The notes beneath the pieces are model-generated. The model was not told the origin of the DNA. It ran no database searches and saw nothing but the letters and a program-made list of their open reading frames with translations. Below are positions 1 through 64,000 of a stretch of DNA of 64,000 nucleotides, one piece after another; the stretch's first letter is position 1; each line of letters starts with the position of its first letter. Made by a program: the position numbers and the translations under genes. The stretch lies in the IMG/VR virus record IMGVR_UViG_3300042451_001197, positions 32,001 through 96,000 of that record. The stretch is one strand, 5' to 3'. The DNA comes from a virus.

Positions 1-780
1 GAAGGTTCTTGGGATGAAAATCCTAGACCAAGGTATCTTGATGGAGCTCCAGCACATACTAAATTCATATCACAAGTATTTGAAGAATATGATATCTCAA
101 AAGACGAATTTCCAATACCTACTTTAAGAGATACTGCAATTAAGACTGGTATAAAAGAGATATTTTGGATATACCAAGAACAATCATCGTCACTTGATGT
201 CGCCCATAAAATGGGGATTAAATGGTGGGACGAATGGGATATTGGTGACGGTACAATTGGTCAAAGATATGGAAGAACGATTGCTAAATATCAATTGATG
301 GATAAGTTATTGAGTGGTTTAATGAAAGATCCGTTTAGTCGTAGACATATTATTAATATGTACCAGTATTCAGATTTGGAGGAAACAAAAGGACTTCACC
401 CTTGTGCCTACGAGATTATGTTTTCAGTTAGGAAAGAACAAGACGAATTAATACTTGATATGACACTAATCCAAAGGTCTAACGATTACTTAGTCGCGGG
501 TTTTATAAATAAAATACAATATACAGCACTTTTAATGATGGTTGCAGGACATTGTAACTATAAAGTCGGCAAGTTTTGTCATTTAGTTCAAAATCTTCAC
601 ATTTATGATAGACATTTTGACGCAGTTTTCGAACTCTTAAATAAAGAACCTTTGAATATTCAACCAAAATTAATTTTAAAAGAAAATAAAAATTTTTATC
701 AATATACAATTGATGATTTTGAAATAATCGGAACAGAAGGTGTTACTAAATTAAATTTAAAATTGGAGTTGGCAATATAG
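1..780 (+). CDS. thyA: Thymidylate synthase (5' partial; frame open from base 1)
   Basis: Frame 1 reads EGSWDENPRPRY...PIPTLR...KEIFWIY upstream of the tracked ATG; motifs WDEW, GQRYG, PFSRRHI, LHPCAY (catalytic Cys), QRSND, NLHIYDRH. Confidence 0.95.
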   Translation, partial: EGSWDENPRPRYLDGAPAHTKFISQVFEEYDISKDEFPIPTLRDTAIKTGIKEIFWIYQEQSSSLDVAHKMGIKWWDEWDIGDGTIGQRYGRTIAKYQLMDKLLSGLMKDPFSRRHIINMYQYSDLEETKGLHPCAYEIMFSVRKEQDELILDMTLIQRSNDYLVAGFINKIQYTALLMMVAGHCNYKVGKFCHLVQNLHIYDRHFDAVFELLNKEPLNIQPKLILKENKNFYQYTIDDFEIIGTEGVTKLNLKLELAI

Positions 781-819
781 TTTATCAAATTAATTCATAT
801 TTACAATAAAAGGAAAACC

Positions 820-2445
820 GTGAAAAAAATAATTTTCATACTATCATTCTTAATAAGTTGTGTCATTAATTCACAAGTTTCTTCCGTTTATACGTTTAGT
901 GAAACTACAGGCACATATACACCAATAACAGGTGGGGTTCAGTTGGTAACAACTACTGGTGGTGTCACATCATACGATACTGATGGTAGTAGTGTTACAT
1001 TATCAAGTGGTTCACAATTTGTATTTAATGGTTCAACCATAACATCTGTTAATATGACCGCGGATGGTTCATTGTGGTTAAATCCAACAACTACAACAAC
1101 AGGAAATGGGGTTACTGGCCCAATCTCTTCAAATAGTGGTGCGGCGGGTGTAATTTCCGCTTTGGGTATGGATTTAAGAAGTACCGCAATAAGTTCACAA
1201 CTCTATGAAAGAAGGTGGGAAGATTTAGGTTCAGAGGTAGTATTTCAATGGCAAAATTGTGCAAGGTATCTTCAAAGTAGTACGGAACGTTTTTCATTTC
1301 AAATTAGAATTGAAAAATCAACTGGTAATATTAGAGTAGTTTATGGTAATATGACAACTATCGCCAATAGTACAACATATCAACCACAAGTTGGTTTAAG
1401 GGGTACAACCAATGCGGACTACAACACAAGGAGATTGACAAACTCAGTTCCAGACGCTTCTCCAAATTGGGGAGCCCCTAATGGAACCACGGCCGGAACA
1501 TCAAATGCACATACTTGTAGATTCACCAGTAATGGTACTTGTTACCCAACATCAGGGTTAATTTTTATTTGGACATATACCGGTGCGCCTAACAATAACG
1601 ATTTTTGTTCAAATGCAACGACAATAACTACACCATATTCGAGCGGTATTGTTTCCACCATAGGTTCAACTTCTGATGTACCTAATAGTACGTCAAGTTG
1701 TGCCACTCAATCGAATAATGTTTGGTATAAAATAACGGGTACAGATAAGAATTTAATTGCTTCCACTTGTAATAATTCAACCAATTTTGATACGGAAATA
1801 AGAGTTTATACAGGTACTTGCGGGTCTTTGAATACTATGGTTGAGGTTGATTGTAATGATGATGAAGCGACTTGCGCTTATAGTACCGTTCAATCCGTTG
1901 TAACTTGGTGCGCAACTAGTGGTGTTAATTATTACATTTCAGTTGGTTACTTCTCATCTACAGGTGGTACTGGTAATTTTATATTGTCAGTCACCGAAAA
2001 TGGTGTTTGTGGTGCGGCATTACCAATTGAGTTATTAGATTTTAGTGGTAAATTTATTGAAAATTATAACTTATTAAATTGGGTTACGACATTAGAAATT
2101 AATAACGATTTTTTCACAATCGAAAGAAGTATTAATGGCTCTGATTGGGAATTTACCGATAATATTGATGGTTCCGGTAATAGTTCTATAAAAAAAGAAT
2201 ATAATTATAAAGATTATAAATTTGTCGATAAACAAATAAATTACTACAGATTAAAACAAACCGATTATAACGGAAATTTTAAATACTTTAATGTCATCAG
2301 TATCGATAATACTAATTTAAAAAAACGTCAATTAATTAAAATGACTGATATTTTAGGTAGACCTGTTTCATCCGAATATGTGGGAATTATTTTCCTAATA
2401 TATGACGATGGTAGTTATGAAAAAATAATTAAATTTATGAACTAA
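820..2445 (+). CDS. Secreted Bacteroidota-type surface protein with signal peptide, T/S/G-rich beta domains and T9SS-cargo-like C terminus
   Basis: MKKIIFILSFLISCVINS-Q signal peptide; LPIELLDF...W.T..EINNDFF.IERS...YYRLKQTD.NG domain; terminal TDILGR...YDDGS.EK. Confidence 0.75.
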   Translation: MKKIIFILSFLISCVINSQVSSVYTFSETTGTYTPITGGVQLVTTTGGVTSYDTDGSSVTLSSGSQFVFNGSTITSVNMTADGSLWLNPTTTTTGNGVTGPISSNSGAAGVISALGMDLRSTAISSQLYERRWEDLGSEVVFQWQNCARYLQSSTERFSFQIRIEKSTGNIRVVYGNMTTIANSTTYQPQVGLRGTTNADYNTRRLTNSVPDASPNWGAPNGTTAGTSNAHTCRFTSNGTCYPTSGLIFIWTYTGAPNNNDFCSNATTITTPYSSGIVSTIGSTSDVPNSTSSCATQSNNVWYKITGTDKNLIASTCNNSTNFDTEIRVYTGTCGSLNTMVEVDCNDDEATCAYSTVQSVVTWCATSGVNYYISVGYFSSTGGTGNFILSVTENGVCGAALPIELLDFSGKFIENYNLLNWVTTLEINNDFFTIERSINGSDWEFTDNIDGSGNSSIKKEYNYKDYKFVDKQINYYRLKQTDYNGNFKYFNVISIDNTNLKKRQLIKMTDILGRPVSSEYVGIIFLIYDDGSYEKIIKFMN

Positions 2446-2448
2446 TAT

Positions 2449-2772
2449 ATGTCAAAAAAAACCACAAAATATCAAAAAATAATTAAAGAGTGGAAAGATG
2501 CCACCACAAAAGAAATATGGGAAGGTATTAGAGATAATTTTATATTTGGTTTTATTGGAGCAACTCTAGTTGTTTTTATTTCAACAAAATCTGATTTAGC
2601 GGTCTTAATTGGGTATTTGACTTATTATTCATTTATGGGTAAAATAGTTAACCGACCTAAATATGTTACAGATTTGGGTAAATTAATAGTATTTCCATTA
2701 CCATCGGCTTTAGGGGCTTTCACAGGATATAAAGTTTCCTATATGTTAATAAAATACATTATGTATTTATAA
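2449..2772 (+). CDS. Small membrane protein
   Basis: ORF with 2-3 hydrophobic segments. Confidence 0.6.
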   Translation: MSKKTTKYQKIIKEWKDATTKEIWEGIRDNFIFGFIGATLVVFISTKSDLAVLIGYLTYYSFMGKIVNRPKYVTDLGKLIVFPLPSALGAFTGYKVSYMLIKYIMYL

Positions 2773-2779
2773 TTTTTAA

Positions 2780-3382
2780 ATGAAATTAAACACAAATATA
2801 CCTTATTTTAAATGTTTAGTTAAACAATCTTATTTTACTAAAAATAAAGAACACGAAAACATATATAATAATTGTTACGCTTTCGGAATTCAATCAGTAC
2901 CTTCTAAAATTTTAACATTTCACGTTATTACTGATTATGGTATGGTAAGATCAAGAGTCCCAATATCTGAAATATATTTAAAAGAACCTAAAAATGACGT
3001 TCCTTTTTATTTTAAACAACTTTGGGATTGTTTTGGTTATGATGTATCAATAACAACTTATGATTTTTTAAAGGAGAATAGATGTGAAGTTTTATTAAGG
3101 GATAAAACAAAGGTTTGGGCGACGTATATATTCACCGTTGATTGGTATGATAATCCTTTTAGTGATGAACCGTCAGATTATAAATGCGGTCATATTTTAG
3201 TGTCTGACGATGGTTATTTATTATGTATGCCAAATAACAGAATTTATTGGAGAGACTCTAATTGGGTAACTAAAGAATTTCCCGTATTACCGCAAGAAAT
3301 AAAAGTAGATACTGATTTACCTAGTGTTGAAAGTATTTCAGATAGATGGGTTTCAGACGACACAGATTCATTTTACTATTAA
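2780..3382 (+). CDS. Hypothetical phage protein
   Basis: 200 aa ORF in co-directional run; LWDCF, DWY, KCGH, PNNR motifs. Confidence 0.65.
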   Translation: MKLNTNIPYFKCLVKQSYFTKNKEHENIYNNCYAFGIQSVPSKILTFHVITDYGMVRSRVPISEIYLKEPKNDVPFYFKQLWDCFGYDVSITTYDFLKENRCEVLLRDKTKVWATYIFTVDWYDNPFSDEPSDYKCGHILVSDDGYLLCMPNNRIYWRDSNWVTKEFPVLPQEIKVDTDLPSVESISDRWVSDDTDSFYY

Positions 3383-3412
3383 AAAATTATTTATTATCTT
3401 TATAAAAAAACT

Positions 3413-3598
3413 ATGGAAAATTTGTATAACTACGTATTTTGGTACAATTCTTATCAAGAATTATGGTACGCAATCGAAACAACTAAGTACACCGAATTTA
3501 TGTCGGGACATCTCAGAGATGAAAATACTCTAACCTCAAATAAAATTGAGACTTTAATTGAGTTAATTAATAATCCGGCTCGTATACCTGAAGAATGA
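3413..3598 (+). CDS. Hypothetical protein
   Basis: Short ORF with A-rich leader. Confidence 0.55.
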   Translation: MENLYNYVFWYNSYQELWYAIETTKYTEFMSGHLRDENTLTSNKIETLIELINNPARIPEE

Positions 3599-3721
3599 TT
3601 TGGGATATTACAATATTAAAAAAAGTGGATGACCATTTCATTGTTATGAATGTTAATGGTGATACTCATCTAATAAACCGAGACTCTTTGAATGTCTTTT
3701 TAAGAAACGGAAGAGTTTCAA

Positions 3722-4402
3722 ATGCAAAAGAATTTGGTTTCGATGATAAAAAATAGAACACCTTATGTTGGTAAGATAAAACTATTATTTGAGAAACATC
3801 CTCATTATAGGTCGTCAGATAGTTTATTAAATAAAGTTCATTTTGATTTTGGTTTTACAAAATTAGTTAGTCGCATGTTTCCAAATAAAACTAAAGAGTT
3901 AGGTTGGGAAATAGATAAACGTAAAATAAACTTAATTAATAAAAACACAGGAGGATATATACGAAATTATATTCATAATGATTTTGTTTTAGAGAATTCT
4001 TTTTTGGGTGATAATGGATTATATATTGGAGACATCGAAACAGGATGGTGGTATTACAACAATAACTTTAAAGTTTGTGACGATTATCCAAAAGGAGTTG
4101 CCGAGGTTTGGAGGTTTGGTAAATTAGAAGGTTATTACGGATATACTCACAGGGGTGGTCAGACCTTTACTATTGGTGATAAATTATTTGACGAGAATTG
4201 GATTCCTACTTTTGATGAGTTAGATGAATATTGGATCGAATCATATGAACAATCAACAGGAATTGAGGTTAAAAATATTAACGATGAATTTTTAAGTGAG
4301 ATAGTTTCTTATATACCATTTAAGAAAAGAGGTTCTGTCACAATATCCAATTTTGAGGAATGTAAGCAATCCGCAATAAATATGTCAAAATATCTTTCTT
4401 AG
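3722..4402 (+). CDS. Hypothetical protein (start may be 3743)
   Basis: 226 aa ORF; YGYTHRGG..F.IGD.LF motif. Confidence 0.6.
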   Translation: MQKNLVSMIKNRTPYVGKIKLLFEKHPHYRSSDSLLNKVHFDFGFTKLVSRMFPNKTKELGWEIDKRKINLINKNTGGYIRNYIHNDFVLENSFLGDNGLYIGDIETGWWYYNNNFKVCDDYPKGVAEVWRFGKLEGYYGYTHRGGQTFTIGDKLFDENWIPTFDELDEYWIESYEQSTGIEVKNINDEFLSEIVSYIPFKKRGSVTISNFEECKQSAINMSKYLS

Positions 4403-4415
4403 ATATTTATTATTT

Positions 4416-4805
4416 ATGAAGGTAACCATAATTCATAAACAATCCGGAATTCCTGAAAAACAATATAAATTTTACGATAAGTTTATTGAGTTTTTACAGG
4501 AAGAAATTCCATTACGAGAAGATTTAACAATTTTATTTATCTCTGAAAGATTTGGTAGTATGACAACAGGAAGTAGAGATGAAAAGGGTAGATTACGTAT
4601 TCTAACTAAAAATAGAATAAATAGAGATATATTTAGAACTATCGCTCACGAATGGGTTCACGAAAATCAAATGAAGGTTTTAAAAAGAAAAAAAGGACCT
4701 GATATTGGTGGTCAAAATGAAGATGAGGCGAATGCCAAAGCCGGAAGTTTAATCAAGAAATTTGAAAAAAGACACCCAAATTTAGAAAAATTAATGTACG
4801 CCTAA
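4416..4805 (+). CDS. Putative zincin-like metallopeptidase
   Basis: TIAHEWVH plus downstream EDEANA glutamate; TATTTAT motif upstream. Confidence 0.6.
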   Translation: MKVTIIHKQSGIPEKQYKFYDKFIEFLQEEIPLREDLTILFISERFGSMTTGSRDEKGRLRILTKNRINRDIFRTIAHEWVHENQMKVLKRKKGPDIGGQNEDEANAKAGSLIKKFEKRHPNLEKLMYA

Positions 4806-4827
4806 ATCAATAGACGTACAATTTAAT

Positions 4828-5259
4828 TTAAGCAATTCCGACCACTTCTAAATCAAAGATTAGTTTTTTACCCGCCAAAGGATGGTTAGCATCTACGATA
4901 ACACTTTCATCTTTTACCTCAATTATTTTAACCATAATCGGTCCTTGAGGACCATTGCCTTGTAAGGTATCACCAACTTTTGGATTTTCAGGTATTTGAT
5001 TCTTAGGGACTTCAGCAGTCATCTCAATCAAATACTCTCCATAAGCGTCAGAAGGATTAATTTCGATGGTCTTCTTCTCACCTTCAGTCATTTCCAAAAG
5101 ACCATTTTCAAAACCAGGAATTAATTGCCCTTCACCGATTTTTGATTCCAAAGGATCCCTACCTTCAATCATAGAAGTATCGAAAATTGTTCCGTCTTCT
5201 AATCTACCTGTGTAATTCACCTTTACGGTGTCTCCATTTTTTATTTTTTTCATTTCCAT
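4828..5259 (-). CDS. FKBP-type peptidyl-prolyl isomerase (SlyD/FkpB-like, no His tail)
   Basis: V.VNYTGRLEDGTIFDTS, GQLIPGFE, DAYGE, VDANHPLAGKKLIFD. Confidence 0.93.
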   Translation of the reverse strand: MEMKKIKNGDTVKVNYTGRLEDGTIFDTSMIEGRDPLESKIGEGQLIPGFENGLLEMTEGEKKTIEINPSDAYGEYLIEMTAEVPKNQIPENPKVGDTLQGNGPQGPIMVKIIEVKDESVIVDANHPLAGKKLIFDLEVVGIA

Positions 5260-5348
5260 CTTTTTAGATAATTATAATAATAAAAAAAAGATAAATCAAA
5301 TTATTTTTTTAAAATAAAATTTTTATTTTTGTAACAAATATTAAAGAT

Positions 5349-5519
5349 ATGTCTAACGAAAAACATTTAGAAGAAATTTTACACGAATTACACATTAGAG
5401 GTTTAATAAACATTTTTAATGAAAAGATAAAAGATTTAAATTTTAAAGATGGTAGAGATAGATACTATACTGAGGTATTTAAAATTTATGAAGAAATCAT
5501 ATTAATTCAAAAGAATTAA
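5349..5519 (+). CDS. Small hypothetical protein (56 aa, below ORF-track cutoff)
   Basis: Manual translation MSNEKHLEEILHELHIRG...IQKN*. Confidence 0.4.
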   Translation: MSNEKHLEEILHELHIRGLINIFNEKIKDLNFKDGRDRYYTEVFKIYEEIILIQKN

Positions 5520-5769
5520 CTAACATAAATTTTTCCCCATAAAGACCTGTATATTTCCAAGATTCTTCCATAATATAATTAATACCATCATTCTGTATTA
5601 AATTAAAAGAATCTACGTCCTTAACGTGTAATGTACAATCTATGGAGTAATAATGCCCGTTTGTTGAGTATCTAACTTCATTTATGGTGACATACGAACC
5701 AGGTCCATATAATAGTTCAATATCTTCTTTATGAATATTATTTACCATTATCATCAAACACTTCTTCAT
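5497..5769 (-). CDS. Hypothetical protein
   Basis: ORF track. Confidence 0.55.
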   Translation of the reverse strand: MKKCLMIMVNNIHKEDIELLYGPGSYVTINEVRYSTNGHYYSIDCTLHVKDVDSFNLIQNDGINYIMEESWKYTGLYGEKFMLVNSFELI

Positions 5770-5825
5770 ATCTATAATTATAATGAAAAATGTTTATTAT
5801 TTAAATGAATAGATATTTATAAATT

Positions 5826-6155
5826 ATGAGATTTATTATAACAGAATCCCAAAATAATTTTCTATGGTTACTTAGAAGATTACACGACCCTGAAATTAAA
5901 GACCATTTAACTGAAATAGTTGTTGAGGGTCTTGATATCTATAACCCTTGTGATTATACTCTTGATGAGTATGTGAATATAATTGTAGAAGGTTCGGCAG
6001 AAACATTCATTCTATCTTATGAAGATAAATTTACAGGTAAAGAAAATATAGATTCATTACGTCAATTTATAAAAGAATTCATAATTGATAATTATGACAC
6101 TATCATATCTAAACATTACGATTTTATAATAAACGAATTCGATGATTGCGTTTAA
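5826..6155 (+). CDS. ITE-leader protein (paralogue of 16463 and 17318 ORFs)
   Basis: MRFIITESQ..WLLRR; ATATTTAT upstream. Confidence 0.65.
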   Translation: MRFIITESQNNFLWLLRRLHDPEIKDHLTEIVVEGLDIYNPCDYTLDEYVNIIVEGSAETFILSYEDKFTGKENIDSLRQFIKEFIIDNYDTIISKHYDFIINEFDDCV

Positions 6156-6264
6156 TTTACCATTATCCCCATATTTATAGATGGTAATATTAATATGATT
6201 TGATTTTTTTTAAAAATTAAATTAATATTTGTTTATAATAAACCTACGATATATATAAAAACAT

Positions 6265-6978
6265 ATGGGAAAGGATATGAGAGACCTACTTGATGGGTAT
6301 GGTAAAATATTAAACGAGTCCGACTACACTAGTCTTAAACGTAGATTATCGGGGGAATTATTTGCGGAAATTAAATCTCATCAAAAATCACAAATACAAG
6401 AAAGTTCACTTAATAGAATTTTACATCACGTTAGTGAACACGATTGTGCGGTCATCACCGCTTTTAGAAAAAAATTAATTAATTGTGTGAATGGTGAAGA
6501 AAGTGAAAATGTTTTAAACATTAAAACAAATAAAGGAAGAAATATCACTCTAAAATCCACATTATTGTATTTGGGTTATCAAGTTACTGAAGTTAAAGGT
6601 ACTTATATCGAAAATTATATGCAAGAAAATGAAGTTGAGGTTAAAGAAGATAGTTTTTTTGTGGTTAACTCTGATGACAATCCTAAATTTTCTCAAGATA
6701 TGTTTGATTTAGGTGAGTTATTTTGTCAAGATAGTGTGTTAATGTTCACAAATGGGGGTGGTAATAATTACTTGATAGGTACTAACAATTCCGATTTTCC
6801 TGGTTACGAACAAAAATCTCAATTAGGTAAGATTAAACCGGGAATGGAGGGTGAATTTATGACTAAAGTTGGTGGAAGACCTTTTATGACTGAAGATTTT
6901 AAAACTCTACAAATCAACACAAAAAAATTAGTTACCGAAATCGGTAGACCAATTGCTCAACACATAAGAAAAAAATAA
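6265..6978 (+). CDS. Hypothetical phage protein with xxE leader
   Basis: 237 aa; ILNE and QIQE then SSLNRI..H...HDCAVITAFR. Confidence 0.65.
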   Translation: MGKDMRDLLDGYGKILNESDYTSLKRRLSGELFAEIKSHQKSQIQESSLNRILHHVSEHDCAVITAFRKKLINCVNGEESENVLNIKTNKGRNITLKSTLLYLGYQVTEVKGTYIENYMQENEVEVKEDSFFVVNSDDNPKFSQDMFDLGELFCQDSVLMFTNGGGNNYLIGTNNSDFPGYEQKSQLGKIKPGMEGEFMTKVGGRPFMTEDFKTLQINTKKLVTEIGRPIAQHIRKK

Positions 6979-7032
6979 TTTTTTTATCATTTAAAATTTT
7001 GATTTTTCTAATTTATTTACTAAATTTGTTTT

Positions 7033-7251
7033 ATGGAATTTATAGAAATCAAAAACGAATTTAATTGGGTTATTAAAATCTTAAACTCAAGTAAGACTAA
7101 AGAACATATTTCGGCATCCGAAAAATTATTTGAAAATTTTATAAAAAAATGGGATTTTGAAATATCGGACATTATGAAATTAAAATATCAAAACGAGTTT
7201 AATTTACTAAAAAACGATAAAATTTCAGATTTATTTTTACAAAAAGTTTAA
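7033..7251 (+). CDS. Hypothetical protein
   Basis: TAAATTTG promoter element directly upstream. Confidence 0.55.
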   Translation: MEFIEIKNEFNWVIKILNSSKTKEHISASEKLFENFIKKWDFEISDIMKLKYQNEFNLLKNDKISDLFLQKV

Positions 7252-7287
7252 TTTTTTTATTTCAGAAATAATTTGTATCTTTGTATT

Positions 7288-7839
7288 ATGAAAAAAGTAA
7301 TTGAAAACATTGGACTTTGGTGGAAATTTGAGGGTAGATATTACCACAAAGATTTTGTCAATGGTATTAAAAATCTAATCAGATGGTTTCCAACTATTTG
7401 GAAAGATAGAGATTGGGACGACCATTTCATTTGGGAAATAATGATGAAGAAAATTACCTTTCAAGCCGATTACATTGGTAAAAGAGATTTTCATACTCGA
7501 GCTAAACGTGATGCTGAAATAATGATGACCTGTGTTAGGTTGATGGGTAAAGTTCGTGAAGAGTATTACCATATGGAATATATGGATTATCACGAGTCTA
7601 CATATGATTTTGTTGATTGTGATACACCAGGACATAAGGAATTGAAAATCACTGAAGTATCTGAAAACTTTGATGACTACTTCAAAAAATATCCAAGAAC
7701 TTATAAAAATATTTTGAGTGAAAATCCCAATGAGTCAAAAAGTAGAATTGCGTCATTAATTTCTATGGAAAATCATAGAAAAGCAAAAAGAGTACTGTTC
7801 AAATTAATGGAGAATAATATAGAGGCTTGGTGGGATTAA
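7288..7839 (+). CDS. Hypothetical phage protein (start corrected from 7273)
   Basis: TATCTTTG-TATT-ATG; WFP.IWKDRDWD and terminal WWD motifs. Confidence 0.7.
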   Translation: MKKVIENIGLWWKFEGRYYHKDFVNGIKNLIRWFPTIWKDRDWDDHFIWEIMMKKITFQADYIGKRDFHTRAKRDAEIMMTCVRLMGKVREEYYHMEYMDYHESTYDFVDCDTPGHKELKITEVSENFDDYFKKYPRTYKNILSENPNESKSRIASLISMENHRKAKRVLFKLMENNIEAWWD

Positions 7840-7875
7840 TTTGGTAAATTAAAATAAATTTTGTATCTTCGTACT

Positions 7876-8082
7876 ATGATAATAAACATAACAACCTTGG
7901 ATTTTTTTACAATTAAACGTACTGTAGAATTTATTAAATCTCAACCTGATTATGATAATCAAGGGGTTAGAAAATACGTTTTCGATAGAGCTAAAGAATT
8001 AGGTATTTCTATTAGGGAGTGTATTGATGACTTACAAATATCTGCAATTGATTTATATGTTGACAAAAATTTTGTAAATTAA
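7876..8082 (+). CDS. Hypothetical protein (start corrected)
   Basis: TATCTTCG-TACT-ATG. Confidence 0.5.
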   Translation: MIINITTLDFFTIKRTVEFIKSQPDYDNQGVRKYVFDRAKELGISIRECIDDLQISAIDLYVDKNFVN

Positions 8083-8105
8083 AATAAATTACGTATCTTT
8101 GTATT
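8072..8105 (+). promoter_or_regulatory. Representative Bacteroidota sigma-A-type promoter (one of about 30 copies)
   Basis: TTTG-N~19-TATCTTTG-TATT-ATG; also at about 7277, 18702, 24542 (+) and 34624, 45708, 57805, 59820, 60401, 61152, 62410, 63482 (-). Confidence 0.8.
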
Positions 8106-8795
8106 ATGAAAATCACATTTATATCCGACACTCACAATAAACACAATCAGATAACCAAAGATTTACCAGGTGGTGATTTGTTGATTCATGCTGGTGATAT
8201 ATCTTCGATGGGATATAAACACGAAATTCAACAATTTTGTAAGTGGTTTAATGGTTTAGATAATTACACTAATAAAATCTTTATCGCTGGTAATCACGAT
8301 TGGGGATTTCAAGACAACCCAGAACAAACCAAAGAAATTTTAGATTTCTATAAGAATATTACTTACCTACAAGACCAAATCGATATGATTGGTGAAAATA
8401 CTGAAGATATGATTAAGGTATGGGGTAGTCCTTGGCAACCTGAATTTTATAATTGGGCTTTCAATCTACCTCGTAATGGTGAGGAACTAAAAGGTAAATG
8501 GGATTTGATTCCTAATGATATTGATATTCTAATAACACACGGACCTGCTTGGGGTTATGTTGATAAAATTTTTGGTAGTCAAACTCCGTTAGGTTGTGAA
8601 CTACTGACCACAAAAATAAAGGAAATAAAACCAAAAATTCACGTTTGCGGACATATCCATAGCGCTCGTAATGTAGTTTTTGATGGAAACACTCATTTTA
8701 TTAACGCATCTGTATTAAATGAGAGTTATTTTTACGATTACAAACCATTCACGGTAGAATGGAATCCAAAAACAAATGAAATTGAGTTCCTGTAA
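8106..8795 (+). CDS. Calcineurin-like metallophosphoesterase (MPPED/239FB-like)
   Basis: SDTH, HAGD, AGNHD, ITHGP, GHIH motifs. Confidence 0.92.
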   Translation: MKITFISDTHNKHNQITKDLPGGDLLIHAGDISSMGYKHEIQQFCKWFNGLDNYTNKIFIAGNHDWGFQDNPEQTKEILDFYKNITYLQDQIDMIGENTEDMIKVWGSPWQPEFYNWAFNLPRNGEELKGKWDLIPNDIDILITHGPAWGYVDKIFGSQTPLGCELLTTKIKEIKPKIHVCGHIHSARNVVFDGNTHFINASVLNESYFYDYKPFTVEWNPKTNEIEFL

Positions 8796-8797
8796 AG

Positions 8798-8825
8798 AAA
8801 AAACCCCTCAATAGAGGGGTTTTTT
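8798..8825. terminator. Bidirectional intrinsic terminator
   Basis: AAAAAACCCCTC-AATA-GAGGGGTTTTTT between convergent genes. Confidence 0.85.
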
Positions 8826-8826
8826 A

Positions 8827-9423
8827 TTAAGACAATAATTTATAATATTCTTTAAAGTGTTTTATCCTGTCGGCAAGACCTATATTACCACCATTAACTC
8901 TTTTTGTTACTTGAGTTACCACATCATCAGTTGCTCCTTTATCGCAAATCGTCCATAACTTATTACTATCAAAGAAAAAGGCTGCGGATGATAACGGATA
9001 TTTGGTTGCAACTAAATCAGGATTAGATGTACAATCTTCACCAATAAATTTTGTAAATTTTTCATAATTCACCTTTCCGGTTAATTGTATAAAACCTCTA
9101 CCTCTAAATTTAAAGCCTTCCTTAGTTGTTTCATCACCATTACCCATTCTACTACCATACACTCTTGATGCAATTTTTTCGGGGTTTCTTGCGTAAGATT
9201 CCGCTAAATTACCAGGAAAGTATTTTGGAAAAATTTTCATAAGACCATCTTTAGAGTAATTTAGATTCTCAGACACCGCCTTAAAATTTCCTGATTCGTG
9301 AGCACATTGCGATAAGAAGTGCGCTAATCTAAGATTAGAGTTTATATTAAATTTACTAATTGCATCGGGTAATTCCTTCATAACTGATTCAGGAATGTGA
9401 CCTCTTAATTTTTCAATATTCAT
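8827..9423 (-). CDS. Glycoside hydrolase family 19 endolysin/lysozyme
   Basis: LAHFLSQCAHESG, ENLNYS, FRGRGFIQLTGK.NY, VTKRVNGG..GL.DR. Confidence 0.92.
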   Translation of the reverse strand: MNIEKLRGHIPESVMKELPDAISKFNINSNLRLAHFLSQCAHESGNFKAVSENLNYSKDGLMKIFPKYFPGNLAESYARNPEKIASRVYGSRMGNGDETTKEGFKFRGRGFIQLTGKVNYEKFTKFIGEDCTSNPDLVATKYPLSSAAFFFDSNKLWTICDKGATDDVVTQVTKRVNGGNIGLADRIKHFKEYYKLLS

Positions 9424-9424
9424 T

Positions 9425-9799
9425 TTATAAATTTTTTAAATATTCACTTAATAAATTAATATCCCAAGATATTTCGTTTAATATTTCTACCACATTACTA
9501 TCATCTCTATTGTAATAAAATTTTTCAGGGTCTTTAATTTCTTTAATTAAATTAAAGAAATAATCCTGTTGTTTAACAGGTATATAATTTTTTAAAGTGT
9601 TATATAGATTCTCGGTTAATATTATTAATAAAGTACCAATACTATAGGGGTATTCATTTTTTTGAATTTTCTCCGTAACCTCAATATACAATAGAGAAAT
9701 TATTCTAAACAAATTAGATATTCTCTCCTTTAATTCAGTATTTTGACTTAAAAGACCTGTAAATAATTCTTTTATAAAATTTATAATATCGGTCCACAT
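9425..9799 (-). CDS. Hypothetical protein
   Basis: ORF abutting the lysin. Confidence 0.55.
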   Translation of the reverse strand: MWTDIINFIKELFTGLLSQNTELKERISNLFRIISLLYIEVTEKIQKNEYPYSIGTLLIILTENLYNTLKNYIPVKQQDYFFNLIKEIKDPEKFYYNRDDSNVVEILNEISWDINLLSEYLKNL

Positions 9800-10768
9800 T
9801 TATTCTTCGTTTAATATATCAATAATAAAACCATCCTCATACGGTCTTTTTTGGTTATCTCCCTCATCCTTTGTATATTGAAATATGTCATCTAACATTT
9901 TTTGAATATTGTTTCTACCTATTTGAGATGTTAGAGCACTATCAAAGAAAATATCCTTATCAACATCAAAAGACCTTCTTCTTCTTTCATCTCCATACTT
10001 ATCAAGAACAAATTCTGCCAAATATTTAATTTTTTCTTCTTTACTTAAATTTTTATCAAATACAATTACACCATATTTAGTTATCGCACAACTTAAATCT
10101 GAAGATTGTATTAATTGTCTCCACATATTTTGAGCGGATTCAGATGCGTCAGATCCGGATTGTATAAATCCTTTATCATCCAACATTTTTCTATATACTT
10201 TAACACCTAAATTAAGACCTAAAAACGAGTAGGGTAACCCTCCAGGAAAATGGGTTCTATTTAATGTACCACTATCTAAATATAACTCAATGCCTGATAC
10301 TCCTTTAGGTAAATTCGAATAGTCTGACATATATCCATTTATGGCGACGTACATACTTTCAAGTTCATTACTAAATCTAAATGTTTTTAAAAAATGACCT
10401 TTATAGTGATAAATGTCTTGTATTTTATCATATAATTTATTAAATGCGGTACACATTGACATTATTTTTCTTGGAAAAATTACATAATAATGTCTATTGT
10501 ACTGGTATAATTTTAACTCCCTCCAATCAAGGTTTTTTATTGATTCTCTTATGTTATTGTACATTTCAGATAAAGATTCGACTAAACTATCAAACTTCAT
10601 CTGTTTTAGTTGAATCTTTTCACTTTCTTTTTTATTCTTCTCTTTAGCCTTCATTGATTTGACTAAATAATTTCCGGGTTGTCTGGACACTAGTTTGTTA
10701 ATCTTAATACCCATCTCCTTAACTTCGGATTCCTCTCTTAATATATTTTTAATAATATTATCAATCAT
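9800..10768 (-). CDS. xxE-leader protein, unknown function
   Basis: MIDNIIKNILREE; ATATTTATA upstream; possible GNAT-like segment GLNLGVKVY...QSGSDASESAQNMW. Confidence 0.65.
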   Translation of the reverse strand: MIDNIIKNILREESEVKEMGIKINKLVSRQPGNYLVKSMKAKEKNKKESEKIQLKQMKFDSLVESLSEMYNNIRESIKNLDWRELKLYQYNRHYYVIFPRKIMSMCTAFNKLYDKIQDIYHYKGHFLKTFRFSNELESMYVAINGYMSDYSNLPKGVSGIELYLDSGTLNRTHFPGGLPYSFLGLNLGVKVYRKMLDDKGFIQSGSDASESAQNMWRQLIQSSDLSCAITKYGVIVFDKNLSKEEKIKYLAEFVLDKYGDERRRRSFDVDKDIFFDSALTSQIGRNNIQKMLDDIFQYTKDEGDNQKRPYEDGFIIDILNEE

Positions 10769-11172
10769 AACTTATAAATATCTGTCTTATAGACATTCTT
10801 CACCATTTTATATAAGTTATTTTGAGTATGTTGGGAATATTCCCTAACATATATCTCAAGCTTATCTACTATTATCGGTATAAAGTAATCAAAATACTGA
10901 TATAAACTATCCATATTTGAGGTATCAAAACAAGTATTAAATTTACCGTAAGAATCGATATCACCGAAAAAAGCGGTCGAATTTCCTGATGGATAATGAA
11001 ATATCATCGCGGGTTCTTTAAAAAAAATCTCATAGTTATTGTTAACTACTAAAGTATAATTTAATGGATGGTAGTGGAGTTCTAAAATTTGTTTAACTGA
11101 CTTTAATAATTTCTCATTATAAAAGTTATTATTTTGTGGTAAAACTTTTATATTGTTTGTCAGTTCAAACAT
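10765..11172 (-). CDS. Hypothetical protein
   Basis: ORF track. Confidence 0.55.
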   Translation of the reverse strand: MFELTNNIKVLPQNNNFYNEKLLKSVKQILELHYHPLNYTLVVNNNYEIFFKEPAMIFHYPSGNSTAFFGDIDSYGKFNTCFDTSNMDSLYQYFDYFIPIIVDKLEIYVREYSQHTQNNLYKMVKNVYKTDIYKL

Positions 11173-11178
11173 ATTTTT

Positions 11179-11514
11179 TTAAATTTTAATTAAAGTAACT
11201 CCATAAACTTCTAATTCCCACTCCGACCCATATTCTGTAAGACCTAAACCAAACATACTATCAAGAGAATTAAATAAATTCCTTCTAATATCATAAGGAA
11301 ATCTATTGTGTATATCTTCTAAATTACCATTAGATCTATTAAATGGGTCGACTACCACACAAATAACATTTCTTGTAATTGACTTGTCGTCTGATGCTAA
11401 ATATACACCTTGTTCTTTAAACGACACACTAATAACATTTAAGTCTGAAAATTCATTTAATATAAAATTTTCAATAATTTTCTCTAATTTAGATTCTGTT
11501 AAAAGGTATTTCAT
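11179..11514 (-). CDS. ITE-leader protein
   Basis: MKYLLTESKLEKII. Confidence 0.65.
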   Translation of the reverse strand: MKYLLTESKLEKIIENFILNEFSDLNVISVSFKEQGVYLASDDKSITRNVICVVVDPFNRSNGNLEDIHNRFPYDIRRNLFNSLDSMFGLGLTEYGSEWELEVYGVTLIKI

Positions 11515-12333
11515 TTAAGATAAATATTGTGAAATTCTGTTTTGGGCAAATTCCACATAACTTTCCTGTATTTCAAAACCTATAAAATTTCTCTTTATCT
11601 CTTTACAAGCGACCCCTGTTGTTCCAGCACCCATAAACGGGTCTAAAACCAAATCACCTTCCTTTGTAGATCCTTTAATGAAATATTTTACAAACTCTAC
11701 AGGATATACCGCCACGTGATTATCCACAATTTTTTTTGATTCTGAAGATATGTTAACAAGTGTTGTTGGTAATGCCCCTAACGGATTTGGTGCCCAATCT
11801 TTATATTCTTTTAAATCATCATCACCTTCATTTCTAGAATATCTTTTTTTGAGTGGTTTTTTCATTCTATTTATTGAAACTTCAGAATAAGGTGTTCTCA
11901 TAGAATCAATATCAAAATAAAATCCTTTTTGTTTTGCAAACCAAAATATATACTCAACCCTATCACCAAATCTACTTCTATTTGGTAGACCTTTCATTTT
12001 ATTCCAAAACAATCTCTCAAATAATTTAAGATTTGATTCTTTATGTAATCTTGAGATTAAATCGAATACATATGGATGTCTAAACCCATCTTCTACTTTA
12101 TCGTTAATGTTAAGAATGAAAGAGCCCGTTGGTTTTAAAACTCTACATATCTCAACACAATAAGGAATAAACCAATCAACATAATCATCTGCTAATATAC
12201 CTTTAAAATCGATATATGTTTTCATATCGGCATAAGGTGGTGATGTTATGACAAGATCAATAGAATTGTCAGGTAATTCTTTTAATAAATTTAATGAATC
12301 TCCTTGGTATATTTTATTTAAATCAAACTTCAT
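11515..12333 (-). CDS. DNA methyltransferase, beta class (likely N4-cytosine)
   Basis: IDLVITSPPY precedes VLDPFMGAGTT and FIGFEI; H.A.YP; start corrected to MKFDLNK. Confidence 0.92.
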   Translation of the reverse strand: MKFDLNKIYQGDSLNLLKELPDNSIDLVITSPPYADMKTYIDFKGILADDYVDWFIPYCVEICRVLKPTGSFILNINDKVEDGFRHPYVFDLISRLHKESNLKLFERLFWNKMKGLPNRSRFGDRVEYIFWFAKQKGFYFDIDSMRTPYSEVSINRMKKPLKKRYSRNEGDDDLKEYKDWAPNPLGALPTTLVNISSESKKIVDNHVAVYPVEFVKYFIKGSTKEGDLVLDPFMGAGTTGVACKEIKRNFIGFEIQESYVEFAQNRISQYLS

Positions 12334-12375
12334 TAGATAAAATATAACTAAGATATATTTAAATGTCAAAAGTTA

Positions 12376-12870
12376 TTATTCTTCTATAGAACCAACACTA
12401 ATTCTTATACCTATTTTGGTTCTAATCTCTTCATCAAAATACTCATTAATACAATCAACAACTTCACCTTCAACTTCCCAACCGTAATCCTCATTACTTA
12501 AAGCGTCATCTAGTGACATTTGGTCATCTCCCTGAATATTCACCATACCATTTTTAGTATCAACTTTACAATCAACCAAGAAATCATTTTCGTTATGAAC
12601 ACTTTTTATTTTTGTTGTAAAAGTAAAATCATATGAACTATGATTACTTGGTTTTATATGATGTTCTTTACTAAGAAATTCACGAACCTCTTTTATTGCT
12701 TTATCCTTTCCAATATATTCAAATAACATATATTCTATATCAGATTCACTAATACCATTTTTCGCAGTATCAAAAAAATTTTTAAAACTTCTATCATAAC
12801 CAGGTCCTGCGGTATCCCAATACTTAAAGAAAAGTTTTTTATAAAAAGGTTTAACTTTGTTCTCTTCCAT
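12376..12870 (-). CDS. Hypothetical acidic protein
   Basis: TATTTATA upstream. Confidence 0.6.
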   Translation of the reverse strand: MEENKVKPFYKKLFFKYWDTAGPGYDRSFKNFFDTAKNGISESDIEYMLFEYIGKDKAIKEVREFLSKEHHIKPSNHSSYDFTFTTKIKSVHNENDFLVDCKVDTKNGMVNIQGDDQMSLDDALSNEDYGWEVEGEVVDCINEYFDEEIRTKIGIRISVGSIEE

Positions 12871-12880
12871 AATTTATAAA

Positions 12881-12932
12881 TATAAATAAATTAACTATTT
12901 ATTTATATTTATAAATAAATTAACTATTTATT
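12881..12932. repeat. 23-bp direct repeat in divergent intergenic region
   Basis: TATAAATAAATTAACTATTTATT at 12881 and 12910. Confidence 0.7.
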
Positions 12933-12936
12933 ACAT

Positions 12937-13290
12937 ATGAAATACTTAATATCAGAAAATAAATTGGACAATCTAATATATGATTATGTTGTTGATATGT
13001 TTATGAACAATGAAGAGGGTGAGTTAAATTTTACTTACGATTATGATGAAGATGGTAATGAGACTGACGACGCAATTCAATTTTATTTTAGTGATTATGG
13101 TGAAGACTATGAAGCGTTTCGTTGGTATTCGGAAGAATATTTTGATGATGGTTGTGAAAGGTGTCCCATTGTAGAGTTAAGTCGTGAATTAAAGGATAAT
13201 TTGGATTCAATGTTTTCCGATAAATGGGAAAGTCAGTTTAAAAAATGGATGAATAATGAATTTAACATTTACGTTAAAACTATTCAGTAA
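12937..13290 (+). CDS. ITE-leader acidic protein (distant member of the 21-27 kb family)
   Basis: MKYLISENKLDNLIYDY...SMFS..W...FKKW. Confidence 0.65.
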   Translation: MKYLISENKLDNLIYDYVVDMFMNNEEGELNFTYDYDEDGNETDDAIQFYFSDYGEDYEAFRWYSEEYFDDGCERCPIVELSRELKDNLDSMFSDKWESQFKKWMNNEFNIYVKTIQ

Positions 13291-13292
13291 AA

Positions 13293-13610
13293 TTATCTTC
13301 TTTTAAAATACAATGAAGGTTCATAACCCGTAAGTTTATAATATTCTCTAGGGTCATATAATTTGGCGGAACAAAATTGTTGTTCAAGAGCGTTAAGATA
13401 ATCGTCAATATAATAATTTATTGCGTCCTGAACCGTCTCGTCTTCAGATTCACTTAAATAATCTTCAATATCTTCATCGGTAATTAAAAATTCTTCAACC
13501 TTTTCTACAGGATTTTTACGATTAGGACATTTAATTACAGCAATAAATTTATGACCAGATAATTCTTCCATTATTAATTTATGTTGTGATTCAGTTATTA
13601 TTATTTTCAT
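13293..13610 (-). CDS. ITE-leader protein
   Basis: MKIIITESQHKLIMEE. Confidence 0.65.
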   Translation of the reverse strand: MKIIITESQHKLIMEELSGHKFIAVIKCPNRKNPVEKVEEFLITDEDIEDYLSESEDETVQDAINYYIDDYLNALEQQFCSAKLYDPREYYKLTGYEPSLYFKRR

Positions 13611-13611
13611 A

Positions 13612-13971
13612 CTATTTCAAATTCATAAGCTTAACACCAACCGTATTCCCAAAAGACCTTGTATCTACGCCAATATTGGATAACATATCTTTAATTTCAT
13701 TTGATAATATGCTATGATGGAATCCATCAAGTTTCTTTTTTATTTTATATTCATCATTATAGTTAAATGTTCGAGGTAAAGGAATGTCAGTATAAACCTC
13801 AACAATCCAATTATAATATTCATCGTCATTAGCGTGTCTTGATTTTATTTCAAACTCATAATCAAAATCTATGTCGGTTACTTTTTTAAGATAAGAATTA
13901 ATTACGTTATTAATTGTTTTTCCAAATACAACGTCAAATGACTTATTTCCAAAATACGAATGTAATCCCAT
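13612..13971 (-). CDS. Hypothetical protein
   Basis: TATTTAT upstream. Confidence 0.55.
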   Translation of the reverse strand: MGLHSYFGNKSFDVVFGKTINNVINSYLKKVTDIDFDYEFEIKSRHANDDEYYNWIVEVYTDIPLPRTFNYNDEYKIKKKLDGFHHSILSNEIKDMLSNIGVDTRSFGNTVGVKLMNLK

Positions 13972-13983
13972 AACAATAAATAT

Positions 13984-14307
13984 TTACACGGCTTTAATAA
14001 AATCGATATCAATCTCGAATTTATATTCTACAAATTTTTTAAAAATTGGAATCCAATGTTCGCTAAATAAACCATTCATAGTATCAATAAAATTGGTATC
14101 ATAAATCTCAAGTACGTTATCACCTGAATTATTATAATCTCTCGAATAATAAAAAACATCGGTATAATCACCACTTGTATCTATAACAAATAAATTATCT
14201 TCAAATTCCTCATCCTCCTCGGTATAAAGTTCATCCCAGTTATAATACTCCTCAATATATTTTAAAATAGAATCGTTTAATCTGTTTTCGGTTATAATGT
14301 ACTTCAT
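13984..14307 (-). CDS. ITE-leader acidic protein (start corrected)
   Basis: MKYIITENRLNDSILKYI; similar to 12937 ORF. Confidence 0.65.
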   Translation of the reverse strand: MKYIITENRLNDSILKYIEEYYNWDELYTEEDEEFEDNLFVIDTSGDYTDVFYYSRDYNNSGDNVLEIYDTNFIDTMNGLFSEHWIPIFKKFVEYKFEIDIDFIKAV

Positions 14308-14320
14308 AATAATAAATATT

Positions 14321-15826
14321 TTAGATTCCGGCAATTTTATCATAAACTACCGAGCCAATGTATTCCATTTGGTCTTTGAAATTGTCGGAACTACAACCTC
14401 CTTCAAAAATTTCATAATATAACCTTTCATACAAAGTATTAATAACATTATATTTGTCTACTTTTTTTCCTGTGAAATGTCTAATTTCGTTATTTATTAA
14501 ATCTTTATTAAAAAAATTATTATTAACTTCATTAAAAAAACATTTTTTAAATCCTTCAATCATTTCTTTTTGTTTTTTTCCAAGTTCGTCTTCAAGTGTT
14601 TTTATATGTTCATTAAATTTTTCGTCATAATCATCTTCATCACCATCCAAAAGTTGTTGAATGCTATAAGTAATTTCACGCATCATATCAGATTCCGCCA
14701 TATTATAAAAATCCTTAGAAATTTTATCAATATTTTCCACAAAAACTTTTTTAATTCCTTCGGTTACCTCATTAAGAAAGTCGTCATTAAAAATACCAAT
14801 TCTTTCAGGACTATCGGCGTATAGTTTTTCATTTAAACAATAAAACCCTTCTTTACCAACACCATTAATTTCACTTAAAATATTATCAACCGTTTGTTTA
14901 AATTCAGGTCTTCCTTGACCATACATTTGTTCATCAGATACCAAAATAAAATCATTTTTATTTTGTTCATTAATATATGGTTTAATGTTTAAAACTGAAA
15001 TGGGGTTTTTAATGTCCTTATCATTTTTATTAATTAAATATGAAACCAATGAACCTTCCTTAACATCTTCAATAATGTATTTAACGTTTTGACCTCTTTC
15101 TTTTCTACTTTCAATCTCTCTTTCTAATTTATCGATTTTTTTTGATACGGCCGCGGCATCGTCAAATTTTTTCTTCATTCCATCAAAATCAATATCTTCA
15201 CCACGACTTAATTTTTCATAATTTTGTTTTCTTAAAATATCTTCGGTATCTGGATTATTTTTAATTAAATCCTCATATTCTTTTTTTAACTTTTGAACTC
15301 TCTGTGATGATTCGTGACCCATTGTCATACAATTTGTCCAATTTCTATCTGTGTCCGAACCAGCAATATCATAAGGGTGTCTTGAAATAACAACCAATAA
15401 ACCTCCAGAGTCAGATGTTAAAGCTTTCCTTGATTCATCCGAAACAAATTTTTTCATTAAGTTATCGGCTTTCATTCTTGTTAAAGCTTTACCAATTGTT
15501 GTCGTATTTTTTGATTCACCAAATTTTACAATACCCTTAATATAATCCAATACCTGATATCCATTTTGTTTTAAAAAATCCTCAACCTCTTTTTGTATTG
15601 GTGATACAGGACCTTCTTTTTTTCCTTCAACCAAAGGAATATAAATTCTATAATAATTTTTATCGTGGTCGTATTTATCTCCCAAGGTTTTAAATATCTC
15701 AGAATATCTTTCTCTATTAAATTCTTTAACGTAAGGTCTATATTGTGATGGGGTTAATGCCTCATCAATATTATATAACGATAAAATATGTTTTTTTTCT
15801 TCTTCTGTAATTAGAAATTTTCCCAT
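14321..15826 (-). CDS. Large ITE-leader protein, unknown function
   Basis: MGKFLITEEEKKHILSLYNIDE; ISRHPYDIAG..T.R.W..CM motif. Confidence 0.7.
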   Translation of the reverse strand: MGKFLITEEEKKHILSLYNIDEALTPSQYRPYVKEFNRERYSEIFKTLGDKYDHDKNYYRIYIPLVEGKKEGPVSPIQKEVEDFLKQNGYQVLDYIKGIVKFGESKNTTTIGKALTRMKADNLMKKFVSDESRKALTSDSGGLLVVISRHPYDIAGSDTDRNWTNCMTMGHESSQRVQKLKKEYEDLIKNNPDTEDILRKQNYEKLSRGEDIDFDGMKKKFDDAAAVSKKIDKLEREIESRKERGQNVKYIIEDVKEGSLVSYLINKNDKDIKNPISVLNIKPYINEQNKNDFILVSDEQMYGQGRPEFKQTVDNILSEINGVGKEGFYCLNEKLYADSPERIGIFNDDFLNEVTEGIKKVFVENIDKISKDFYNMAESDMMREITYSIQQLLDGDEDDYDEKFNEHIKTLEDELGKKQKEMIEGFKKCFFNEVNNNFFNKDLINNEIRHFTGKKVDKYNVINTLYERLYYEIFEGGCSSDNFKDQMEYIGSVVYDKIAGI

Positions 15827-15848
15827 AATAATAAATATAATAAAAAAT

Positions 15849-15878
15849 AAAAAACCCCACCTGTATATGAAGGTGGGG
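15849..15878 (-). terminator. Intrinsic terminator, copy 1 of 3
   Basis: Minus strand CCCCACCT...AGGTGGGG-TTTTTT. Confidence 0.8.
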
Positions 15879-15900
15879 ACATATTAAATTATTTTTTTAT

Positions 15901-16362
15901 TTAAACATCATTAAAACTTGATAATATACTATTTGTAATTTTAAGAGCCTGAGATTCATTTCCTGATATATCTAATTGTCCTCTTTTACCATATTTGTCT
16001 TTATAAAAGAAAAATATCCCACTTTGTGTTTTAGTAAATCTAATGGAGGCAAATTCATCAGGAGTACCATTTACAAATACTGACCATTGTAATGGTTTAT
16101 TATAATCCCAACATCTTGTATCTCTAGTAACATCACCAACTTCCTTTACATTAACTTTTATTGACGACGCATAAAATTCGTTATTTGGATTTGGTTTCCA
16201 ATGAGGAAATTTATTAGATATATTACCGCAATCAAAACCCTTTAAAAAATTGGATAATGATTTTACTGAAGATGGTAAAGTGGAAGATTGTTCTTCATTT
16301 ATAACTCTTTTAATGAGTTTTACTAAATCAGATTCAGTTAATCTTATAACTCTTTTTTTCAT
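15901..16362 (-). CDS. RLTESDL-leader protein
   Basis: MKKRVIRLTESDLVKLIKRVINEEQ. Confidence 0.7.
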   Translation of the reverse strand: MKKRVIRLTESDLVKLIKRVINEEQSSTLPSSVKSLSNFLKGFDCGNISNKFPHWKPNPNNEFYASSIKVNVKEVGDVTRDTRCWDYNKPLQWSVFVNGTPDEFASIRFTKTQSGIFFFYKDKYGKRGQLDISGNESQALKITNSILSSFNDV

Positions 16363-16462
16363 AATATTATTTTTATATATAAATATATCGTAATCTCAAA
16401 AAAAAAGGGGGCGGGGGGATTGAGATCGAACGAAGTGAGTTCGGTCGGTTCGGGGTTACGAA

Positions 16463-16741
16463 TTAACATCGTCTATCAAAATACAACTCAGTTATCTCAA
16501 CATAAAACATATCTTGCAGTTCCTTCATTGTTCCCTTATAATCAAATCCTTCAATGTCATAAAAATGGGGATGAAGGTCATCCATCATATAATATAAAAA
16601 TCTTCTTTCATAGTCATTAAAAGAATTAAATTTACAACGGTTAACATATTTGGCCGATTCCTTAAAAGCCTCCTCAACCAAATCATACCTTCTCAATAAC
16701 CACATTCGATTACTTTGTGATTCTGTTATAATGAATTTCAT
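16463..16741 (-). CDS. ITE-leader protein
   Basis: MKFIITESQSNRMWLLRRY. Confidence 0.65.
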   Translation of the reverse strand: MKFIITESQSNRMWLLRRYDLVEEAFKESAKYVNRCKFNSFNDYERRFLYYMMDDLHPHFYDIEGFDYKGTMKELQDMFYVEITELYFDRRC

Positions 16742-16764
16742 ATAGATAAATATATTAACAAATA

Positions 16765-16792
16765 AAAAACCCCACCTATATAAGATGGGGGG
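16765..16792 (-). terminator. Intrinsic terminator, copy 2 of 3
   Basis: Plus strand AAAAACCCCACCTATATAAGATGGGG. Confidence 0.75.
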
Positions 16793-16813
16793 ATTTAATT
16801 AATATCTAATTTA

Positions 16814-17236
16814 TTATTTTTGGTATTCAGTTGCCGAAAATACGGAAAAAAATTCAGTTAAATCGTCTTTAACTTTTTGAGCGTTATCAAATGATATTGG
16901 TATACTTGTTAAACTATTAAAGTTATATCCTCTATTTTTCCACCATATTTTAATTTCAGGTGTTTTAATTTGAGCTTCTATTGAAATCTCAGGTTTAACA
17001 TTATTAATTGATACCGAATATAAATAATTTGGTGATGTAAACCAATTTAACGCTTGAGCATTTTTCTGTTCTGGATAATTATATTTAAAGTCACGTAATG
17101 TTGGTTTTGGTTTTACGGTCATCATAACTTTAACAAAATTTTCCCATAAAAGATTGTTATCTGTAGATTGTTCTTTAATCACCCTTTTAACCAGTTTTAT
17201 CAAATCGGACTCAGTTAATCTTATAGTTTTTTTCAT
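16814..17236 (-). CDS. RLTESDL-leader protein
   Basis: MKKTIRLTESDLIKLVKRVIKEQ; body unlike 15901 ORF. Confidence 0.7.
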   Translation of the reverse strand: MKKTIRLTESDLIKLVKRVIKEQSTDNNLLWENFVKVMMTVKPKPTLRDFKYNYPEQKNAQALNWFTSPNYLYSVSINNVKPEISIEAQIKTPEIKIWWKNRGYNFNSLTSIPISFDNAQKVKDDLTEFFSVFSATEYQK

Positions 17237-17270
17237 AATAATATTTTTATATATAAATATATTAAAAAAT

Positions 17271-17300
17271 AAAAAACCCCACCTGTATAAGAGAGTGGGG
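17271..17300 (-). terminator. Intrinsic terminator, copy 3 of 3
   Basis: Plus strand AAAAAACCCCACCTGTATAAGAGAGTGGGG. Confidence 0.75.
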
Positions 17301-17317
17301 ATTTAATAATAAATACA

Positions 17318-17596
17318 TTATTGATTATCCCTATATATGTTTCTAATATACTCTTGAAAATGGTCATCAATAAAAGACATTAAATCATCCCTATCAATCT
17401 CATTCCAATGTAATCCTTCCTTATCTCCCAAAAATACATTCTTATAAACCAAATCTTTAATATCATTATAGAATTCATCCTCATCGTAATACATATCAGG
17501 ATTACTTGATAAATTATCAATTAGTTTTTTAATCTGACCATATCTTCTTTTATATATAAGGTCATTAAATTGTCTTTCGTTAATAATAATTTTCAT
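17318..17596 (-). CDS. INE-leader protein
   Basis: MKIIINERQFNDLIYKRRY. Confidence 0.65.
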   Translation of the reverse strand: MKIIINERQFNDLIYKRRYGQIKKLIDNLSSNPDMYYDEDEFYNDIKDLVYKNVFLGDKEGLHWNEIDRDDLMSFIDDHFQEYIRNIYRDNQ

Positions 17597-18034
17597 ATTC
17601 TTATTTTAATCATAAATACAAATATAAGAATTTCCTTAAAATTTTTCCAGAATTTTTTTTTCAGTTTTACACGCCTTTAGAAATATGGGGGATTTTTCTT
17701 AAAAATTTTTTCCAGATTTTTTTTACATATACTTTGCAAAAGGGATTAAGGCGGGTTTTTACAAGTCAAAATGTCATATATAGGGGGGGATACGGGGGAG
17801 GGAGGGGGTATACCCCCATATACCCCCACTCAGAGGGGAGGTATGTCATACTATTTGGTCTTTTAACCCCCCTACCAATTAGGTCTTCTTATAAGTAAGA
17901 TATGGGGGTGATGTAATTACAATGACATAACCAAATAAACTTATCAACATATAATCCACCATGCCAAATATTGTTAATAAGTTATAATGTTAATAACTAT
18001 TAATACATTTTTATTTGGTGGGGGAGAATAAAGT
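17597..18034. other. Non-coding divergence region, candidate replication origin or packaging site
   Basis: Two AAAATTTTTCCAGA(A)TTTTTTT repeats, G7-G5-G3-G5 tract, GGGGGTATACCCCC palindrome, DnaA-box-like TTATCAACA/TGTTAATAA copies. Confidence 0.45.
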
Positions 18035-18049
18035 TTGTATCTTTGTTAT

Positions 18050-18454
18050 ATGAAAAGTTCTACTAAACTAAACACCTTAACTAATAAACAATTAACGAAG
18101 GTACTGAAAAGTTCCCTTCAGTATTGTATGGTTACATTTGGGGTTAATAAAAGAAAGAGAACTACTCTTGGTATTAAGATATATGGTAACATGCTTGGGG
18201 ATAAGAGATGTGCTGGTTGTTATGACCCCATTGATAATAGTATATCATTATTTCTTAATGCTAATAAAACCGTTGGGGAGTTACTAAGAACATTTGTTCA
18301 CGAGTATACACATTATCTTCAACCTTGTAGAACTAAGTATATGGAACTGCTTAATACTCACGGGTATGATAATCATCCATTTGAGATTGAGGCATATTCT
18401 GTTGAGAAGAAGTATGGGAGAAAGTTATTAAACGTTATTAAAAAAGAAGTGTAA
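18050..18454 (+). CDS. Zincin-like metallopeptidase, paralogue 1 (start corrected)
   Basis: FVHEYTHYLQ...YDNHPFEIEA. Confidence 0.7.
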   Translation: MKSSTKLNTLTNKQLTKVLKSSLQYCMVTFGVNKRKRTTLGIKIYGNMLGDKRCAGCYDPIDNSISLFLNANKTVGELLRTFVHEYTHYLQPCRTKYMELLNTHGYDNHPFEIEAYSVEKKYGRKLLNVIKKEV

Positions 18455-18467
18455 TATTATCTTTAAT

Positions 18468-18680
18468 AAATTTGTTTATGTCAAAATAATTTAGTATCTT
18501 TGTATTGTCGGTGGTGATAACCGAGACGGGTTCGATGGGGGTTCTTATCGCAGAGGGTATACTCCTTCACGCCCCAACTTTTATTTTACATATATAAGCA
18601 GGGTGGAGTATACTCGGTCCCCATCTTTAACAAATGATTACAATACAAAGGTATGAAAAAAAAATGACATAAACAAATTT
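18468..18680. ncRNA. Putative structured small RNA flanked by convergent host-type promoters
   Basis: 16-bp terminal inverted repeat AAATTTGTTTATGTCA; TA(T/C)CTTTGTATTGT on both strands; inner stems GATGGGG/CCCCATC and GGGTATACTCC/GGAGTATACTC; no ORF. Confidence 0.55.
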
Positions 18681-18713
18681 TTTTATTTACAAATTATTTC
18701 GTATCTTTGTATT

Positions 18714-19043
18714 ATGGAAGATGTTGTAATCAGAATGGGAGTTAAATATCTTAAATCAAAAAGATTTAATGTTAATCAGCAATATGGATTTTACAAATTC
18801 TATGAATCTATAAACCATAATGAAATTGAGTTAAGTAAGAGTTGTTCATTCATTGATATCTATTCTTCCATATATAATGAACTTAAATATATATTATCTA
18901 CGGATGATGATACTATTAAGGTTATTGTAAAATCATTTCTTTCAGATAGTCTTTCAATACCGATGGATGAATTAACTGATACAATAGTTTGTTTTCCATT
19001 CAACATATCACTTTCAGGAACATCCTTTACAATTAATGGATAA
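18714..19043 (+). CDS. Hypothetical protein
   Basis: TATCTTTG-TATT-ATG. Confidence 0.6.
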   Translation: MEDVVIRMGVKYLKSKRFNVNQQYGFYKFYESINHNEIELSKSCSFIDIYSSIYNELKYILSTDDDTIKVIVKSFLSDSLSIPMDELTDTIVCFPFNISLSGTSFTING

Positions 19044-19449
19044 GAAAAAGAAAATAATATTTGATTGGCTTGATGATCAGTTTAGGGACTGCACCATTCA
19101 TTCACATTGTGATTATCCCCAATCTTACTTTTATAAAAAAGGTATTACTATAATCGGGGAACAGGATGTTAAGAACAATTACTTTTGGGTTCATAATGAT
19201 GAGGTGTGGGGATTTATTGAAAAGGTATTCACTATGGGGAAAGAAGAAGTAAGGGATGTATTAATGGAATGGTTTGAGCATATTGGAAACAAGAAACTTG
19301 GAGTTGGTCACATCCCCCTTTATGTTGTAGAGTTAGATAAATTATTAAACCCACCTATAACTGAATTAAAATATTATACTCCTCTCATTATTACAGATAA
19401 CGATTTAAGACCAGTATTAAAAGACGGAAAACTAAAACAAATAAGATGA
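19036..19449 (+). CDS. Hypothetical protein related to the 21-27 kb family
   Basis: KKIIFDWLD...VFTM....V..VL.EWFE. Confidence 0.6.
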   Translation: MDKKKKIIFDWLDDQFRDCTIHSHCDYPQSYFYKKGITIIGEQDVKNNYFWVHNDEVWGFIEKVFTMGKEEVRDVLMEWFEHIGNKKLGVGHIPLYVVELDKLLNPPITELKYYTPLIITDNDLRPVLKDGKLKQIR

Positions 19450-19868
19450 AACTAAAAAAGAAAATGAAATTAAAAGATATCCCCAAAGAAGATATGTGGT
19501 ATATTGTGGACCTTCTCTCAGTTTTCTGTGGGAAAGAGATGGGGATTAATAAAAGAAGAAAAAAAGAATTGGTTTATGTCTTGGGGAAAAAAGAAGTTGA
19601 TGGTGTTCACGGGTATTACGACTCGGATGATAATGAGATTCACTTTATGAGAAAAAAAATTAAGACCTTGGATATGTTTATTAAAACTTTCATTCACGAA
19701 TATACTCATTACTTACAACCTTGTAAGACCCACTACTCAAGATTGTTAGATCTTCACGGATATGAGAATCACCCCTATGAAGTTGAAGCTTTTTCTAATG
19801 AGAATGTTTACTTTAAAAAAGCGTATAGAGAAATTAAGTATTGTTTTTCTTTAAGAGAAAATCCATAA
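19446..19868 (+). CDS. Zincin-like metallopeptidase, paralogue 2
   Basis: FIHEYTHYLQ...YENHPYEVEA. Confidence 0.7.
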   Translation: MKLKKKMKLKDIPKEDMWYIVDLLSVFCGKEMGINKRRKKELVYVLGKKEVDGVHGYYDSDDNEIHFMRKKIKTLDMFIKTFIHEYTHYLQPCKTHYSRLLDLHGYENHPYEVEAFSNENVYFKKAYREIKYCFSLRENP

Positions 19869-20145
19869 CCCTATCATATGAATGATTTCTGATATCCATT
19901 GATACATCGTGAAAATCTTCTGATGATAATTTTTGGTTGTTGTGAATATCCTCTATAATGTCCCCCATCTCACAATGTGTTAATAATAGACACCTCTGAG
20001 AGATGGGTTTTTTATTTCCATTAAGATTCAGTTCCCTATACTCACAAGTCCCCTTATAATCATTTTTCTCATAATATACTTTGTATATGTTCTCGTTTTT
20101 TTCTATTGAGGTTTTGTAGTCCTCTAAAATACCTGTTTTGTACAT
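19834..20145 (-). CDS. Hypothetical protein
   Basis: ORF track. Confidence 0.5.
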   Translation of the reverse strand: MYKTGILEDYKTSIEKNENIYKVYYEKNDYKGTCEYRELNLNGNKKPISQRCLLLTHCEMGDIIEDIHNNQKLSSEDFHDVSMDIRNHSYDRVMDFLLKKNNT

Positions 20146-20965
20146 ACTTTTTATATAAAAATAATTGAGATATTGGTATTAATAAAGGGGATTGTTAATA
20201 AAAATATATGTTAAATTTCTTGATTTTGTCAAAATGTCAGTTGAGTGTCAGATAGGGGATAATCCCCTTCACTAACATTTCTTACCACTTATTCCCACTC
20301 CACCATTATTATTTACCCCCATTATTGTCGTTCTCAGTATCAAAAACGTAAAAAATCCCTTCTCCTGATATCGTAGGAACCATTTTTTTTACTATATACG
20401 TTTCCCAGAGAAAAATTAGAGTTATTGTCCATAAACGCGGGAAACACTTTAGTGTGTTAGAAGAGTCATTCATATACCTTCAACGGGGAACTTTAGTGAC
20501 AACTAAAGTGGTCAATTTACACCACTTTAAAGTCCCCTTCATTATGGGGAATATACTATTCTGATACCATATAAGTTATTAGTATTATCTTCTTATGAGA
20601 TGAAATCTCCCCATATAGATATTAAATTAACTTACCATAAATTATCATACTAAACAATTCCCCATTTTGGTTATTTTAAAATTTAGCTTGGACACTTTGT
20701 CCAAGTATATGTCCAAGTTCGATGATTTTTTTACTCAAATAATATCTTAATAACCGAATTTATCTACAACACAATAATAGAATTACCATATCATACTTAT
20801 AATTCCCTTCGTAAATGGGGACACCATAAATGGGGGAAAATAAAGGAACACAATTACGAATGAAAGTTTTTTAGTGACCCACATCGTAGATGGGGGGAAC
20901 GATTACGAAGTAAAAAAAACGTGAGTGAGTGATTGGGTTAATTTATTTTCGTATATTTATACTAT

Positions 20966-21244
20966 ATGGATATTTCTAAATCAAAATTAAAAGGTATTAA
21001 ATTAGTTTTAATTAAACATAGTAATGAATTGATTACTGATGTTGACTTCTTTGTTAACTACTTGGGTTATAGACCTGAGTTAGTTTTAATGGTTGATATT
21101 GATTGGGATAAATTACCCGATGATGTAAAGAACAAACCCGTTTATTATTTAAAGGAAAAGTATGGTGAATCTGTCCACAATATTTTAAAGATGTTGGAGA
21201 TTCCTTTTAATGGTGACATTAATTTTGAGGTGATGAACAAATAA
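20966..21244 (+). CDS. Hypothetical protein
   Basis: TATATTTATACTATATG upstream, identical to 21620 upstream. Confidence 0.6.
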   Translation: MDISKSKLKGIKLVLIKHSNELITDVDFFVNYLGYRPELVLMVDIDWDKLPDDVKNKPVYYLKEKYGESVHNILKMLEIPFNGDINFEVMNK

Positions 21245-21253
21245 TTATACTAT

Positions 21254-21586
21254 ATGAAATTTGAGATAGGTGACGATAAATTGGAACAGGTAATCTTTAA
21301 GTATTTAGATAGAAAAGATTTCATTATTGAGGAGACTGATGATGACTATTATTTTTTAGAAGATAAGAGTGATATAATTTCTAGGATTAGGGTTAAAAAA
21401 GATAATATGTATTGTCTTGTTCATTATAAATTATCAAAAGAACTTAAAACATTTTTTTCACTAAACGATGATTACTTAATTAAGGTATTAACAAATTATG
21501 TTAATAAAACTTTGGATATTAAATTATCAAAAATTGAAATAAAAAATGTTATTGGTTTATTCGTCGTTAACTATTGGTCTGAGTAA
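21254..21586 (+). CDS. MKFEI family paralogue
   Basis: KLEQVIFKYLD.K.F.I.ET...YYFLE...TFFS...YVNKTLDIK. Confidence 0.75.
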   Translation: MKFEIGDDKLEQVIFKYLDRKDFIIEETDDDYYFLEDKSDIISRIRVKKDNMYCLVHYKLSKELKTFFSLNDDYLIKVLTNYVNKTLDIKLSKIEIKNVIGLFVVNYWSE

Positions 21587-21605
21587 TTATGTTAATTTAT
21601 TTTCG

Positions 21606-21619
21606 TATATTTATACTAT
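21606..21619 (+). promoter_or_regulatory. Representative TATTTAT motif (putative phage late promoter; about 35 copies)
   Basis: TATATTTATACTAT-ATG; recurs shortly upstream of leader-class genes on both strands. Confidence 0.6.
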
Positions 21620-21913
21620 ATGAAATTTGAAATTAATGAAAATAAGTTGGAGAAGGTTATCTTTAAGTACTTGGATAATAAGAATTTTGTTATTAGGGAA
21701 ACTCCTTTGGAGTATATCTTTTTGACTTTGGATGATAAATATCCTCCGATTAAGATTAGAAAAAACAATATGATTTGTCTTATTTATTTTAAATTAGTAA
21801 AGGAAATTAGTTCCTTTTTTTCTATTAGTGAAATTGATTCTAAAAACTTTATAAGTAGGTATGTTAAAAACAAATTTAATCTTAAAATTTCTGTCTCCTA
21901 TATTGACGGATAA
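21620..21913 (+). CDS. MKFEI family paralogue
   Basis: MKFEINENKLEKVIFKYLDNKNF. Confidence 0.75.
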   Translation: MKFEINENKLEKVIFKYLDNKNFVIRETPLEYIFLTLDDKYPPIKIRKNNMICLIYFKLVKEISSFFSISEIDSKNFISRYVKNKFNLKISVSYIDG

Positions 21914-21944
21914 TTAATCTTACCTCCCTTATATTTATTACTAT

Positions 21945-22250
21945 ATGAAATTTGAAATTAATGAGAATAAGTTAGATAAGATTATCTTTCGGTATTTAGA
22001 TGGTAAAAACTTTATCATTAAGGAGACTGATAATTTTTATTATTTTTTTGAAAATGAGTCCGATGAATATGTTGAGATTAAGGTTAGAAAACGTGATATG
22101 AGTTGTTTTATTAGATACGAATTATCTGATGAAATTAAATCGTTTTTTACAATTGATAATCTTAAAGTAAAAGATGTTTTAAAAAAATATATTAATAATA
22201 TTTTAAATGTTAAAATAACTAATTCTTACGATAGTATTAATTGGAGGTGA
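21945..22250 (+). CDS. MKFEI family paralogue
   Basis: MKFEINENKLDKIIFRYLDGKNF. Confidence 0.75.
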   Translation: MKFEINENKLDKIIFRYLDGKNFIIKETDNFYYFFENESDEYVEIKVRKRDMSCFIRYELSDEIKSFFTIDNLKVKDVLKKYINNILNVKITNSYDSINWR

Positions 22251-22271
22251 ATTATATATATTTATTACTAT

Positions 22272-22697
22272 ATGAAACTACAAGAACAAATACATAGAAT
22301 ACAAGAGATGATGGGTTTGAATGAGGATTATAAACCTATGGGAAAGAAACATAAACCAAGTAAATTTGTTTATCATAAATCCCCGCCTTTGGTTAGAGAT
22401 AGTATTCTTAAATCAGGTTTATTGGTATCTGTTGGTGATTGTTATAAAACATACTCTGAAAACTTTTCTAAAGAAGAATGTGTTCCCGCTGTGTTTGCAA
22501 CTGATTCTGAAAATGAAAATTATTGGTATGAATCAACTTGGGATGATGATGTTTGGATGATTGATACAGAATGTGCTGGTGTTACTTGGTATAAAGATAA
22601 TCATTATGAAGATTATGATTACCATATTGTCACCTTTGAAGATATATCTCCCGATTGTATAAAATTAATCTATAAAGGAACGGGGGAAGATAATTAA
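22272..22697 (+). CDS. Leader protein with putative ADP-ribosyltransferase-like fold
   Basis: MKLQEQIHRIQEMMGLNE leader; VYHKS....RDSILKSGL, PAVFAT, WMID pattern typical of small ART/Tpt1-like domains. Confidence 0.5.
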   Translation: MKLQEQIHRIQEMMGLNEDYKPMGKKHKPSKFVYHKSPPLVRDSILKSGLLVSVGDCYKTYSENFSKEECVPAVFATDSENENYWYESTWDDDVWMIDTECAGVTWYKDNHYEDYDYHIVTFEDISPDCIKLIYKGTGEDN

Positions 22698-22698
22698 T

Positions 22699-23010
22699 AT
22701 GAAATTCGAGATAAGTGATAATAAGTTGGAGAAGGTTGTCTTTAAGTATTTGGAAGGTAAGAACTTTATCATTAGGGAAACCCCTTATGATTATTACTTT
22801 TTGGAAAACGAGGGCGATAAATATGTTCAAATTAGAATCAGAAAAAATGATATGGTTTGTTTTATTTATTACAAATTAAGTGAAGAAATTGAATCGTTTT
22901 TTTCAATTGAATTTCCTATGGTTAAAGATGTTTTAAAAAAATATGTTGAGAATATCCTAAATATTAAAGTATCTAAAACATTTTTATCTCCAACTATTTT
23001 AATTGCGTAG
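22699..23010 (+). CDS. MKFEI family paralogue ending in repeat-spacer unit
   Basis: Family motifs; ends YVENILNIKVSKT plus 9 unique aa. Confidence 0.75.
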   Translation: MKFEISDNKLEKVVFKYLEGKNFIIRETPYDYYFLENEGDKYVQIRIRKNDMVCFIYYKLSEEIESFFSIEFPMVKDVLKKYVENILNIKVSKTFLSPTILIA

Positions 23011-23028
23011 TTGAGAATACCTTAAATT
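22945..23028 (+). repeat. CRISPR-like mini-unit A (35-nt repeat, 30-nt spacer, half repeat)
   Basis: GTTGAGAATATCCTAAATATTAAAGTATCTAAAAC / 22980-23009 / GTTGAGAATACCTTAAATT. Confidence 0.7.
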
Positions 23029-23046
23029 AATCTATTTATGTAATAA

Positions 23047-23373
23047 ATGAAATTTTTAATAACAGAAAATAAATTGGATAATATAATCTTTCAGTATTTG
23101 GATAATAAGAACTTTATCATTAAAGAAACTCCTTATGATTATTACTTTTTAGAAAACGAAGATGATGAATATCTTCAGATTAGAGTTAGAAAAAGTGATA
23201 TGGAGTGTTCTTTATTCTATGATTTAACCGAAGAAATTAAATCATTTTTTTCAATTAATAAACTTAAAATCAAAGATGTTTTAACAAGATATGTTGAGGA
23301 GACCTTAAACATTAAAGTTTCTCACGTATGGATGGATGGGTCGTTACACATCTCGATGTTAAAAAAGGGTTAA
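23047..23373 (+). CDS. MKF family paralogue
   Basis: MKFLITENKLDNIIFQYLDNKNF. Confidence 0.75.
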   Translation: MKFLITENKLDNIIFQYLDNKNFIIKETPYDYYFLENEDDEYLQIRVRKSDMECSLFYDLTEEIKSFFSINKLKIKDVLTRYVEETLNIKVSHVWMDGSLHISMLKKG

Positions 23374-23376
23374 AAT
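23293..23376 (+). repeat. CRISPR-like mini-unit B (degenerate)
   Basis: GTTGAGGAGACCTTAAACATTAAAGTTTCTCACGT / 30 nt (23328-23357) / GTTAAAAAAGGGTTAAAAT. Confidence 0.5.
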
Positions 23377-23392
23377 ATTATATTTATGTTAT

Positions 23393-23749
23393 ATGAAATT
23401 CTTAATCACCGAAAATAAATTGGATAGGATTATTGATTCTTTTATCACCAAACAATTTGAAAATTTGGAACATATTAAAGAAGGTAATTTGGTTGTTTGG
23501 GTTGACCCTGATAAAAAACCATATGTACTTATTAGACACGATGATAATGGTGATTACGATATTAATATTTTGGAAAGTATTTATTTTTTGATTAGTGATA
23601 TGTTTTCTATTAAAGAACTTGAAGATGTGGAGAAATACTTATTAAAATGGTTTGAAAAACACACGGGGATGATTGCCGATGTTGTTTTCGCATTTGATAA
23701 CGATATAACCTATGAAGAAATTATTAGTATATATATTAAAGGTGCCTAA
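23393..23749 (+). CDS. ITE-leader protein, divergent family member
   Basis: MKFLITENKLDRIIDSFI...DMFSI...LLKWFE. Confidence 0.7.
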   Translation: MKFLITENKLDRIIDSFITKQFENLEHIKEGNLVVWVDPDKKPYVLIRHDDNGDYDINILESIYFLISDMFSIKELEDVEKYLLKWFEKHTGMIADVVFAFDNDITYEEIISIYIKGA

Positions 23750-23801
23750 CACCAATAAAGAATTTTACCGGTTTTTCAATTTATTGATAATACCTTAAAT
23801 T
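23733..23801 (+). repeat. CRISPR-like mini-unit C (3' half repeat, 30-nt spacer, 5' half repeat)
   Basis: ATATTAAAGGTGCCTAACAC / 23753-23782 / ATTGATAATACCTTAAATT; spacer lies outside the ORF. Confidence 0.6.
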
Positions 23802-23819
23802 AATGTATTTATGTAATAT

Positions 23820-24167
23820 ATGAAATTCTTAATCACCGAAAATAAACTTACCAAAGTTATTCAAAAATATATTAATTTTAAAACTAATGACCCTGAATTT
23901 AATTGGGTGGATAAAATTGTTATTGAACGTGGAACAACTGAAGGAATTGGTTCTGATATATTCCCCCTGTATACTTACAAAGTTTATTTTAAAGAAGATA
24001 ATCCCGATTACGAATCACAATTAAAATTATGGCATGTTATATCTTCCGCCCATAAGTTATTATTTCAATCGGATAATGAGGGAAATCCTGTGGCTTATTT
24101 TACCACATCTTCCATTAAACCTGATGGTTCAACTGATTCATTACCAAGCTATCAAAGTAAAAGTTAA
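23820..24167 (+). CDS. ITE-leader protein
   Basis: MKFLITENKLTKVIQKYI. Confidence 0.7.
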   Translation: MKFLITENKLTKVIQKYINFKTNDPEFNWVDKIVIERGTTEGIGSDIFPLYTYKVYFKEDNPDYESQLKLWHVISSAHKLLFQSDNEGNPVAYFTTSSIKPDGSTDSLPSYQSKS

Positions 24168-24183
24168 TGCATATTTATACCAT

Positions 24184-24504
24184 ATGAAATTCGAGATAAA
24201 TAGTGATAAATTGGGGCAGGTAATTTTTAAGTATTTGACTATTAAATTATCTATTAAAGAAACTCCCGACGGTTATTATTTTTCAGAAGATGGAAATAAT
24301 GCACATATTGTGGTTAGAAAAGACAATATGATTTGTTATGTTAGTATTGATTTTTTGGATGAAATTGAATCATTTTTTTCTATTGAATATCCTTACTCTA
24401 TAGATTTTGTTAGTGAATACGTTGAAAATATTTTAGGTGTTAACTTGCTCAGGACTGTACCATATCTTAAAAGTTGGATTGTTCCTCCCCCTGATAATAA
24501 TTAA
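24184..24504 (+). CDS. MKFEI family paralogue (start corrected from 24034)
   Basis: ATATTTATACCAT-ATG; MKFEINSDKLGQVIFKYL. Confidence 0.75.
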   Translation: MKFEINSDKLGQVIFKYLTIKLSIKETPDGYYFSEDGNNAHIVVRKDNMICYVSIDFLDEIESFFSIEYPYSIDFVSEYVENILGVNLLRTVPYLKSWIVPPPDNN

Positions 24505-24553
24505 TTAAAATTTTGTATTTGTTTATTTGATAATTTATCATTATCTTTGTATT

Positions 24554-25276
24554 ATGATTTCAGATAAAATTAAAAAAATTATATTTGATAAATTATATAA
24601 GGATTTATCTAATGTTGAGATTATTCCCCACGAAAATAGTATTTGGTTTATAGATAGGGAAGAGAAGTATTGGTATTTTGAATTTACCAAGTCAGGTGAA
24701 TTGTGGTGGAGATATTCTTTCTTTGTTGATTTTTTTCAGTTTTTTTCTATGGAATATAAGGAGTTTGTACCGATTATTAGTGAATGGGTGGAAGAGGTTT
24801 TGAATTCTAAGGTGTTTGAAACAGGGAAATTATTTTACGACTATGCACCTGAAGTGGAAGAGATATTAAATTCTAAGGTATCTACAACTGAAAGTTTATC
24901 CTTTAAGTCAGTAGGGTTGGTGGAAGAGGTATTAAATTTTAAGGTGTCTACAACTACTTCTAAATTTTCAAAAAAAAGCATTATGGTGGAAGAGGTATTA
25001 AATTCTAAGGTGTCTACAACTACGAAAAGACATTCCCCACATATCAGACAGGTGGAAAAAGTGTTAAATTCTAAGGTGTCTACAACAATTCAGGCACAAT
25101 TTCTTCTTCAGTCTCGGGTGGAAGAGATATTAAATTCTAAGGTATCGACAACTTGGTTAAATGGTTGTAATAGGGATGAAAAGGTTGGGGAAGTATTGGA
25201 TTGTAAGGTGACTGAAACCAAATTAGGTCCTACAAGTAAATTTTATGAAATAAATAAGGTTTTATCTCAAACATAA
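24554..25276 (+). CDS. Family-domain protein whose C-terminal two thirds is a translated repeat-spacer array (start corrected)
   Basis: TATCTTTG-TATT-ATG; 7 x VEEVLNSKVSTT-like block separated by unrelated 10-aa segments. Confidence 0.75.
   Translation: MISDKIKKIIFDKLYKDLSNVEIIPHENSIWFIDREEKYWYFEFTKSGELWWRYSFFVDFFQFFSMEYKEFVPIISEWVEEVLNSKVFETGKLFYDYAPEVEEILNSKVSTTESLSFKSVGLVEEVLNFKVSTTTSKFSKKSIMVEEVLNSKVSTTTKRHSPHIRQVEKVLNSKVSTTIQAQFLLQSRVEEILNSKVSTTWLNGCNRDEKVGEVLDCKVTETKLGPTSKFYEINKVLSQT
24787..25218 (+). CRISPR. CRISPR-like array inside a CDS: 7 repeats, 6 unique spacers, 66-nt period; no cas genes in window
   Basis: Repeat (G)GTGGAAGAGGTATTAAATTCTAAGGTGTCTACAAC starting 24788, 24854, 24920, 24986, 25052, 25118, 25184 (degenerate); remnant at 25250. 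Confidence 0.55.
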
Positions 25277-25307
25277 CTTAATTCAACATCTCATATATTT
25301 ATATGAT

Positions 25308-25616
25308 ATGAAATTCGAGATTAGTGGTGGTAAATTGGAACAAGTAATATTTAAATACTTGGACGGTAAAAACTTTACCATTAGGGAAACTCCAACCAAT
25401 TATTATTTTTTTGGTGAGCCTCCACACCATTACGCAACAATAAATGTTAGAAAAAGTGATGAGAAGTGTTTTATATATCCAAACCTAATTGAACATCTAT
25501 CTTCTTTTTTTTCTATTAGTGATATAATGTCAACTGACATTATATTAAAATATACCGAAAGTAAACTGAATAATGAATCAACTTCATTATCTCTAAAACT
25601 ATATGGTGATAATTAG
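25308..25616 (+). CDS. MKFEI family paralogue
   Basis: MKFEISGGKLEQVIFKYLDGKNF. Confidence 0.75.
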   Translation: MKFEISGGKLEQVIFKYLDGKNFTIRETPTNYYFFGEPPHHYATINVRKSDEKCFIYPNLIEHLSSFFSISDIMSTDIILKYTESKLNNESTSLSLKLYGDN

Positions 25617-25993
25617 TCGTTCACCCTCTCTATATTAACCATTTTACCATCAGTAAACTTAGCTGAGAACTCAAACCAAGTTTCATTAACATTTGTGTAG
25701 AATCTAACATATCCGTGGTGATTAATTGTCTCAAGTCTTTCGTTAACTCTTCTTAAACAACCAAAAAGATTAGATATTCCAACCTCATTCATATATGGTC
25801 TTTCTTCATTTGGAACTTCTTCCATTTCAAACCTGTTAACTTTAATCTCACCTTCATTGGTTATGTAAATTTCAGTTAATTCTCTGTCAAAATCCTTTGT
25901 CTGAAATTCGTGATTTTCACCAATTAGTTCCTTTTCTTCTTTTGTTATTGGAAGTAAATTTGTATCAATAAATAAGTAATCGAACATTCCCAT
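25613..25993 (-). CDS. Hypothetical phage protein
   Basis: MGMFD...FQTKD...HG.VRFY...W.EF.AKFTDG; TACCTTTG promoter upstream. Confidence 0.7.
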   Translation of the reverse strand: MGMFDYLFIDTNLLPITKEEKELIGENHEFQTKDFDRELTEIYITNEGEIKVNRFEMEEVPNEERPYMNEVGISNLFGCLRRVNERLETINHHGYVRFYTNVNETWFEFSAKFTDGKMVNIERVND

Positions 25994-26052
25994 ATCTTTT
26001 TCTTTTTTACAAAGGTAATAAAATATTATGGGAAAAACAAATATTTATTAAT

Positions 26053-26379
26053 ATGAATTTTGAGATTAACGAAAACAAATTACAAAATATTGTCTTCAAG
26101 TATGTGGACAATAAAAACTATGTCATTAAAGAAACTGATAATGATTATTACTTTATAGAAAACGAAGAAGATGAGTATGCTCAGATTAGAATTAGAAAAA
26201 GTGATAAAGTTTGTGTTATTTATCACAAATTAACTGAAGAAATTGAATCGTTTTTTTCAATTGAATACCCTATGGTTGAAGATGTTTTAACGAGATATGT
26301 TGAGAATACCATAAATATTGAGGTGTCTAAAACCCTATTAGGTATAAATCTTAAAGCAGAAGCGTTGAGAATACCTTAA
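26053..26379 (+). CDS. MKFEI family paralogue ending in repeat-spacer unit
   Basis: Ends YVENTINIEVSKT plus 10 unique aa plus LRIP. Confidence 0.75.
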   Translation: MNFEINENKLQNIVFKYVDNKNYVIKETDNDYYFIENEEDEYAQIRIRKSDKVCVIYHKLTEEIESFFSIEYPMVEDVLTRYVENTINIEVSKTLLGINLKAEALRIP

Positions 26380-26382
26380 ATT
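26299..26382 (+). repeat. CRISPR-like mini-unit D (35-nt repeat, 30-nt spacer, half repeat)
   Basis: GTTGAGAATACCATAAATATTGAGGTGTCTAAAAC / 26334-26363 / GTTGAGAATACCTTAAATT. Confidence 0.7.
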
Positions 26383-26397
26383 AAACTATTTATCATT

Positions 26398-26766
26398 ATG
26401 AAATACCTAATCACAGAAAATAAATTAGAAAAGGTTGTCTTTAAATTTTTGGATGGTAAAGATTTAAAAATGATTAAGAAAAAAATTAAACATTATAGTA
26501 ATATCACAAGTACTAGAATATTTTTTGTTTTAAATGAGTCTGATAAAACTTCTGAAATAACTTATGACGGTTGGAGTGGTAAACTTTTTATTAGTTCCGT
26601 TTTATGTGATGAGGTTTTTAATTTCTTTTCTCTTGAGGATGAGGATGATTCTGAATTAATAATTCAAGATTGGGTTGAATCGAAAATTAATAAGGAAATT
26701 GATATTTTTAAAGTACAATCATATCATCCCAATAGTTTTTCAGGAAGTATTTTTGAGATTGATTAA
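26398..26766 (+). CDS. ITE-leader family paralogue
   Basis: MKYLITENKLEKVVFKFLDGK...NFFSL...IQDWVE. Confidence 0.7.
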   Translation: MKYLITENKLEKVVFKFLDGKDLKMIKKKIKHYSNITSTRIFFVLNESDKTSEITYDGWSGKLFISSVLCDEVFNFFSLEDEDDSELIIQDWVESKINKEIDIFKVQSYHPNSFSGSIFEID

Positions 26767-27155
26767 AAGGTTTCTAATTCGCCATCAAATTCATCACAGG
26801 ATTTAACTTTTTTGTGATAAACATCCACAGGAATATTTGTAAAGTTATGAGTATAATCCCAAGCGTCGTCCATTAGTTTGTAATACATATCTTGGACTTT
26901 CATTGTTTGAGGCCAAAACTTGGTTCCGTAACCACCAATTACATAAAGAGTGACACTATAATGTTTGTATTTTGGTTGTCCTTCTAAAACTTCTCTATTG
27001 TCGGGATGTGTGACCTCAATCTTACATACAGCATCTTTATTTGGTTCAAGAATGGTTTGATTTAATAATGTCTCAATTAGTCCTGACAAATCTTTTTTGG
27101 ATTCGTTTAAAGACATCATTGATTGTATTCTTGATATTTGTTCTTGTAGTTTCAT
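26763..27155 (-). CDS. MKLQEQI-leader protein
   Basis: MKLQEQISRIQSMMSLNE, same leader as 22272 ORF with an unrelated body. Confidence 0.7.
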   Translation of the reverse strand: MKLQEQISRIQSMMSLNESKKDLSGLIETLLNQTILEPNKDAVCKIEVTHPDNREVLEGQPKYKHYSVTLYVIGGYGTKFWPQTMKVQDMYYKLMDDAWDYTHNFTNIPVDVYHKKVKSCDEFDGELETF

Positions 27156-27166
27156 TCCTTTTCAGA

Positions 27167-27775
27167 TTATTTTAAATTATTACTATCAGGTAAGTTTAAA
27201 AGAACACCCTCATTTCTCGAAAGATAATTATCTATTATTCTAATTATTTCAGGGGTCATATTTGGTATATCAGATATTTCAAAATTAAAACCCCATAATG
27301 GATTATCTTCCATATCGTATATACCATTTTCTGGTGAGTAATATACAATATTGGTTGCGAAGTTATTTATGTCATTTGATATTGTGACATAATAGTCACC
27401 CATCTCTTGTTCGTTTTTAAATTGATAACCTAATATTTCACAAACATCCGCAAAACGATATCCACCTTCATCCCATCTTGACATAATTAAAATCTCTGAT
27501 GGTATTGGTTGTCCTGTGATACCTATCTTTTCTTTCTTTGGTTTTCTTTGAATGATAACCGCGTGTTTACCTTTATGGTAATCTTCCCACTCACCAACAT
27601 CACTATTAATACACCATTGACAGAAACTTGCGTATTTCTGTAAAGCCTTATGTGTTAATGGAACAACCACAATAACATTATCGTCTTTGTAAAGTTCAAC
27701 TTTTTCTTTTTTTGGAACTCTTACTTCATTAAGTTCTTCCTTTAATATTCTTCTTATGGTTTGTTGTAAGTTCAT
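27167..27775 (-). CDS. Leader protein, unknown function
   Basis: MNLQQTIRRILKEELNE; VPLTH.A..KY....QWCI. Confidence 0.7.
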   Translation of the reverse strand: MNLQQTIRRILKEELNEVRVPKKEKVELYKDDNVIVVVPLTHKALQKYASFCQWCINSDVGEWEDYHKGKHAVIIQRKPKKEKIGITGQPIPSEILIMSRWDEGGYRFADVCEILGYQFKNEQEMGDYYVTISNDINNFATNIVYYSPENGIYDMEDNPLWGFNFEISDIPNMTPEIIRIIDNYLSRNEGVLLNLPDSNNLK

Positions 27776-27836
27776 TACAATATAAATATCGTTATGGTAA
27801 CTATTATACCGTAACGAATTGAGAAATTAATTTGTG

Positions 27837-28043
27837 TTATTTCTCTATAATGAATGGTACTGATGGGTTTGGTTGTAACATCGGATACATAACTTTAATT
27901 TTATCCAGTAACCCATTTTTTTCCAAATAATTTAATTTGAATATACATTCTTTTATTAATGGTATTCTTTTAGACTTTCGTAAATTCTTAATATTAACAT
28001 CACTTAGATATTTTTTAATTATTTGTTTTACTCTTGGTGTCAT
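27837..28043 (-). CDS. Hypothetical protein
   Basis: Overlapping stop/start chain. Confidence 0.5.
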   Translation of the reverse strand: MTPRVKQIIKKYLSDVNIKNLRKSKRIPLIKECIFKLNYLEKNGLLDKIKVMYPMLQPNPSVPFIIEK

Positions 28044-28252
28044 AGTTTTTCTATTTCGGTTTTAAGTTCAATTAACTCATCAATAAAAATCTTTCTTATT
28101 GTGTAGTCTATTCCTATCATTTCATTTTCAATGTAATTAATTTGATTATTAACCGCTATCAAAGCACATTGTTTTGATGTATCCGGGTCAATATCCCATC
28201 TCACATCTCTAAATTTGTTCCTTAACTCTATCGCTTTTTCTTTTAACATCAT
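28040..28252 (-). CDS. Hypothetical phage protein
   Basis: KEKA.EL...SKQCALIAV...EIEKL. Confidence 0.6.
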   Translation of the reverse strand: MMLKEKAIELRNKFRDVRWDIDPDTSKQCALIAVNNQINYIENEMIGIDYTIRKIFIDELIELKTEIEKL

Positions 28253-28548
28253 ATATTAGTTTTACTCATTACTCTCCACTCACCCATTATTGTATCAGCT
28301 ATTATGTAACAAACCTCTTCGTTTGTTTCCTTTCTTTTAAATGGTATTCTGTAACTACCATATTCACCCGATGTAAATAAACCCATTTCTATAGAGAATA
28401 TGAGACCCATTCCATATTTGGGTATAATCACTTCGTTTATTAGTTTGGATAATGTTTTACAGAACTCCTCTCTATGTTTTTTGGTGTAGTCTGATTCACC
28501 CGTTTGTATAAAACAGGAATAGGTTGGATTGTTTCCATATATGTTCAT
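28249..28548 (-). CDS. Hypothetical protein
   Basis: ORF track. Confidence 0.55.
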   Translation of the reverse strand: MNIYGNNPTYSCFIQTGESDYTKKHREEFCKTLSKLINEVIIPKYGMGLIFSIEMGLFTSGEYGSYRIPFKRKETNEEVCYIIADTIMGEWRVMSKTNI

Positions 28549-28554
28549 ATTGTA

Positions 28555-29166
28555 TTAATTTAAAGAGTTGGGTAAGAATAATAATGAGGGATTCTTTTTT
28601 TGTACATCAGGTACATCACCTTGTAATAACATATATTTATTAAACTCAAGAACGTCAAATCTTTTAGTTATTAAGTGGTATCCGTTTTTGGTTGGAATGG
28701 TTGCAATCACTTTATCTCCTTCAGGTCTGATAGAATTAATTAACTTACTAATTTTTAATAAAGCCTTTTCATCCTTACTATCAATATCGCAAATCCACCT
28801 TTTTTCGTATGTCTTAATCTGACCAACAACGGAATCAAATAAACCTTTTTGATTATGACTTCCATTCTTAATTCTCTCCGCTAATGACATCATCATTTCC
28901 AAGGAAACATCCTTATGATTTTGTTTCTGAACGTGAATGTATGCTCTCGCTTTAAACATCTCACAGAGTTGTTTAATTTCATCGTATCGTTTATGTAGAT
29001 ATTCAATACTTTCAACACAATAGGTCTTGATGGTTCTTACCGACTGATGATTATCTCTTTCTCCTTCGGGTTGGTCCTTCTTTCTTTTAAGAACGTAGAC
29101 CATATAGAAATCACCTTTTTCTTCAAAGTTCAGTAATGGTTTAATAAGTTCAATGTTGTCTATCAT
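28555..29166 (-). CDS. Putative AEP/prim-pol-like nucleotidyltransferase domain protein
   Basis: WICDIDSK (DxD) and IPTKNGYHLIT (TxxGxH) resemble AEP motifs I and II. Confidence 0.45.
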   Translation of the reverse strand: MIDNIELIKPLLNFEEKGDFYMVYVLKRKKDQPEGERDNHQSVRTIKTYCVESIEYLHKRYDEIKQLCEMFKARAYIHVQKQNHKDVSLEMMMSLAERIKNGSHNQKGLFDSVVGQIKTYEKRWICDIDSKDEKALLKISKLINSIRPEGDKVIATIPTKNGYHLITKRFDVLEFNKYMLLQGDVPDVQKKNPSLLFLPNSLN

Positions 29167-29218
29167 AAGTTTATTTTCTACATCACAAAGATAGTAAATT
29201 ATATTAACATTTACAAAT

Positions 29219-29249
29219 AAAAAACCCCGAGGATTATCTCAGGGTTCTT
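29219..29249 (-). terminator. Intrinsic terminator
   Basis: Plus strand AAAAAACCCCGAG-GATTAT-CTCAGGGTT. Confidence 0.65.
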
Positions 29250-29279
29250 AATTGTTTTGAATTTAACAAAAATAACTTA

Positions 29280-29570
29280 TTAAAATTCTGGTACTTCTAT
29301 CTCAGGACCGATTTTTTCAACCTCATCAATATAAATACCCATTGATGACGAGTCACCCACTCCACCAGGAAGGAAACACTCATCCCCCTCTTCATACGAA
29401 TAAAATGAATCAGGTCCCATATACCAACAAGGTTTTGGTTTTTTATAACCCTTAATTAAAACCCAATACCATCCACTTTTTTCAGGTAATTGTTTATTAC
29501 CTTCAGTATTACTATCTTCCTTTAATAAGTTCTTAAACTTATCCATTTGTTCTCTCATTTCTTTGCTCAT
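29280..29570 (-). CDS. Leader protein
   Basis: MSKEMREQMDKFKNLLKE; similar leader to 44736 ORF. Confidence 0.65.
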   Translation of the reverse strand: MSKEMREQMDKFKNLLKEDSNTEGNKQLPEKSGWYWVLIKGYKKPKPCWYMGPDSFYSYEEGDECFLPGGVGDSSSMGIYIDEVEKIGPEIEVPEF

Positions 29571-29622
29571 AATTTCTTTTTATTATAAATACTCCACAAA
29601 ATAAAAAATACTATCTATCATC

Positions 29623-29805
29623 TTAGTAACTCCAATATTCGTTTTGTATTTTTCTTACTTCTTCAATTCCTTCCATTATTTTTTTAAATGCCGGTTCCAA
29701 CTCTGAGTTATCACCATAAAAGATATGACCATATTCTTCTATATGATGATAGAAGTCAATTATCTCTTCCATTTCCACTTTTCTAATGTCTTTAATGTTC
29801 GGCAT
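29623..29805 (-). CDS. Hypothetical protein
   Basis: ORF track. Confidence 0.5.
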   Translation of the reverse strand: MPNIKDIRKVEMEEIIDFYHHIEEYGHIFYGDNSELEPAFKKIMEGIEEVRKIQNEYWSY

Positions 29806-30550
29806 CCTGATTTACTTCTATGTTATCAATATTTTGTTCCAAGTTGTTTAATATCTTAAATTCATTTGTTTCTTCAGTATAAACAATATAACTATTATTT
29901 TCAATCCAATCACCACAATTTAGATAATGTATTCCGTTAATAGTTTTATTTTCAGGTTTATGAATATGTCCACAAATTACCCCAATACAATTTCTTTTTT
30001 TAGCCTCATCAGCTAATTGATTTTCATAATTAGTAATAAACTTAACCGCGTTCTTTACTTTGTCTTTTGCCCACTTACTTAATGATTTTCTATATCCAAT
30101 AGATTTCAAAAACATATCAATTGTAATTGCTAATTCATAACCAAATGAACCTAACTTACCTAACCACTTTAATTTAACAATACCATCGTATAAATCTCCG
30201 TGTGTTATGTAATAGTTGTTCCATACATACTCATCACAAATTTTAATGTTATTTCCAAATTTTATTGGGGTGTATTCTCTTAAAAAGTCATCGTGATTTC
30301 CTGTAATGTAAACTACCTCACAACCTTTCTTAGACATTGATAATATTCTCTTAATAACTGAAGTGTAGTTATCAGTCCAAAAATGTCTTTTCTTTAATAA
30401 CCAACCATCAATAAAGTCACCGACAATGAATAGTTTTTTAGGTTTATATTTCTTCAGTATTGTTAGTAGTTCTTTTGATTTAGAACCTTTACTACCTAAA
30501 TGTACATCTGAAATGAAAAGTGCATCTATTTTAATCTTTTTTGGTTTCAT
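29792..30550 (-). CDS. LpxH/YbbF-like metallophosphoesterase
   Basis: FISDVHLG, VGDFIDGW, ITGNHDD, THGDLYD, ICGHIH, YLNCGDWIE. Confidence 0.88.
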   Translation of the reverse strand: MKPKKIKIDALFISDVHLGSKGSKSKELLTILKKYKPKKLFIVGDFIDGWLLKKRHFWTDNYTSVIKRILSMSKKGCEVVYITGNHDDFLREYTPIKFGNNIKICDEYVWNNYYITHGDLYDGIVKLKWLGKLGSFGYELAITIDMFLKSIGYRKSLSKWAKDKVKNAVKFITNYENQLADEAKKRNCIGVICGHIHKPENKTINGIHYLNCGDWIENNSYIVYTEETNEFKILNNLEQNIDNIEVNQDAEH

Positions 30551-30854
30551 TATCTTGAACTTTAAAATTATTGATTGGATAATCTAATTCTATTTCCCAC
30601 CCCTTATGTTTTTTATGTACAAAGTATAGTAAGTTTTGAACCTTGTCTGCATGATTCATATTCGTTAGCTTAAAGGTCATTTCCTTGACATACTTTCCAT
30701 TGTCGATTGAGTATTCAATTGCACTTAATGTTGCCACTGTATCCTTTTCATATAGGATTGTATTGTCTATGGAATGAAATCCTGTCGTGTCAATCTTTTT
30801 GATTGATGTACACCCAATTAAGAGTGTTGATAGTAGTATTGTTAGTTTTTTCAT
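30531..30854 (-). CDS. Putative lipoprotein
   Basis: MKKLTILLSTLLIG-C lipobox. Confidence 0.7.
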   Translation of the reverse strand: MKKLTILLSTLLIGCTSIKKIDTTGFHSIDNTILYEKDTVATLSAIEYSIDNGKYVKEMTFKLTNMNHADKVQNLLYFVHKKHKGWEIELDYPINNFKVQDNETKKD

Positions 30855-31009
30855 ATTGTGTTGTTTAATAAATGTATTCTCCTACTAATTGAGTAAGACC
30901 TTGTGAGTTAGTTGTTGTTTTAGGTATTGATTGACCAAAGAAATTGACCATATGCGCAAAATTCTGTTTCCATAACACAAAGATACAATTATTTTAATTG
31001 AAAAACAAA

Positions 31010-31585
31010 TTAATATTTGTCATAATATTCCCAAACTTCATCCAATTGAGATGGGTCAACAATAAAAGATTCCCAATCATCTTTTGCTACTTCAACATCC
31101 CTAACATCAATATAAAATGTTTTGGGTGTGAATGGGAATGATTTAACATATCCTCGTTTGTCAATCATTAAATTTCTATCTCCGTTCAACCAATCTTCTT
31201 CATTTAACCAACATCTTCCACTCCAAGTAATTCCTCTTTGGTCACGTTTGATGATAGCATCAATGTAGTAAGGTTTTCCATCTTTACCATCTTTGAATAA
31301 ACCCGAACAACGTTTGTTTTGATACCAGGGTTTGCCATCACCTAAATCTCTAACATCACTCCATTCTTCGTCTTTACCTGTAATAGGTTGTAGTGATTCG
31401 TACTTAGCCAATTTATGAAATAAACTAGCAACCATCGGTGCTGACATTCCCGAATGTCCTTGTTTGGAAAATAATTCAATTAATTCCATTACGGATTTAC
31501 CAGTGGCTCCTTCATAGAAGTCTCCTTTTTTATCAAATAGTCCCGCTATTTCGAGTTCCATTTTCGCGTGTTCAATTAGTCCCAT
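31010..31585 (-). CDS. Hypothetical phage protein
   Basis: HAK.EL, FSKQGHSGMSA, PITG.DEEW, QNKRCS. Confidence 0.7.
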   Translation of the reverse strand: MGLIEHAKMELEIAGLFDKKGDFYEGATGKSVMELIELFSKQGHSGMSAPMVASLFHKLAKYESLQPITGKDEEWSDVRDLGDGKPWYQNKRCSGLFKDGKDGKPYYIDAIIKRDQRGITWSGRCWLNEEDWLNGDRNLMIDKRGYVKSFPFTPKTFYIDVRDVEVAKDDWESFIVDPSQLDEVWEYYDKY

Positions 31586-31658
31586 ATTTTTATTTTACTT
31601 GTTTTTTCATATTTTTTATTTAAGTTAAAAATACTAAATTTTAATCACATAAACAAGT

Positions 31659-31925
31659 CTATTTTTCTCTATATAATATCGCATCCTTCCAGAAATATCC
31701 TGAGTGTACTTTACCTATATCAAGTCGTGATACCCAATAATACACTTGAGTATCTCTATTGATAGAAGTTATGGTTACATATTCAATTCCATATTGTTCT
31801 TTATCAAAGTCGGATGCTTTTAGTTTGTCTCCTACGTTATATAGGTACTTGTTACTGATTGGTGTGTCTTTGGGTTTTGGTCTTCCTCTATCTCCTCCTA
31901 TTCTATTGTCTGTAAATTGTCCCAT
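31659..31925 (-). CDS. Hypothetical protein
   Basis: ORF track. Confidence 0.55.
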   Translation of the reverse strand: MGQFTDNRIGGDRGRPKPKDTPISNKYLYNVGDKLKASDFDKEQYGIEYVTITSINRDTQVYYWVSRLDIGKVHSGYFWKDAILYREK

Positions 31926-32329
31926 TATCTTATTTGAAATTTAGTTACAACCCAATCAAAATCATTGTAATCTGTTACCTTGAAGTAATAATGTCCACCT
32001 GTTCGTTCGCATCTAAATTTTAATAACCACAAATCTGTATGTTTCAATTCTTCAATTATTTCTTCATTACCTGACCAACCATAAGTGTGGATTTCCAATA
32101 GTCCATTTTCATATTCAATCGCGTCCTTATAAGTCCAAATGGTTTTAATGTATTCAATTAGTTCATCAAACTTTCCTTTTCCAAAAAACTTTCCTGTTTT
32201 CACTTCTATAATAGAACTATTAGCTGACCAATTTTTAATATAGTCTAACGCTTCTGGAGTCGGATATCCTTCCTTATCTATTAATGTTTTTGGGTATTCC
32301 CAATGTACTATTGAACTCATATTATTCAT
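31925..32329 (-). CDS. Hypothetical phage protein
   Basis: GYPT, HT.GWSGNEEII, GGHY.F. Confidence 0.65.
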   Translation of the reverse strand: MNNMSSIVHWEYPKTLIDKEGYPTPEALDYIKNWSANSSIIEVKTGKFFGKGKFDELIEYIKTIWTYKDAIEYENGLLEIHTYGWSGNEEIIEELKHTDLWLLKFRCERTGGHYYFKVTDYNDFDWVVTKFQIR

Positions 32330-32502
32330 CTTTATCTGTTAATCTATATTCCAAATGACAATAACCATTGTAAAGAATTAATGTTATAAAAAACCACCAA
32401 TTACCAACTGATGGGTCAACCTTTTTAATCATAATATCAAGTGCCACGATAACCATAAACCCAAACATTATTTTGAAAAAGTATTTGAAGTAATGTCCCA
32501 TA

Positions 32503-32721
32503 TTAGTTTTGTTTTTTTATTCTATCTTTTTTACATCCCAATTTATAACATTCATCAGTCATATGAAAAGCCATACAAGTACAGGTAGTATCAAGTTTTT
32601 TAATCAAATTATTCAATACACTATATGAGAAATGTTCAAATGTAGTTTCATCGTGATTTAAAAAATAATCTCTAATTGACTTAATGTCTTTATATTCTTG
32701 TTCTGATAAATGTAATTGCAT
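32503..32721 (-). CDS. Hypothetical protein
   Basis: ORF track. Confidence 0.5.
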   Translation of the reverse strand: MQLHLSEQEYKDIKSIRDYFLNHDETTFEHFSYSVLNNLIKKLDTTCTCMAFHMTDECYKLGCKKDRIKKQN

Positions 32722-32722
32722 A

Positions 32723-33181
32723 TTAATCTTGTTTGTTTAATGAGTCGATAATGTATTTAAAAAATTCACTCATATCCATTTTATACTCAACATCTCCTTC
32801 TTTAAAAGTATCCCATTTTGTAGCCATAAACATAAGATTGATAACATCCTCCTCTGTGTATTTATACTTGGACATTTCCATAGCTTGTTGATGCCAATGG
32901 TCAGATTCAGATTGCCAATACTCCACATCTTTAACCATCTCTTCCTGACATTTAGTATAACCTTTGATATAACCCATAGGTGCTGCCGTAAAAAATGGAT
33001 TATGTAGATTATCTTTATATTCCTCGTTGGCTAGTTTTTCTATTTCTCCCCTAGTTTTCATATTAGGATTTTGTTTCACACTAATATCTATTAAATTAAA
33101 ATGTTTACATACTGCAGATGTTCTTTGATATTGACCACATTCGCTACAAGTATAACCACCACCTAGTATTGGATTTTCCAT
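32723..33181 (-). CDS. LNKQD-family paralogue with N-terminal CxxC extension
   Basis: MKT..EIE.LA, GY..CQE, KYTEED, LNKQD. Confidence 0.65.
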   Translation of the reverse strand: MENPILGGGYTCSECGQYQRTSAVCKHFNLIDISVKQNPNMKTRGEIEKLANEEYKDNLHNPFFTAAPMGYIKGYTKCQEEMVKDVEYWQSESDHWHQQAMEMSKYKYTEEDVINLMFMATKWDTFKEGDVEYKMDMSEFFKYIIDSLNKQD

Positions 33182-33182
33182 A

Positions 33183-33482
33183 TTAATCTTGTTTGTTTAG
33201 TAATTGGATTATTTGATAATCATTATATTCAAATTCTTTTTCGGTTTCCCATTCAGATATTCTCGTTACCCTTATTCCTTCCCTTGCCATTTCTATTGCC
33301 TTTATAATATCTTCCTCTGTATATTTCTTATCTTTACCATCTTCCTGACATTTTTGATAACCAATAATAAATCCATCACAAAATATATGTTCTTCTTCTT
33401 TTGTGGAAGTTATTAGGACAAACTTTTCAAGAGAACCCAAAGTATTCTTGGCAAGTATTTCAATTTCTTCTTGTGTTTTCAT
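33183..33482 (-). CDS. LNKQD-family paralogue
   Basis: Shared motifs. Confidence 0.65.
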   Translation of the reverse strand: MKTQEEIEILAKNTLGSLEKFVLITSTKEEEHIFCDGFIIGYQKCQEDGKDKKYTEEDIIKAIEMAREGIRVTRISEWETEKEFEYNDYQIIQLLNKQD

Positions 33483-33483
33483 A

Positions 33484-33753
33484 TTAGTCTTGTTTGTTTA
33501 ATTCATTAAACCATTCATCAAATTTAACTCTTGGTAATCTTTCATTACCACTATGGGTTCTGCCTTCTGAGTGAAAAGTATCTAACACCAATTTACCAAA
33601 CTCATATAGTTCTTTAGTCATATCTTTCTGACATTGGATATACCCATCTTGAAAACAAGCATTAACCAGATACTTACCTAATTTATCAGAGACATCCTCA
33701 TGCGTAGTTGCAAAATTTTCTCCCATCTGTTTTATTTCTTGTTTAGTCTTCAT
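33484..33753 (-). CDS. LNKQD-family paralogue
   Basis: Shared motifs, lacks KYTEED. Confidence 0.65.
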   Translation of the reverse strand: MKTKQEIKQMGENFATTHEDVSDKLGKYLVNACFQDGYIQCQKDMTKELYEFGKLVLDTFHSEGRTHSGNERLPRVKFDEWFNELNKQD

Positions 33754-34039
33754 TGTCTTTTTTGTTTAGTGAGTTAATATATGCTTGAAATATCTCTTGT
33801 TTTGTCTTATTGTTACAGAGCATTTCCACCACTTCCATACCTAATGACCAATCTAAAAAGCCAACCATATCTTCCTCTGTGTATTTCCTATTGATATTAT
33901 CCTGTTTACATCTTTTATAACCAATAATGAATCCATCATAAAATAAAGTTTCTTCTTCATTTGTTGATGTTATACAAACTTCTTTCTCAATAGTTTTTAA
34001 TGTTTCTTTAGCCAAAATTTCAATTTTATTTTCATCCAT
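33743..34039 (-). CDS. LNKQD-family paralogue
   Basis: IEILAK.TL...ITST.EEE..F.DGFIIGY shared with 33183 ORF. Confidence 0.65.
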   Translation of the reverse strand: MDENKIEILAKETLKTIEKEVCITSTNEEETLFYDGFIIGYKRCKQDNINRKYTEEDMVGFLDWSLGMEVVEMLCNNKTKQEIFQAYINSLNKKDNED

Positions 34040-34043
34040 TTTG

Positions 34044-34286
34044 TTACTTGTTTAGTTTAATAAAATCCCTCACAACATTTTTATCGGTATGTGAGTACCA
34101 CTCCCTTCTTAATTTTAAAATAGTATGTAAATCTTCCTCAGTATATTTCTTATCAGCCATATCTTCTTGGCATTGAGTGTAACCTAAAACACAACCTTCA
34201 TAAACAGATTGTTTATGTTGGTCATTAATAGATTCTGTGTCAACAATGTTACTACAAATATTTTCTATTTCTTTTTTAGTTTTCAT
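34044..34286 (-). CDS. LNKQD-family paralogue (start corrected)
   Basis: MKTKKEIE...GYTQCQEDMADKKYTEED. Confidence 0.65.
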   Translation of the reverse strand: MKTKKEIENICSNIVDTESINDQHKQSVYEGCVLGYTQCQEDMADKKYTEEDLHTILKLRREWYSHTDKNVVRDFIKLNK

Positions 34287-34623
34287 TCTCCAATAATTTT
34301 TTAATTTCAGGCTTAAAATCCAAATAATCCAAATCTGGGTCACAAACATTATCTACCAAAACTTCATAACCCATCAAAATTCTCATATGAATATGTGAGA
34401 TATTTGAACGATAATAATCAAAATAATATTCATAAACAAACCCTCTTTCATCATCCTCACAATGTTTGATTATAGGTCCGAAATCTTCATCTTCCAACCA
34501 ATCTTCTTTGAGTCTTTCCCATTCGTGGGAATTTTCGGGGTCAATCCGTGATAATTCATCAGTAAATTGTAACCAAGTTCTTAGTTTATTCCTATGTTCT
34601 ATCGGTGCCTTCGCCATTCTCAT
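34276..34623 (-). CDS. Hypothetical protein (start corrected)
   Basis: TATCTTTG-TATT-ATG. Confidence 0.6.
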   Translation of the reverse strand: MRMAKAPIEHRNKLRTWLQFTDELSRIDPENSHEWERLKEDWLEDEDFGPIIKHCEDDERGFVYEYYFDYYRSNISHIHMRILMGYEVLVDNVCDPDLDYLDFKPEIKKLLENEN

Positions 34624-34665
34624 AATACAAAGATACAAAATTGTTTTGAATTAAACAAATTTTTT

Positions 34666-35379
34666 TTAAAATTCCCTTTCCTTTTCCATTCGTTTTAAAC
34701 AATCTAATGGAGTTTCGTTTGGTAATAATTCATAACCACATCCAAGTGTGCCGCCCTTCCAACTACTTTTTCTCTTACCACATTCTTTTGAAAAATGTAC
34801 ATCAATTGTTCTTCTTGTTTTGGCGAATAAACTTGTCCATTTTAACCATTTTGGTCGCCACTCTCTTTCATCAACATAAATGGTTGTAGGTATAATTTCT
34901 CCATCATAAGAATCTGTATAGTCATATGCCCAAGATTTCTGTTTTTGTTTCCATTCATCATTATAGAAATCTTTCTTATTTCCTTTGGTTTCATGTTCCC
35001 AAGTATCATCATTTAATAAAATTGATGTTCTAACCCAATCCATAGTAAGGAATGGTATATTCCAAGTCCACCATTTATTCCCACCTTTCATATTTCCTTC
35101 CCCTCCTCGATGAACCCAAAGTGTATTGTCAAATATGGTAATTCCATATTTGGGTGGAACACATTCATCAGTCCATTCGTTTCTAAATGGTAGAACTAAA
35201 CTTAAACTAAAGAATATAAGGTCTAAATTAATCCTGGGTCGATTATCGAAATAACCACATTTTTCATAACTGATGTCAAAATTCCATCCCCAGTAAAAAA
35301 TTACCCAATCATTATAATCATAATCATTTTTACTTGTTGTTGAGATGTAATAACATTTGTCTCTTTTTCTAAATTTCAT
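34666..35379 (-). CDS. Trp-rich hypothetical phage protein
   Basis: EREWRP.W...I.V.FS.ECG....WKGGTLGC. Confidence 0.7.
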   Translation of the reverse strand: MKFRKRDKCYYISTTSKNDYDYNDWVIFYWGWNFDISYEKCGYFDNRPRINLDLIFFSLSLVLPFRNEWTDECVPPKYGITIFDNTLWVHRGGEGNMKGGNKWWTWNIPFLTMDWVRTSILLNDDTWEHETKGNKKDFYNDEWKQKQKSWAYDYTDSYDGEIIPTTIYVDEREWRPKWLKWTSLFAKTRRTIDVHFSKECGKRKSSWKGGTLGCGYELLPNETPLDCLKRMEKEREF

Positions 35380-35382
35380 AAT

Positions 35383-35583
35383 TCATTTAATTTTATTTGT
35401 TTTTAAACCTTCCATTCCCGCTTTTATTATTGCCGCAATTGCCCACCATCCAAGTAAAATTACTATAAAGTCAAATCTAAGTTCTTTCCCCCACAAACCA
35501 GGGTTCAATTGCCATTTGAAAAAACTGATGATTAGATAAAATAGTATCGTACCTACTCCGGCTATGATTGTATATGTTTTCAT
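35383..35583 (-). CDS. Small membrane protein
   Basis: Two hydrophobic segments. Confidence 0.55.
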   Translation of the reverse strand: MKTYTIIAGVGTILFYLIISFFKWQLNPGLWGKELRFDFIVILLGWWAIAAIIKAGMEGLKTNKIK

Positions 35584-35588
35584 ATTTT

Positions 35589-35783
35589 TTATTTTAATTT
35601 TTTCAGTTCATCACTTAGTTTTAATAGTTCCTCCGCCAATTTAGTTTTACCGTAAAAACAATTATCACAAGAACAATTAGGTTTCCTTTTTTTTCTGTCT
35701 ATTATTTCATCATCATCCAAAGTACAATCTGGATTTCTTTTATCGTAATAACAGAGTGATTCTAAGATTTCTGAATATTCCAT
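35589..35783 (-). CDS. Small Cys-rich protein
   Basis: LC.YD.RNPD...CSCDNCFYG. Confidence 0.6.
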   Translation of the reverse strand: MEYSEILESLCYYDKRNPDCTLDDDEIIDRKKRKPNCSCDNCFYGKTKLAEELLKLSDELKKLK

Positions 35784-35854
35784 ATTTTTAGTTTATATAA
35801 TACAAAGATATGAAATTAATTTTAAATTACAAAATTTAATTTTCAGAATTCATT

Positions 35855-36274
35855 CTAATTTTGTAACTCTAGATTTTCATAGATATTATCTATAACAATA
35901 AGATCGTAACCATCTATCGTAATATTTTTATGTGTTTGGTGTATCCCAACCATATCACCATATTCTTCTTTGGAATAAATGAATCTAAGATTGAATTTTG
36001 ATTCTCTTCCACTCCATTCTACCACATATGTTCTTGACCAATCTTTAACGACATCGCCTTCATATATTTCTTTACCATTTTTGTCTTTTAGTCCAATATA
36101 TTCTCTTCGAATTAAATTATCCACACTCATAACACCTTTATTCCACTTAGTCATGGCATTGGAGTTAAATTCTGTTACAGACCATTCCCATTCCCCATAA
36201 TGATTAATTCGTTCATAACCAAAATGTTTATTGTCGCGTAAAACTTCAAATTTAATTTCTTTCATTCTAGTCAT
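35855..36274 (-). CDS. YopX-family protein
   Basis: MKEIKF...YIGLKDKNGKEIYEGDVV...VI.NIYEN.EL. Confidence 0.85.
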   Translation of the reverse strand: MTRMKEIKFEVLRDNKHFGYERINHYGEWEWSVTEFNSNAMTKWNKGVMSVDNLIRREYIGLKDKNGKEIYEGDVVKDWSRTYVVEWSGRESKFNLRFIYSKEEYGDMVGIHQTHKNITIDGYDLIVIDNIYENLELQN

Positions 36275-36575
36275 TTTTTAATATTTTTGACAATTCTTCT
36301 GGTGTGGGATTTCTTCTTTCATTACACATAAGACACTCCATCTTAGTAAATTCCTTAGGGTATGTATGAGTTCTTTCCCACCTATGTTCACCCCCATTTA
36401 AACAATCCGCTTTATATGATTCATAGTAATAGACTATTGATGTGGTATAAGTGAAATTTTTGCCACAATCATCACATTCTTGTTGATAGGTTTCACCCTC
36501 TTCATAACCATAACCATCATCGTGGTTGATTTCTTGTCCTTTTTCACAATATGGGCATTCTACATCATAACTCAT
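36267..36575 (-). CDS. Zinc-finger protein
   Basis: CPYC, CDDC, C....H...CLMC. Confidence 0.65.
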   Translation of the reverse strand: MSYDVECPYCEKGQEINHDDGYGYEEGETYQQECDDCGKNFTYTTSIVYYYESYKADCLNGGEHRWERTHTYPKEFTKMECLMCNERRNPTPEELSKILKND

Positions 36576-36624
36576 AATATTTATTTTTTTACGAAAATAC
36601 GAAATTAATTTTAAATTACAAAAT

Positions 36625-36861
36625 TTAAATCACTTCTTCAAGAAATTGTTTATATAATTTCAAGGCTAATTGACTATTTTGTAACTGACTTCTATAATGA
36701 GTTATAGTGACACTAAAATCTGTTTCGGGACAAATTAATTTAACCCCCTGATGTAGTGGTACTCCAACAGATTGTCCTCCACTTGAAAGTCTATCTGGTG
36801 GATATCTTTCAACCTTAATTTGATTGAGTAATCTTTCGATTATTTCTTCTTTAGTTACCAT
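36625..36861 (-). CDS. Hypothetical protein with release-factor-like GGQ segment
   Basis: SGGQSVG...RSQLQN..LA resembles the class I RF/ArfB GGQ...RSQ..N domain; start taken at MVTKEE. Confidence 0.45.
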   Translation of the reverse strand: MVTKEEIIERLLNQIKVERYPPDRLSSGGQSVGVPLHQGVKLICPETDFSVTITHYRSQLQNSQLALKLYKQFLEEVI

Positions 36862-36863
36862 AA

Positions 36864-37529
36864 TTAATATCCGTAATAAAACATTACATTTTTCTCCCAA
36901 TCAAATGATTTATAAATTCTAACGAGTTCGAAGATACCATATTCGTATTTCCAACTAGTTGTTATTTGATCTCCTTTTTCTAAATTAAATGGGGTTAAAT
37001 AATTCCATTCTGATCTCATACTTCTAATATGTTCTATAATTTCAAAAAGAGCCGTTTGTTGGTCATCTGTTATTTTAGTAAAATCAAACTTATACTTGTT
37101 TTTAATACCATAATCAACTTTAATACTATTTAGAAAATCATTATCTCTTTTATCAAATTTACCATCCCCAAAAAAAGGGGTTATCATTTCGTTATAATAA
37201 TCAGTAATATTTGATTTATAAGTCCCTATAAGGTATTTTAAAAATTCGGGCGTAACCACCCAAAAGTCATATTCTTCATATCTGTCTTTCATTTCTTTTT
37301 TCTTAAAGAATGGTTTCATACATCCTTTAGGTGGGTTGAAGTCGGTATATTTTCCGAAATTATATAACTCTTTACCGTATTCATAAACTCCTTTGTACCA
37401 ATAGTCTGTACCATCATATTCTTTTTCAAGTTCAATCCCGTAAAACTCTCTAACTTGTTCAGAGGTCATTGATTTAATCTTGTTATATTCTTTTTTAGGT
37501 ATTTCCGCTATGTATGTTCTATATCCCAT
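36864..37529 (-). CDS. Hypothetical protein
   Basis: 221 aa ORF. Confidence 0.65.
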   Translation of the reverse strand: MGYRTYIAEIPKKEYNKIKSMTSEQVREFYGIELEKEYDGTDYWYKGVYEYGKELYNFGKYTDFNPPKGCMKPFFKKKEMKDRYEEYDFWVVTPEFLKYLIGTYKSNITDYYNEMITPFFGDGKFDKRDNDFLNSIKVDYGIKNKYKFDFTKITDDQQTALFEIIEHIRSMRSEWNYLTPFNLEKGDQITTSWKYEYGIFELVRIYKSFDWEKNVMFYYGY

Positions 37530-37530
37530 C

Positions 37531-37737
37531 TTATTTGTTAATTCTGTAAATGAATAATGTATCTACCTTTTTACCATCGGTTGTGAGTTTAATCTCTGGT
37601 GTAATTCTTTTTGGTGATTCAATAGATTTTTCTTTGAAGTAGTCATAACTTATATACCCACCAAAACCTATTGTACCTATAATTCCGATGATTGTTAATG
37701 TAACTAAACAACCTATCGCTTTTCCTAATCCTTCCAT
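37531..37737 (-). CDS. Small membrane protein
   Basis: One TM helix; DTLFIY tail. Confidence 0.55.
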   Translation of the reverse strand: MEGLGKAIGCLVTLTIIGIIGTIGFGGYISYDYFKEKSIESPKRITPEIKLTTDGKKVDTLFIYRINK

Positions 37738-37738
37738 T

Positions 37739-38146
37739 TTAGTTATGTTTTATTATTTCAAATTGTTTCCCACTCATTACTTTGAGAGAGTTTACCCAAT
37801 CACAAGCCTCTTCGTAGGTCACAAAGGATTGGTAAGCGTGTTGTTTGTGTTCAAGATTAATCGTAACTTTTGGTCTATTCCAAACATTTGTATCGTTATC
37901 GATTAAGTAACCTGACTTAATCAAATCTTCTCTTGTACTTGGAGTTTGGTCCCATTCATAATCAAAACTACCATTTTTATAGGACCCATACATATAAAAC
38001 CCTTCTTCGTGGTACCTATCCAATTTAATTAAACCAAAGAAAGTTGTTTTTTGTTTTCTTGGTAACCATTTGTAGTAGGAAGGGGATTTATCAAATATCT
38101 CAATTCCAACTATTCTACTTACATCAAAGTGTATTTCTCTTTTCAT
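37739..38146 (-). CDS. Hypothetical protein
   Basis: ORF track. Confidence 0.6.
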   Translation of the reverse strand: MKREIHFDVSRIVGIEIFDKSPSYYKWLPRKQKTTFFGLIKLDRYHEEGFYMYGSYKNGSFDYEWDQTPSTREDLIKSGYLIDNDTNVWNRPKVTINLEHKQHAYQSFVTYEEACDWVNSLKVMSGKQFEIIKHN

Positions 38147-38147
38147 A

Positions 38148-38498
38148 TTATTTTCTTTTAGGTGTTTCGTAATTTTCTTTTAACCAATTCCAAATATCAT
38201 TTAGGTTTGTTAAATCTTGGTCACAAATGTTTTTAAATATATCGTCCCAAGTTTCTTCATCCGGTATGATGAATATATCTTCAGTAATATCCATTCTAGG
38301 TAAAAAATTCTTAATAAAATTAACCTCTCTACCCTCAACCCAATATGTTGATAAATCTGGATTGATTAAACTTATTTTAGATACTTCAGTTTCAAAAACA
38401 ATTTGTTTTACATCCCCAGGACTACCTTTATAATGGGGGTCATTATCCCAATACTTAACAACCCATCCCTTTTCTGTTTTATGTAATGTTCCTGTCAT
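38148..38498 (-). CDS. Mosaic small protein
   Basis: M.GTLHKTE..W.VK shared with 39298 ORF; ETWD...WNWLKEN...PK.K shared with 39691 ORF. Confidence 0.6.
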   Translation of the reverse strand: MTGTLHKTEKGWVVKYWDNDPHYKGSPGDVKQIVFETEVSKISLINPDLSTYWVEGREVNFIKNFLPRMDITEDIFIIPDEETWDDIFKNICDQDLTNLNDIWNWLKENYETPKRK

Positions 38499-38499
38499 A

Positions 38500-38985
38500 T
38501 TAAAAACTTACGAGATTTAATTGTTTTTTTCCACTTTCCACATTTTCAATATCTTTCTTTAACCATTCAATTTTGTTGGTATTATATCTAATGTCATTCT
38601 CAAGTTCAACTATTTTATTTTTTAAACCTTGGATAACAACATCTTTCGACATTTCAGTTCCTTTCTTAATTAGATATTTTGCACGATATCCTTTATGAAT
38701 TCCCAAAAACACCACATCTTCTTTGTTATAGTATTTTGATTTCCACTCATTAATTTCCTCCATTTCACCCAGATTACATAAAAACTTTATATCACCTTTA
38801 GTTTTAATTTCATCCATAGAATTAAAAGTTTTATTATCAGAGGACCAATATGTGTCCTCATAATAGGTAACACCATTTCTTTCCTTTTCAATTAATATAC
38901 CGTCAAAACAATGGTATAAATCTCTATTTGGATTTTGTTTTATAAATTCCTCCGAATAACGGAATCGGTAAACATCGTTTTTCAT
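38500..38985 (-). CDS. Hypothetical phage protein
   Basis: YHCFDG, DTYW motifs and C-terminal coiled coil. Confidence 0.6.
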   Translation of the reverse strand: MKNDVYRFRYSEEFIKQNPNRDLYHCFDGILIEKERNGVTYYEDTYWSSDNKTFNSMDEIKTKGDIKFLCNLGEMEEINEWKSKYYNKEDVVFLGIHKGYRAKYLIKKGTEMSKDVVIQGLKNKIVELENDIRYNTNKIEWLKKDIENVESGKKQLNLVSF

Positions 38986-38986
38986 A

Positions 38987-39301
38987 TCACTTTCTACAGA
39001 TTATTAAACTATCATTTTCCATTACAACATCACTTACCTCAATTGTCTTATTGGTTTGTTTGTTGACTAATATTACTGACTCCATACGCTTACCTACTTG
39101 ATATGTAACTGAGTTTAAATTACTATTAAGTACCGCAACATTAATTGAATGTCCTCGACCAGTTGAAACATTATATATTTTTAAACCTTTCAATTCTGTT
39201 GGAAGATTTTTATGGTCATCCAAAAGGATTTCTGACGTTCCTGGGTCTGAACAACTTGATATTAATAATAAAGTTGTTATTGTTAAAATTATTTTTTTCA
39301 T
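38987..39301 (-). CDS. Putative lipoprotein
   Basis: MKKIILTITTLLLISS-C. Confidence 0.7.
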   Translation of the reverse strand: MKKIILTITTLLLISSCSDPGTSEILLDDHKNLPTELKGLKIYNVSTGRGHSINVAVLNSNLNSVTYQVGKRMESVILVNKQTNKTIEVSDVVMENDSLIICRK

Positions 39302-39687
39302 TTTTTCTTCTTAGATTTTGATTTGGTTTCAAATTCTTCGGTATGTTCGTATGCTCCGTCAGGACCTATTTGAAAGTCGTCAGATACAAAAGGCGGCTCA
39401 TCTTCTAATCCATCCATTAATGTTACATCCCATATAGTTAAATCTTCACGTAATGATATTCTAGCGTATTTAATCGCTTCAAACGATAATGTCTCTCCAC
39501 GAGTAGGTTCTAAGTCTTTTGGTATATAAGGAATTATTTCAAAGTCTACTTCATCACCATCTTTATAAAATCCTTGTTTACCTGATTGTTCACCTAACCA
39601 CCAGTTTTGATTTGGTTCTATTGGTGTTGGTTTTCCATCGTGTTTAACAAACCAACTATCTTCTGTTTTATGTAGAGTGCCTTTCAT
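39298..39687 (-). CDS. Mosaic small protein
   Basis: WDVTLMDGLEDEPP..SDDFQIGPDGAYEHTEEF block. Confidence 0.6.
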   Translation of the reverse strand: MKGTLHKTEDSWFVKHDGKPTPIEPNQNWWLGEQSGKQGFYKDGDEVDFEIIPYIPKDLEPTRGETLSFEAIKYARISLREDLTIWDVTLMDGLEDEPPFVSDDFQIGPDGAYEHTEEFETKSKSKKKK

Positions 39688-39909
39688 ATGTTATTTTGTT
39701 TTAGGTGATTCTAAATTTTCCTTCAGCCAATTCCAAACCATTTTTCTATATTCCTCGTCCCAAGTTTCAAACTCTTCGGTGTGTTCACATACTCCGTCAG
39801 CTCCGTCAAATTCTTCGGTATGTTCGTATGCTCCGTCAGGACCTATTTGAAAGTCATCAGATATATATGGTGGTTCATCTTCCAATCCATCCATTAATGT
39901 TACATCCCA
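39329..39909. repeat. About 100-bp direct repeat (39329-39432 and 39806-39909) plus a short internal duplication
   Basis: TCAAATTCTTCGGTATGTTCGTATGCTCCGTCAGGACCTATTTGAAAGTC...AATCCATCCATTAATGTTACATCCCA twice. Confidence 0.9.
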
Positions 39910-40143
39910 ATCAGATAGGTCATCAGAATAAGTTTCGTTGTAGTATTCTTCACCCTTTTTAAGTACTTCTTTTAGGTGATGTGTTTTTAATCCACTTCCG
40001 TGAACAACAGAATATATTACCTGTTCTTTCTCCATTTCTTTAGCTTGTTCAAAAGCCTTTGAACCTTCCTGAATTGTTGCTTCTTGGTTATCATTGAACC
40101 ATCTAAATAACCACTCAACCGCGGTTTGTTTTTTATTTTCCAT
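39691..40143 (-). CDS. QTAVEWL-family mosaic protein (start corrected)
   Basis: MENKKQTAVEWL...AKEMEKEQ...YYNETY plus shared block. Confidence 0.65.
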   Translation of the reverse strand: MENKKQTAVEWLFRWFNDNQEATIQEGSKAFEQAKEMEKEQVIYSVVHGSGLKTHHLKEVLKKGEEYYNETYSDDLSDWDVTLMDGLEDEPPYISDDFQIGPDGAYEHTEEFDGADGVCEHTEEFETWDEEYRKMVWNWLKENLESPKTK

Positions 40144-40360
40144 AAATTTCATTATAATAATTTTCAGCGTCTTTAGCTCCACCCCAATCTGAACATCCGT
40201 ATTTTACCGCACTACATATTTGTTCCTTTTCCTCTTCTAATAACTCAACCGCCTTGTCGATTGCTTCTCCAAAGCTAAGTGTTTTTTGTGGGTGTTTGAG
40301 TAACATTTCATCACCCCAAGATATTAGTTCTTGTAATGCTGTTCGTTTTTTATTTTCCAT
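40133..40360 (-). CDS. QTAVEWL-family paralogue (start corrected)
   Basis: MENKKRTALQEL...EKEQI...YYNEIYGK. Confidence 0.65.
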   Translation of the reverse strand: MENKKRTALQELISWGDEMLLKHPQKTLSFGEAIDKAVELLEEEKEQICSAVKYGCSDWGGAKDAENYYNEIYGK

Positions 40361-40586
40361 AAATTTTGTTATAATCTTCTTCAAAATCATTATCTGTTGG
40401 TGAATCATAACAACCGCATGAGTAGTCATCACCTCTATAAAAAAAATCTTTCATTTGTTTTTTTTCCATTTCTTTGGCTTTGATGGCGATATCTTCAGGT
40501 ATTCCAAAATCCAAATCATAGTTTTCGTCATTTAAACGACTAACTTCTCCGAGTAACCACTCAACTGCAGTTTGTTTCTTTTCCAT
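40350..40586 (-). CDS. QTAVEWL-family paralogue
   Basis: MEKKQTAVEWL...AKEMEKKQ...YNKIYGK. Confidence 0.65.
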   Translation of the reverse strand: MEKKQTAVEWLLGEVSRLNDENYDLDFGIPEDIAIKAKEMEKKQMKDFFYRGDDYSCGCYDSPTDNDFEEDYNKIYGK

Positions 40587-41086
40587 TACTTTAAAAACTT
40601 TAAAATCTTTTCTTTAATTCCACATTGTTTGATACCTTCTTTACTCCGAGGTGTTTGAACGAAGTTACTTAAATAACTTAAATCCATATCATCAACCGCA
40701 ACCCAATGTGTAACTTCGGGATGTTCTTTTAACCAATCCTGTATCTCAAAACAACGAGTCATTTCCAACTCATTACCAGGATGAACATCTTTGAATAATT
40801 TCCAATCCAAGTCATTACGAGTATAATCAATTGGTGACTTTTTAATTCCACGAATCTTATATAGTTCCTTCATCTGTTCCAAGGTACAATGAAATCTCCA
40901 ATCAGAACTAACCACGATTTCACAATCTGTTTCTTCTATAATTTGGTTTAATGTTTTGATTGCTTTGTCATTGAATCGGTCGAATAAAGAATCAAACCCT
41001 TCTTTGTTTTTAAAACGTGAACCCCATTCTGTGGACAAACAAATTACCGAATCGTGGTCCAAGAAAATTATCTTATTTGTTTTCAT
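40586..41086 (-). CDS. HAD-superfamily protein (Swiss-army-knife RNA-repair-type HAD)
   Basis: IIFLDHDSV, IVVSSDWR, R..EI..WL, WVAVDD. Confidence 0.8.
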   Translation of the reverse strand: MKTNKIIFLDHDSVICLSTEWGSRFKNKEGFDSLFDRFNDKAIKTLNQIIEETDCEIVVSSDWRFHCTLEQMKELYKIRGIKKSPIDYTRNDLDWKLFKDVHPGNELEMTRCFEIQDWLKEHPEVTHWVAVDDMDLSYLSNFVQTPRSKEGIKQCGIKEKILKFLK

Positions 41087-41136
41087 ATCACAAAGATACG
41101 AAATTAATTTGAAATAAACAAATAATTTAAAAAAAA

Positions 41137-41397
41137 TTAATCAAAATTATTACCTTTGAACCTGTCATTATCCAAATCATCGACATATGATTTTAGGTTG
41201 GAGAGTTCAATTGATATTCTTCTATTCTCATCTTCAAGGATTCTATTATCTTCCAATTTTTCTGAGAATATTGTGTAACCATATTCGATAATGGACATCT
41301 CATTATCCGTTAAATCTTCGACGCTAACGGATATTCTGTTTGACATCATCTCAACATATCTTTCCTTTAAGGTTTTAATTTTAAATGGTTTTTCCAT
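41137..41397 (-). CDS. Hypothetical protein
   Basis: Likely start MEKPFK. Confidence 0.5.
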   Translation of the reverse strand: MEKPFKIKTLKERYVEMMSNRISVSVEDLTDNEMSIIEYGYTIFSEKLEDNRILEDENRRISIELSNLKSYVDDLDNDRFKGNNFD

Positions 41398-41553
41398 AAT
41401 CAGAATTCTTTTTCCAACATTCAAACATTTTTTCAAGCCATTCAGGTCCGTCATCATAGGTTAGACCATCAATCTCTGCGTGAGTATTCCTGATAACCCA
41501 AGATGTCCAATTTAATAACCAATTTTCCATATTACAAAGATACGAAATTATTT

Positions 41554-42411
41554 TTATTTGGTTTTATATTTCCCCAAAAAATTTTCAATTTCTTCTCTTG
41601 TTACGTTTACCGACTTATCACCTAATTCTTCCATAAATTTTTCTTTAAGTTCAATTGGGATATTAATCTTTGAAAGTTTCAAATTAATTTTACCTTCTTT
41701 TGAATTGTCTAAATCCTTTTCAAAGAAAAAAATCGAAGCGTGTGTAATCTTTTCTGTATTTAACCCAAAAAGTTCATTTTTTTCAAAACCCGATTCACTT
41801 TCAACAATTTCAAACATACCTCTAACCATAACACCTTTTTCGCCTTTAATTTGATAAGTTTCAGGATTATCTAAAATTTTATCTAAAGTTTCGTGAAGTT
41901 GTTTTCTTAATTGTTGCTCGTGAGTATCTTCTATGTCATTAATCATACTCGGACTTCCATAGGCATAAATTGTTTTGTCTTGTGATATTTCGGGTGAGAA
42001 TTCCAAAACAATTTTCTTTTTTGGTCCAAACGTTTCAGGGTTATAAATTGTTGGAGTAATGCAAGCACCATCTAAAACGGGTTCGTGAATTTTTTTTGGG
42101 TCATACATTTCGGGAGTTAATGCCAATGATAATAAATAACATTTTCCCTTAAATTTTTGATTTGGTCCGACTTTATAAGTTAGACTTTGTATTGTTTTTT
42201 TATTTTCATCAAGTGTAACAGGATGTTTCATAATGACAATTTCATCACACTCCGAAAACTCTTCACATTGTTTAATCCTATCAATATATGGTTCAAGTTC
42301 TTCCCCATAAATCGTAATATCAGTAAGACCCTGAATATTCAATAAATAACCTTTTTTATTTTCCAGTTCTCCCGAACTTAAAATTTCTTCCACTAATTCT
42401 TTTAATTTCAT
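41554..42411 (-). CDS. Hypothetical protein
   Basis: 285 aa ORF. Confidence 0.65.
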   Translation of the reverse strand: MKLKELVEEILSSGELENKKGYLLNIQGLTDITIYGEELEPYIDRIKQCEEFSECDEIVIMKHPVTLDENKKTIQSLTYKVGPNQKFKGKCYLLSLALTPEMYDPKKIHEPVLDGACITPTIYNPETFGPKKKIVLEFSPEISQDKTIYAYGSPSMINDIEDTHEQQLRKQLHETLDKILDNPETYQIKGEKGVMVRGMFEIVESESGFEKNELFGLNTEKITHASIFFFEKDLDNSKEGKINLKLSKINIPIELKEKFMEELGDKSVNVTREEIENFLGKYKTK

Positions 42412-42414
42412 AAT

Positions 42415-42624
42415 TTAATTTGTATTATATAGTTTATTGTTAATCCAATTTTCCCTAAACTGATTTGTTTTCTCAGTTAGTTCTTGACTTTCTTCGGGTG
42501 TAAGAATTTTAATAACTCTTCTTGGTGTTCCATCTGGTCGTTCCAATAATTGTGGTGCAATAATTCCTTGGTTATACAACCAACTTGCTAACTTAAATTG
42601 TAATTTTACTAGTAGTGTTTCCAT
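42415..42624 (-). CDS. Hypothetical protein
   Basis: ORF track. Confidence 0.5.
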   Translation of the reverse strand: METLLVKLQFKLASWLYNQGIIAPQLLERPDGTPRRVIKILTPEESQELTEKTNQFRENWINNKLYNTN

Positions 42625-42742
42625 AATTTTTCATTTTGTTAATCTATATCCGACAAACCATAGGTCAACTCTGAAAAACCATAAACCATTATGTTTTCCT
42701 AGTCCAACCCTTAACATTCGGTTATCCTTGTCTAATTGGATT

Positions 42743-43093
42743 TTAGTTATTTTCATTTTTGAATAATTCAGTCCAATTTGTATTCTCATCCATTATTTCA
42801 ATCTCAGAATCATATTCTTTTGATTTATCCATTAATGAATCGAGGACTCCTTTTGTGTAATATGTTCGAACACCATAATAGTCTTTTCTACATTTATAAC
42901 AACTTCCCGAATTACCATAAAAGTAATAATAATCACCTTCTTCTTCAAGTTTTGTTATTCCACTATTAATTTTCCAAGCATCACCATTAAGATAACCACC
43001 AACCCAGGTTGCAAATACTTTGTGGTGAATTTGTTCTTTGTTTGTTATTTTTAATATAACCCAACCATCAGGTATTTCAGATACATTTCTCAT
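42743..43093 (-). CDS. Hypothetical phage protein
   Basis: PD.WV.LKI...W.GGYL.GD.W..NSGI...F.G.SGS.Y.C. Confidence 0.7.
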   Translation of the reverse strand: MRNVSEIPDGWVILKITNKEQIHHKVFATWVGGYLNGDAWKINSGITKLEEEGDYYYFYGNSGSCYKCRKDYYGVRTYYTKGVLDSLMDKSKEYDSEIEIMDENTNWTELFKNENN

Positions 43094-43142
43094 ATTATTT
43101 TATAATACAAAGATACAAAATTTATTTGAATTAAACAAATTT

Positions 43143-43943
43143 TTAGATGGGTAAATTTACCTTTGATAGTAGTTGGTTTGAAACGTGAGTGTAAATTTCG
43201 GTAGTTTTTACATTTGAGTGACCTAATATTTTCTGAATTACTCTTATATCAGTACCATTCTCTAAAAGATTTGTTGCAAAACTATGTCTTAATTGATGTA
43301 TGTGATATTTTTCACCCAAATATTTTTTAACAATTTGATTACAACTACCAGAACTATATTGTAAACTATTTTGACCATTGAAAAGGTATTCTTTTGGTTG
43401 ACACTCTTTGAAGTATATTCTTAATAAGAATAAGATGTTCTGGGAAAGTGGAACTACTCTATCTTTTCTACCTTTAGCGTTTTTAATATGAATAATCATT
43501 CTTTTGGAATCGATATCTTCAATTTTAAGGTTAATTACTTCCGATACTCTTAATCCGACCGAATAAGTTAAAGATAATATCGTTTTATGTTTAAGATTGG
43601 TAATTTTAGATAATTGTTCTTTAATATACTCTCCATCAATAACCTGTGGTAACTTCTTCTCAGATTTAGGTCGTTTGAATGAAACTTTATCATACTTCTT
43701 ATTTAACCCAAATTTGTAAAGAAAACGGATTGCGTTTATTACTTGGTTTTGTTGAGATACTGAGGTGAATTTATAATTATCCAGATACGTTTGAAAATCT
43801 TTGGAATTGCAGTGTGTTATTTGTTTAGCGCCTAACGTATTTAAGAAATTTCGTATATGCGAAAGATAATTATCGCGAGTTCTTGGTGAATAGTTTAAAT
43901 ATATAAACTTTTCTTCACAAATCTTTATAATTTTAGTGTTCAA
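43143..43943 (-). CDS. Tyrosine recombinase, IntI-like N-terminal SAM domain, no IntI-specific insertion
   Basis: YS.RT...Y, S.SQQNQ.INAI.F, KKLP.V, YSVGLRVSE, KGRKDR, HQLRHSFAT, LGH....TTEIYTHV. Confidence 0.93.
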   Translation of the reverse strand: MNTKIIKICEEKFIYLNYSPRTRDNYLSHIRNFLNTLGAKQITHCNSKDFQTYLDNYKFTSVSQQNQVINAIRFLYKFGLNKKYDKVSFKRPKSEKKLPQVIDGEYIKEQLSKITNLKHKTILSLTYSVGLRVSEVINLKIEDIDSKRMIIHIKNAKGRKDRVVPLSQNILFLLRIYFKECQPKEYLFNGQNSLQYSSGSCNQIVKKYLGEKYHIHQLRHSFATNLLENGTDIRVIQKILGHSNVKTTEIYTHVSNQLLSKVNLPI

Positions 43944-44087
43944 GTTATTTATTTTTAATCAGTTAGACTATACTTGTTTATATATAATAGTTATAAGTAA
44001 TTTTTGAAACCGAAGACCCGAACTTCTTTAGTACTCCCTAATCACACCCGAAAAGAGTAGTGATTCCCATAAGTTTCAAAAACATAC

Positions 44088-44141
44088 TTATAACAAATGA
44101 TAAACAACATTAAAACGATTGTTTATCATCAGTCGTTAGGT
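44088..44141. repeat. attC-like site 1
   Basis: TTATAAC-AA-ATGATAAACAA..TTGTTTATCAT-CAGTC-GTTAGGT. Confidence 0.8.
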
Positions 44142-44150
44142 TCAATTAAA

Positions 44151-44372
44151 TTATTGTTTTGAGTTTAATATATTTTTCTCAACCCATTCAGAAGAAAAAT
44201 ATGGTAGTCCTTCTTCATTGATAACTCTATTCAAATCTTCAACAAGTTCCTTTCTTTGTGTCATTTGTTTCAATTTTTCTTCTTCATTAAATTTCATACA
44301 CTCTCTATCAAACTTAATACGTTCTTTCATATCAAGATTTTTATACATTTCAAATAATTCTTTCATTTTCAT
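44151..44372 (-). CDS. Cassette-borne hypothetical protein (frame open to 44453 inside attC-like site 2)
   Basis: MKMKELFEMY; lies within cassette body 2. Confidence 0.6.
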   Translation of the reverse strand: MKMKELFEMYKNLDMKERIKFDRECMKFNEEEKLKQMTQRKELVEDLNRVINEEGLPYFSSEWVEKNILNSKQ

Positions 44373-44411
44373 ATTTATATTTTTTAATTTGTAAAACAAT
44401 AATTTAACTAA

Positions 44412-44465
44412 ACCTAACAAATGATAAACAACATTAAAACGATTGTTTATCATCGGACGTTAGTG
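44412..44465. repeat. attC-like site 2 (near-identical to site 1)
   Basis: ACCTAAC-AA-ATGATAAACAA..TTGTTTATCAT-CGGAC-GTTAGTG. Confidence 0.8.
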
Positions 44466-44672
44466 GCAATTTGAGCCAAATAAATAATTATATTCGTTCA
44501 TATACCATTTTTCATCTATTGAATGTTGTATAAATCTAAGAGGATGTGTGCTTTTTAAGCATTTATTGCGTATTTTAGCTAATGCCTCTGAATGAGATAA
44601 ACTGCCACTAACAACAGATATAATCAATGGTGAGAATATCTTTTCATCTAACCTTTGTTCTTTATTCATCAT
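44460..44672 (-). CDS. Cassette ORF starting in attC-like site 3 loop, stop codon within TAAC core
   Basis: LIISVVSGS is the translated arm and core; ends CAC-TAA-C. Confidence 0.6.
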   Translation of the reverse strand: MMNKEQRLDEKIFSPLIISVVSGSLSHSEALAKIRNKCLKSTHPLRFIQHSIDEKWYMNEYNYLFGSNCH

Positions 44673-44730
44673 TTTTTGTTTTTAAATTTGTTCCTTTTAC
44701 ACCACTGATTATATCTGCAAACCGTTAGTG
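44606..44730. repeat. attC-like site 3 (long loop)
   Basis: CACTAAC-AA-CAGATATAATCA.TGGTG ... CACCA.TGATTATATCTG-CAAACC-GTTAGTG. Confidence 0.75.
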
Positions 44731-44735
44731 ATAAT

Positions 44736-44978
44736 TTATTTCTTAACAATCTTATATCCAAATTTGTCCAAAAGTTCTCTTATTTCCTTAGGTATTTCTC
44801 TTTCCATACCACCACAACTCATTCTGGTTCCAAGTGGTATTCTTTCCCAAATTTTCATAAGTAGTGTTAAAGTTTCCTTCGGAGATAAACTATCACTAAC
44901 ATCAGATATATTCAAGTTTTCTGATTCAGTTAGTTTCTGTTTGAAAGTGTCTATGTATTTTCTCATTTCGTGTTTCAT
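44736..44978 (-). CDS. Cassette ORF with LTE leader encoded in attC-like site 4 loop
   Basis: MKHEMRKYIDTFKQKLTE-SENLNISDVSDS; TATTTATA motif inside the loop. Confidence 0.65.
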   Translation of the reverse strand: MKHEMRKYIDTFKQKLTESENLNISDVSDSLSPKETLTLLMKIWERIPLGTRMSCGGMEREIPKEIRELLDKFGYKIVKK

Positions 44979-45035
44979 AATTTTGTTTTATATATAAATA
45001 TCAGAAAACCTAAATATATCTGAGTACCGTTATAT
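44894..45035. repeat. attC-like site 4 (long loop)
   Basis: CACTAAC-AT-CAGATATATT...GTTTTCTGAT ... ATCAGAAAAC...AATATATCTG-AGTACC-GTTATAT. Confidence 0.75.
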
Positions 45036-45707
45036 ATCAAAAACATTTCCATTACTACATAATTTACCAAACTTACCATCTGTTACCACACTACCATTAC
45101 TGAATATGGTATCGATATTCGGTATCTTTCTAACACCAGAGTTTATAATGTCCTCACAATTGTGTATGTGTCCGAATAAAGATAACTTTGGTTTAATCTC
45201 AAAGATACGTTTTCTTAAAGATGTGTCACCACAAAACTCCAATTCGTTTTCTCTATTATAAGATAAATCTAAGATTGTGCTTGGTGGTCCGTGAGTGATA
45301 ACAATATCGGTATCAGTTGGAATCTGTTTCCAAACTTCGTGGGTTTTCATTCTGTTTTTATTGAATGCCCATCCTATACCAAATGTTGGTGTTATCGGAG
45401 AACCCCATATCTTAATTCCTTCAATCTCAACGGACTCGTTCTCCAAGTAAATTATTCCACCATCATTGAAATTATCTTTTGTGATATATTTTCTTTCTAT
45501 TGATGTGTCGTGATTTCCCGAAACAAAAATCTTATACTTTATAGGTAAAGATTTATACCACTCAATAAAGTTTTCCATCTCAATCTTGTTTGGTAAAGGT
45601 TCTCTTGGGTTGGTTGCGTCTCCACTATGGATGACCATATCAATATTCTCGGGTATTGTTAATAACCCGTGAAAGGTGTGAGTGTCAGATATGTGCCAGA
45701 TTTTCAT
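45030..45707 (-). CDS. Calcineurin-like metallophosphoesterase (paralogue of 8106; start corrected)
   Basis: ISDTH, HSGD, SGNHD, ITHGPP, FGHIH; stop codon lies in the TAAC core of attC-like site 4. Confidence 0.92.
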   Translation of the reverse strand: MKIWHISDTHTFHGLLTIPENIDMVIHSGDATNPREPLPNKIEMENFIEWYKSLPIKYKIFVSGNHDTSIERKYITKDNFNDGGIIYLENESVEIEGIKIWGSPITPTFGIGWAFNKNRMKTHEVWKQIPTDTDIVITHGPPSTILDLSYNRENELEFCGDTSLRKRIFEIKPKLSLFGHIHNCEDIINSGVRKIPNIDTIFSNGSVVTDGKFGKLCSNGNVFDI

Positions 45708-45763
45708 AATACAAAGATACGAAATTATTCTCAAATAACCAAAAAAAATGTATATTTATTAAT

Positions 45764-46420
45764 ATGAGGAAATTAATAAGAAAATTATTAAGGGAGGAAA
45801 TGTTGTCAAAAATTAAAAATTATAAAGAAAATACGTCCATATTAAAAGAAGATGATACGATATCCGTAGTAACATTAATAAGTACTGACGAATCTAGTAA
45901 TGATAAATTGTGGTTATTCGTATCGTTTAAAAATTTCGGTAATTATAGCGAATATTCATATTCATTCATAGTTACCGACAAAAATAACTCCCCCCTCACA
46001 AATTATATTACTAAAAGAGAAGATGTTAGTTATTTCATACCGATAGAATTAAAACATAAAAAACAAATATTTCCGATAATTATGGATTCAACTAGAAAAT
46101 TAATGGACGAAGAATTACCTCAAAATATATACAGGAAAACCGTAGAACCAATAGAAGGTAATTCATTAAAAAGATATGAAGAAATAACCAATATTATGGT
46201 TAATGAATATGGTTATAAATTAATTGAATATTCGAAAGATAAATGGGGTTATACATATTGGAAATTAAGTAGGGAAAATGTGACAGATGATAATAAAAAT
46301 ATGAATGAATCTTACGAGATAACTCATTCATATACATTAGAAGAGACTTTAAGACAAACAAATGATTGTTTATTACCTAAATTATCATTCTTAAATCTCG
46401 AACCTATTTTCAAGAATTAA
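45764..46420 (+). CDS. xxE-leader protein
   Basis: MRKLIRKLLREE; TATATTTAT upstream. Confidence 0.65.
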   Translation: MRKLIRKLLREEMLSKIKNYKENTSILKEDDTISVVTLISTDESSNDKLWLFVSFKNFGNYSEYSYSFIVTDKNNSPLTNYITKREDVSYFIPIELKHKKQIFPIIMDSTRKLMDEELPQNIYRKTVEPIEGNSLKRYEEITNIMVNEYGYKLIEYSKDKWGYTYWKLSRENVTDDNKNMNESYEITHSYTLEETLRQTNDCLLPKLSFLNLEPIFKN

Positions 46421-46484
46421 CGTCTAAACCGATAACTTTTGATTGGATTTTACCAAAATTACCAAAAATTAAATAATTATTAAT

Positions 46485-47078
46485 ATGAGATTTATCGTTA
46501 CTGAAACACAATATAGGAAATTTGCAAAAAGTTCTGTAAACTTACAAAATGTAATATACAAATACCTAAATAACTACATATCAAGTGGTGAAAGAAAAAT
46601 AGGCAAAAAATCTCGTAATTACGGTAATCTTCGTGAGGATTGGTGTATTAATGGTAAAGAAGAAATCACATCCGTTTATTACTTTGAGAATGGTGAAATA
46701 TATGAAGGTATGTTATTTGTTAATGAAGAATTAGTTAAAACAATATCATCAGTTTTTAGTGTTAGAAAATCATTTGTCCTTACTTGTATTGAAGAGTGGT
46801 ATGATGATATTATGGTTCCGAAATTTGAACAACTTATTGGTGAATCGGGTTTATTCATTAGTGAAATTGGTACTCTTGATAAAATACATCAATGTATTCC
46901 AGAACCTGTAAAACCCGAAGGAATTACTGATGATGAAATGATTGATTTTATTGCTAACAATACATTATATAGGAAAAATGAAGTTATTAAAATGATTGAG
47001 TCGGGTGAAAGGGAACTTGAAGATTTCTATTTGGATATTGTCGATACGGTAAATAGAAAAAAACAACTAGGGTATTAA
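46485..47078 (+). CDS. VTE-leader protein, distant family member
   Basis: MRFIVTETQY...VIYKYL...SVFSV...IEEWY. Confidence 0.65.
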   Translation: MRFIVTETQYRKFAKSSVNLQNVIYKYLNNYISSGERKIGKKSRNYGNLREDWCINGKEEITSVYYFENGEIYEGMLFVNEELVKTISSVFSVRKSFVLTCIEEWYDDIMVPKFEQLIGESGLFISEIGTLDKIHQCIPEPVKPEGITDDEMIDFIANNTLYRKNEVIKMIESGERELEDFYLDIVDTVNRKKQLGY

Positions 47079-47081
47079 ACT

Positions 47082-47495
47082 CTACTTTAATATCTTAGTC
47101 AATTTTTTAATCAACTTAACACTTTCATCTATTTGTTCTTCTTCTACTAATCGAACATTCATACCTGAAAAAGTTAAATACATTGTGTTAACAAAACCAT
47201 ATATACTTTTGAAAGTATCAATAAATATTTCTCTTAATTCTTCAGCCAGTGAACCTCCAATAATATCACCAAAATCTTCTCCATTTTCAAAGTCAGGTGG
47301 ATCGCCATAATGATATTCTTTCCATTGTTTATAACCCCAGTCTTCATAAACAAATATTTCACCTTCCATAGTTATATAATGACCATTAAACCCTGCGGAA
47401 CTAACATCAATTCTAACAAACCAATCGTATTGTTGTTTAAGTACTTTGTTTAATATTAAATTAAACATTCTTAATTCGTGTCCGTCTAATTTCAT
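47082..47495 (-). CDS. Hypothetical protein
   Basis: ORF track. Confidence 0.6.
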   Translation of the reverse strand: MKLDGHELRMFNLILNKVLKQQYDWFVRIDVSSAGFNGHYITMEGEIFVYEDWGYKQWKEYHYGDPPDFENGEDFGDIIGGSLAEELREIFIDTFKSIYGFVNTMYLTFSGMNVRLVEEEQIDESVKLIKKLTKILK

Positions 47496-47496
47496 A

Positions 47497-47886
47497 TTAC
47501 CATTGTCTTTTTTCTTCAGGGAATGTATTTATACTATCTTCCGATTCTATTTTTATCACAGGTACAAATTTTTTAACCTCATTTCTAAGCTCAATAAGTA
47601 AAAAATCCGTATCGATAAAACTATAATTATTATATTTAATTACAACAACAATTATAAAACTTTCATTATGTTTTTTAACGTCAGTAACTTCAACATTTAA
47701 ACCTGAATCTATTAACTCACAAGTACTATAACTAACATATTCATCATCTTCAGTATTAAGATTTTCACACATATATTTTAAAGTATCGATAGCTTCATCA
47801 ACTACGTGTTGAATCATTTCTATTTTACGACCCCTATTAGTTATTTCTTCTTTTATTATTTTCTTTATAGTTTGTCTTAAATTCAT
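47497..47886 (-). CDS. xxE-leader protein (body similar to 59843 ORF)
   Basis: MNLRQTIKKIIKEE; KI...Q.V.D..ID. Confidence 0.65.
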   Translation of the reverse strand: MNLRQTIKKIIKEEITNRGRKIEMIQHVVDEAIDTLKYMCENLNTEDDEYVSYSTCELIDSGLNVEVTDVKKHNESFIIVVVIKYNNYSFIDTDFLLIELRNEVKKFVPVIKIESEDSINTFPEEKRQW

Positions 47887-47936
47887 TAATGATAAATATT
47901 TATTGATTATGAAATATTCTAAAACAAAAACAATTT

Positions 47937-48323
47937 ATGGATATTAATGTAGTTTCATTATTAATTCTCGATAGAAAAAATAAGTTTTTATTACTTAAAA
48001 AAACTGATGACGGTAAATGGGGTTTGCCAGGTGGTCACTTAACCACGGGTGAAACTCCAAAACAAGGTTTGGTTAGAGAAATAAAAGAAGAATTGGGTAT
48101 TAACATAAAATCCAAAAATTATCATTTTTTAAAAAAATATATGAAAGGTAAAAAAGAACTTAATGTTTTTTATTTGAAGGACGATATTGATTCTAACGAT
48201 ATTAAATTATCTGAAGAACATTCTGAATTTGATTTTTTCTCATATAAACAAATTATGGATTTAAGAGGCAAGTCAATTTCTTCAAATTTGGATTTCATTT
48301 TGGATTATTTAAATAATAATTAA
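47937..48323 (+). CDS. Nudix hydrolase
   Basis: WGLPGGHLTTGETPKQGLVREIKEELGI Nudix box; LSEEH. Confidence 0.92.
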   Translation: MDINVVSLLILDRKNKFLLLKKTDDGKWGLPGGHLTTGETPKQGLVREIKEELGINIKSKNYHFLKKYMKGKKELNVFYLKDDIDSNDIKLSEEHSEFDFFSYKQIMDLRGKSISSNLDFILDYLNNN

Positions 48324-48336
48324 TATATTTATAGGT

Positions 48337-48846
48337 ATGGAAGACAGATCAGAATTAGAAAATTACTCAGATAAAGTAATTCACATTTTACTTAAAAAAA
48401 CTATGGACGAATTTGGTTCAGAGTTTGATTTTAACCATAATAATCCTCCAATGGAAGATAGTGATTTTATTTCAGCATTAGATTCATCATTAAAATTATT
48501 AGGTAATCACAATGGAAATATTGAAGATATTAATTACATTTCATCGTTAATTTTATTAAATGATGGTTATGATTTTTCATCGGATAAACCAACCTCAAAA
48601 TTAAAAAGACCTCAAGGTTTTTTATATACTTTTGATGTTGATGAACACAGAACCGAATATGTTAGAAGAACTCATAAAGTGGATGTATTTTCGTATGATG
48701 AAAAATTGGTTTTTGATACTTTCCGTTACGCAGAAGGTGAAGGTGTGGTATCATATTATGATTATCCTGAAACTGATACCGACTATTACGATGGTGAAAC
48801 TACTGATGTAAATTATGATAGAGCCTCTTTAAGAAAAATTAAATAA
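48337..48846 (+). CDS. Hypothetical acidic protein
   Basis: ATATTTATA upstream. Confidence 0.6.
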   Translation: MEDRSELENYSDKVIHILLKKTMDEFGSEFDFNHNNPPMEDSDFISALDSSLKLLGNHNGNIEDINYISSLILLNDGYDFSSDKPTSKLKRPQGFLYTFDVDEHRTEYVRRTHKVDVFSYDEKLVFDTFRYAEGEGVVSYYDYPETDTDYYDGETTDVNYDRASLRKIK

Positions 48847-49169
48847 TGCTTGAGAAAGTTTTAGAAATTATCTACAATAGAATTAATCAACTTGAAAATG
48901 AAATTAATTCTTTTTTGGTACTTTCAAACGAAATTGATTTAAAAAATATTAATAGTCGTATTGAAGAATTAGAGGATTTAGTTAATTTTTTAATTGAGAT
49001 GAATGGTAACGAATCTTTAGATATTAGATTGTTAAAATTAAGAATTGTTCTTCTAATTAAATTAGAGGAATATGAAATCGCTAATAGAATTAAAAATTGG
49101 ATTATCGAATTAGGTGGTGATCCTGATATATCGGAATACATAAATTCCGATAAAACAAAAAAAATTTAA
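48846..49169 (+). CDS. Hypothetical protein with UVR-like motif
   Basis: EEYEIANRIKN. Confidence 0.5.
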   Translation: MLEKVLEIIYNRINQLENEINSFLVLSNEIDLKNINSRIEELEDLVNFLIEMNGNESLDIRLLKLRIVLLIKLEEYEIANRIKNWIIELGGDPDISEYINSDKTKKI

Positions 49170-49171
49170 AT

Positions 49172-49585
49172 ATGGAATTAAATGTAAAAAAAATTGATGG
49201 TAAAAATGTATCCCCAGTTTTACCTGAAAATGTTAAAAACTATCTTATCGATATTGATGGGACTATATGTGAGGATATCCCCAACGAGGAACCTCATAGG
49301 ATGGTCGATGCTGAGTTATTTCCTGACGCATTAATTATTTTAAATAAATGGTACGATGAGGGTCATATTATCACTTTCTTTACGTCAAGAACGGAATTAC
49401 ATCGAGAAGTTACTGAAACTTGGTTAAAAAAACACGGGTTTAAATATCACGGATTATTGATGGGTAAACCTAGAGGAGGTAATTACCATTGGATAGATAA
49501 TCATATTGTTAGAGCAACTAGATATGAAGGTAAATTTACTGATTTAGTTGAGAGAACATCAAAAATACAGGTATTTGAAAAATGA
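49172..49585 (+). CDS. HAD-like phosphatase (LNS2-like)
   Basis: LIDIDGTI, FFTSR, TETWL, MGKPRGG..HWIDN. Confidence 0.85.
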   Translation: MELNVKKIDGKNVSPVLPENVKNYLIDIDGTICEDIPNEEPHRMVDAELFPDALIILNKWYDEGHIITFFTSRTELHREVTETWLKKHGFKYHGLLMGKPRGGNYHWIDNHIVRATRYEGKFTDLVERTSKIQVFEK

Positions 49586-49800
49586 AAAAAGAATTAGAGT
49601 TTAACAAGGTTATTAAGGAGTTAGGTGAAAATTTAACTAAAATCGAATATAATAATGGTGATGTTTCTGATATTGGAAATGAGGTAGGTTATATTTTAGG
49701 TAATTTACTTAAAAATATGTCAGAAAAAGAAATAAATGAGTTCATTTTCGGTTTTAGACACGGAGTAAGTTTAACTAATGGAACTCATTCTTTTAGTTGA
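49582..49800 (+). CDS. Hypothetical protein
   Basis: ORF track. Confidence 0.5.
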   Translation: MKKELEFNKVIKELGENLTKIEYNNGDVSDIGNEVGYILGNLLKNMSEKEINEFIFGFRHGVSLTNGTHSFS

Positions 49801-51064
49801 GTAATTTCTTACTTTGTTTTTGTCTGTGAAAATTAATCACAAATCTGTGAACTTCTTCTTGAACTTTACCCAATATAGTAAATGTAGTATTACTTAATAT
49901 TGAATGAGTTTTACCATCAATAGTATGGACTATAGATGATTTATGATTACTATCTTTAGATACGGATATCAAGTCAACTTTGTTTAGAATACCTAATCGT
50001 TCAAATACTTTTATTGCAACATTCAATTGTCCTTTACCTCCATCAATCAAAACAAGATTAGGTAGTTGTTGTTTTTCTTTTATTAGTTTACCAAATCTTC
50101 TGTTAAGAATCTCATCAAAAGACGCATAGTCATCAATACCCTGAAAAGATTTTATATTATATTTTCTATAATCATTCTTGTTCGGTATTTCATTTATAAA
50201 CCTAACTGATGCGGCAACATTAGAATCTCCCTGATTATGTGAATTATCAAAACCTTCAATGATTAATGGTACGTTGTTAAGGTTAAGTAACTTTTTAAGT
50301 TCAAAAGCATTTTTATTTGATTTTCTGATTCTAATTGTTTCAACTTTACTTTCAAGTTCTTTAATCATTTCTACCTTTGAGTGTAGGTTTCCCGCAATTT
50401 CAAACTCCAATTTGTCTGAATGATACTTAACAAGTTTTTTTAATTTGTTCTCAACATATTTCAAATCCAATTCAAATATTTTTTTAACCAATTGGATTTT
50501 TGATTGATATATTATCTCGGTAATTTTGTTTACGCAAGGACCTGAACATCTCATCATTTGATACTCTAAACAAATTTTGAATTTACCTTTATCAATGTTT
50601 TCTTGGGTAAGGTCATACGAACAACTTCTCAGGTCTATAATGTCGTGTATTAGGTTATAAACCTCTCTACAAAGAAGTCCACTTGTGAAATCTAAACTAT
50701 CTCTATTATCTGTATTGTTTCTAACAATTTCAAGTTTTGGAAATCTTTCATCTGTTATACAGATTGACCACTTTCTTGTTTTATCATCTTTACCTTTTAT
50801 GTTAAACTTTGGTTTGTAAACTTTAATAAGTTCTTCTTCCATTAGAATCGCTTCCTGTTCTGAAGAAGTTATAACAAAATCAACATCTTTAATTTGTTCA
50901 ACAAGGTATTTTGTTTTTTGATTATCGTGATTTTTTTGGAAATAGGATGTAACTCTTTTTGGTAAGAATTTTGACATACCAACATAGATTATTTGGTCTT
51001 TGTCATCTTTGAATAAATAACACCCAGGAAATTGTGGTATATTTTTTAGTTTCTCTGTTATCAC
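49793..51064 (-). CDS. uvrC: UvrC-like excinuclease, shortened, no C-terminal HhH (GTG start)
   Basis: GIY-YIG PGCYLFKD...IIYVG, Cys cluster, UVR LEFEIA, RNase H-like IEGFDNSH, DDYAS, LIDGGKGQL, EEVHRF. Confidence 0.88.
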   Translation of the reverse strand: MITEKLKNIPQFPGCYLFKDDKDQIIYVGMSKFLPKRVTSYFQKNHDNQKTKYLVEQIKDVDFVITSSEQEAILMEEELIKVYKPKFNIKGKDDKTRKWSICITDERFPKLEIVRNNTDNRDSLDFTSGLLCREVYNLIHDIIDLRSCSYDLTQENIDKGKFKICLEYQMMRCSGPCVNKITEIIYQSKIQLVKKIFELDLKYVENKLKKLVKYHSDKLEFEIAGNLHSKVEMIKELESKVETIRIRKSNKNAFELKKLLNLNNVPLIIEGFDNSHNQGDSNVAASVRFINEIPNKNDYRKYNIKSFQGIDDYASFDEILNRRFGKLIKEKQQLPNLVLIDGGKGQLNVAIKVFERLGILNKVDLISVSKDSNHKSSIVHTIDGKTHSILSNTTFTILGKVQEEVHRFVINFHRQKQSKKLLN

Positions 51065-51086
51065 ATTACAAAGATACAAAAAAAAA

Positions 51087-51605
51087 TTAAATAACCTTAT
51101 TTAAAAGATTAAAAGCTTCAGAATCTTTAATTACGTCAAAATTTTCGGCGTAATGTCTTTGTTGTTGTGTTGGTTTGATACCATTAAAACTATCAATGTA
51201 TATCATTTTAGGCATTTTGACCATTTCATAGTCGGCTCTGTTAAGATAGATATCACCCGTTAAATCTAAAGCAAGAGCCATTAACCAAGTCTCTAACTGG
51301 AGTTTATCTCCTTTTGAGATTCTATCTAAATTTAATTTAATATCAACAATTAACGTTAGATTACCATCATCCACAATGGCATGTATTATTTTAAAAGGAA
51401 TATGGAAAGTACCTCTTCTACCGGTAGCAATTGTCCATTCACCTGTAATACCCTCATTAAAAATTTTCTTTAATTCGGGATGTTTGTTTAAATTACTATC
51501 AATAAACTTTTCAAGTTCTTCTATACCTCCAAACAACTTCGCGGTGTCAATTACTCCGTTTTCTTCGAAATTATCTAATAGTCTATTCGCTAATTTGATG
51601 CTCAT
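51087..51605 (-). CDS. Hypothetical protein
   Basis: ORF track. Confidence 0.6.
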   Translation of the reverse strand: MSIKLANRLLDNFEENGVIDTAKLFGGIEELEKFIDSNLNKHPELKKIFNEGITGEWTIATGRRGTFHIPFKIIHAIVDDGNLTLIVDIKLNLDRISKGDKLQLETWLMALALDLTGDIYLNRADYEMVKMPKMIYIDSFNGIKPTQQQRHYAENFDVIKDSEAFNLLNKVI

Positions 51606-51704
51606 AAGTGTAAATATTTTCTTCAGGTAATTTATCTTTTTCGGTTACAAAAAACCAAATGTGTTCAAATTCATCATTATTAATTGTGATGGTGTTGTCT
51701 TCTT

Positions 51705-52094
51705 TCATCTTAAAATTTTATTATAAAATAAACTAAATGTTATGTTCCAAATAGTACCATATAATCCAACATATATGATATAATAATATGGTTTCAAAAT
51801 TAACTCACTATTAAATGTAACAACAGAAATGGTTAAAAATATAATCATTAATGTTTTAAACAAATGCCAACAATCTGTTAATTGTACCGGATAGTTAATA
51901 TTTTTCCATATTTTTCTAAACCCTAATGAAGGATCACCATTAACATATTTGTTCTTCCAAGATATTTCGGCGTTCCACCACATTGGATTTAGTTTTTTAA
52001 ATATTGACGTACTAAAATGGTGTGCGGAAGTATCCATAATAGAATTACAAACGGACGCTAAAATAAAAAAACTAAGGCTTACGATTAAGTCCAT
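51705..52094 (-). CDS. Membrane protein
   Basis: Hydrophobic segments; SWKNKY, TDCWHLFK. Confidence 0.65.
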   Translation of the reverse strand: MDLIVSLSFFILASVCNSIMDTSAHHFSTSIFKKLNPMWWNAEISWKNKYVNGDPSLGFRKIWKNINYPVQLTDCWHLFKTLMIIFLTISVVTFNSELILKPYYYIIYVGLYGTIWNITFSLFYNKILR

Positions 52095-52305
52095 CTTTCC
52101 ATTCTTTATAAGGTTGATAATTTCCTAAAATAAATGTTAAAATTGTTAATATTGTTAAAACAAAAAACACAAATTCTGAACTTTCATCAACCACATATTC
52201 GTAATTTGAAAAAAGAAAAATTAAAAGTGGTAATGTGAATAAATTAACAAATAACACAAACAATAACCTAGTTTTATTTTTTAAAAGATACTTTATATAT
52301 TCCAT
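52072..52305 (-). CDS. Small membrane protein
   Basis: Two TM segments; likely start MEYIKY. Confidence 0.5.
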   Translation of the reverse strand: MEYIKYLLKNKTRLLFVLFVNLFTLPLLIFLFSNYEYVVDESSEFVFFVLTILTILTFILGNYQPYKEWKDGLNRKP

Positions 52306-52456
52306 AATTCTTGTGATAGATATAAATTTATTAATAATAGTTTCGCCCATTTAAAATCATCAACTCTGTTTAATTTTAAATCATATTGTTTTGCGATTAA
52401 TTTTAATTGGGGAATTACTTCGCTCATTCTTAATTCTCCTAAATTAGTTGTCATAT

Positions 52457-52957
52457 TTAATTGTAAATAAATTTTTCGTTAGTTTCTAATCCTTTAACTT
52501 CGTGGGTATAAAAATTTCCAGTTCCTTTTGGGGTTTTAACCATAAATTGTTCGTAAAACACTCCATCCATAGTTGTTGATTTAATTTTCTGTATTACTTC
52601 ACCTTCAATTAAATTACCTTTATCGTCCCATCTATTCGGTACCAAAACTTTACCAATTAATACGAAAACATTCTCATACAAATGTTCATTTTCTTTAACG
52701 TAAAGATACGCCGTTTCTAAATCCATTCCAACCCACTTTGGGTTACGATATTCTTTGTTTGTATCAATCCAATTATCCTCTCCTGAAAATGTTGTCCAAC
52801 CTTTTGATTTTAAATAATTCTCTTTTTTAATTTTCTCCTCCAACTTCATAATATTAAATTTAATTCTTTTTCCAAACCAATTCTTCCAATCCTTAGCACT
52901 TATTTTAGTGTTAGGATTTTGTTTTAAGTAATCTTTATAGTGTTTTTTTAACTTCAT
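52457..52957 (-). CDS. Hypothetical protein
   Basis: TACCTTTG promoter upstream. Confidence 0.6.
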   Translation of the reverse strand: MKLKKHYKDYLKQNPNTKISAKDWKNWFGKRIKFNIMKLEEKIKKENYLKSKGWTTFSGEDNWIDTNKEYRNPKWVGMDLETAYLYVKENEHLYENVFVLIGKVLVPNRWDDKGNLIEGEVIQKIKSTTMDGVFYEQFMVKTPKGTGNFYTHEVKGLETNEKFIYN

Positions 52958-53000
52958 TTCGAATTACAAAGGTAGGAAAAAAATTTAATTTTACCAAATT

Positions 53001-54020
53001 TTATAGATAGTCTCCGAAATATTCGTTTACCATTTTATCGACTTCCCTTGAGTCTGGATAGTCAGGAACTCTAAAAGTTAAAAGTCCGTCACCTTCTTTA
53101 AGGTAAGTTTTAAATAAACTTTCAAAATTTCCGTGATAACCTAAATTCTCACTATAACCAATATTGTTATATAAATAATCTATAATCACATTTTCAAGTG
53201 TTTTAGGTCTTACTTCAATTTTAAACCTATATTTATCTCCGTATTTATATTCATCTTGATTTTCCCAAACAAAATAACCTTTTAGTTCATTAATAACGTT
53301 TTTATATATTTCATCGGAATATGCCGTTTCATAAGCATTACGATGAAGACTATATAATTCAATTCCCATATCTTCCAAATTATTTTTAAATAACCAAATC
53401 ATCGTGTCTTCATCTTTTAATACATTATCAATATTTGAATTGTCTATTATAATATATTCTTCGTGTCCTTGTCTTTGAGCTTCCTCTTCCATCCAATCAG
53501 AACTTCTACCATCCAATTCTACTTGTGTTCCATTCAATTCTTTTAAAATCAATCCTTTTAAATAATTTAAATTTTCAGGATTTAATTCGTCAACAACATC
53601 TCTATATACATTATCGGTTGTGTCCCAAAAATCATAATCACCATAATCACCATCAATTCGTTTTTTAACTATTGCCTCATAGTCATAATCTCTACTTCTA
53701 CCAGAATCAAAAAATTCAGATAAATCGGACATACTTCTAAAATCACACATTATCTTACCATTCTCAATTGAGATATCGGATAAATATTTTTCAATAATCT
53801 TATTTAATATTTCCTGTTTTTTTGGTGTTTGTAATAAATTATATAAAATCTCGTTTTGAACATCCTCTAAGTCATATGAAAATGGGTCAATCATTTCCGT
53901 TAACCCGGCTTTATCAATAATATTAAGAAAATTTTCAATTGTTTCAAAATGAGGTTGTAAAGTTTCATCCCACTCACCATCATTAAACATTTGAACTACT
54001 TTTTTAAATTTTTCACTCAT
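53001..54020 (-). CDS. Large acidic hypothetical protein (start corrected)
   Basis: ATATTTATTTGTT-ATG. Confidence 0.7.
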   Translation of the reverse strand: MSEKFKKVVQMFNDGEWDETLQPHFETIENFLNIIDKAGLTEMIDPFSYDLEDVQNEILYNLLQTPKKQEILNKIIEKYLSDISIENGKIMCDFRSMSDLSEFFDSGRSRDYDYEAIVKKRIDGDYGDYDFWDTTDNVYRDVVDELNPENLNYLKGLILKELNGTQVELDGRSSDWMEEEAQRQGHEEYIIIDNSNIDNVLKDEDTMIWLFKNNLEDMGIELYSLHRNAYETAYSDEIYKNVINELKGYFVWENQDEYKYGDKYRFKIEVRPKTLENVIIDYLYNNIGYSENLGYHGNFESLFKTYLKEGDGLLTFRVPDYPDSREVDKMVNEYFGDYL

Positions 54021-54045
54021 AACAAATAAATATCTTACAAGGGTA

Positions 54046-54231
54046 TTATTTAGCAAAAATTTGTGTTATTAGGTTATTTGGAGGTAATGGACTATAATAA
54101 CTAATAAGAAAACTATGTTCGGTTTCTGAAACTATTATTCCATAAGTTCTAATTTCTCTCGGACCTATTAAGGTGTCATTATCTAAGTTAATTTTAACTA
54201 CCACGTAGTTATTACCAATATATTCTATCAT
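54046..54231 (-). CDS. Hypothetical protein
   Basis: ORF track. Confidence 0.45.
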   Translation of the reverse strand: MIEYIGNNYVVVKINLDNDTLIGPREIRTYGIIVSETEHSFLISYYSPLPPNNLITQIFAK

Positions 54232-54236
54232 AATTT

Positions 54237-54464
54237 TTAATTAACAATTCTCATTATTGTATTAGCGATTGGTAGTCTCAATACGGGGACTCTGACCGTA
54301 CTTTCACCATTAGAATGGGGAACATCTTGTAATACCAAGTAATAACCTTCGGGACTTGATTGTACTGTCGGTACGTTTTCATAAAAAACCAATTTTACCG
54401 TTGTTGTTAAATCCGGATAAATTGCCAGATTTTTTAGTTTTGTGTTAAATGTTACAACTATCAT
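54237..54464 (-). CDS. Hypothetical protein
   Basis: TATCTTTG promoter upstream. Confidence 0.55.
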   Translation of the reverse strand: MIVVTFNTKLKNLAIYPDLTTTVKLVFYENVPTVQSSPEGYYLVLQDVPHSNGESTVRVPVLRLPIANTIMRIVN

Positions 54465-54528
54465 ACTTACTTTATTTATAATACAAAGATACTAAATTTA
54501 TTTTGATTTACAAAATATTTATAATGAT

Positions 54529-55221
54529 ATGAGTTTTAGAAGTGGTGTACTGAATAACAAAATGCTTAAAATATATATTGACAAATATATAGATGGTGAG
54601 TTGGATTTTTATGGTATAAAACTAATCCCAACTATTACCGATAATCAAGGTATGGTGTGGAATGTTGAAAATCCTAAAAATTTATCTTTCACTAATTATG
54701 CTGCAACAATGTTCATATATGATTCTTTATTAGAATACCACGCTTTATTAGGTGACGCAAACCTTAATTACACCGAATCAATTAGAAAAATTTCAAGTTA
54801 TTGTTATTTTAATTTTGGAGATGAAATTACAGGTGAGTTTTTTGAAAAATTGTATAGAGAGGCTTCTAAAATAAAAAATATTGAGTTTCCCGCCATTAAT
54901 AAATCACCAGGGTTTTATTCTGATTGTAAGGTTAAAGTAATTGATTTATTTTCGGATGATAATGAATTAGAATTATCATTAGATGTTTTTTTAAAAAATG
55001 CTACCGATAATTTAACAGGTGAAATTATAGATGATGAAGAAAAAATCTCTGACATAATCAGTAAACTGATAGATGATGGTTATATTTTTGATTTAGAAAA
55101 TGATTTTTCTGAAAATATTTTAAGTTTAATTAGAAGTGACAAACGTGTATTTGATATGGATACATCATACACTAGAATTAGTCCGATATACTTTTTTAAA
55201 GGTAGTAGATTGACTTATTAA
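54529..55221 (+). CDS. Hypothetical protein
   Basis: ATATTTATA upstream. Confidence 0.65.
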   Translation: MSFRSGVLNNKMLKIYIDKYIDGELDFYGIKLIPTITDNQGMVWNVENPKNLSFTNYAATMFIYDSLLEYHALLGDANLNYTESIRKISSYCYFNFGDEITGEFFEKLYREASKIKNIEFPAINKSPGFYSDCKVKVIDLFSDDNELELSLDVFLKNATDNLTGEIIDDEEKISDIISKLIDDGYIFDLENDFSENILSLIRSDKRVFDMDTSYTRISPIYFFKGSRLTY

Positions 55222-55224
55222 AGT

Positions 55225-55596
55225 TTAAAAACTAGCCCTTATATTAACACAAACATCAGGTATATGTTTGAAAAGTTCATTTTCAATATACTCGTAAAGT
55301 TCATCCCAACCGGTTTCGGTTAAGTCATCTTTATAATAGAAATCTTCCCATTCATCATTAAAATTCATAGATAATTTATTTATTTTTAAATGAATAGTCC
55401 CTTCATATATACAAGGGATTAGGTCAATTCTTGATTCTAAACTAGTTTCTTTTAACGATACTTTAACAGGTGAGAAATTTATTTTAACATAAATACTATC
55501 ATCATCGTAAGTATTATAAACCCAACCCTCATACGGTTCTTTGGATATTAACTCAATGAATTTAAATACAACTTTTTCAACATTCTCAACATTCAT
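55225..55596 (-). CDS. Hypothetical protein
   Basis: ATATTTAT upstream. Confidence 0.6.
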   Translation of the reverse strand: MNVENVEKVVFKFIELISKEPYEGWVYNTYDDDSIYVKINFSPVKVSLKETSLESRIDLIPCIYEGTIHLKINKLSMNFNDEWEDFYYKDDLTETGWDELYEYIENELFKHIPDVCVNIRASF

Positions 55597-55654
55597 ACAA
55601 TGATAAATATAATTGATAATGTCTTTTTTTATAATTAAATTTGTAAAAAAAATT

Positions 55655-56002
55655 ATGCACCCGATTATACACGCAAAATCATCAGCAAAAAAATTCGGTG
55701 GAAAATGGGAAGATTATATCCATATCCACGAATGGTTTGACCAAACAAAGGCATGGATACCTAATACTGACCATAGAGTATTTTTACATCATTCTGAAGG
55801 TATATTCTTATGTGAAAAGTTTTTCGGCCCTAGTTTTGAAAATAGTGATGGTAAAATAGTATACACTAGATATATTGGAGAACAACACGTAAGAGAAGAT
55901 CTCTATAACCATATTCCAACATCAAAAGAATTTTTTGATACGTTACGGGCAAATCAAAGACCTATGTGGATTATAAGAACAATGGATATTGGAATTGATT
56001 AA
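55655..56002 (+). CDS. His-rich DUF6915-like protein (start corrected)
   Basis: MHP..HA.SSA.KFGG..EDY..IH.WFD..K...HR...HH.EGIF...GEQHV.ED. Confidence 0.7.
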   Translation: MHPIIHAKSSAKKFGGKWEDYIHIHEWFDQTKAWIPNTDHRVFLHHSEGIFLCEKFFGPSFENSDGKIVYTRYIGEQHVREDLYNHIPTSKEFFDTLRANQRPMWIIRTMDIGID

Positions 56003-56031
56003 TTTTTTTATGTTTGTAATATTTATTAGTT

Positions 56032-56694
56032 ATGGAACTAAGTAAAGAAGATTTAAAAACGTTAAAATTATTCGCATATATGTGTAAATCATATGGTATT
56101 GATGAGGCTGTGGTTGAAGTTCAATTTTACGGTGGAGGTGATTCAGATATTGATGTTTACGCTTATGAAGTAGACGGACCTAGTAAGGTTGAATTGTATG
56201 ACGCAATTTCTAATTTAATTCAAAGAATTATTGATGAAAATGATTTATCAGATTATGCTTATGACGATTCAACAGAAAGAGGATATTTAAGTTTTAATTT
56301 TGATTGTAACGAAAAAAACTTAAAAGTTGTTGGATATAGTTATGTTATGTCGTCTAAACCTATGGGTGATAGATTTGAAGAAGAACAATTATCTGAAAAT
56401 TATCCTTCAGTTATTGAATTTTTAAACGGACTTAAAGATTCAGGTGAGATTAAAAAAGAAGTTTATTTTAATGGTGGTGGAGATAGTGGTGAAGTCGAAT
56501 CTTATGGAATACCTAAAGATGTTGAGGATTTCCTTTACTATTGGTTAAGTGTATTTTACGGGGGTTGGGAAATTAATGAGGGTTCTTATGGTGAATTTGT
56601 TTTTGATACCAATGATATGTCCGTAACATTAAATTTTAATGAGAATGTAGAAATGGCCGAAAGTAATGGTCAAGTATTTTACGTTGAATTTTAA
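56032..56694 (+). CDS. DUF6878-like acidic protein with internal duplication
   Basis: F.GGGDS twice; GWEINEGS.G.F. Confidence 0.6.
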   Translation: MELSKEDLKTLKLFAYMCKSYGIDEAVVEVQFYGGGDSDIDVYAYEVDGPSKVELYDAISNLIQRIIDENDLSDYAYDDSTERGYLSFNFDCNEKNLKVVGYSYVMSSKPMGDRFEEEQLSENYPSVIEFLNGLKDSGEIKKEVYFNGGGDSGEVESYGIPKDVEDFLYYWLSVFYGGWEINEGSYGEFVFDTNDMSVTLNFNENVEMAESNGQVFYVEF

Positions 56695-57131
56695 TTCAAA
56701 AATCTTAATTTATATAATGTCGAATTAATTAACTGACACACATTATCAATTTGATTTTGTATGTAGGAATCATCACAACATTTTCTTAAAGATTCTACTT
56801 TTGAACATAAATCCTGTAAGTATTTAATGGTCATCTCAGGTGTCTTATAGTTCATAATATCATATGACTTATAACCTTTTAACAATTCATATTTACCCTG
56901 ATATGATTCAACAAGACCATCAACAAGGTCTCCAATCTCATCGTAATATTCGTTAAGTGCCTTATGCTCCGCAAATGATTTTGTTTGTAGGTGTAATATA
57001 TGTATTTGAGTTCTTGAATGTAATATCAAAGATATCATCTCTGTAAAATCAGAGGTTCCGCTTTTTTGTTCGACAACTAATCCTCTTTTTTTAACTTCTT
57101 CAAATAGTTTCTTTTTAATATTCTCGTTCAT
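56691..57131 (-). CDS. Ferritin/Dps-like four-helix protein (DUF5856-like) with leader
   Basis: H..HLQT.SFAEHKAL.EYYD...D.LVE.YQG...QN.ID...YKL.FL. Confidence 0.8.
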   Translation of the reverse strand: MNENIKKKLFEEVKKRGLVVEQKSGTSDFTEMISLILHSRTQIHILHLQTKSFAEHKALNEYYDEIGDLVDGLVESYQGKYELLKGYKSYDIMNYKTPEMTIKYLQDLCSKVESLRKCCDDSYIQNQIDNVCQLINSTLYKLRFLN

Positions 57132-57155
57132 ATGACGTATTTTAATCTATAAATA

Positions 57156-57419
57156 TCACTCATACTGAAAACGGACAAAAATTTTACCTTCAATATAGAA
57201 ACTTCTTATATAGTATTTAAAATAATCATATACCTCATCCTCCATCATTTTTTTAGATGTCTTATTGTTATAACCTTTAATTATTAAAGCGAAGTAATAT
57301 TCGTTATTATAATCATCCAAAACGTTTTTATCAGTAAGATATACTGAAACACTCTTATTATCGGAAAGAGTTATTACCATCGGTATTTCTTTGTGTTTTT
57401 TAATTATTTCTTCTATCAT
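57156..57419 (-). CDS. Hypothetical protein
   Basis: TATTTAT upstream. Confidence 0.55.
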   Translation of the reverse strand: MIEEIIKKHKEIPMVITLSDNKSVSVYLTDKNVLDDYNNEYYFALIIKGYNNKTSKKMMEDEVYDYFKYYIRSFYIEGKIFVRFQYE

Positions 57420-57436
57420 AATAATAAATATAACAA

Positions 57437-57462
57437 AATAAGGAGGTTTTCACCTCCTTATT
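57437..57462. terminator. Hairpin, likely terminator
   Basis: AATAAGGAGGT-TTTC-ACCTCCTTATT. Confidence 0.7.
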
Positions 57463-57528
57463 GGACCCATCAGGGTTTAGTCCACCACCTTATTTAACGA
57501 ACAAGGAAACGTTTACTTTAAAAGGTGA

Positions 57529-57804
57529 TTACTTTGTTACTAACGCCTCGATTTTACTTTTCATATGATCTGACAATTCATAGTTTTCGGTATTTGTAAG
57601 AACTACTGAATCCGCCAAATATTTGTATGGAAGATGAACCAAAAAATCCAAACCATTAAAGAACGTTAAATCGTTTTTAAGTTCCAAACATCCGTGAATC
57701 ATTTTTAAAAATAATTTGAATTGTTTTTGGTCTACGAATGTTTCATTAAGAACTTTACCAAATTTTTCATTCTCAATCGTTACGTTGTATTTCATTGTTA
57801 TCAT
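57529..57804 (-). CDS. Hypothetical protein
   Basis: TATCTTTG-TATT-ATG. Confidence 0.6.
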   Translation of the reverse strand: MITMKYNVTIENEKFGKVLNETFVDQKQFKLFLKMIHGCLELKNDLTFFNGLDFLVHLPYKYLADSVVLTNTENYELSDHMKSKIEALVTK

Positions 57805-57827
57805 AATACAAAGATACGAAAATTATT

Positions 57828-58589
57828 TCAATTTGCCAAATTTATTTTTGAATGTTTTAAATAAAAGTCGGGGAAACTTTCATCAGTATACCACTCATAT
57901 TTTATTCTTCTGTCATTTTCATCGTAGAATTCATAGTCATCATTGTCGTACGCTTTATTAATAACCAACATATCTTTAAGATGATACTTTTCTTCACCTA
58001 TTTGACACCACATATCATCCCTATTGTATGAACTCCAAATATCACACTTAATTAGATTTTTTTCAGATTTAACAATTTTATCCAATAACAACATAAAAGC
58101 ACCATCTTTAATTGATTCTAATCTTTTTCTCCACCCTCCCCTTCTTTGGTCATCTAACATTTCTTCAAATAGTGATTGAATTTTGTTATGAAGAATTAAT
58201 TCATCAAAAGTACATATTAAACCATATCCCCAATAACTATTCTCAACTAAAAAGTTAAGTGTGACATCCTTTTCCTCAAATTCATCGGTTTCTGAACAAT
58301 AACCACTTCTTTTAATAGTTATTGTTCCTATTGAAAACTCCACTTTTTTATGTCCATACTCAATTATAAGGTCTTCATAATTGTCTTTAACATTATGGTC
58401 GGGGATTTTTAATATTTCTTCATCCCTTTCTTTTACTTTCAACCATTTCTCAGAACCAGGTTTATATTCATTAAGTTTTGATGAATAGGTTTTTTTTTGA
58501 TAAAATTCTGAAATCTTATCCCTAACATAACCACAATTAATGAAGTCTTTTAATGAATATATATTTTTTAAATCAACTACCTTGTCCAT
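57828..58589 (-). CDS. Hypothetical protein
   Basis: 253 aa ORF. Confidence 0.65.
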   Translation of the reverse strand: MDKVVDLKNIYSLKDFINCGYVRDKISEFYQKKTYSSKLNEYKPGSEKWLKVKERDEEILKIPDHNVKDNYEDLIIEYGHKKVEFSIGTITIKRSGYCSETDEFEEKDVTLNFLVENSYWGYGLICTFDELILHNKIQSLFEEMLDDQRRGGWRKRLESIKDGAFMLLLDKIVKSEKNLIKCDIWSSYNRDDMWCQIGEEKYHLKDMLVINKAYDNDDYEFYDENDRRIKYEWYTDESFPDFYLKHSKINLAN

Positions 58590-58758
58590 CTTCTTGTTTA
58601 TTAATTCGTTCTTTGATTGTTACAAATCTTCTAACTTCTCTACCTAAATCTTGGTCATTTGTATAATTTTTAACCAACATTTCTATCATTTCCATTCTAA
58701 GAGATTCGTGTTTTAACGACAACTCATCTTTCTTTTTTTCTTCAGAATTCATATGCAA
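58573..58758 (-). CDS. Hypothetical protein
   Basis: Y.ND..LG..VR motif. Confidence 0.5.
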   Translation of the reverse strand: MHMNSEEKKKDELSLKHESLRMEMIEMLVKNYTNDQDLGREVRRFVTIKERINKQEDGQGS

Positions 58759-59233
58759 ATTTTAAGTATTTTTCTTTTAAAATTAATTCGTAATAATTAA
58801 TCGTTTTTGTTTCACTTTTGGATGACACCGTATATACCATAGGAAATTCCTTAATACATTTTTTAATTCTATCTTCCTTTGATAAGAGTTTACTTGTACT
58901 CTTTTCATAGTATAACCAAGCCTCCCAATAATGATGATACTCTGGTGGTTCAAAAGTTACAGCGATTTGATAACCAAAGAACACGAATGAAAAAACTGGA
59001 GACCACTCAAATCTGTAATCAGTTTCAGTCCATTTTGTTTTCCACCCCAACCCAACAAAATCGAACCCAATTCTTTTTGGTACAGGTTTCTGATATCTAG
59101 GATTTTGAGGGTCTTTAACCCATCTTCTTGGATAGAAGAATGGTGTTCCTACCGCAGTTTTTCCAAAATACCAATTAAGTTTTGGTCTTTTAAATGGTGA
59201 ATTAAATGCTTTCAAAAAATCTAACGTTCTCAT
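58742..59233 (-). CDS. Hypothetical phage protein
   Basis: GTPFFYPR, LGWKTKW...RFEW.P, YWEAWL. Confidence 0.65.
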   Translation of the reverse strand: MRTLDFLKAFNSPFKRPKLNWYFGKTAVGTPFFYPRRWVKDPQNPRYQKPVPKRIGFDFVGLGWKTKWTETDYRFEWSPVFSFVFFGYQIAVTFEPPEYHHYWEAWLYYEKSTSKLLSKEDRIKKCIKEFPMVYTVSSKSETKTINYYELILKEKYLKFAYEF

Positions 59234-59616
59234 TTACTTATATACTTTTCAGCGTTTTTTAAATATTCTCTAATGTTACGATTTCCTACCGGGTTAGCGG
59301 AATGTACAAACCATTTAGGGATTTTTTTATCATTATTAATACAATATTCCACTAACCATTTAGCCGCGTCATATCCGGTCTTTTCTTTAAAATCTCCATC
59401 GATAGGATCTGGTGGATTTTCGTGTCCTCCATTATTAAAGAAGAACCTTGTATGTTCAAAACCCAAATCGTGGTCAAAACTAACAAATTCGGGAATTCCG
59501 TATTTGTTAATATAATTAACAAACTGATGAAAGTCACGAACAATTACCCACTCATTTGAATCAAATTCGGGATAAACCATATCAATTGTTCTTACATCGT
59601 CAAGAAATACTTTCAT
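59230..59616 (-). CDS. Cyclic-phosphate-processing receiver-domain protein
   Basis: VFLDDVR, VSFDHDLG, TGYD, VHSANPVG. Confidence 0.8.
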   Translation of the reverse strand: MKVFLDDVRTIDMVYPEFDSNEWVIVRDFHQFVNYINKYGIPEFVSFDHDLGFEHTRFFFNNGGHENPPDPIDGDFKEKTGYDAAKWLVEYCINNDKKIPKWFVHSANPVGNRNIREYLKNAEKYISK

Positions 59617-59618
59617 TT

Positions 59619-59819
59619 TTAAACCATTTTAGATATCATAACTATTTTACTTTGAATTTCTCCTGTAAGGTCATTATAGTCCATATCAGAATACTTCTCA
59701 GAATGTCCCATCTCATTTAAAAGTTTCTTACGAGAATTTGAAGTACTATGTTCCCAAATTGTTTTTAAATACTTGTTAGTTTTCTCATCGGTAATATCCG
59801 CAACAAATTTTATTTTCAT
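59619..59819 (-). CDS. Hypothetical protein (start corrected)
   Basis: TATCTTTG-TATT-ATG. Confidence 0.5.
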   Translation of the reverse strand: MKIKFVADITDEKTNKYLKTIWEHSTSNSRKKLLNEMGHSEKYSDMDYNDLTGEIQSKIVMISKMV

Positions 59820-59842
59820 AATACAAAGATAATAAATTTTTT

Positions 59843-60157
59843 TTAATCTACAAAAAAAATACTTTCTAATTGAATAAACGAATTTGGTATCCATTTTGTC
59901 TCGATTCTATATCTTAATTCTGACATAAAATCATCGTATTCTATCTCATCTTCTTCTTTTGAGTTAGAATATATGTCAACATATATCGTTACTCTTGTTT
60001 GAGATGTGACTCTATCAACCACAATTTTATCTATTGAGTTAATAATTCTTAACTCTTCCATTTCACCCAAACCCCATTCTTCGGATTCTTTAACGATTGA
60101 ATCCAATTCTGAATCAATCACATTTTGGCAAACTATTTTTATTTTTTCATCTTTCAT
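59843..60157 (-). CDS. Hypothetical acidic protein
   Basis: Similar to body of 47497 ORF. Confidence 0.55.
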   Translation of the reverse strand: MKDEKIKIVCQNVIDSELDSIVKESEEWGLGEMEELRIINSIDKIVVDRVTSQTRVTIYVDIYSNSKEEDEIEYDDFMSELRYRIETKWIPNSFIQLESIFFVD

Positions 60158-60160
60158 ATT

Positions 60161-60400
60161 CTATTGATCTAATAAACTGGCGATAGCCGAAATTATATAG
60201 ATAAATACAAAATATAATAGGATAGTAATAAAAAGATTTATTGTGAATGTAAATAACCACAATAATAATCTAATCAAAGGAAACCATTCAGATGCTGAAA
60301 CCGGAAATAAACTCATTATTGAGTTAACAACCGTACTACCAACAAGGTAGAAGAAGAAAATAAATGTTCCAAAGAATAATATTTTACCTATTGTTTTCAT
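60161..60400 (-). CDS. Small membrane protein (start corrected)
   Basis: Two TM segments. Confidence 0.55.
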   Translation of the reverse strand: MKTIGKILFFGTFIFFFYLVGSTVVNSIMSLFPVSASEWFPLIRLLLWLFTFTINLFITILLYFVFIYIISAIASLLDQ

Positions 60401-60623
60401 AATACAAAGATACAAAATTTAGTTTAATCCGCCAAATTTATTTTAAATTTTTACCTTTAAATAATTTGAAAAACCCGTGAAAAATTAATATTATAAAGAA
60501 TACTCCTAAAATTATTAAAATAGTTATAGGGTATTTCAAACACAATTGAAAATACCCATAAAGTAGAAATAATGTTCCTATTGTAGCTAATGTCGATTTT
60601 AAAATTAGTTTTGTCATATTTTT

Positions 60624-61151
60624 TTATTTAACTAGATATCTGTAATGAGGTTTTTGAATTTCTCCTTCCGCTATTATGGTGAACGCTCTAACACTTTTTT
60701 CACCATCACTTAAAGTCATCTCGATATTAACACCAACGTGTCCTGTTACAACGGACATATTATCAATATTCAATTTTTTAACTTCGATTCTGTGAGCAAG
60801 TTTAATTAAAGAACTTTCATAATGGTCTTCAGCCTTTTTAATTTCTTTTTGAATGAACTTATCTTTACCCATATTTAAAGTTTTCCTAATTTCGTCTTGT
60901 ATTCTTCTATAAGTTACAGAATTTTTTGTATTATAAAAACCTGATGGAAAAGAATAAAAACTACTTGTCGGTAAATGTTTGTTTTTTAATTCAGGTTCTA
61001 AACCAAAATACTTACACCAATCGATATCACTCCACTTACTTTTTTTAACCAGGTCTTCATATTTTTTTTCAGACCATTTTTGAGTCATTTCGATAAATTG
61101 TTCTTTTAATGTTGTTGTTTCGGTTCGTAGTATGTTTATTAATTTTTCCAT
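60624..61151 (-). CDS. Hypothetical phage protein
   Basis: TI.A.G.IQ.PHYR.LVK C terminus; leaderless promoter. Confidence 0.65.
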   Translation of the reverse strand: MEKLINILRTETTTLKEQFIEMTQKWSEKKYEDLVKKSKWSDIDWCKYFGLEPELKNKHLPTSSFYSFPSGFYNTKNSVTYRRIQDEIRKTLNMGKDKFIQKEIKKAEDHYESSLIKLAHRIEVKKLNIDNMSVVTGHVGVNIEMTLSDGEKSVRAFTIIAEGEIQKPHYRYLVK

Positions 61152-61198
61152 AATACAAAGATACGAACTTTATTTCAATCTGCCAAATTTATTTTTTG

Positions 61199-61306
61199 TA
61201 GTCAGGTCAGGGATCGAACCTGCATTTATACCACTACATAACTCTCTTTATGGGTGAGCCGCACGAACTCTTGTTATGTATGTGTTACCAATTCCGCCAC
61301 CTGACT
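61199..61306 (-). ncRNA. tRNA-like RNA (Leu-type D arm) with expanded anticodon arm
   Basis: AGTCAGG/CCTGACT acceptor stem, TGGCGGAATTGGTA D region, CAGG-TTCGATC-CCTG T arm; 8-bp stem with 30-nt loop instead of an anticodon arm. Confidence 0.65.
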
Positions 61307-61324
61307 ATTAAGTGGCAATAACCA

Positions 61325-61657
61325 CTAATAACTACTACTAGATCTTAATTGATTTTCTTCAAATGTCGCACTTTCCCACTCATCGTCTTCGTGATTTGTT
61401 ACGTTATGAAAATACCTTGACAAACTATCCGCAATTTCAATTAGTTTTGGGTCGTTTCTCCAACCTCTAATCGTACAATCATTGTTGATTCTACCTAACA
61501 TTCCTCCACCTAAATAATTTTGGTAGGCAGTCATTTTTTCACCAGGATAACCCCATTGAGTTAGGTCGATTTCAACTCCACCACCTCTATATGATGCTTC
61601 GATACGTAATGTTGTTTCTTTAATTTTGTCGATTGTTTCTTGTGTTAGTTTACTCAT
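61325..61657 (-). CDS. Hypothetical protein (start corrected)
   Basis: MSKLTQE; AYQNYLGGG. Confidence 0.6.
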   Translation of the reverse strand: MSKLTQETIDKIKETTLRIEASYRGGGVEIDLTQWGYPGEKMTAYQNYLGGGMLGRINNDCTIRGWRNDPKLIEIADSLSRYFHNVTNHEDDEWESATFEENQLRSSSSY

Positions 61658-61715
61658 ATTGTTATTGTTTTTATTTATAATACAAAGATACAAAATTTAC
61701 TTTAATCTGCCAAAT

Positions 61716-61922
61716 TTATTTTGACTTTTCTAAAAAATACTCAATATTATCTTTTTTAAACGTCCATTTTATGAATTTTTCAGACATTCCGTTGAAGTAG
61801 TGGGAGTCTAATGCGTCATTAATAAACTCAATTATCATCTCTTCTTGGATATTTTCGTCAGTAATTTCGAGTTCTTTCATTCTATTTAAAACTCCATCGG
61901 GTATATTAATCATTATTTTCAT
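61716..61922 (-). CDS. Hypothetical protein
   Basis: TATCTTTG-TGTT-ATG. Confidence 0.55.
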   Translation of the reverse strand: MKIMINIPDGVLNRMKELEITDENIQEEMIIEFINDALDSHYFNGMSEKFIKWTFKKDNIEYFLEKSK

Positions 61923-61959
61923 AACACAAAGATACTAATTATTTTCTAATCCACCAAAT

Positions 61960-62409
61960 TTATTTTGTTCTGTCAATTACAACGTAAATAGTGTCAATAA
62001 CTCTACCTGTCACTTTCGGTTCTTGGTTATTAAAAACATTACCAAAGTTTTTTTCCAATACCTCAACTTTTGTTATAAAGTGATTTGTAAGACCTCTGTT
62101 TGAAAACCAATTCCATCCTTTTGTTTGATGATATACTAATTTAACTTTCCATCCGTGTTGTGCCGCGGAATCCAATTTGTTGATAACCTCTTGATTTGGG
62201 TTATCGTTGTCTATTGAGAAGTCAAAAGGTATTGAACTATTCATACCTGTTTGAGTTACGTTTAAGTGTCCCTCCCAACTTTTCCAAATTAAACCTGTCT
62301 CTGAGAATTGTGTTATCACTCCGATTCGTTCTCCATTTGAATAGTTTTCTGAACAACTTGATAGGGTTAATAAACCCAACAATGATAGTGATAAGATTAT
62401 TTTTTTCAT
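61960..62409 (-). CDS. Putative lipoprotein
   Basis: LLTLSS-C lipobox; YS.G.R.G....FS..G..WK.WEG. Confidence 0.75.
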   Translation of the reverse strand: MKKIILSLSLLGLLTLSSCSENYSNGERIGVITQFSETGLIWKSWEGHLNVTQTGMNSSIPFDFSIDNDNPNQEVINKLDSAAQHGWKVKLVYHQTKGWNWFSNRGLTNHFITKVEVLEKNFGNVFNNQEPKVTGRVIDTIYVVIDRTK

Positions 62410-62454
62410 AATACAAAGATATAAATTTTATTTGAGGTAACCAAATTTATTTTT

Positions 62455-62528
62455 AAGTTCGGATAGAATTACGATATCTCATACCACGTTTTGAGACCGC
62501 AATTCTAGTCTTTAGAGTATCCGAACTT
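62455..62528. other. Intergenic nested inverted repeat
   Basis: AAGTTCGGATA/TATCCGAACTT enclosing AGAATT/AATTCT and TCTCA/TGAGA. Confidence 0.6.
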
Positions 62529-62726
62529 TTATTCTTCTATTGAAATATCATACGTTTCTTCATCCTCAATGGAATCCCATTCCAAATCTTGATTAGAACG
62601 ATAATCAACTTCATCCAGAAATTTTTGTTCATCCTGATAAAATAATTCCGCATCTTCATCACTTATTTCTGCTGAGTATTTACATATTGTTGTAAATTTT
62701 TCAAACCAAACTAATTTTTTTACCAT
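62529..62726 (-). CDS. Small acidic protein
   Basis: ORF track. Confidence 0.5.
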   Translation of the reverse strand: MVKKLVWFEKFTTICKYSAEISDEDAELFYQDEQKFLDEVDYRSNQDLEWDSIEDEETYDISIEE

Positions 62727-62759
62727 AATATTTTTTTTAATAAAGATACGAAATTTATT

Positions 62760-63008
62760 CTAATAATCCAAACTTAAACCATTTTCATATACAATGTCTC
62801 TTAACATCTGTCTATATTTCTCAGCAATTTGATACTCCATTTCTGACGCTTCTTCTCCTTCAGTTATTACACTATTTCCATACTTTGTGGTGGCTCTAAG
62901 TTTATTATCTAATTCATCCACAACGTGTCTCCACTTCCAACCATTTAACGCCGCTGACGCTGATTCAAATTCTGTTTCACTATCAAATTCTAAAATTATT
63001 TTACTCAT
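62760..63008 (-). CDS. Hypothetical phage protein
   Basis: ILEF...A..G..W......LD..LR...KY. Confidence 0.6.
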   Translation of the reverse strand: MSKIILEFDSETEFESASAALNGWKWRHVVDELDNKLRATTKYGNSVITEGEEASEMEYQIAEKYRQMLRDIVYENGLSLDY

Positions 63009-63025
63009 AAGTTTTATTTTTTAAA

Positions 63026-63128
63026 TGGAACTAAGATGGGACTCGAACCCACAATGTGAACCTGTCTCAGGTACCATAACCGTTTCGGCTTTGATGTCTA
63101 GAACATCGGACTATTCACTACTTAATTC
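63026..63128 (-). ncRNA. tRNA-like RNA with three internal hairpins
   Basis: AATTAAG/CTTAGTT acceptor, GTGGG-TTCGAGT-CCCAT T arm, 3' CCA, TATCTTTG promoter immediately upstream. Confidence 0.55.
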
Positions 63129-63154
63129 TCTAACACAAAGATACTAATTATTTC

Positions 63155-63481
63155 TTAATCCTGATAAATTTTAGAAACAACCTCATCAACTAATTTAACC
63201 GCATTTAGAATATCCCTTTCCTTATCTTTCTCATACCCCACATAACTTACGGTATGTGTGTGACCAATATCTAACTTATTTAGAATATACTTAAATTCAC
63301 CATTAGAATCCATAACATAGACATCAACATTACTAACTCCGTTTCTCAAGTCATAAACTAACTTGAATTTTTTACCGTTAAGTTCAAAAAATCTTGACAA
63401 TCTTCCTACCTCACGATTAACTATTTTAGATTCGTGTATGACTTTAATTTTACTTGTTGTGGTTGTTTTTTTAGTTCTCAT
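63155..63481 (-). CDS. Hypothetical protein (start corrected)
   Basis: TATCTTTG-TATT-ATG. Confidence 0.6.
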   Translation of the reverse strand: MRTKKTTTTSKIKVIHESKIVNREVGRLSRFFELNGKKFKLVYDLRNGVSNVDVYVMDSNGEFKYILNKLDIGHTHTVSYVGYEKDKERDILNAVKLVDEVVSKIYQD

Positions 63482-63527
63482 AATACAAAGATACAAAATT
63501 TAATTTAATCTGCCAAATTTATTTTAA

Positions 63528-63821
63528 TTAACTCCAAGCCAATTGAAATGTTAAACTCATTCCCCAAGGTAATTTGTAAGCCATAAACCCACCTGTACCA
63601 ACATTAATAACTTCATTACTATACGCCGCTCGTGTCAGTAAACTCCTTGCGGTATTTCTTAGGTCTTGAATATCAGGAACTTTCATACCCGATGAACTAC
63701 CCATATACCATTGGTGGTTGGTTTCTACCATATGTTGATGAACCTTCTCAAAATTAAAGGTTGACATTATTTTTGAGTTTTGTTCTTCTAATTCCGATTC
63801 TGTAAATTTTTTCTGTGTCAT
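63528..63821 (-). CDS. Hypothetical phage protein
   Basis: F.FEKV...M....W...VP....L...A..LL...TGGF. Confidence 0.65.
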   Translation of the reverse strand: MTQKKFTESELEEQNSKIMSTFNFEKVHQHMVETNHQWYMGSSSGMKVPDIQDLRNTARSLLTRAAYSNEVINVGTGGFMAYKLPWGMSLTFQLAWS

Positions 63822-64000
63822 TGTTGTTGTTTTAATTGTTTTACAAATATACAAAATTTGTTTTAATCTACCAAATTTATTTTGTTTAAAATTACCCCCA
63901 AAACTATACTATTAGTATTGAAAATCGAATAAAAATAAACAAACCTTAATCAATCATATTAACCCAATCGTTTTTAAAGTCAGGATAGTATAATTTAAAC

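Follow-up and report, generated by a model that had tools for sequence, protein, structure and literature searches.

Repeat, insert and partial-repeat units at the 3' ends of paralogous jumbo-phage genes as a possible one-insert form of translated CRISPR-like arrays

In a jumbo phage from lake water, whose host is probably Flavobacterium, small paralogous genes end in a translated module of one repeat, an insert of approximately 30 nt and a partial repeat. This raises the question of whether such modules are CRISPR-type repeat-spacer units and, if so, how they came to lie within protein-coding genes. The window, a 64,000-nucleotide stretch of the phage record, contains four loci (A to D, all on the plus strand) to which a preliminary description had assigned this layout.

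Two of the four loci carry the layout in full. Family gene A (22699 to 23010; ORF list and family alignment) encodes 103 amino acids, ending in YVENILNIKVSKT and then the tail FLSPTILIA. Its full repeat (22945 to 22979) consists of the codons of VENILNIKVSKT and is followed by a translated insert of 29 to 30 nt (22980 to 23009) and by a partial repeat equal to the 5' 19 to 21 nt (23010 to 23030), which has stops in all three frames. Family gene D (26053 to 26379; ORF list) encodes 108 amino acids, with its full repeat at 26299 to 26333, insert at 26334 to 26363 and partial repeat at 26364 to 26384. In both units a repeat of 35 to 36 nt and an insert of 29 to 30 nt precede an exact 19-nt copy of the 5' half of the repeat. 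As had been described, the second copy falls outside the reading frame or past the stop, with gene A terminating at a TAG that overlaps it and the copy at D reading ...ALRIP followed by a stop in the -1 frame. Each partial repeat also adjoins the TATTTAT motif of the next gene (23033 to 23039, with the next ATG at 23047, and 26387 to 26393, with the next ATG at 26398). The 19-mer half repeat was found exactly at 23010 and 26364, with two mismatches at 23783 and with two to three mismatches in the two full repeats, giving five matches against 0.13 expected, and no further copies were found elsewhere in the 107-kb record.

The other two loci depart from this layout. Family gene B (23047 to 23373; 108 amino acids) contains a repeat at 23293 to 23327, an insert at 23328 to 23357 and a partial repeat at 23358 to 23376, with the same period of 65 nt, but its distal copy is degenerate (12 of 19 positions matching). 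The tail of gene B is kept in the related contigs L006 and L200, with synonymous differences only. Gene C (23393 to 23749) resembles the family in its N-terminal leader only, and its stop falls within a stretch like the 3' half of the repeat (23731 to 23752), ahead of the supposed spacer; an untranslated 30-nt stretch and a partial repeat (23783 to 23801, with two mismatches) follow at 23753 to 23803. This 30-nt stretch is conserved rather than variable, being identical in L006 and matching a contig from a Flavobacterium metagenome-assembled genome at 78% identity across 76 nt. Locus C is read as a remnant and B as an old, fixed copy.

The full repeat serves primarily as coding sequence for the C-terminal motif of the family. 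In the family alignment it corresponds to the codons for a conserved helix-strand motif, YVENxLNIKVS, and makes up the last 12 codons of the conserved domain; phage proteins with this motif form a large family (832 representative clusters). In an AF2 model of the gene D protein (pLDDT 90.5), the repeat-encoded part comprises a strand and the terminal portion of the helix preceding it, the last in the model. The repeats show added constraint at synonymous sites, the same-codon fraction being 0.76 to 0.83 against 0.48 to 0.57 in the gene bodies. They are near-identical even at silent sites while the inserts are unalignable, and the distal copies, though not in frame, are conserved. The units do not form a noncoding array, as they lie within ORFs and their inserts are stop-free in the frame of the gene.

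In A, B and D the second copy starts 65 nt after the start of the first. Offsets of 45 to 90 nt were examined in G000 to G004 and approximately 70 loci, and across approximately 40 viral and metagenome contigs the next copy lay only 65, 66 or 67 nt away, barring two strays (counted over 28 terminal and 55 internal distinct units). The repeat-to-half-repeat distance therefore does not vary freely, although the exact 30-nt insert proposed at the outset was too narrow. Among terminal units a distance of 65 nt was the most common (14 units), followed by 66 (5 to 8) and 67 (6), whereas host arrays center on 30-nt spacers. The architecture recurs in L007, a distant phage whose repeat sequence differs (65, 66, 65, 65 and 65 nt), and intermediates with two inserts are present in G001, L204 and L007. 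As in CRISPR arrays, repeats of fixed length are separated by unique spacers of near-constant length.

The inserts themselves are unrelated, as had been claimed; the mutual likeness of 17 solitary inserts was no greater than that of shuffles, and they could not be aligned as homologues. At locus D, the window and its orthologue in L006 share 92% identity in the gene body, 92% in the repeat and 99% downstream, but only 52% in the insert, which is 2 nt longer; the insert of unit D is replaced there by an unrelated one of 31 nt. In a metagenome orthologue (L199), the D insert is retained (28/29) despite an equally diverged gene body (91%). In L007, two neighboring genes bear an identical insert. 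No match was found for 13 solitary inserts in 401 Flavobacterium genomes, related phages or GenBank phages, nor for the unit A insert in its own genome, related phages or the same 401 genomes; against approximately 810 kb of related jumbo-phage DNA and 50,697 GenBank phage records, no insert had a convincing match. Internal array inserts are open in frame in 102 of 102 cases and terminal inserts in 25 of 28, against an expectation of 0.53 per insert. The inserts stay open in the frame of their genes and are under purifying selection; the few differences between orthologues are all synonymous (three of three in B and one of one in D).

The window also contains a sister gene of the same family (24554 to 25276, plus strand), the 3' half of which (24787 to 25276) is an in-frame array of seven units of 36 plus 30 nt and a degenerate last repeat. 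Insert 4 of this array (25021 to 25050) matches, at 30 of 30 positions, part of a gene for an HxlR-like regulator located on a contig of a Flavobacterium chromosome, and the identity stops at both repeat borders. Sister arrays yielded four matches to Flavobacterium chromosomal genes (30/30 in the window, 28/30, 27/30 and 24/26), three of which start or end exactly at repeat borders. No consistent flank motif was found among the four protospacers; two or three of them lack flank homology, while the host flanks of one resemble the repeat ends. A common origin of solitary and array inserts is inferred. No description of translated CRISPR-like arrays, the wider family to which these units belong, was found in the published literature.

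The resemblance to type VI-B (Cas13b) repeats suggested in the preliminary description applies to the relatives more than to the window. With a model of 61 Cas13b repeats, 20 places in 551 kb of phage DNA were matched at E<1 and 18 to 19 of these were family repeats, the host set having been gathered with a 3' motif that derives from the repeat of the phage array and being biased accordingly; Cas13b was confirmed beside two of the model's arrays. Relatives' repeats had PWM scores of +4 to +34 against -45 for shuffles, with the same bias from the phage-derived motif, and sequence likeness to VI-B repeats reached 27 to 28 of 36 positions. The A and D repeats scored weakly (PWM -19/-8 and -16/+4) and gave no match at E<1, and repeats of the solitary type fit the model better on the antisense strand. 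The claim that the repeat folds likewise held in part, for the composite repeat and for relatives such as L200 (-10.4 kcal/mol, z -3.5) and L204 (-7.3), weakly for D (-5.3, z -1.5) and not for A (-0.4, z +0.6); the G001 type reached -2.5 and the Flavobacterium columnare repeat, for comparison, -10.9 (z -2.5). Some relatives thus fold, but the hairpin is not conserved as it is in type VI-B arrays. Neither Cas1 (PF01867) nor Cas13b (NF038190) was found in G000 to G005, contigs that are 36 to 82% complete, the Cas13b search having had no positive control; host cas genes could act in trans on the phage units.

Probably, though our confidence is modest, units A and D represent the smallest version, with a single insert, of the translated CRISPR-like arrays that Bacteroidota jumbo phages carry in a large family of genes; B would be an old, fixed copy of such a unit and C what is left of one. 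The last approximately 36 nt of the family's coding sequence, codons for the helix end and strand, would in relatives also have the character of a type VI-B repeat. Integration of the CRISPR-adaptation type would place a piece of DNA of approximately 29 to 31 nt at the repeat and duplicate the repeat, the likely agent being the Cas1-Cas2 of the host, working in trans as it does for the VI-B array of F. columnare, which has no Cas1 of its own. The distal copy would be left as a 5' stump of 14 to 21 nt joined to the promoter region of the next gene and supplying a stop codon in every frame. Since the insert is translated, each paralogue would gain its own C-terminal tail of 7 to 16 residues. Later turnover may proceed by new insertion and then repeat-repeat deletion, or by cassette exchange through recombination at the repeats. 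Because integration duplicates a whole repeat and the distal copy is always a stump, an additional step of truncation or inheritance is needed. Also counting against this reading are the failure of the 13 solitary inserts to match any searched genome, the preference of terminal units for 65 nt, the weak Cas13b likeness of the A and D repeats, the better antisense fit of the solitary type, the absence of cas1 and cas13b from the incomplete phage contigs and the inconsistent flanks of the four protospacers. The earlier proposal of mini-arrays embedded in a gene family, each giving its paralogue a C-terminal peptide of its own, finds support in the sharp geometry, the unrelated inserts, the swap at the D orthologue, the Cas13b-like repeats of relatives and the 30/30 host copy in the neighboring array.

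Exchange could also be the whole explanation, with repeat and partial repeat serving as short homology arms by which tails are swapped between paralogues or coinfecting phages through homologous recombination or gene conversion; no integrase would act on solitary units today, and the 65- to 67-nt distance would be inherited from an ancestral unit and maintained by the need for an arm on either side of the cassette. The shared insert of the two L007 genes fits such swapping, as do the gain and loss of whole genes between promoter motifs (an X4 contig joins 26038 to 26384, and A and B form a 348-nt tandem duplication in the window where L006 has a single gene), the conservation of the partial-repeat-plus-promoter module in distant phages and the one protospacer with repeat-like host flanks. 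We regard this as unlikely, as it leaves the source of unrelated 29- to 31-nt inserts unaccounted for: the 17 solitary inserts have nothing in common, and sister arrays contain exact pieces of host genes, in two or three of four cases without flank homology. Ordinary tandem duplication of a C-terminal coding segment followed by divergence, with the CRISPR-like geometry arising by chance, would suit a repeat that is a conserved protein motif within a fold, and B and C do behave as ordinary conserved sequence. It is nevertheless highly improbable given an unalignable insert between flanks of 92 to 99% identity, out-of-frame distal copies conserved as DNA, only three adjacent spacings in many lineages and host-derived inserts in sister arrays. 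An ordinary protein tandem repeat, in which units diverge over their whole length, was rejected, as inserts are unalignable and repeats near-identical at silent sites.

A role at the RNA level, in which transcribed units are bound or processed by host Cas13b as decoys (RNA anti-CRISPRs) or guides, draws on the Cas13b-repeat likeness, which for the solitary type is best in antisense. There the order becomes 3' repeat stump, spacer and full repeat, with the spacer preceding the repeat as in a Cas13b crRNA. The strong hairpins of L200 and L204, the constrained synonymous sites and the multiple copies point the same way, and for CRISPR types other than VI it is established that solitary repeat units can work as RNA anti-CRISPRs (PMC10651486). 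Such a role is nonetheless quite unlikely: the units lie inside ORFs rather than in intergenic regions behind their own promoters, the sense-strand hairpin is absent in A and the G001 type, the A and D repeats fit the Cas13b model poorly and no insert matches any phage in the databases searched. A decoy, moreover, needs neither open inserts nor purifying selection. The suggested function as crRNA mimics or RNA anti-CRISPRs is not supported by the sequences.

In the fullest form of the insertion reading, which we advance tentatively and as somewhat short of probable, host adaptation machinery would be lured to the repeat-like last codons of a multicopy phage gene and would write approximately 30 nt of mostly host DNA as new translated tails, with arrays growing when the frame is kept; the RNA may also engage Cas13b. 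CRISPR-type spacer integration would then also occur outside immunity loci, on phage protein-coding genes, and new peptide sequence would arise in discrete 10-residue steps, of which one-insert units would be the simplest visible product. Proteins would thereby diversify along a new route, and phages and host adaptation machinery would interact in a new way.

The units resemble Bacteroidota VI-B arrays (repeats tabulated in PMC5395568) in having a 36-nt repeat, a spacer of approximately 30 nt, a degenerate distal repeat and no adjoining adaptation genes. In F. columnare, type II-C Cas1-Cas2 supplies the VI-B array with spacers in trans, often from host DNA (PMC8092290), and sister phage arrays likewise hold host-DNA inserts. 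Unlike VI-B arrays, the phage units lie within protein genes and are translated and kept open; the solitary ones have one insert and a truncated distal repeat. The repeats of the phage units vary by 10 to 15%, and no cas13b lies nearby. Racrs are also isolated CRISPR-repeat-like sequences on phages, away from cas and possibly in many copies, but they are small noncoding RNAs from intergenic DNA that lack a spacer and are driven by a promoter of their own (PMC10651486). The phage repeat is not of that kind, being coding sequence and accompanied by an insert and part of a second copy. Type VI-like repeat units would here be reported on viruses for the first time, the survey of viral solitary repeats having found none for type VI (PMC10651486).

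Like the mini-CRISPR arrays of Sulfolobales viruses, which are used in inter-virus conflict, the units place one or two spacers between repeats in a viral genome without cas genes; those arrays are noncoding with spacers that target related viruses, whereas the phage inserts are translated and have no phage matches. To our knowledge, ectopic "neo-CRISPR" spacer integration at repeat-like sites outside arrays has been observed only in the laboratory, where it is rare and affects bacterial chromosomes. By such integration a lone repeat-like site would become exactly repeat, insert and repeat, but here the process would be recurrent, on phage DNA and selectively retained. Cyanobactin precursor genes of the PatE type carry hypervariable cassettes between conserved recognition sequences, and the phage units similarly combine flanks that are conserved down to their silent sites with short, unrelated cassettes that encode peptides and are constant in length. 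Unlike PatE, they have no processing enzymes seen, their flanks are CRISPR-repeat-like, and the cassettes can be copies of host genes in another reading frame.

Four loci in the window, designated A to D and lying at the 3' ends of small genes, had been described as sharing one layout of a 35-nt repeat, a 30-nt insert, and a partial repeat. The repeat is present, but it is the coding sequence of the conserved C-terminal motif of a phage protein family. The half repeat, a 19-mer starting GTTGAGAATACC, has exact copies at 23010 and 26364 and one copy with two mismatches at 23783, and two full repeats match it with two to three mismatches; these five matches compare with 0.13 expected, and no copies were found elsewhere in the 106.8-kb record. 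The start-to-start distance is 65 nt in A, B, and D. The distal copy in A and D is out of frame, so its conservation is at the level of DNA and not of protein. The common layout holds for A and D, whereas the distal copy of B is degenerate (12/19) and C is a different gene. In the C gene the stop codon lies inside the stretch resembling the 3' half of the repeat, and the 30-nt "spacer" is untranslated. This spacer is identical in the relative L006, and a Flavobacterium MAG contig contains a stretch 78% alike over 76 nt that spans the spacer, the half repeat, and the promoter. The hairpin proposed for the composite repeat was not borne out by the real copies, as A gave -0.4 kcal/mol (z +0.6) and D gave -5.3 (z -1.5); repeats that do fold include those of the relative L200 (-10.4, z -3.5) and the Cas13b repeat of F. 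columnare (-10.9). In our reading, A and D belong to a translated array system as one-insert units, B is an old unit that has become fixed, and C is a remnant.

The window covers bases 32001 to 96000 of an IMG/VR virus record that was judged 36% complete and has a G+C content of 29%; the window proteins are similar to proteins of jumbo and huge phages, and the window DNA is present in 24 lake-water metagenome runs. At least 10 tandem paralogues of approximately 100 aa each are found between 21254 and 26766, following the pattern MKFEINENKL...SFFSI...YVENxLNIKVS and then a variable tail. Using a family profile search (E <= 1e-3), 832 representative clusters were identified, and neither Pfam nor PHROGs has a family covering these proteins. 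Protein D was modelled confidently by AlphaFold (pLDDT 90.5), and in this model the repeat codes for the end of the last helix and the following strand. Searches of the PDB by sequence and by fold gave no clear match (best Z, 4.9), and BFVD matches were to uncharacterised phage proteins only. A megablast search of GenBank phages with 10 kb of the window gave no match, and nothing within the window reached the Rfam gathering threshold. Many family members carry C-terminal, in-frame arrays in which each unit pairs a 12-aa motif with a variable segment of 10 aa, and in some the repeat is translated in a shifted frame.

Relatives were collected from viral contigs, metagenome contigs, and four whole phage contigs. 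To measure spacing, the protein motif served as the anchor, and offsets of 45 to 90 were searched for the next occurrence of its initial 12 nt. Distinct units ending in a partial copy had offsets of 65 (n = 14), 66 (n = 8), or 67 (n = 6), apart from one stray each at 84 and 85, while those followed by a full copy had offsets of 65 (n = 6), 66 (n = 44), or 67 (n = 5). An offset of 65 dominates among terminal units; those of the solitary, one-insert subfamily (VENT type) alone gave 65 on 14 occasions, 66 on five, and 67 on six. The spacing is thus not free to vary across homologues, with offsets of 65 to 67. The insert is 29 to 31 nt long, as opposed to the exactly 30 nt first claimed. The same design, with offsets of 65, 66, 65, 65, and 65, exists in a distant phage (L007) with 27% family identity and another repeat sequence. 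In the sister in-frame arrays (in the window, gene 24554..25276, + strand), 36-nt repeats alternate with 30-nt inserts and the period is always 66 (209 offset hits). The distal copy in solitary units is always a stump, fused to the promoter of the next gene.

Each of the 102 distinct inserts internal to arrays is open in the frame of the gene, compared with 41 to 73 in the other frames; a random insert would be open with a probability of 0.53. In codon-position composition these inserts differ from a random model filtered for stops (G1, 0.28 versus 0.22 +/- 0.012), roughly to the extent expected if coding DNA were captured and then filtered for an open frame. Of 28 terminal inserts, 25 read through to the partial repeat, which stops translation in every frame. 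Tails end according to unit type, with ...L(R/K/N)IP(N/K) at 65, ...(V/I)ENT at 66, and a stop at GGT TGA at 67. The L(R/K/N)IP(N/K) ending results from reading the partial repeat in the -1 frame and was observed in period-65 units of the window's record (G000), phage contig G001, and loci L022, L200, L204, and L229 to L243. Selection for this C terminus might be reflected in the excess of 65 over 66. The B tail differs from that of L006 by three substitutions, all synonymous. Silent sites within the repeats are constrained, with a same-codon fraction of 0.76 to 0.83 versus 0.48 to 0.57 in gene bodies (genes 30 to 70% identical). Constraint therefore acts both at the DNA or RNA level and at the protein level.

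The inserts proved unrelated, as the preliminary description had stated; comparison of 17 distinct solitary inserts with shuffles gave mean local scores of 5.31 versus 5.28 and maxima of 10 versus 11. Two orthologues of locus D have gene bodies equally diverged from that of the window (92% identity in L006 and 91% in L199). L199 retains the D insert (28/29), the sole change being synonymous. The D insert of L006 is unalignable to that of the window and 2 nt longer, although the repeat is 92% and the downstream part 99% identical. The insert of L006 is a replacement and not a diverged copy. Within IMG/VR the L006 insert was found in its own contig only. Two-insert intermediates were identified in G001, L204, and L007. 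In one lake-metagenome contig, the in-frame array of the window is shorter by exactly one 66-nt unit (24797 to 24864), and a lake-metagenome contig from run X4 joins 26038 to 26384, gene D being gone exactly between two TATTTAT promoter motifs. Among in-frame arrays of closely related contigs, distal inserts are shared and differences lie near the gene body. These insert orders fit a single ancestral order that has since undergone internal deletions. In the window's array, the first repeat (24787 to 24852) is degenerate, with nine mismatches. The first insert is also present in the metagenome variant L201 (1076 to 1206) and the second differs, so that the variable end here begins at the second repeat.

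Array regions were each searched against approximately 400 Flavobacterium genomes, and four array inserts match Flavobacterium chromosomal genes. Insert 4 of the window's array (25021 to 25050) is identical over 30/30 positions to an HxlR-like regulator gene (E = 1.3e-7 per genome); the identity ends at both repeat borders, and the phage frame differs from that of the gene. An L021 insert matches an aldehyde-dehydrogenase gene in two genomes (28/30) over exactly the insert length and in the native frame, and an L012 insert is antisense to a transporter gene (27/30, from insert base 1). The fourth, in L204, matches an M28 peptidase gene at 24/26 positions over the insert core. This last protospacer (L204 1052 to 1153 versus L217 to L219) has AATACAA, the 3' end of the repeat, upstream and GGTGGAAAAGGT, the 5' end of the repeat, four nt downstream; these flanks could represent either microhomology-guided capture or chance. 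Three protospacers have a 3' AAA flank and the fourth does not, and no PAM is claimed. No match was found for 13 solitary inserts in 401 Flavobacterium genomes; since 4 of about 58 array inserts matched, approximately one match among the 13 would be expected, and this null result says little. Numerous AT-rich hits of solitary inserts in Flavobacterium genomes (E = 1e-5 to 1e-2) lay at promoters or at the starts of genes and were discounted. Insert targets were found neither in the phage's own record nor in GenBank phages, and none in related phages (G000 to G004 and the collected loci) was convincing. A 28/30 match in Pelagibacter phage HTVC119P extends across a repeat border and was therefore attributed to chance.

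When 185,579 genomes were scanned for the 3' motif of the array repeat at period 66, at least 120 loci were identified, nearly all of them Bacteroidota arrays, and the two host arrays checked adjoin Cas13b (NF038190, E = 7e-235 and 2e-210). Flavobacterium repeats of this kind have been listed previously (PMC5395568). A model of 61 host repeats, a set gathered with a motif from the phage array repeat, gave 20 hits (E < 1) in 551 kb of phage DNA, 18 to 19 of which are family repeats; the model is sequence only because RNAalifold gave no consensus pair. By PWM score, array-type repeats match on the sense strand (+7 to +34) and solitary VENT-type repeats on the antisense strand (+4 to +27), versus -45 +/- 10 for shuffles, the matching orientation being uncertain as Cas13b repeats are partly palindromic. 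Solitary-type repeats more Cas13b-like opposite the gene strand include L033 2625 to 2660, L035 15614 to 15709, L006 6893 to 6928, and L204 221 to 256; the A and D repeats of the window itself have weak scores as Cas13b repeats.

We infer a common origin of solitary and array inserts. Their likeliest generator would be CRISPR-type integration, with host Cas1-Cas2 presumably acting in trans, after which older units would be lost via repeat-repeat recombination. In-trans integration by Cas1-Cas2 is documented for the Cas1-less VI-B array of F. columnare, which likewise acquires numerous spacers from host DNA (PMC8092290). No Cas1 or Cas13b gene was found in six incomplete phage contigs, the Cas13b search having been run without a positive control. 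Simple duplication plus divergence, under which inserts would be diverged copies, is disfavoured; the inserts resemble one another no more than shuffles do. Pure recombinational cassette exchange is a rival to CRISPR-type integration. A further rival, in which the RNA would serve as a Cas13b decoy or guide, close to the crRNA mimics first proposed, is attractive because a solitary unit read antisense runs repeat stump, spacer, full repeat, which is the Cas13b crRNA order.

A survey of viral solitary repeat units detected them for all CRISPR types other than type VI and characterised them as intergenic noncoding RNAs (PMC10651486), and a 2026 survey of freshwater jumbo phages did not report CRISPR arrays (PMC13573597). 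A full-text literature search found translated arrays or such gene-end units nowhere described. New in this analysis are the solitary units with their spread of 65 to 67, the stop in all three frames, the insert swap at an orthologous locus, and the likeness of the repeats in antisense.

Genes A and B together form a 348-nt tandem duplication (22739 to 23426, 75% identity), where L006 has one gene only, A-like at its head and B-like at its tail. Near-identical gene-start DNA (ATGAAATTCTTAATCACCGAAAATAAA...) at 23393 to 23430 and 23820 to 23857 precedes unrelated gene bodies, a sequence pattern that suggests shuffling of promoter-plus-leader modules via recombination. A second set of small genes (window 22272 to 22697 [+], 26763 to 27155 [-], and 27167 to 27775 [-]; L006 7359 to 8269 [-]) has only the N-terminal leader MKLQEQIxRIQxMM... 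in common, with unrelated bodies, in parallel to the main family and its leader, MKF(E/L)I(T/N)ENKL. Upstream of the window, a 620-aa protein (G000:C1:26318-28180, - strand) has an N terminus (MGKIIGIDLGTTNSCVAV...) that looks like DnaK/Hsp70.

Follow-up and report, generated by a model that had tools for sequence, protein, structure and literature searches.

In a lake jumbo phage, a small gene was found whose 3′ end is a CRISPR-type array of repeats and inserts, translated as part of the protein. This gene lies in the window, by which we mean the whole stretch of 64,000 nucleotides of viral DNA that was analysed, and the observation of a translated repeat-insert array, made earlier in a preliminary description of this DNA, was confirmed. 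We consider it likely that the array grew at the gene end by capture of host DNA, with Cas1-Cas2 of the host acting in trans, and that the captured pieces are translated and selected. In the literature, no publication on translated arrays of this kind was found.

Structure of the array gene

The open reading frame 24554-25276 codes for a folded domain of 78 residues, followed by seven units of 66 bp and a decayed repeat (Table 1). A second in-frame start, TTG at 24527, is located upstream of the ATG. In agreement with the preliminary description, seven repeat copies (at 24788, 24854, 24920, 24986, 25052, 25118 and 25184) follow each other at an exact period of 66 nt with a degenerate remnant at 25250, the array is free of stops in one frame (a single open frame of 240 aa), and decay like that of a trailer end is visible in repeat 7 and the remnant. 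The lengths given there, 35-36 nt for the repeat and 30-31 nt for the spacer, held, and the boundaries are now fixed at 36 bp (from the G before GTGGAAG to ACAAC) and 30 bp; the count of six inserts has to be corrected to seven. These inserts, which had been called mutually unrelated, have a pairwise identity of 0.27, equal to the random level, and a GC content of 0.34. The repeats of the window are 0.81 identical to each other and 0.71 identical at third codon positions, repeat 1 differing from the consensus by 5 mismatches and from repeat 2 by 8 nt. In the shuffled 106.8-kb record, the number of repeat copies within 11 mismatches was 0. With seven 36-bp direct repeats at a fixed 66-bp period, the array has the form by which CRISPR arrays are generically recognised.

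Table 1. Features of the array gene in the window
Feature	Position	Strand	Remarks	Basis
Array gene	24554..25276	+	N-terminal domain and translated array, 240 aa from ATG 24554	ORF list, translation
N-terminal alpha-beta4-alpha-alpha domain	24554..24786	+	'leader' side of the array	AlphaFold model, paralog alignment
Repeat 1 (36 bp)	24787..24822	+	encodes end of helix 3 (VEEVLNSKVFET); diverged from other copies	
Insert 1 (30 bp)	24823..24852	+	cassette GKLFYDYAPE; also in relatives P0002 and L013	
Repeat 2	24853..24888	+		
Insert 2	24889..24918	+	cassette ESLSFKSVGL	
Repeat 3	24919..24954	+		
Insert 3	24955..24984	+	cassette TSKFSKKSIM	
Repeat 4	24985..25020	+	identical to consensus	
Insert 4	25021..25050	+	cassette TKRHSPHIRQ	
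Repeat 5	25051..25086	+		
Insert 5	25087..25116	+	cassette IQAQFLLQSR; also in relative P0003; weak candidate protospacer in L223	
Repeat 6	25117..25152	+		
Insert 6	25153..25182	+	cassette WLNGCNRDEK; common to P0002, P0003 and P0004; old, distal end	
Repeat 7	25183..25218	+	decayed, 10/35 mismatches	
Insert 7	25219..25248	+	cassette KLGPTSKFYE; common to P0002, P0003 and P0004	
Terminal degenerate partial repeat and stop	25249..25276	+	INKVLSQT*	tail kept in P0002-P0004

Protein family and fold

Homologues of the array protein number 1207 at E <= 0.001, and all those inspected, which range from 151 to 403 aa, consist of an 80-residue domain and n units of 12 constant and 10 variable residues. 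DNA was at hand for 7 loci from the first scan and for 111 further ones; 160 arrays in 105 loci were parsed, 118 of these arrays being distinct, and many loci carry two to four array genes. The gene product had no match in Pfam and PHROGs, the protein had none in GenBank phages (tblastn), and the ESM Atlas contained no usable match.

An AlphaFold model of the domain, based on a 72-sequence alignment, reached a pLDDT of 95.7 and a pTM of 0.86 and consists of a helix, four strands and two helices. The end of helix 3 is supplied by the first repeat in this model, which bears out the earlier view of that repeat as the natural end of the domain. In the comparison with solved folds, Foldseek gave no PDB match and VIA-align a best Z of 4.7, and BFVD returned uncharacterised phage homologues only. 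The array-encoded tail was modelled with a pLDDT of about 25 and confident structure was absent; a solenoid or repeat fold of the tail is therefore unsupported.

Growth of the arrays

The spacing from repeat to repeat is exactly 66 bp in 758 of about 800 cases (160 arrays in 105 loci, duplicates unmerged), and the other spacings, where seen, are also multiples of 3. The 118 distinct arrays contain 377 unique inserts in 321 unrelated clusters. Pairs of inserts differ either by 0-7 mismatches or by at least 10, with an empty class in between, so that units must have been replaced whole, without gradual mutation. By the same bimodal histogram, gradual hypermutation of the linkers is ruled out. 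A diversity-generating retroelement was also rejected, since RVT_1 is absent in five phage records, inserts are swapped whole and adenines are not targeted.

The aligned orthologues revealed a polarised turnover of 66-bp units across related arrays. The order of shared inserts is kept in 140 array pairs and broken in 1. A given insert occurs on average in 2.0 arrays at the domain-proximal position and in 4.9 at the distal end, and the mismatches of the repeats climb from 2.5 to 6.9 with distance from the first repeat. Related arrays have their 3′ inserts in common and differ in the domain-proximal ones, where the repeats are least decayed. This is also seen for the window, which shares two distal cassettes and the tail with its relatives P0002, P0003 and P0004 and differs from them in the upstream cassettes. 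The 140:1 order and the decay gradient thus correspond to the polarised addition and the degenerate terminal repeat of CRISPR arrays.

A search of 185,579 species genomes with a degenerate form of the repeat pattern returned none that contain it. Neither the repeat tail nor insert 4 had an exact match in scans of viral contigs.

Carrier phages and their predicted hosts

The IMG/VR record that contains the window comprises 106,819 b (CheckV 36% complete, GC 0.29). Related records, which are 223-326 kb long, contain a major capsid gene of the T4 type and lack an NCLDV capsid; the carriers of the array are T4-like jumbo phages. A full-length DnaK (HSP70, E 1e-260; G000:C1:26387-28171) is encoded on the minus strand of the record upstream of the window, and one complete relative has a full DnaK as well. 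The nearest cellular homologues of this DnaK come from freshwater Flavobacteriales bins (75-78% identity), with a Crocinitomicaceae bin at the top. We took this similarity as a clue to the host and chose the bacterial family for the insert searches accordingly; the predicted hosts, as far as sequence comparison can tell, are Crocinitomicaceae (Flavobacteriales). In jumbo size, host group and Flavobacteriales-like DnaK, the array-bearing phages agree with the "moraphages", which are aquatic jumbo phages that reach 307 kb, infect Bacteroidota and have taken DnaK/DnaJ from Flavobacteriales (PMC12619734).

Origin of the inserts

The GC content of the inserts is 0.41-0.43, compared with 0.31 in the phage loci and 0.41-0.47 in the fetched target loci, and it is flat along the arrays, i.e. 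without amelioration with age. In base content A is about equal to T and C to G, and the TA dinucleotide is depleted (rho 0.63, z -11.7 against stop-free shuffles), which is a signature of natural DNA. Together with the protospacers reported below, this signature rules out an untemplated random synthesis of the inserts. In the phage genome itself and in related phage DNA (about 0.8 Mb), the inserts match only other arrays, and the phage was therefore rejected as their source. A blastn search of GenBank phages with the inserts gave chance-level matches only. The head-to-tail joining gene of the Pelagibacter phage HTVC119P matches positions 24884-24913 of the window (28/30, E 0.01); this match, which spans 6 nt of repeat 2 and 24 nt of insert 2, was judged to be due to chance.

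For the bacterial search set, we used the genomes of that family to which the best DnaK relative belongs (the family of G005). Lake Mendota and the Rimov reservoir are among the sources of the bins. Here the inserts of three arrays from sister phages found their counterparts. For the L016 array, matches occurred in 22 of 151 family genomes, including 31/31 and 33/35; at least seven different inserts of the L109 array (including 30/30) and at least eight of the L101 array (including 32/32) match family genomes as well. These matches have 93-100% identity over 28-32 nt, the one of 31/31 lying in a FabH gene, and the same approximately 10 genomes recur. In a phylum-wide control of 150 genomes, the L016 query gave weak matches only and none of them coincided with inserts.

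Twelve independent protospacers in host-family genomes were examined in detail. In 10 of the 12 cases the homology begins 1 nt ahead of the provisional spacer start, the target agreeing there with the wobble position of the last Thr codon, and it stops at nt 29, the next G being part of the repeat. From these limits, the real unit consists of 36 bp of repeat (GGTGGAAGAGG...ACAAC) and 30 bp of insert. The flanks of the protospacers bear no relation to the repeat. Ordinary genes are targeted, among them those for FabH, a type-IX-secreted Kazal protein and a C92 peptidase; five protospacers are antisense and seven sense, four of the latter in frame and three out of frame. A PAM was not clearly visible around the 12 protospacers. 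Judged by these alignments, the inserts of the sister phages are demonstrably pieces of ordinary Crocinitomicaceae chromosomal genes. Several host-family genomes (L213-L215) contain a short tandem repeat region to which the insert at L016:560-589 (unit 524-589; CATCTCCTAATCCCTTCATCTCC...) corresponds; repetitive host DNA is thus captured too.

For the seven inserts of the window itself, all 236 host-family genomes gave noise-level matches only, the best being that of insert 5 (24/30 from the exact boundary, in L223). The search for the source of the spacers, proposed in the preliminary description, has thus led to host chromosomes for the sister phages and to no source within the 236 family genomes for the window; protospacers, as expected of a CRISPR array, were found for the family and not for the window's own inserts. 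Either the host of this phage is outside the genomes searched, or the window's copy has long been inactive. The difference of 8 nt between repeats 1 and 2 suggests that the copy may be old and inactive. Since the cassettes would reveal bacteria in which a phage replicated, they might be used for the host assignment of uncultured jumbo phages.

These results bear on whether DNA capture is needed at all. An ordinary protein tandem repeat or multi-core peptide precursor, the linkers of which diverged by mutation, selection and unequal crossing-over, could be imagined for a translated array with constant 12-mers that could be recognition sites. Small HExxH proteins of the zincin/SprT-like type, below the Pfam cut-offs, are encoded near the arrays in 16 of 31 loci, and on this account a cleavage of the array protein into peptides is possible. 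Precursors of ribosomal peptides with several cores, such as cyanobactin PatE, have a leader domain and, after it, short and extremely variable cores, each set between flanks with a conserved nucleotide sequence. The array gene resembles them in its leader domain followed by variable cores between conserved flanks and differs from them in that its cassettes are captured host DNA of a fixed 10 residues with a polar age gradient; among its neighbours, no maturation enzymes were identified beyond the sub-threshold zincin/SprT-like proteins. Such an origin is already contradicted, and we hold it to be very improbable: inserts match host genes across exactly 30 bp, insert pairs of intermediate divergence are missing, the composition of the inserts is foreign to the phage, and their residue make-up is closer to that of translated arbitrary DNA (r = 0.82) than to that of the phage proteome (r = 0.68). 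"False CRISPRs" have in common with the phage array the repeat-spacer look inside a coding gene and the absence of cas genes; however, they are defined by missing spacer diversity (PMC5294841), whereas the phage arrays hold 321 unrelated insert clusters and have protospacers. By the insert identity of 0.27, the bimodal histogram and the host protospacers, a false CRISPR or coding tandem repeat was rejected.

Selection on the translated inserts

In the reading frame of the gene, the 377 unique inserts contain 1 stop in 3770 codons; in the other frames the number of stops is 134-262. Among the 92 substitution events in shared inserts, 48 are synonymous compared with 24.5 expected under the same mutation spectrum (p = 2e-7), and the dN/dS of shared cassettes is roughly 0.25-0.35. 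The scarcity of stops and the synonymous excess indicate that both the translation of the whole array and the sequence of retained cassettes are under selection, as had been suspected from the stop-free spacers of the window. Shared cassettes evolve, by the measure of these substitutions, under purifying selection. The first repeat is conserved at synonymous sites as well: in 103 genes its codon entropy is 0.59 compared with 1.02 bits (p = 0.01). Its codons GTG GAA GAG, AAT, AAG and ACA are nearly invariant, with GTG, GAG and AAG being rare in the phage, and the wobble base of its last ACN codon is fully variable.

Another way to account for the arrays would be that adaptation complexes of the host integrate off-target at phage sequences that resemble a leader-repeat junction, and that the 66-bp geometry spares the gene, the inserts being neutral scars. 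The frame would then be kept by geometry alone, and both the arbitrary nature of the host fragments, which occur in both orientations and in more than one reading frame, and the tail with its pLDDT of about 25 would fit. We regard this as unlikely in view of the near absence of stops, the low dN/dS of shared cassettes and the synonymous conservation of a first repeat with phage-rare codons. Multiple arrays per genome are, in addition, found across lineages whose domains are about 55-70% identical to that of the window. For the array of captured, translated and selected host DNA that we prefer, three points count on the negative side: purifying selection on peptides from arbitrary host DNA lacks an explanation so far, the window's inserts are without a convincing protospacer, and Rfam, consulted at permissive thresholds in answer to the earlier proposal to compare the repeat with CRISPR repeat families, contained no direct-repeat match.

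Integration machinery and proposed mechanism

Six-frame searches of the window's record and of four related phage records, two of them CheckV-complete, detected neither Cas1 nor a reverse transcriptase; with regard to Cas1, the absence of cas genes reported before thus extends to the whole record. A cas1-cas2 pair in the same genome, as is usual for CRISPR arrays, was not found, and Cas1-Cas2-Cas9 occurred only in a putative host genome. This host-clade genome (G063) carries a complete type II-C locus (L246:8399-14122) with a Cas9 of 1184 aa, Cas1, Cas2 and 11 repeats, the array having 47-nt repeats and 30-nt spacers. In both arrays the leader-repeat junction is TTG followed by GGTG, the leader-distal end is CACAAC and the orientation to the growing end is the same. 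Written in the direction of growth, the junction is ...CATTTG then GGTGTTTCG...TTCACAAC in G063 and ...TCTTCTTG then GGTGGAAGAGG...TCCACAAC in the phage. The II-C array is unlike the phage array in its longer repeat with an unrelated middle, in being non-coding and in adjoining cas9-cas1-cas2. Its spacers had no real match in the phage DNA.

A precedent for the filling of an array by a foreign integrase comes from Flavobacterium columnare, where the II-C Cas1 fills a 36-bp type VI-B array without cas1 in trans, and where the II-C and VI-B repeats have only the leader-distal GTTGT motif in common (PMC8092290). In other species the II-C repeats are longer by about 11 bp, and among the spacers acquired by the VI-B array many come from the host (PMC8092290). 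With the VI-B arrays of Flavobacteriia, the phage array shares the 36-bp repeat, the 30-bp spacers, the leader-distal GTTGT/ACAAC, the lack of an own cas1, the polarised growth and the many host-derived spacers (PMC8092290). It is unlike them in being located in a phage and inside a gene and in being kept translatable; its leader-proximal end is GGTG instead of the GTTG of VI-B, and a host array with the phage repeat was not found. The resemblance to array geometries of Bacteroidota, pointed out previously, is therefore borne out by a II-C array of the host clade with 30-bp spacers and the same repeat termini and by the VI-B arrays that are filled in trans.

We propose that 30-bp DNA fragments would be inserted repeatedly where the domain-coding part meets the first 36-bp repeat, with a duplication of the repeat each time. 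As 36 + 30 = 66 bp corresponds to 22 codons, the protein gains 12 constant and 10 new residues per event and the frame stays intact. Inserts carrying a stop would be lost, and the remaining ones would be translated and then held by purifying selection. Fragments of the host chromosome would serve as donor; in infections by T4-type phages, fragments of host DNA are plentiful. Since the phages are without Cas1, we infer that the integrase would be the type II-C Cas1-Cas2 of the host acting in trans, as for the VI-B arrays of F. columnare (PMC8092290). Such a CRISPR-type uptake of host DNA, in which the host's Cas1-Cas2 probably acts in trans, would agree with the earlier suggestion of a gene end which acts as a substrate for spacer acquisition and builds 10-aa extensions; polar turnover, the strict 36 + 30 bp, the protospacers of the sister arrays and the open frame all support it. 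The preliminary description had also named what would speak against it, namely linkers homologous to each other or conserved by descent without turnover of units, spacers lacking protospacers and a repeat unlike all CRISPR repeat families. None of these applies to the family, and a protospacer was not found for the window's own seven inserts.

Three findings count against the step that involves the host Cas1. Cas1 was present in only 1 of 10 host-clade genomes, which are metagenome bins with completeness not given; the repeats of 36 bp in the phage and 47 bp in the host II-C array have only their ends in common; and a PAM was not seen, which weighs against the II-C step because Cas9-assisted acquisition might leave one. 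For this reason, an unrecognised integrase or recombination system encoded by the phage is a serious rival as the builder of the same array. The occurrence of two to four arrays in many loci and the 1207 family members would suggest a dedicated, portable mechanism. On the other hand, no Cas1 or reverse transcriptase was detected in the two complete genomes, the conserved neighbours of the arrays are small proteins of unknown function and zincin-like proteins with no recombinases among them, and in insert length and repeat termini the phage array agrees with the host II-C array. Taken together, we judge a phage-encoded enzyme to be rather unlikely.

As to the benefit for the phage, our leading guess is that the array is a sink or decoy for the adaptation machinery of the host, with products that are forced to stay translatable. 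It is possible, but only a tentative thought, that the phage deliberately offers gene ends to CRISPR adaptation of the host and in this way writes host DNA into its proteins as selectable cassettes of 10 residues. If this were true, a nucleic-acid immune enzyme would build a record or library at the protein level, which could be an adaptation sink or provide peptides acting on host proteins. If the capture of host DNA as such is confirmed, spacer integration of the CRISPR type also takes place in genes of viruses and draws its donor DNA from the host chromosome, and its product can be a translated, selected protein and not only a guide RNA. This would be a new outcome for integration of the Cas1-Cas2 type and possibly a new counter-defence of phages. 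The frame-preserving 66-bp unit might also be seen as a natural design for the recording of DNA into protein.

Comparison with RNA-based counter-defence

A dual function, in which the transcript would also give rise to crRNA-like RNAs that load or jam Cas13b or Cas9 of the host, had been put forward as guide or decoy RNAs in the preliminary description. The 36 + 30 geometry with its ACAAC end, as in VI-B arrays (PMC8092290), would be suitable, phage mimics of repeats that block Cas complexes are known (PMC10651486), and a weak GUGGA/UCCAC stem is possible in the repeat. The lengths and the ACAAC end agree with type VI-B, whereas the opposite end is GGTG. Arrays with canonical VI-B termini were absent in the 236 host-family genomes, and the repeat occurred in none of the prokaryote genomes searched, the 185,579 species genomes included. 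The fold of the repeat is no better than that of shuffles (z -0.4 to -1.3), an antisense bias is lacking with 5 antisense and 7 sense protospacers, and the synonymous excess is not expected from a role as RNA. The proposal of guide or decoy RNAs was thus not upheld, and we consider a dual function quite improbable.

Phages are known to carry orphan arrays, mini-arrays and solitary repeat units, called RNA anti-CRISPRs, which like the phage array are viral CRISPR repeats without cas genes (PMC10651486). Their repeats are thought to exploit or block Cas proteins of the host (PMC10651486). They are non-coding and close mimics of the host repeat (PMC10651486), in contrast to the array described here, which is long and turning over, takes its inserts from the host chromosome and has a repeat that codes for a protein helix.

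Paralogs and further genes of the window

The array gene is surrounded by nine small paralogs that share its domain at 19-26% identity (alignment A3). Two of these paralog genes, 22699-23010 and 26053-26379, end in a repeat variant of their own (GTTGAGAATA..AAAAC). At both ends (22945-23030 and 26299-26385 of the window), an unrelated segment and then half a repeat (GTTGAGAATACCTTAAAT) follow with a period of 65 nt. Due to this period the second repeat copy is out of frame, and one gene ends with TAG and the other with LRIP*. The same insertion process may have produced these two ends, each with a single unit.

At 18035-18454 and 19446-19868 the phage encodes two small proteins, paralogs of each other, that contain a HEYTH (HExxH) motif; their matches to metallopeptidase families (zincin, SprT-like and DUF6782) are below the threshold. 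A calcineurin-like metallophosphoesterase of 252 aa is located at 29792-30550 on the minus strand, and a related family was found near arrays in 9 loci. The phage also encodes a UvrC-like nuclease of 428 aa with a GIY-YIG and a UvrC RNase H endonuclease domain (49793-51079, minus strand).

Follow-up and report, generated by a model that had tools for sequence, protein, structure and literature searches.

We describe a phage-borne locus that is, in our judgement, probably a gene-cassette platform: integron-like in its working, and served by a different tyrosine recombinase. Recombination itself was not observed. The locus lies in the window, by which we mean the whole stretch of DNA analyzed, 64,000 nucleotides long (positions 32,001 to 96,000 of IMG/VR record IMGVR_UViG_3300042451_001197). 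A first-pass annotation, made from the letters of the window, had read the locus as a distinct, integron-like system of gene capture. This reading is supported by the tie between the sites and the recombinase, by the complementarity of the cassette ends, by a variability boundary at an attI-like site, and by the hypervariable content of the cassettes.

Anatomy of the locus

The array and its neighbors comprise the following parts (window coordinates).

43143..43943 (-): tyrosine recombinase ORF, 266 aa (Pfam PF00589, alignment, tree)
43944..43993 (-), core 43990-43993: attI-like simple site and recombinase leader, without hairpin (conservation in relatives)
43990..44094 (-): body of cassette 1, 105 nt, no ORF, ends GTTATAAGTA/TACTTATAAC
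44091..44138 (-): hairpin site 1, 48 nt core to core
44135..44418 (-): body of cassette 2, with ORF 44151-44372 (73 aa)
44415..44462 (-): hairpin site 2, second copy of the 48-nt class
44459..44612 (-): body of cassette 3, ends GTTAGTGGCA/TGCCACTAAC, with ORF70 (44460-44672)
44609..44727 (-): hairpin site 3, 119 nt core to core
44724..44900 (-): body of cassette 4, ends GTTAGTGATA/TATCACTAAC, with ORF80 (44736-44978)
44897..45032 (-): hairpin site 4, 136 nt core to core, distal end of the array
45030..45734 (-): calcineurin-like metallophosphoesterase, outside the array (Pfam PF00149, 7.5e-16)

Four hairpin sites (TAACG…TGTTA) and four bodies lie directly upstream of the 266-aa recombinase. 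This is the anatomy that the first-pass annotation had given, and each of its elements was observed here: four bodies with complementary ends of their own 5' of the recombinase, hairpins of a shared grammar in two near-identical short copies and two long ones, two stop codons within TAAC cores, and cassette ORFs that are upstream of the recombinase and co-directional with it. Over the full 106,819-bp record, the grammar TAAC..GATA..TATC..GTTA has four occurrences, all of them at the array. The short sites (44091-44147 and 44415-44471, 57 nt each) are 91% identical; on the plus strand, hairpin site 1 reads TAAC, 2 nt, an 11-bp stem, an 11-nt loop, the return stem, 5 nt, and GTTA.

All four sites fold better than their shuffles (z -3.0 to -4.5), with the sense strand of hairpin site 3 reaching -18.0 kcal/mol (z -4.5). 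The body of cassette 1 also folds, into a hairpin with a 21-bp stem (z -3.9), and the ends of the cassette 2 body are complementary over 41 nt (83%). Coding sequence extends into the hairpins: the loop of hairpin site 3 contains the start codon and first ~20 codons of ORF70, and ORF80 starts inside hairpin site 4. The stop codons in TAAC cores are at 44460-44462 and 45030-45032, ORF70 ending in TAA and the outer core of hairpin site 4 overlapping the stop codon of the phosphoesterase gene.

Rfam holds no family for the cassette 1 body or the hairpin sites, and Rfam and tRNA scans of the locus returned nothing informative. The 73-aa ORF of cassette 2 belongs to no known family; a protein search of IMG/VR found no relatives of this ORF or of ORF70, and a relative of ORF80 only for its hairpin-encoded N-terminal leader. 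The body of cassette 1 is also found beside an attI copy in a metagenome contig (L181). At the distal end, contigs of related strains part ways at 45026-45028 (mapping of lake-run contigs). We considered the metallophosphoesterase as a fixed neighbor of the array and rejected this, as it is not conserved beside the array in relatives.

The recombinase is placed outside IntI

The ORF at 43143-43943 encodes a tyrosine recombinase (Pfam Phage_integrase, 1.3e-38, plus SAM_4), and the catalytic residues R, K, H-x-x-R, H, and Y are all present in the alignment. It falls below the cut-off of every specific model: 199 bits against 220 for the XerA-type model NF040815, 163 bits each against 335 and 330 for XerC and XerD, and 169 bits against 265 for the IntI model TIGR02249. 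The IntI match comes in two pieces, with model positions 181-259 unmatched, whereas eight true IntIs from that scan reach 374-424. Among proteins in the PDB, the best structural relative by sequence is XerA (4a8e, 6e-38), and IntI4 (2a3v) is again matched in two pieces, with the break at 171/214 in the query and 174/265 in the chain.

Alignment with the eight IntIs shows that both IntI insertions (~32 aa and ~12 aa) are missing, as they are in XerC and XerD. The first-pass annotation had noted this absence, and the alignment and the IntI4 comparison agree with it. In IntI, the insertion contacts extrahelical bases of the folded attC (VchIntIA, PDB 2a3v). To our knowledge, there is no precedent for hairpin recognition by this enzyme, which counts against the integron-like reading.

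A phylogeny with IntI and XerC/XerD, one of the checks proposed with that annotation, places the recombinase outside IntI and apart from E. coli XerC and XerD (95/89). The phage recombinases form a clade separate from the IntI clade (97/92 and 100/99) and sit beside it with weak support (86/69). Of the label “IntI-like,” what stands is a tyrosine recombinase beside the IntI clade; “Xer-like” or “sister to IntI” is the more fitting name. Thousands of close homologues occur in metagenomes.

These results bear on whether the locus is simply an integron of the canonical kind, whole or as a captured piece (CALIN), with IntI-type sites from a bacterial host and a degenerate IntI. The position of the clade beside IntI is compatible with such an origin, although its support is weak; the low IntI score, the absence of both insertions, and the distinctness of the phage clade all count against it. 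We return to this alternative where a published site allows it to be judged further.

Hairpin sites are tied to the recombinase across viral loci

We surveyed 81 sequences (80 related loci and the window's own record) with a stem-based finder; recombinases of the related loci are mostly 50-85% identical to that of the window. The finder returned 292 sites in the orientation of the recombinase; the opposite orientation gave 16, and shuffled sequence 17. The association of recombinase and hairpins, which the first-pass annotation had put forward for checking, was observed in 64 of the 80 related loci, which have the same layout, with 279 sites on the upstream side of the recombinase and 8 on the other side. 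The 48-nt hairpin class is found in about 40 related loci and, in complete genomes of 276-362 kb, is limited to arrays. Chromosomal homologues in Bacteroidota (40-54% identical) have no arrays with this grammar, which counts against the integron-like reading. A Bacteroidota host for the window phage is inferred from its relatives only.

The 48-nt hairpins reach 25-200x flank depth in four lake metagenomes (assembled contigs), and recombinase-less arrays also occur. Both observations could be accommodated if these hairpin-ended small units were miniature transposable elements moved by an enzyme encoded elsewhere (e.g., an IS200/IS605-type HUH transposase), with the recombinase a bystander. We find this very improbable, because the sites occur only in co-oriented arrays, most of which terminate either at the recombinase or at a remnant of its 5' end plus attI. 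Furthermore, no isolated copies were detected, whether of the 48-nt pattern in the genomes searched or of the hairpin grammar in the window's record.

The survey contains 217 unique hairpin sites with TAACG/TGTTA cores, whose 7-mers fit RYYYAAC/GTTRRRY only in part. Their stems covary: each position shows 3-4 Watson-Crick pair types, and 96-100% of cells are paired, a figure that is partly circular, as the finder itself demands pairing. On the gene-sense strand, G.T exceeds A.C in the stems (399 vs 129), which shows that the fold of one strand is selected. The favored strand is the mRNA-sense strand, and the hairpins may therefore also, or instead, act in RNA.

A regulatory role is the strongest alternative. 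Here the hairpins would be elements of the polycistronic transcript or of DNA (terminators, processing or translation control, as in the promoter/stem-loop PeSL cassettes), shuffling would proceed by ordinary homologous recombination between the conserved repeats, and the recombinase would have another task, such as lysogeny or dimer resolution. The better fold of the mRNA-sense strand, with its many G.T (G.U) pairs, would suit such a role, as would the enclosure of ribosome-binding region and start codon by the long hairpins and the conservation of hairpin classes between unrelated cassettes. The location of some mosaic joints in conserved leaders, away from cores, fits as well, and PeSL-mediated shuffling is documented in T4-type phages (PMC2839356, PMC4122927). 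Against this, we found no intrinsic terminators, and sigma-70-like promoters were at chance level (24 vs 20.1 +/- 5.4 in shuffles). Regulation also leaves unexplained the one-sided position and orientation of the sites relative to the recombinase in 64 loci, and their restriction to recombinase-side arrays rather than the whole genome. Nor does it account for three features of the cassette boundaries: complementary pentamers specific to each body, TAAC breaks between dissimilar hairpins, and insertion at a hairpin-less site that has only AAC in common with the insert. We regard a purely regulatory role as unlikely.

Cassette ends pair with each other and meet a simple site

When the 8 nt that follow GTTA are compared with the reverse complement of the 8 nt that precede the next TAAC, 5.6/8 positions agree (6.2/8 in bodies no longer than 450 nt). 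For the flanks of a single site the figure is 2.89/8, and for random pairs 2.87/8. Complementary ends specific to each cassette, a hallmark of integrons, are a general rule in the array family.

Inverted repeats of 9-10 bp that bound each body, beside a recombinase with weak similarity to tyrosine invertases (E 1e-11), might also be sites of DNA inversion, as in a shufflon or an invertase switch. We give this explanation next to no credence. Matches between bodies in related loci number 0 on the minus strand and 557 on the plus strand, 168 of 173 cassette-like units keep their ORF on one strand, and the pentamers differ from body to body, so that there is no common inversion site beyond the 4-5-nt core.

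The recombinase-proximal end of the putative integron-like array is an attI-like site with the conserved gene-sense sequence TAAC|TAT(N)ATATAT...AAGTA. In about 30 related loci, this conserved sequence comes after the xxxxxTAAC that ends the last cassette, and lies 47-60 nt ahead of the recombinase start. Two loci whose recombinase genes are 99.5% identical (L023 and L025) diverge completely from TAAC outward, and eleven metagenome contigs with an identical attI-like 26-mer carry eight different upstream sequences. Judged from these alignments, the junction is a sharp boundary of variability, for which there is no biochemical proof of recombination.

Cassette content and exchange

The 173 cassette-like units have a median length of 376 nt. 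In the 168 that keep a single strand, the longest ORF lies on the sense strand and runs toward the recombinase; 64 ORFs start within their upstream hairpin. No Pfam family was found for about 145 of 150 cassette ORFs, and those recognized include one DNA methyltransferase and one GNAT acetyltransferase.

Comparison of content and order in related phages, also proposed with the first-pass annotation, shows that cassette content is hypervariable among related loci. A whole cassette with unrelated neighbors is common to two of them (L007 3547-3913 and L011 4723-5091, 83%), and both ends of the match are at TAAC. Gain or loss of cassettes is observed in cultured relatives: Polaribacter phage Freya_10 has a 307-nt insertion relative to Freya_9, and Freya_6 a 472-nt insertion relative to Freya_5. 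Both lie exactly after ..CCAAC, before the integrase leader, with flanks that are 97.8-100% identical; this point corresponds to the core of the attI-like site. Only the insertion points of the Freya arrays were used here; their hairpin grammar was not decoded.

Other joints are off core. A mosaic joint between two loci (L039 and L068) is inside the conserved leader, 11-33 nt past GTTA, and several bodies have their first ~100-190 nt in common while their upstream hairpins differ. Homologous recombination between conserved modules thus also shuffles the array. Joints in the lake runs (assembled contigs, four runs) have short sides of 20-44 nt and unknown inserts, and neither show nor exclude excision.

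We favor a cassette unit of one hairpin with its downstream body, although this is not proven and the shared body starts count against it. A unit of one body with its downstream hairpin was rejected as the main model, because the hairpin-less junction next to the recombinase is itself a breakpoint, and because bodies with identical ends carry different downstream hairpins.

Proposed mechanism

We propose that the recombinase would recognize two kinds of site, one attI-like and double-stranded, the other a folded, attC-like hairpin. The former would be the simple site just upstream of the recombinase gene, with its core at 43990-43993. The latter, read on the gene-sense strand, would consist of a variable pentamer, TAACG, an unpaired spacer of 5-6 nt, a stem of at least 11 bp, a loop of 11 to >100 nt, the return stem, a 2-nt spacer, TGTTA, and a second variable pentamer. 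A cassette would be cut out as a circle by strand exchange at the TAAC core or beside it, and would be inserted at the attI-like site.

The cassette would most likely be one hairpin and the ORF that follows it, in ORF direction, and the array would run from the recombinase gene to attI and then through repeats of body and hairpin, as in an integron. It is an inference that the window recombinase is the agent of cassette movement; the folded single-stranded substrate and the exact position of cleavage are likewise inferred. A service of the cargo (small ORFan proteins, occasional DNA methyltransferases) in host takeover or counter-defence is also inferred.

Comparison with known systems

The locus resembles integrons: a tyrosine recombinase gene adjoins a simple site, beyond which small units, mostly of one gene each, are arrayed in a single direction. 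As in integrons, each unit has an imperfect hairpin with an AAC/GTT core, the cassette ends pair with each other and not with the neighboring half-site, stop codons fall in the core, and integrase-less arrays occur. Homogeneous sites with hypervariable ORFan cargo are typical of sedentary chromosomal integrons in particular, with their homogeneous attC families (e.g., the VCRs of Vibrio cholerae).

Unlike integrons, the phage system has an enzyme without the IntI insertion, under the IntI model cut-off and in a clade of its own. In the folded sense strand, the core-proximal 5' arm carries an unpaired spacer of 5-6 nt instead of 2 nt. Relative to site polarity, the phage ORFs are on the opposite strand and point toward the recombinase (168/173 units reversed), where those of integrons are transcribed away from attI from a common Pc, with attC 3' of the ORF; in many cases, the phage ORFs begin in the hairpin loop. 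The host, finally, is a virus (giant phages of lake water, smaller marine flavobacterial phages). As to the “non-canonical integron” of the first-pass annotation, the topology by site polarity (recombinase, attI, then cassette with hairpin) is the canonical one, the ORFs alone being reversed.

Xer recombinases are alike in being short and without the insertion, and the window enzyme is XerA-like. A folded single strand can serve as a substrate for Xer enzymes, as with the folded attP of CTX phage, and inverted sites flank the pdif modules of Acinetobacter plasmids. The window enzyme nevertheless falls under the XerA, XerC, and XerD model cut-offs. Unlike in Xer systems, the phage element encodes its own recombinase next to a dedicated array, and its sites are hairpins whose loops differ in length.

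One member of the site family has been published. P12002L_attC1, from Polaribacter phage P12002L, was called by HattCI and reported as a predicted attC (Qi et al. 2023, PMC9892861). Its geometry (TAAC, 5 nt, a stem of about 11 bp, loop TCGTTTTAATG, stem, 2 nt, GTTA) is like that of the window's 48-nt hairpin, and the loop TCGTTTTAATG is identical; the cassette that it bounds encodes a methyltransferase and has the ends GTTAGGCAC...GTGCCTAAC. The prediction in the first-pass annotation that standard finders would miss the system holds for the enzyme, which fails the IntI cut-off, but not for this site.

The call by HattCI, the recombination of a second P12002L site by IntI1 (PMC9892861), and cores that resemble the attC inverse core and core (..YTAAC / GTTAR..) might all be expected of the canonical integron or CALIN raised above. 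P12002L_attC1 itself, however, was the sole tested phage site that IntI1 failed to recombine, with no recombinants obtained (PMC9892861). Together with the longer spacer, the reversed ORFs, and the conservation of the system inside a phage lineage, where it is not scattered, this makes a canonical origin highly unlikely. The same study reports CALINs and attC sites in virulent phages as canonical integrase-less attC, assayed with IntI1; no cognate phage recombinase, attI-like site, or family is described there. In our literature search, we found no paper describing an integron layout run by such a recombinase.

The PeSL cassettes of T4-type phages are alike in that repeated stem-loops separate small ORFan genes within a hyperplastic region of a large phage, and in that these motifs accompany the gain, loss, and replacement of genes (PMC2839356, PMC4122927). 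PeSLs, however, are dispersed, rely on homologous recombination, and have no dedicated recombinase, whereas the phage sites described here are confined to arrays beside a recombinase, with complementary ends specific to each cassette and insertions at a hairpin-less site.

Implications

Integrons are regarded as a bacterial invention tied to IntI, and the extra domain of this enzyme is thought to be needed to read a folded attC. Here, a short, Xer-like enzyme stands at the center of an integron architecture that is found in viruses and is abundant. We lean, if only slightly, toward a joint reading in two parts. In the first, this is a second, independent viral lineage of integron-type gene capture, in which an insertion-less, Xer-like recombinase would join folded single-stranded hairpins to a site beside its own gene. 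In the second, each cassette would bring its own expression signals and, often, a common leader peptide at the N terminus (...ENLNISDVS), encoded in the hairpin arm, and the cassettes would form a self-expressing, exchangeable arsenal of small proteins for host takeover or counter-defence in Bacteroidota phages of lakes and seas.

If this is true, the IntI-specific domain is not required for the chemistry of folded-hairpin recombination. The proposal is testable now, since relatives of the system occur in cultured Polaribacter phages (the Freya isolates and P12002L). Should the mechanism hold, it would widen the definition of the integron and offer a compact, structure-specific recombination system for engineering. 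It would also mean that phages own a dedicated device for the acquisition of accessory genes, and would explain the hyperplastic ORFan regions of giant phages.

Results

The recombinase gene adjoins an array in which four bodies alternate with four hairpin sites. The whole IMG/VR viral record (106,819 bp; window, bases 32001-96000; G+C, 29%) is 36% complete by CheckV and thus covers only part of a giant phage; among its relatives are complete genomes of 276-362 kb, one with terminal repeats. The stretch is present in lake-water metagenomes of many studies. Going up in coordinates from the recombinase, the elements are as follows.

Recombinase, bodies and hairpin sites of the array
43143-43943, minus strand: tyrosine recombinase, 266 aa
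43990-44094: body 1, own inverted ends
44091-44138: hairpin site 1, 48 nt, near-identical to site 2
44135-44418: body 2, own inverted ends
44415-44462: hairpin site 2, 48 nt, near-identical to site 1
44459-44612: body 3, own inverted ends
44609-44727: hairpin site 3, long, 119 nt
44724-44900: body 4, own inverted ends
44897-45032: hairpin site 4, long, 136 nt

All sequence features listed in the first-pass annotation (the recombinase, the four bodies, the four hairpins and two stop codons inside TAAC cores, at 44460-44462 and 45030-45032) were confirmed. Each site folds better than shuffled sequence, and the strongest folds lie on the gene-sense (minus) strand (-18.0 and -17.8 kcal/mol; z, -4.5). 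The site grammar occurs four times in the entire record, each time within the array.

Three side observations concern the window. Bins containing the 48-nt hairpins (44004-44170 and 44338-44504) reach summed contig depths of 69-1834 in four lake metagenomes, against about 2-17 in neighboring bins off the sites, which indicates that the hairpin is a highly abundant repeat in the communities sampled. The ORF-less, G+C-richer 105-nt cassette adjoining the recombinase (43990-44094) recurs in metagenome contig L181 (about 60-190), identical over the stretch compared and also directly against an attI copy; its upstream neighbor there is another, and the hairpin 5' arm differs. Rfam contains no match for it and the 80 related viral loci no homologue; it might represent an empty cassette, a small RNA or a site for protein binding. 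Finally, three successive, partly overlapping small ORFs at 39691-40586 (minus) look like tandem paralogues, with similar starts (MENKK.TA.EWL / MEKKQTAVEWL) and ends (..YNE.YG(K)).

Hairpin sites are associated with the recombinase across related phages. Homologues, mostly 50-85% identical, occur in 80 IMG/VR loci, many on contigs of 250-460 kb. We searched these, together with the window's own record, for hairpins bounded by TAAC and GTTA, with a spacer at each end, a stem of 9 bp or more and a loop. This gave 292 sites in recombinase orientation; 16 had the reverse orientation, and shuffled sequence gave 17. Of the sites, 279 are upstream of the recombinase and 8 downstream; 64 of 80 loci have at least one upstream site, with a maximum of 11 per 6-kb flank. 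The 217 unique sites all have TGTTA as extended core, and 211 have TAACG. Their spacers measure 5-6 nt (5') and 2 nt (3'), and the sites are 48 to 252 nt long. At every stem position, three or four Watson-Crick pair types occur; the pairing percentage of the stems is weak evidence, since the search itself partly enforces it. On the gene-sense strand, G.T pairs outnumber A.C (399 versus 129), so that the fold of this strand is what is conserved. A single-stranded substrate is inferred. This strand bias would also be accounted for by the main rival explanation, that the hairpins work at the RNA level and shuffling proceeds by homologous exchange.

Cassette ends are complementary. In an integron array, the bases past a site's core come from two different cassettes. 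Complementarity is thus expected between the two ends of a cassette and not between the flanks of a single site. When the 8 nt that follow GTTA are compared with the reverse complement of the 8 nt preceding the next TAAC, 5.6 positions agree on average (6.2 for bodies of up to 450 nt); the corresponding values are 2.89 for the two flanks of one site and 2.87 for random pairs. This integron hallmark therefore holds in the phage arrays, and the RNA-level explanation leaves it unexplained. The variable part of the end spans 5 or 6 nt, with ATT to its left and AGT to its right. In some bodies the complementary ends reach about 70 nt, enclosing the ORF. Separately, one cassette class, GTTATGTGTAGG...CTTACACATAAC (L035 4581-5192, L008 3002-3472 and L007 4269-5289, all related loci), has inverted terminal arms of ~70 nt around different ORFs, suggestive of a conserved shell whose content can be exchanged.

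Several breakpoints fall at the cores. Because the core motif is symmetric, it cannot decide which body a hairpin belongs to. Three observations favor a unit of hairpin plus the body next in ORF direction, under which the window's plus strand corresponds to the top strand of an integron. First, hairpins and bodies are equal in number, and the one hairpin-less junction is proximal to the recombinase. Second, this junction is itself a breakpoint. Third, a cassette common to loci L007 and L011 (83% over 372 nt) runs from the TAAC of its own upstream hairpin to the TAAC of the next, with unrelated flanking DNA on both sides; the next TAAC is also the end point in three further cases. The cleavage point itself is inferred. 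Against a strict rule, however, some bodies share their first 100-190 nt behind different hairpins, and a recent exchange between loci L039 and L068 (98.7% identity) has its joint in a conserved leader, 11-33 nt beyond GTTA. Conserved modules thus also recombine by homologous exchange, and the RNA-level explanation accounts for some joints; it does not explain core breakpoints between unlike hairpins. No inverted bodies were found anywhere in the body comparison (0 inverted versus 557 direct matches).

The recombinase is preceded by an attI-like site. The last body in about 30 loci is closed by its own complementary pentamer plus TAAC, followed by a conserved, hairpin-less TAT(N)ATATAT... 47-60 nt before the recombinase start. 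Loci L023 and L025, whose recombinase genes are 99.5% identical, share about 96% identity from exactly this TAAC onward and are unrelated before it. An exact 26-mer across the junction occurs in 11 metagenome contigs with eight different sequences immediately upstream of TAAC. Insertion at this hairpin-less site is likewise left unexplained at the RNA level. In metagenome contigs L181, L182 and L189, the attI sequence is followed by only the first 20-25 recombinase codons and then more cassettes; the same arrangement lies at 9058-9160 of L085, the second array of genome G004. These are relic platforms embedded in arrays, and whole platforms appear to be truncated or duplicated. Arrays without a recombinase also exist, and resemble CALINs (attC arrays without an integrase).

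Cassettes encode mostly small proteins without a known family. The 173 units of up to 1100 nt have a median length of 376 nt; their longest ORF (median 83 aa) is on the sense strand in 168. The core coincides with a stop codon in 29 cases, and 64 ORFs start within the preceding hairpin, mainly one of the long class, whose 3' arm and core then encode a common leader (e.g., ...ENLNISDVS). Pfam searches of 150 cassette ORFs yielded one N6/N4 DNA methyltransferase, one GNAT acetyltransferase and a few DUFs; the remainder matched no Pfam family. Genomes rarely share cassettes at the DNA level, and the window's own are orphans. As a side observation, an N-terminal leader (e.g., MK..K.F.E..ENLNISDVS), its last residues encoded by the 3' hairpin arm and core, is common to unrelated cassette proteins (window 44897-44978 and 44609-44672; many long sites in loci L007-L076). 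Possible explanations are a side effect of the DNA structure and a functional signal, for example a packaging or targeting peptide.

The recombinase is phylogenetically distinct from IntI. Its top NCBIfam model is a XerA-type recombinase (199 bits; cut-off 220), followed by IntI (169 bits; cut-off 265), with the match split in two pieces, and XerC and XerD (163 bits). Eight true IntIs from the same genome scan score 374-424 bits. In the alignment, the enzyme has the full set of catalytic residues and neither of the two insertions specific to IntI (about 32 and 12 residues), consistent with the first-pass annotation, which had the IntI insertion as absent. Catalysis by this enzyme is inferred. 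A tree inferred by maximum likelihood from 51 sequences unites the phage enzymes with some Bacteroidota chromosomal homologues in a single clade (97/92). The IntI clade (100/99) is its neighbor, in a pairing with weak support (86/69); E. coli XerC/XerD lie apart from both. Sampling was biased to the query's relatives, and archaeal XerA was left out. No arrays of this grammar were found at the chromosomal homologues.

Cultured relatives carry comparable insertions. The closest cultured phages are flavobacterial: Cellulophaga phage Ingeline (40%) and Polaribacter phage Freya (37%). A 307-nt insertion carrying one gene distinguishes Freya_10 from Freya_9, and an insertion of 472 nt distinguishes Freya_6 from Freya_5; each sits exactly behind ..CCAAC and in front of the conserved integrase leader, between flanks of 97.8-100% identity. 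The Freya paper took the integrase only as a mark of temperate lifestyle (PMC8776804). Qi et al. 2023 applied IntegronFinder and HattCI to phage genomes and described CALINs; P12002L_attC1 was the one tested site without recombination by IntI1 (PMC9892861). This site has the geometry of the window's 48-nt site and an identical 11-nt loop, and in P12002L, which has no annotated integrase, it borders a methyltransferase cassette with complementary ends. In this Polaribacter phage (L190 29200-31300 and 38879-38936), which lacks a recombinase gene, sites of the window's hairpin family, including a CAAC-core variant, bound methyltransferase genes gp35-gp38 and gp54. We found no published description of a recombinase-plus-attI-plus-hairpin system of this kind.

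Discussion

The window array is a real finding, and it is not a canonical integron. The first-pass annotation had proposed a phage-borne, non-canonical integron with an IntI-like recombinase. The integron-like cassette platform, its complementary ends and its association with a recombinase stand; the enzyme, which scores below the IntI cut-off, is more fittingly termed Xer-like, or a sister of IntI, than "IntI-like". What the sequences show directly is the anatomy, the breakpoints and the linkage to the recombinase. The hosts of these phages are probably Bacteroidota. The array belongs to a large family of integron-like cassette platforms carried by phages and run, as we infer, by a Xer-like enzyme.
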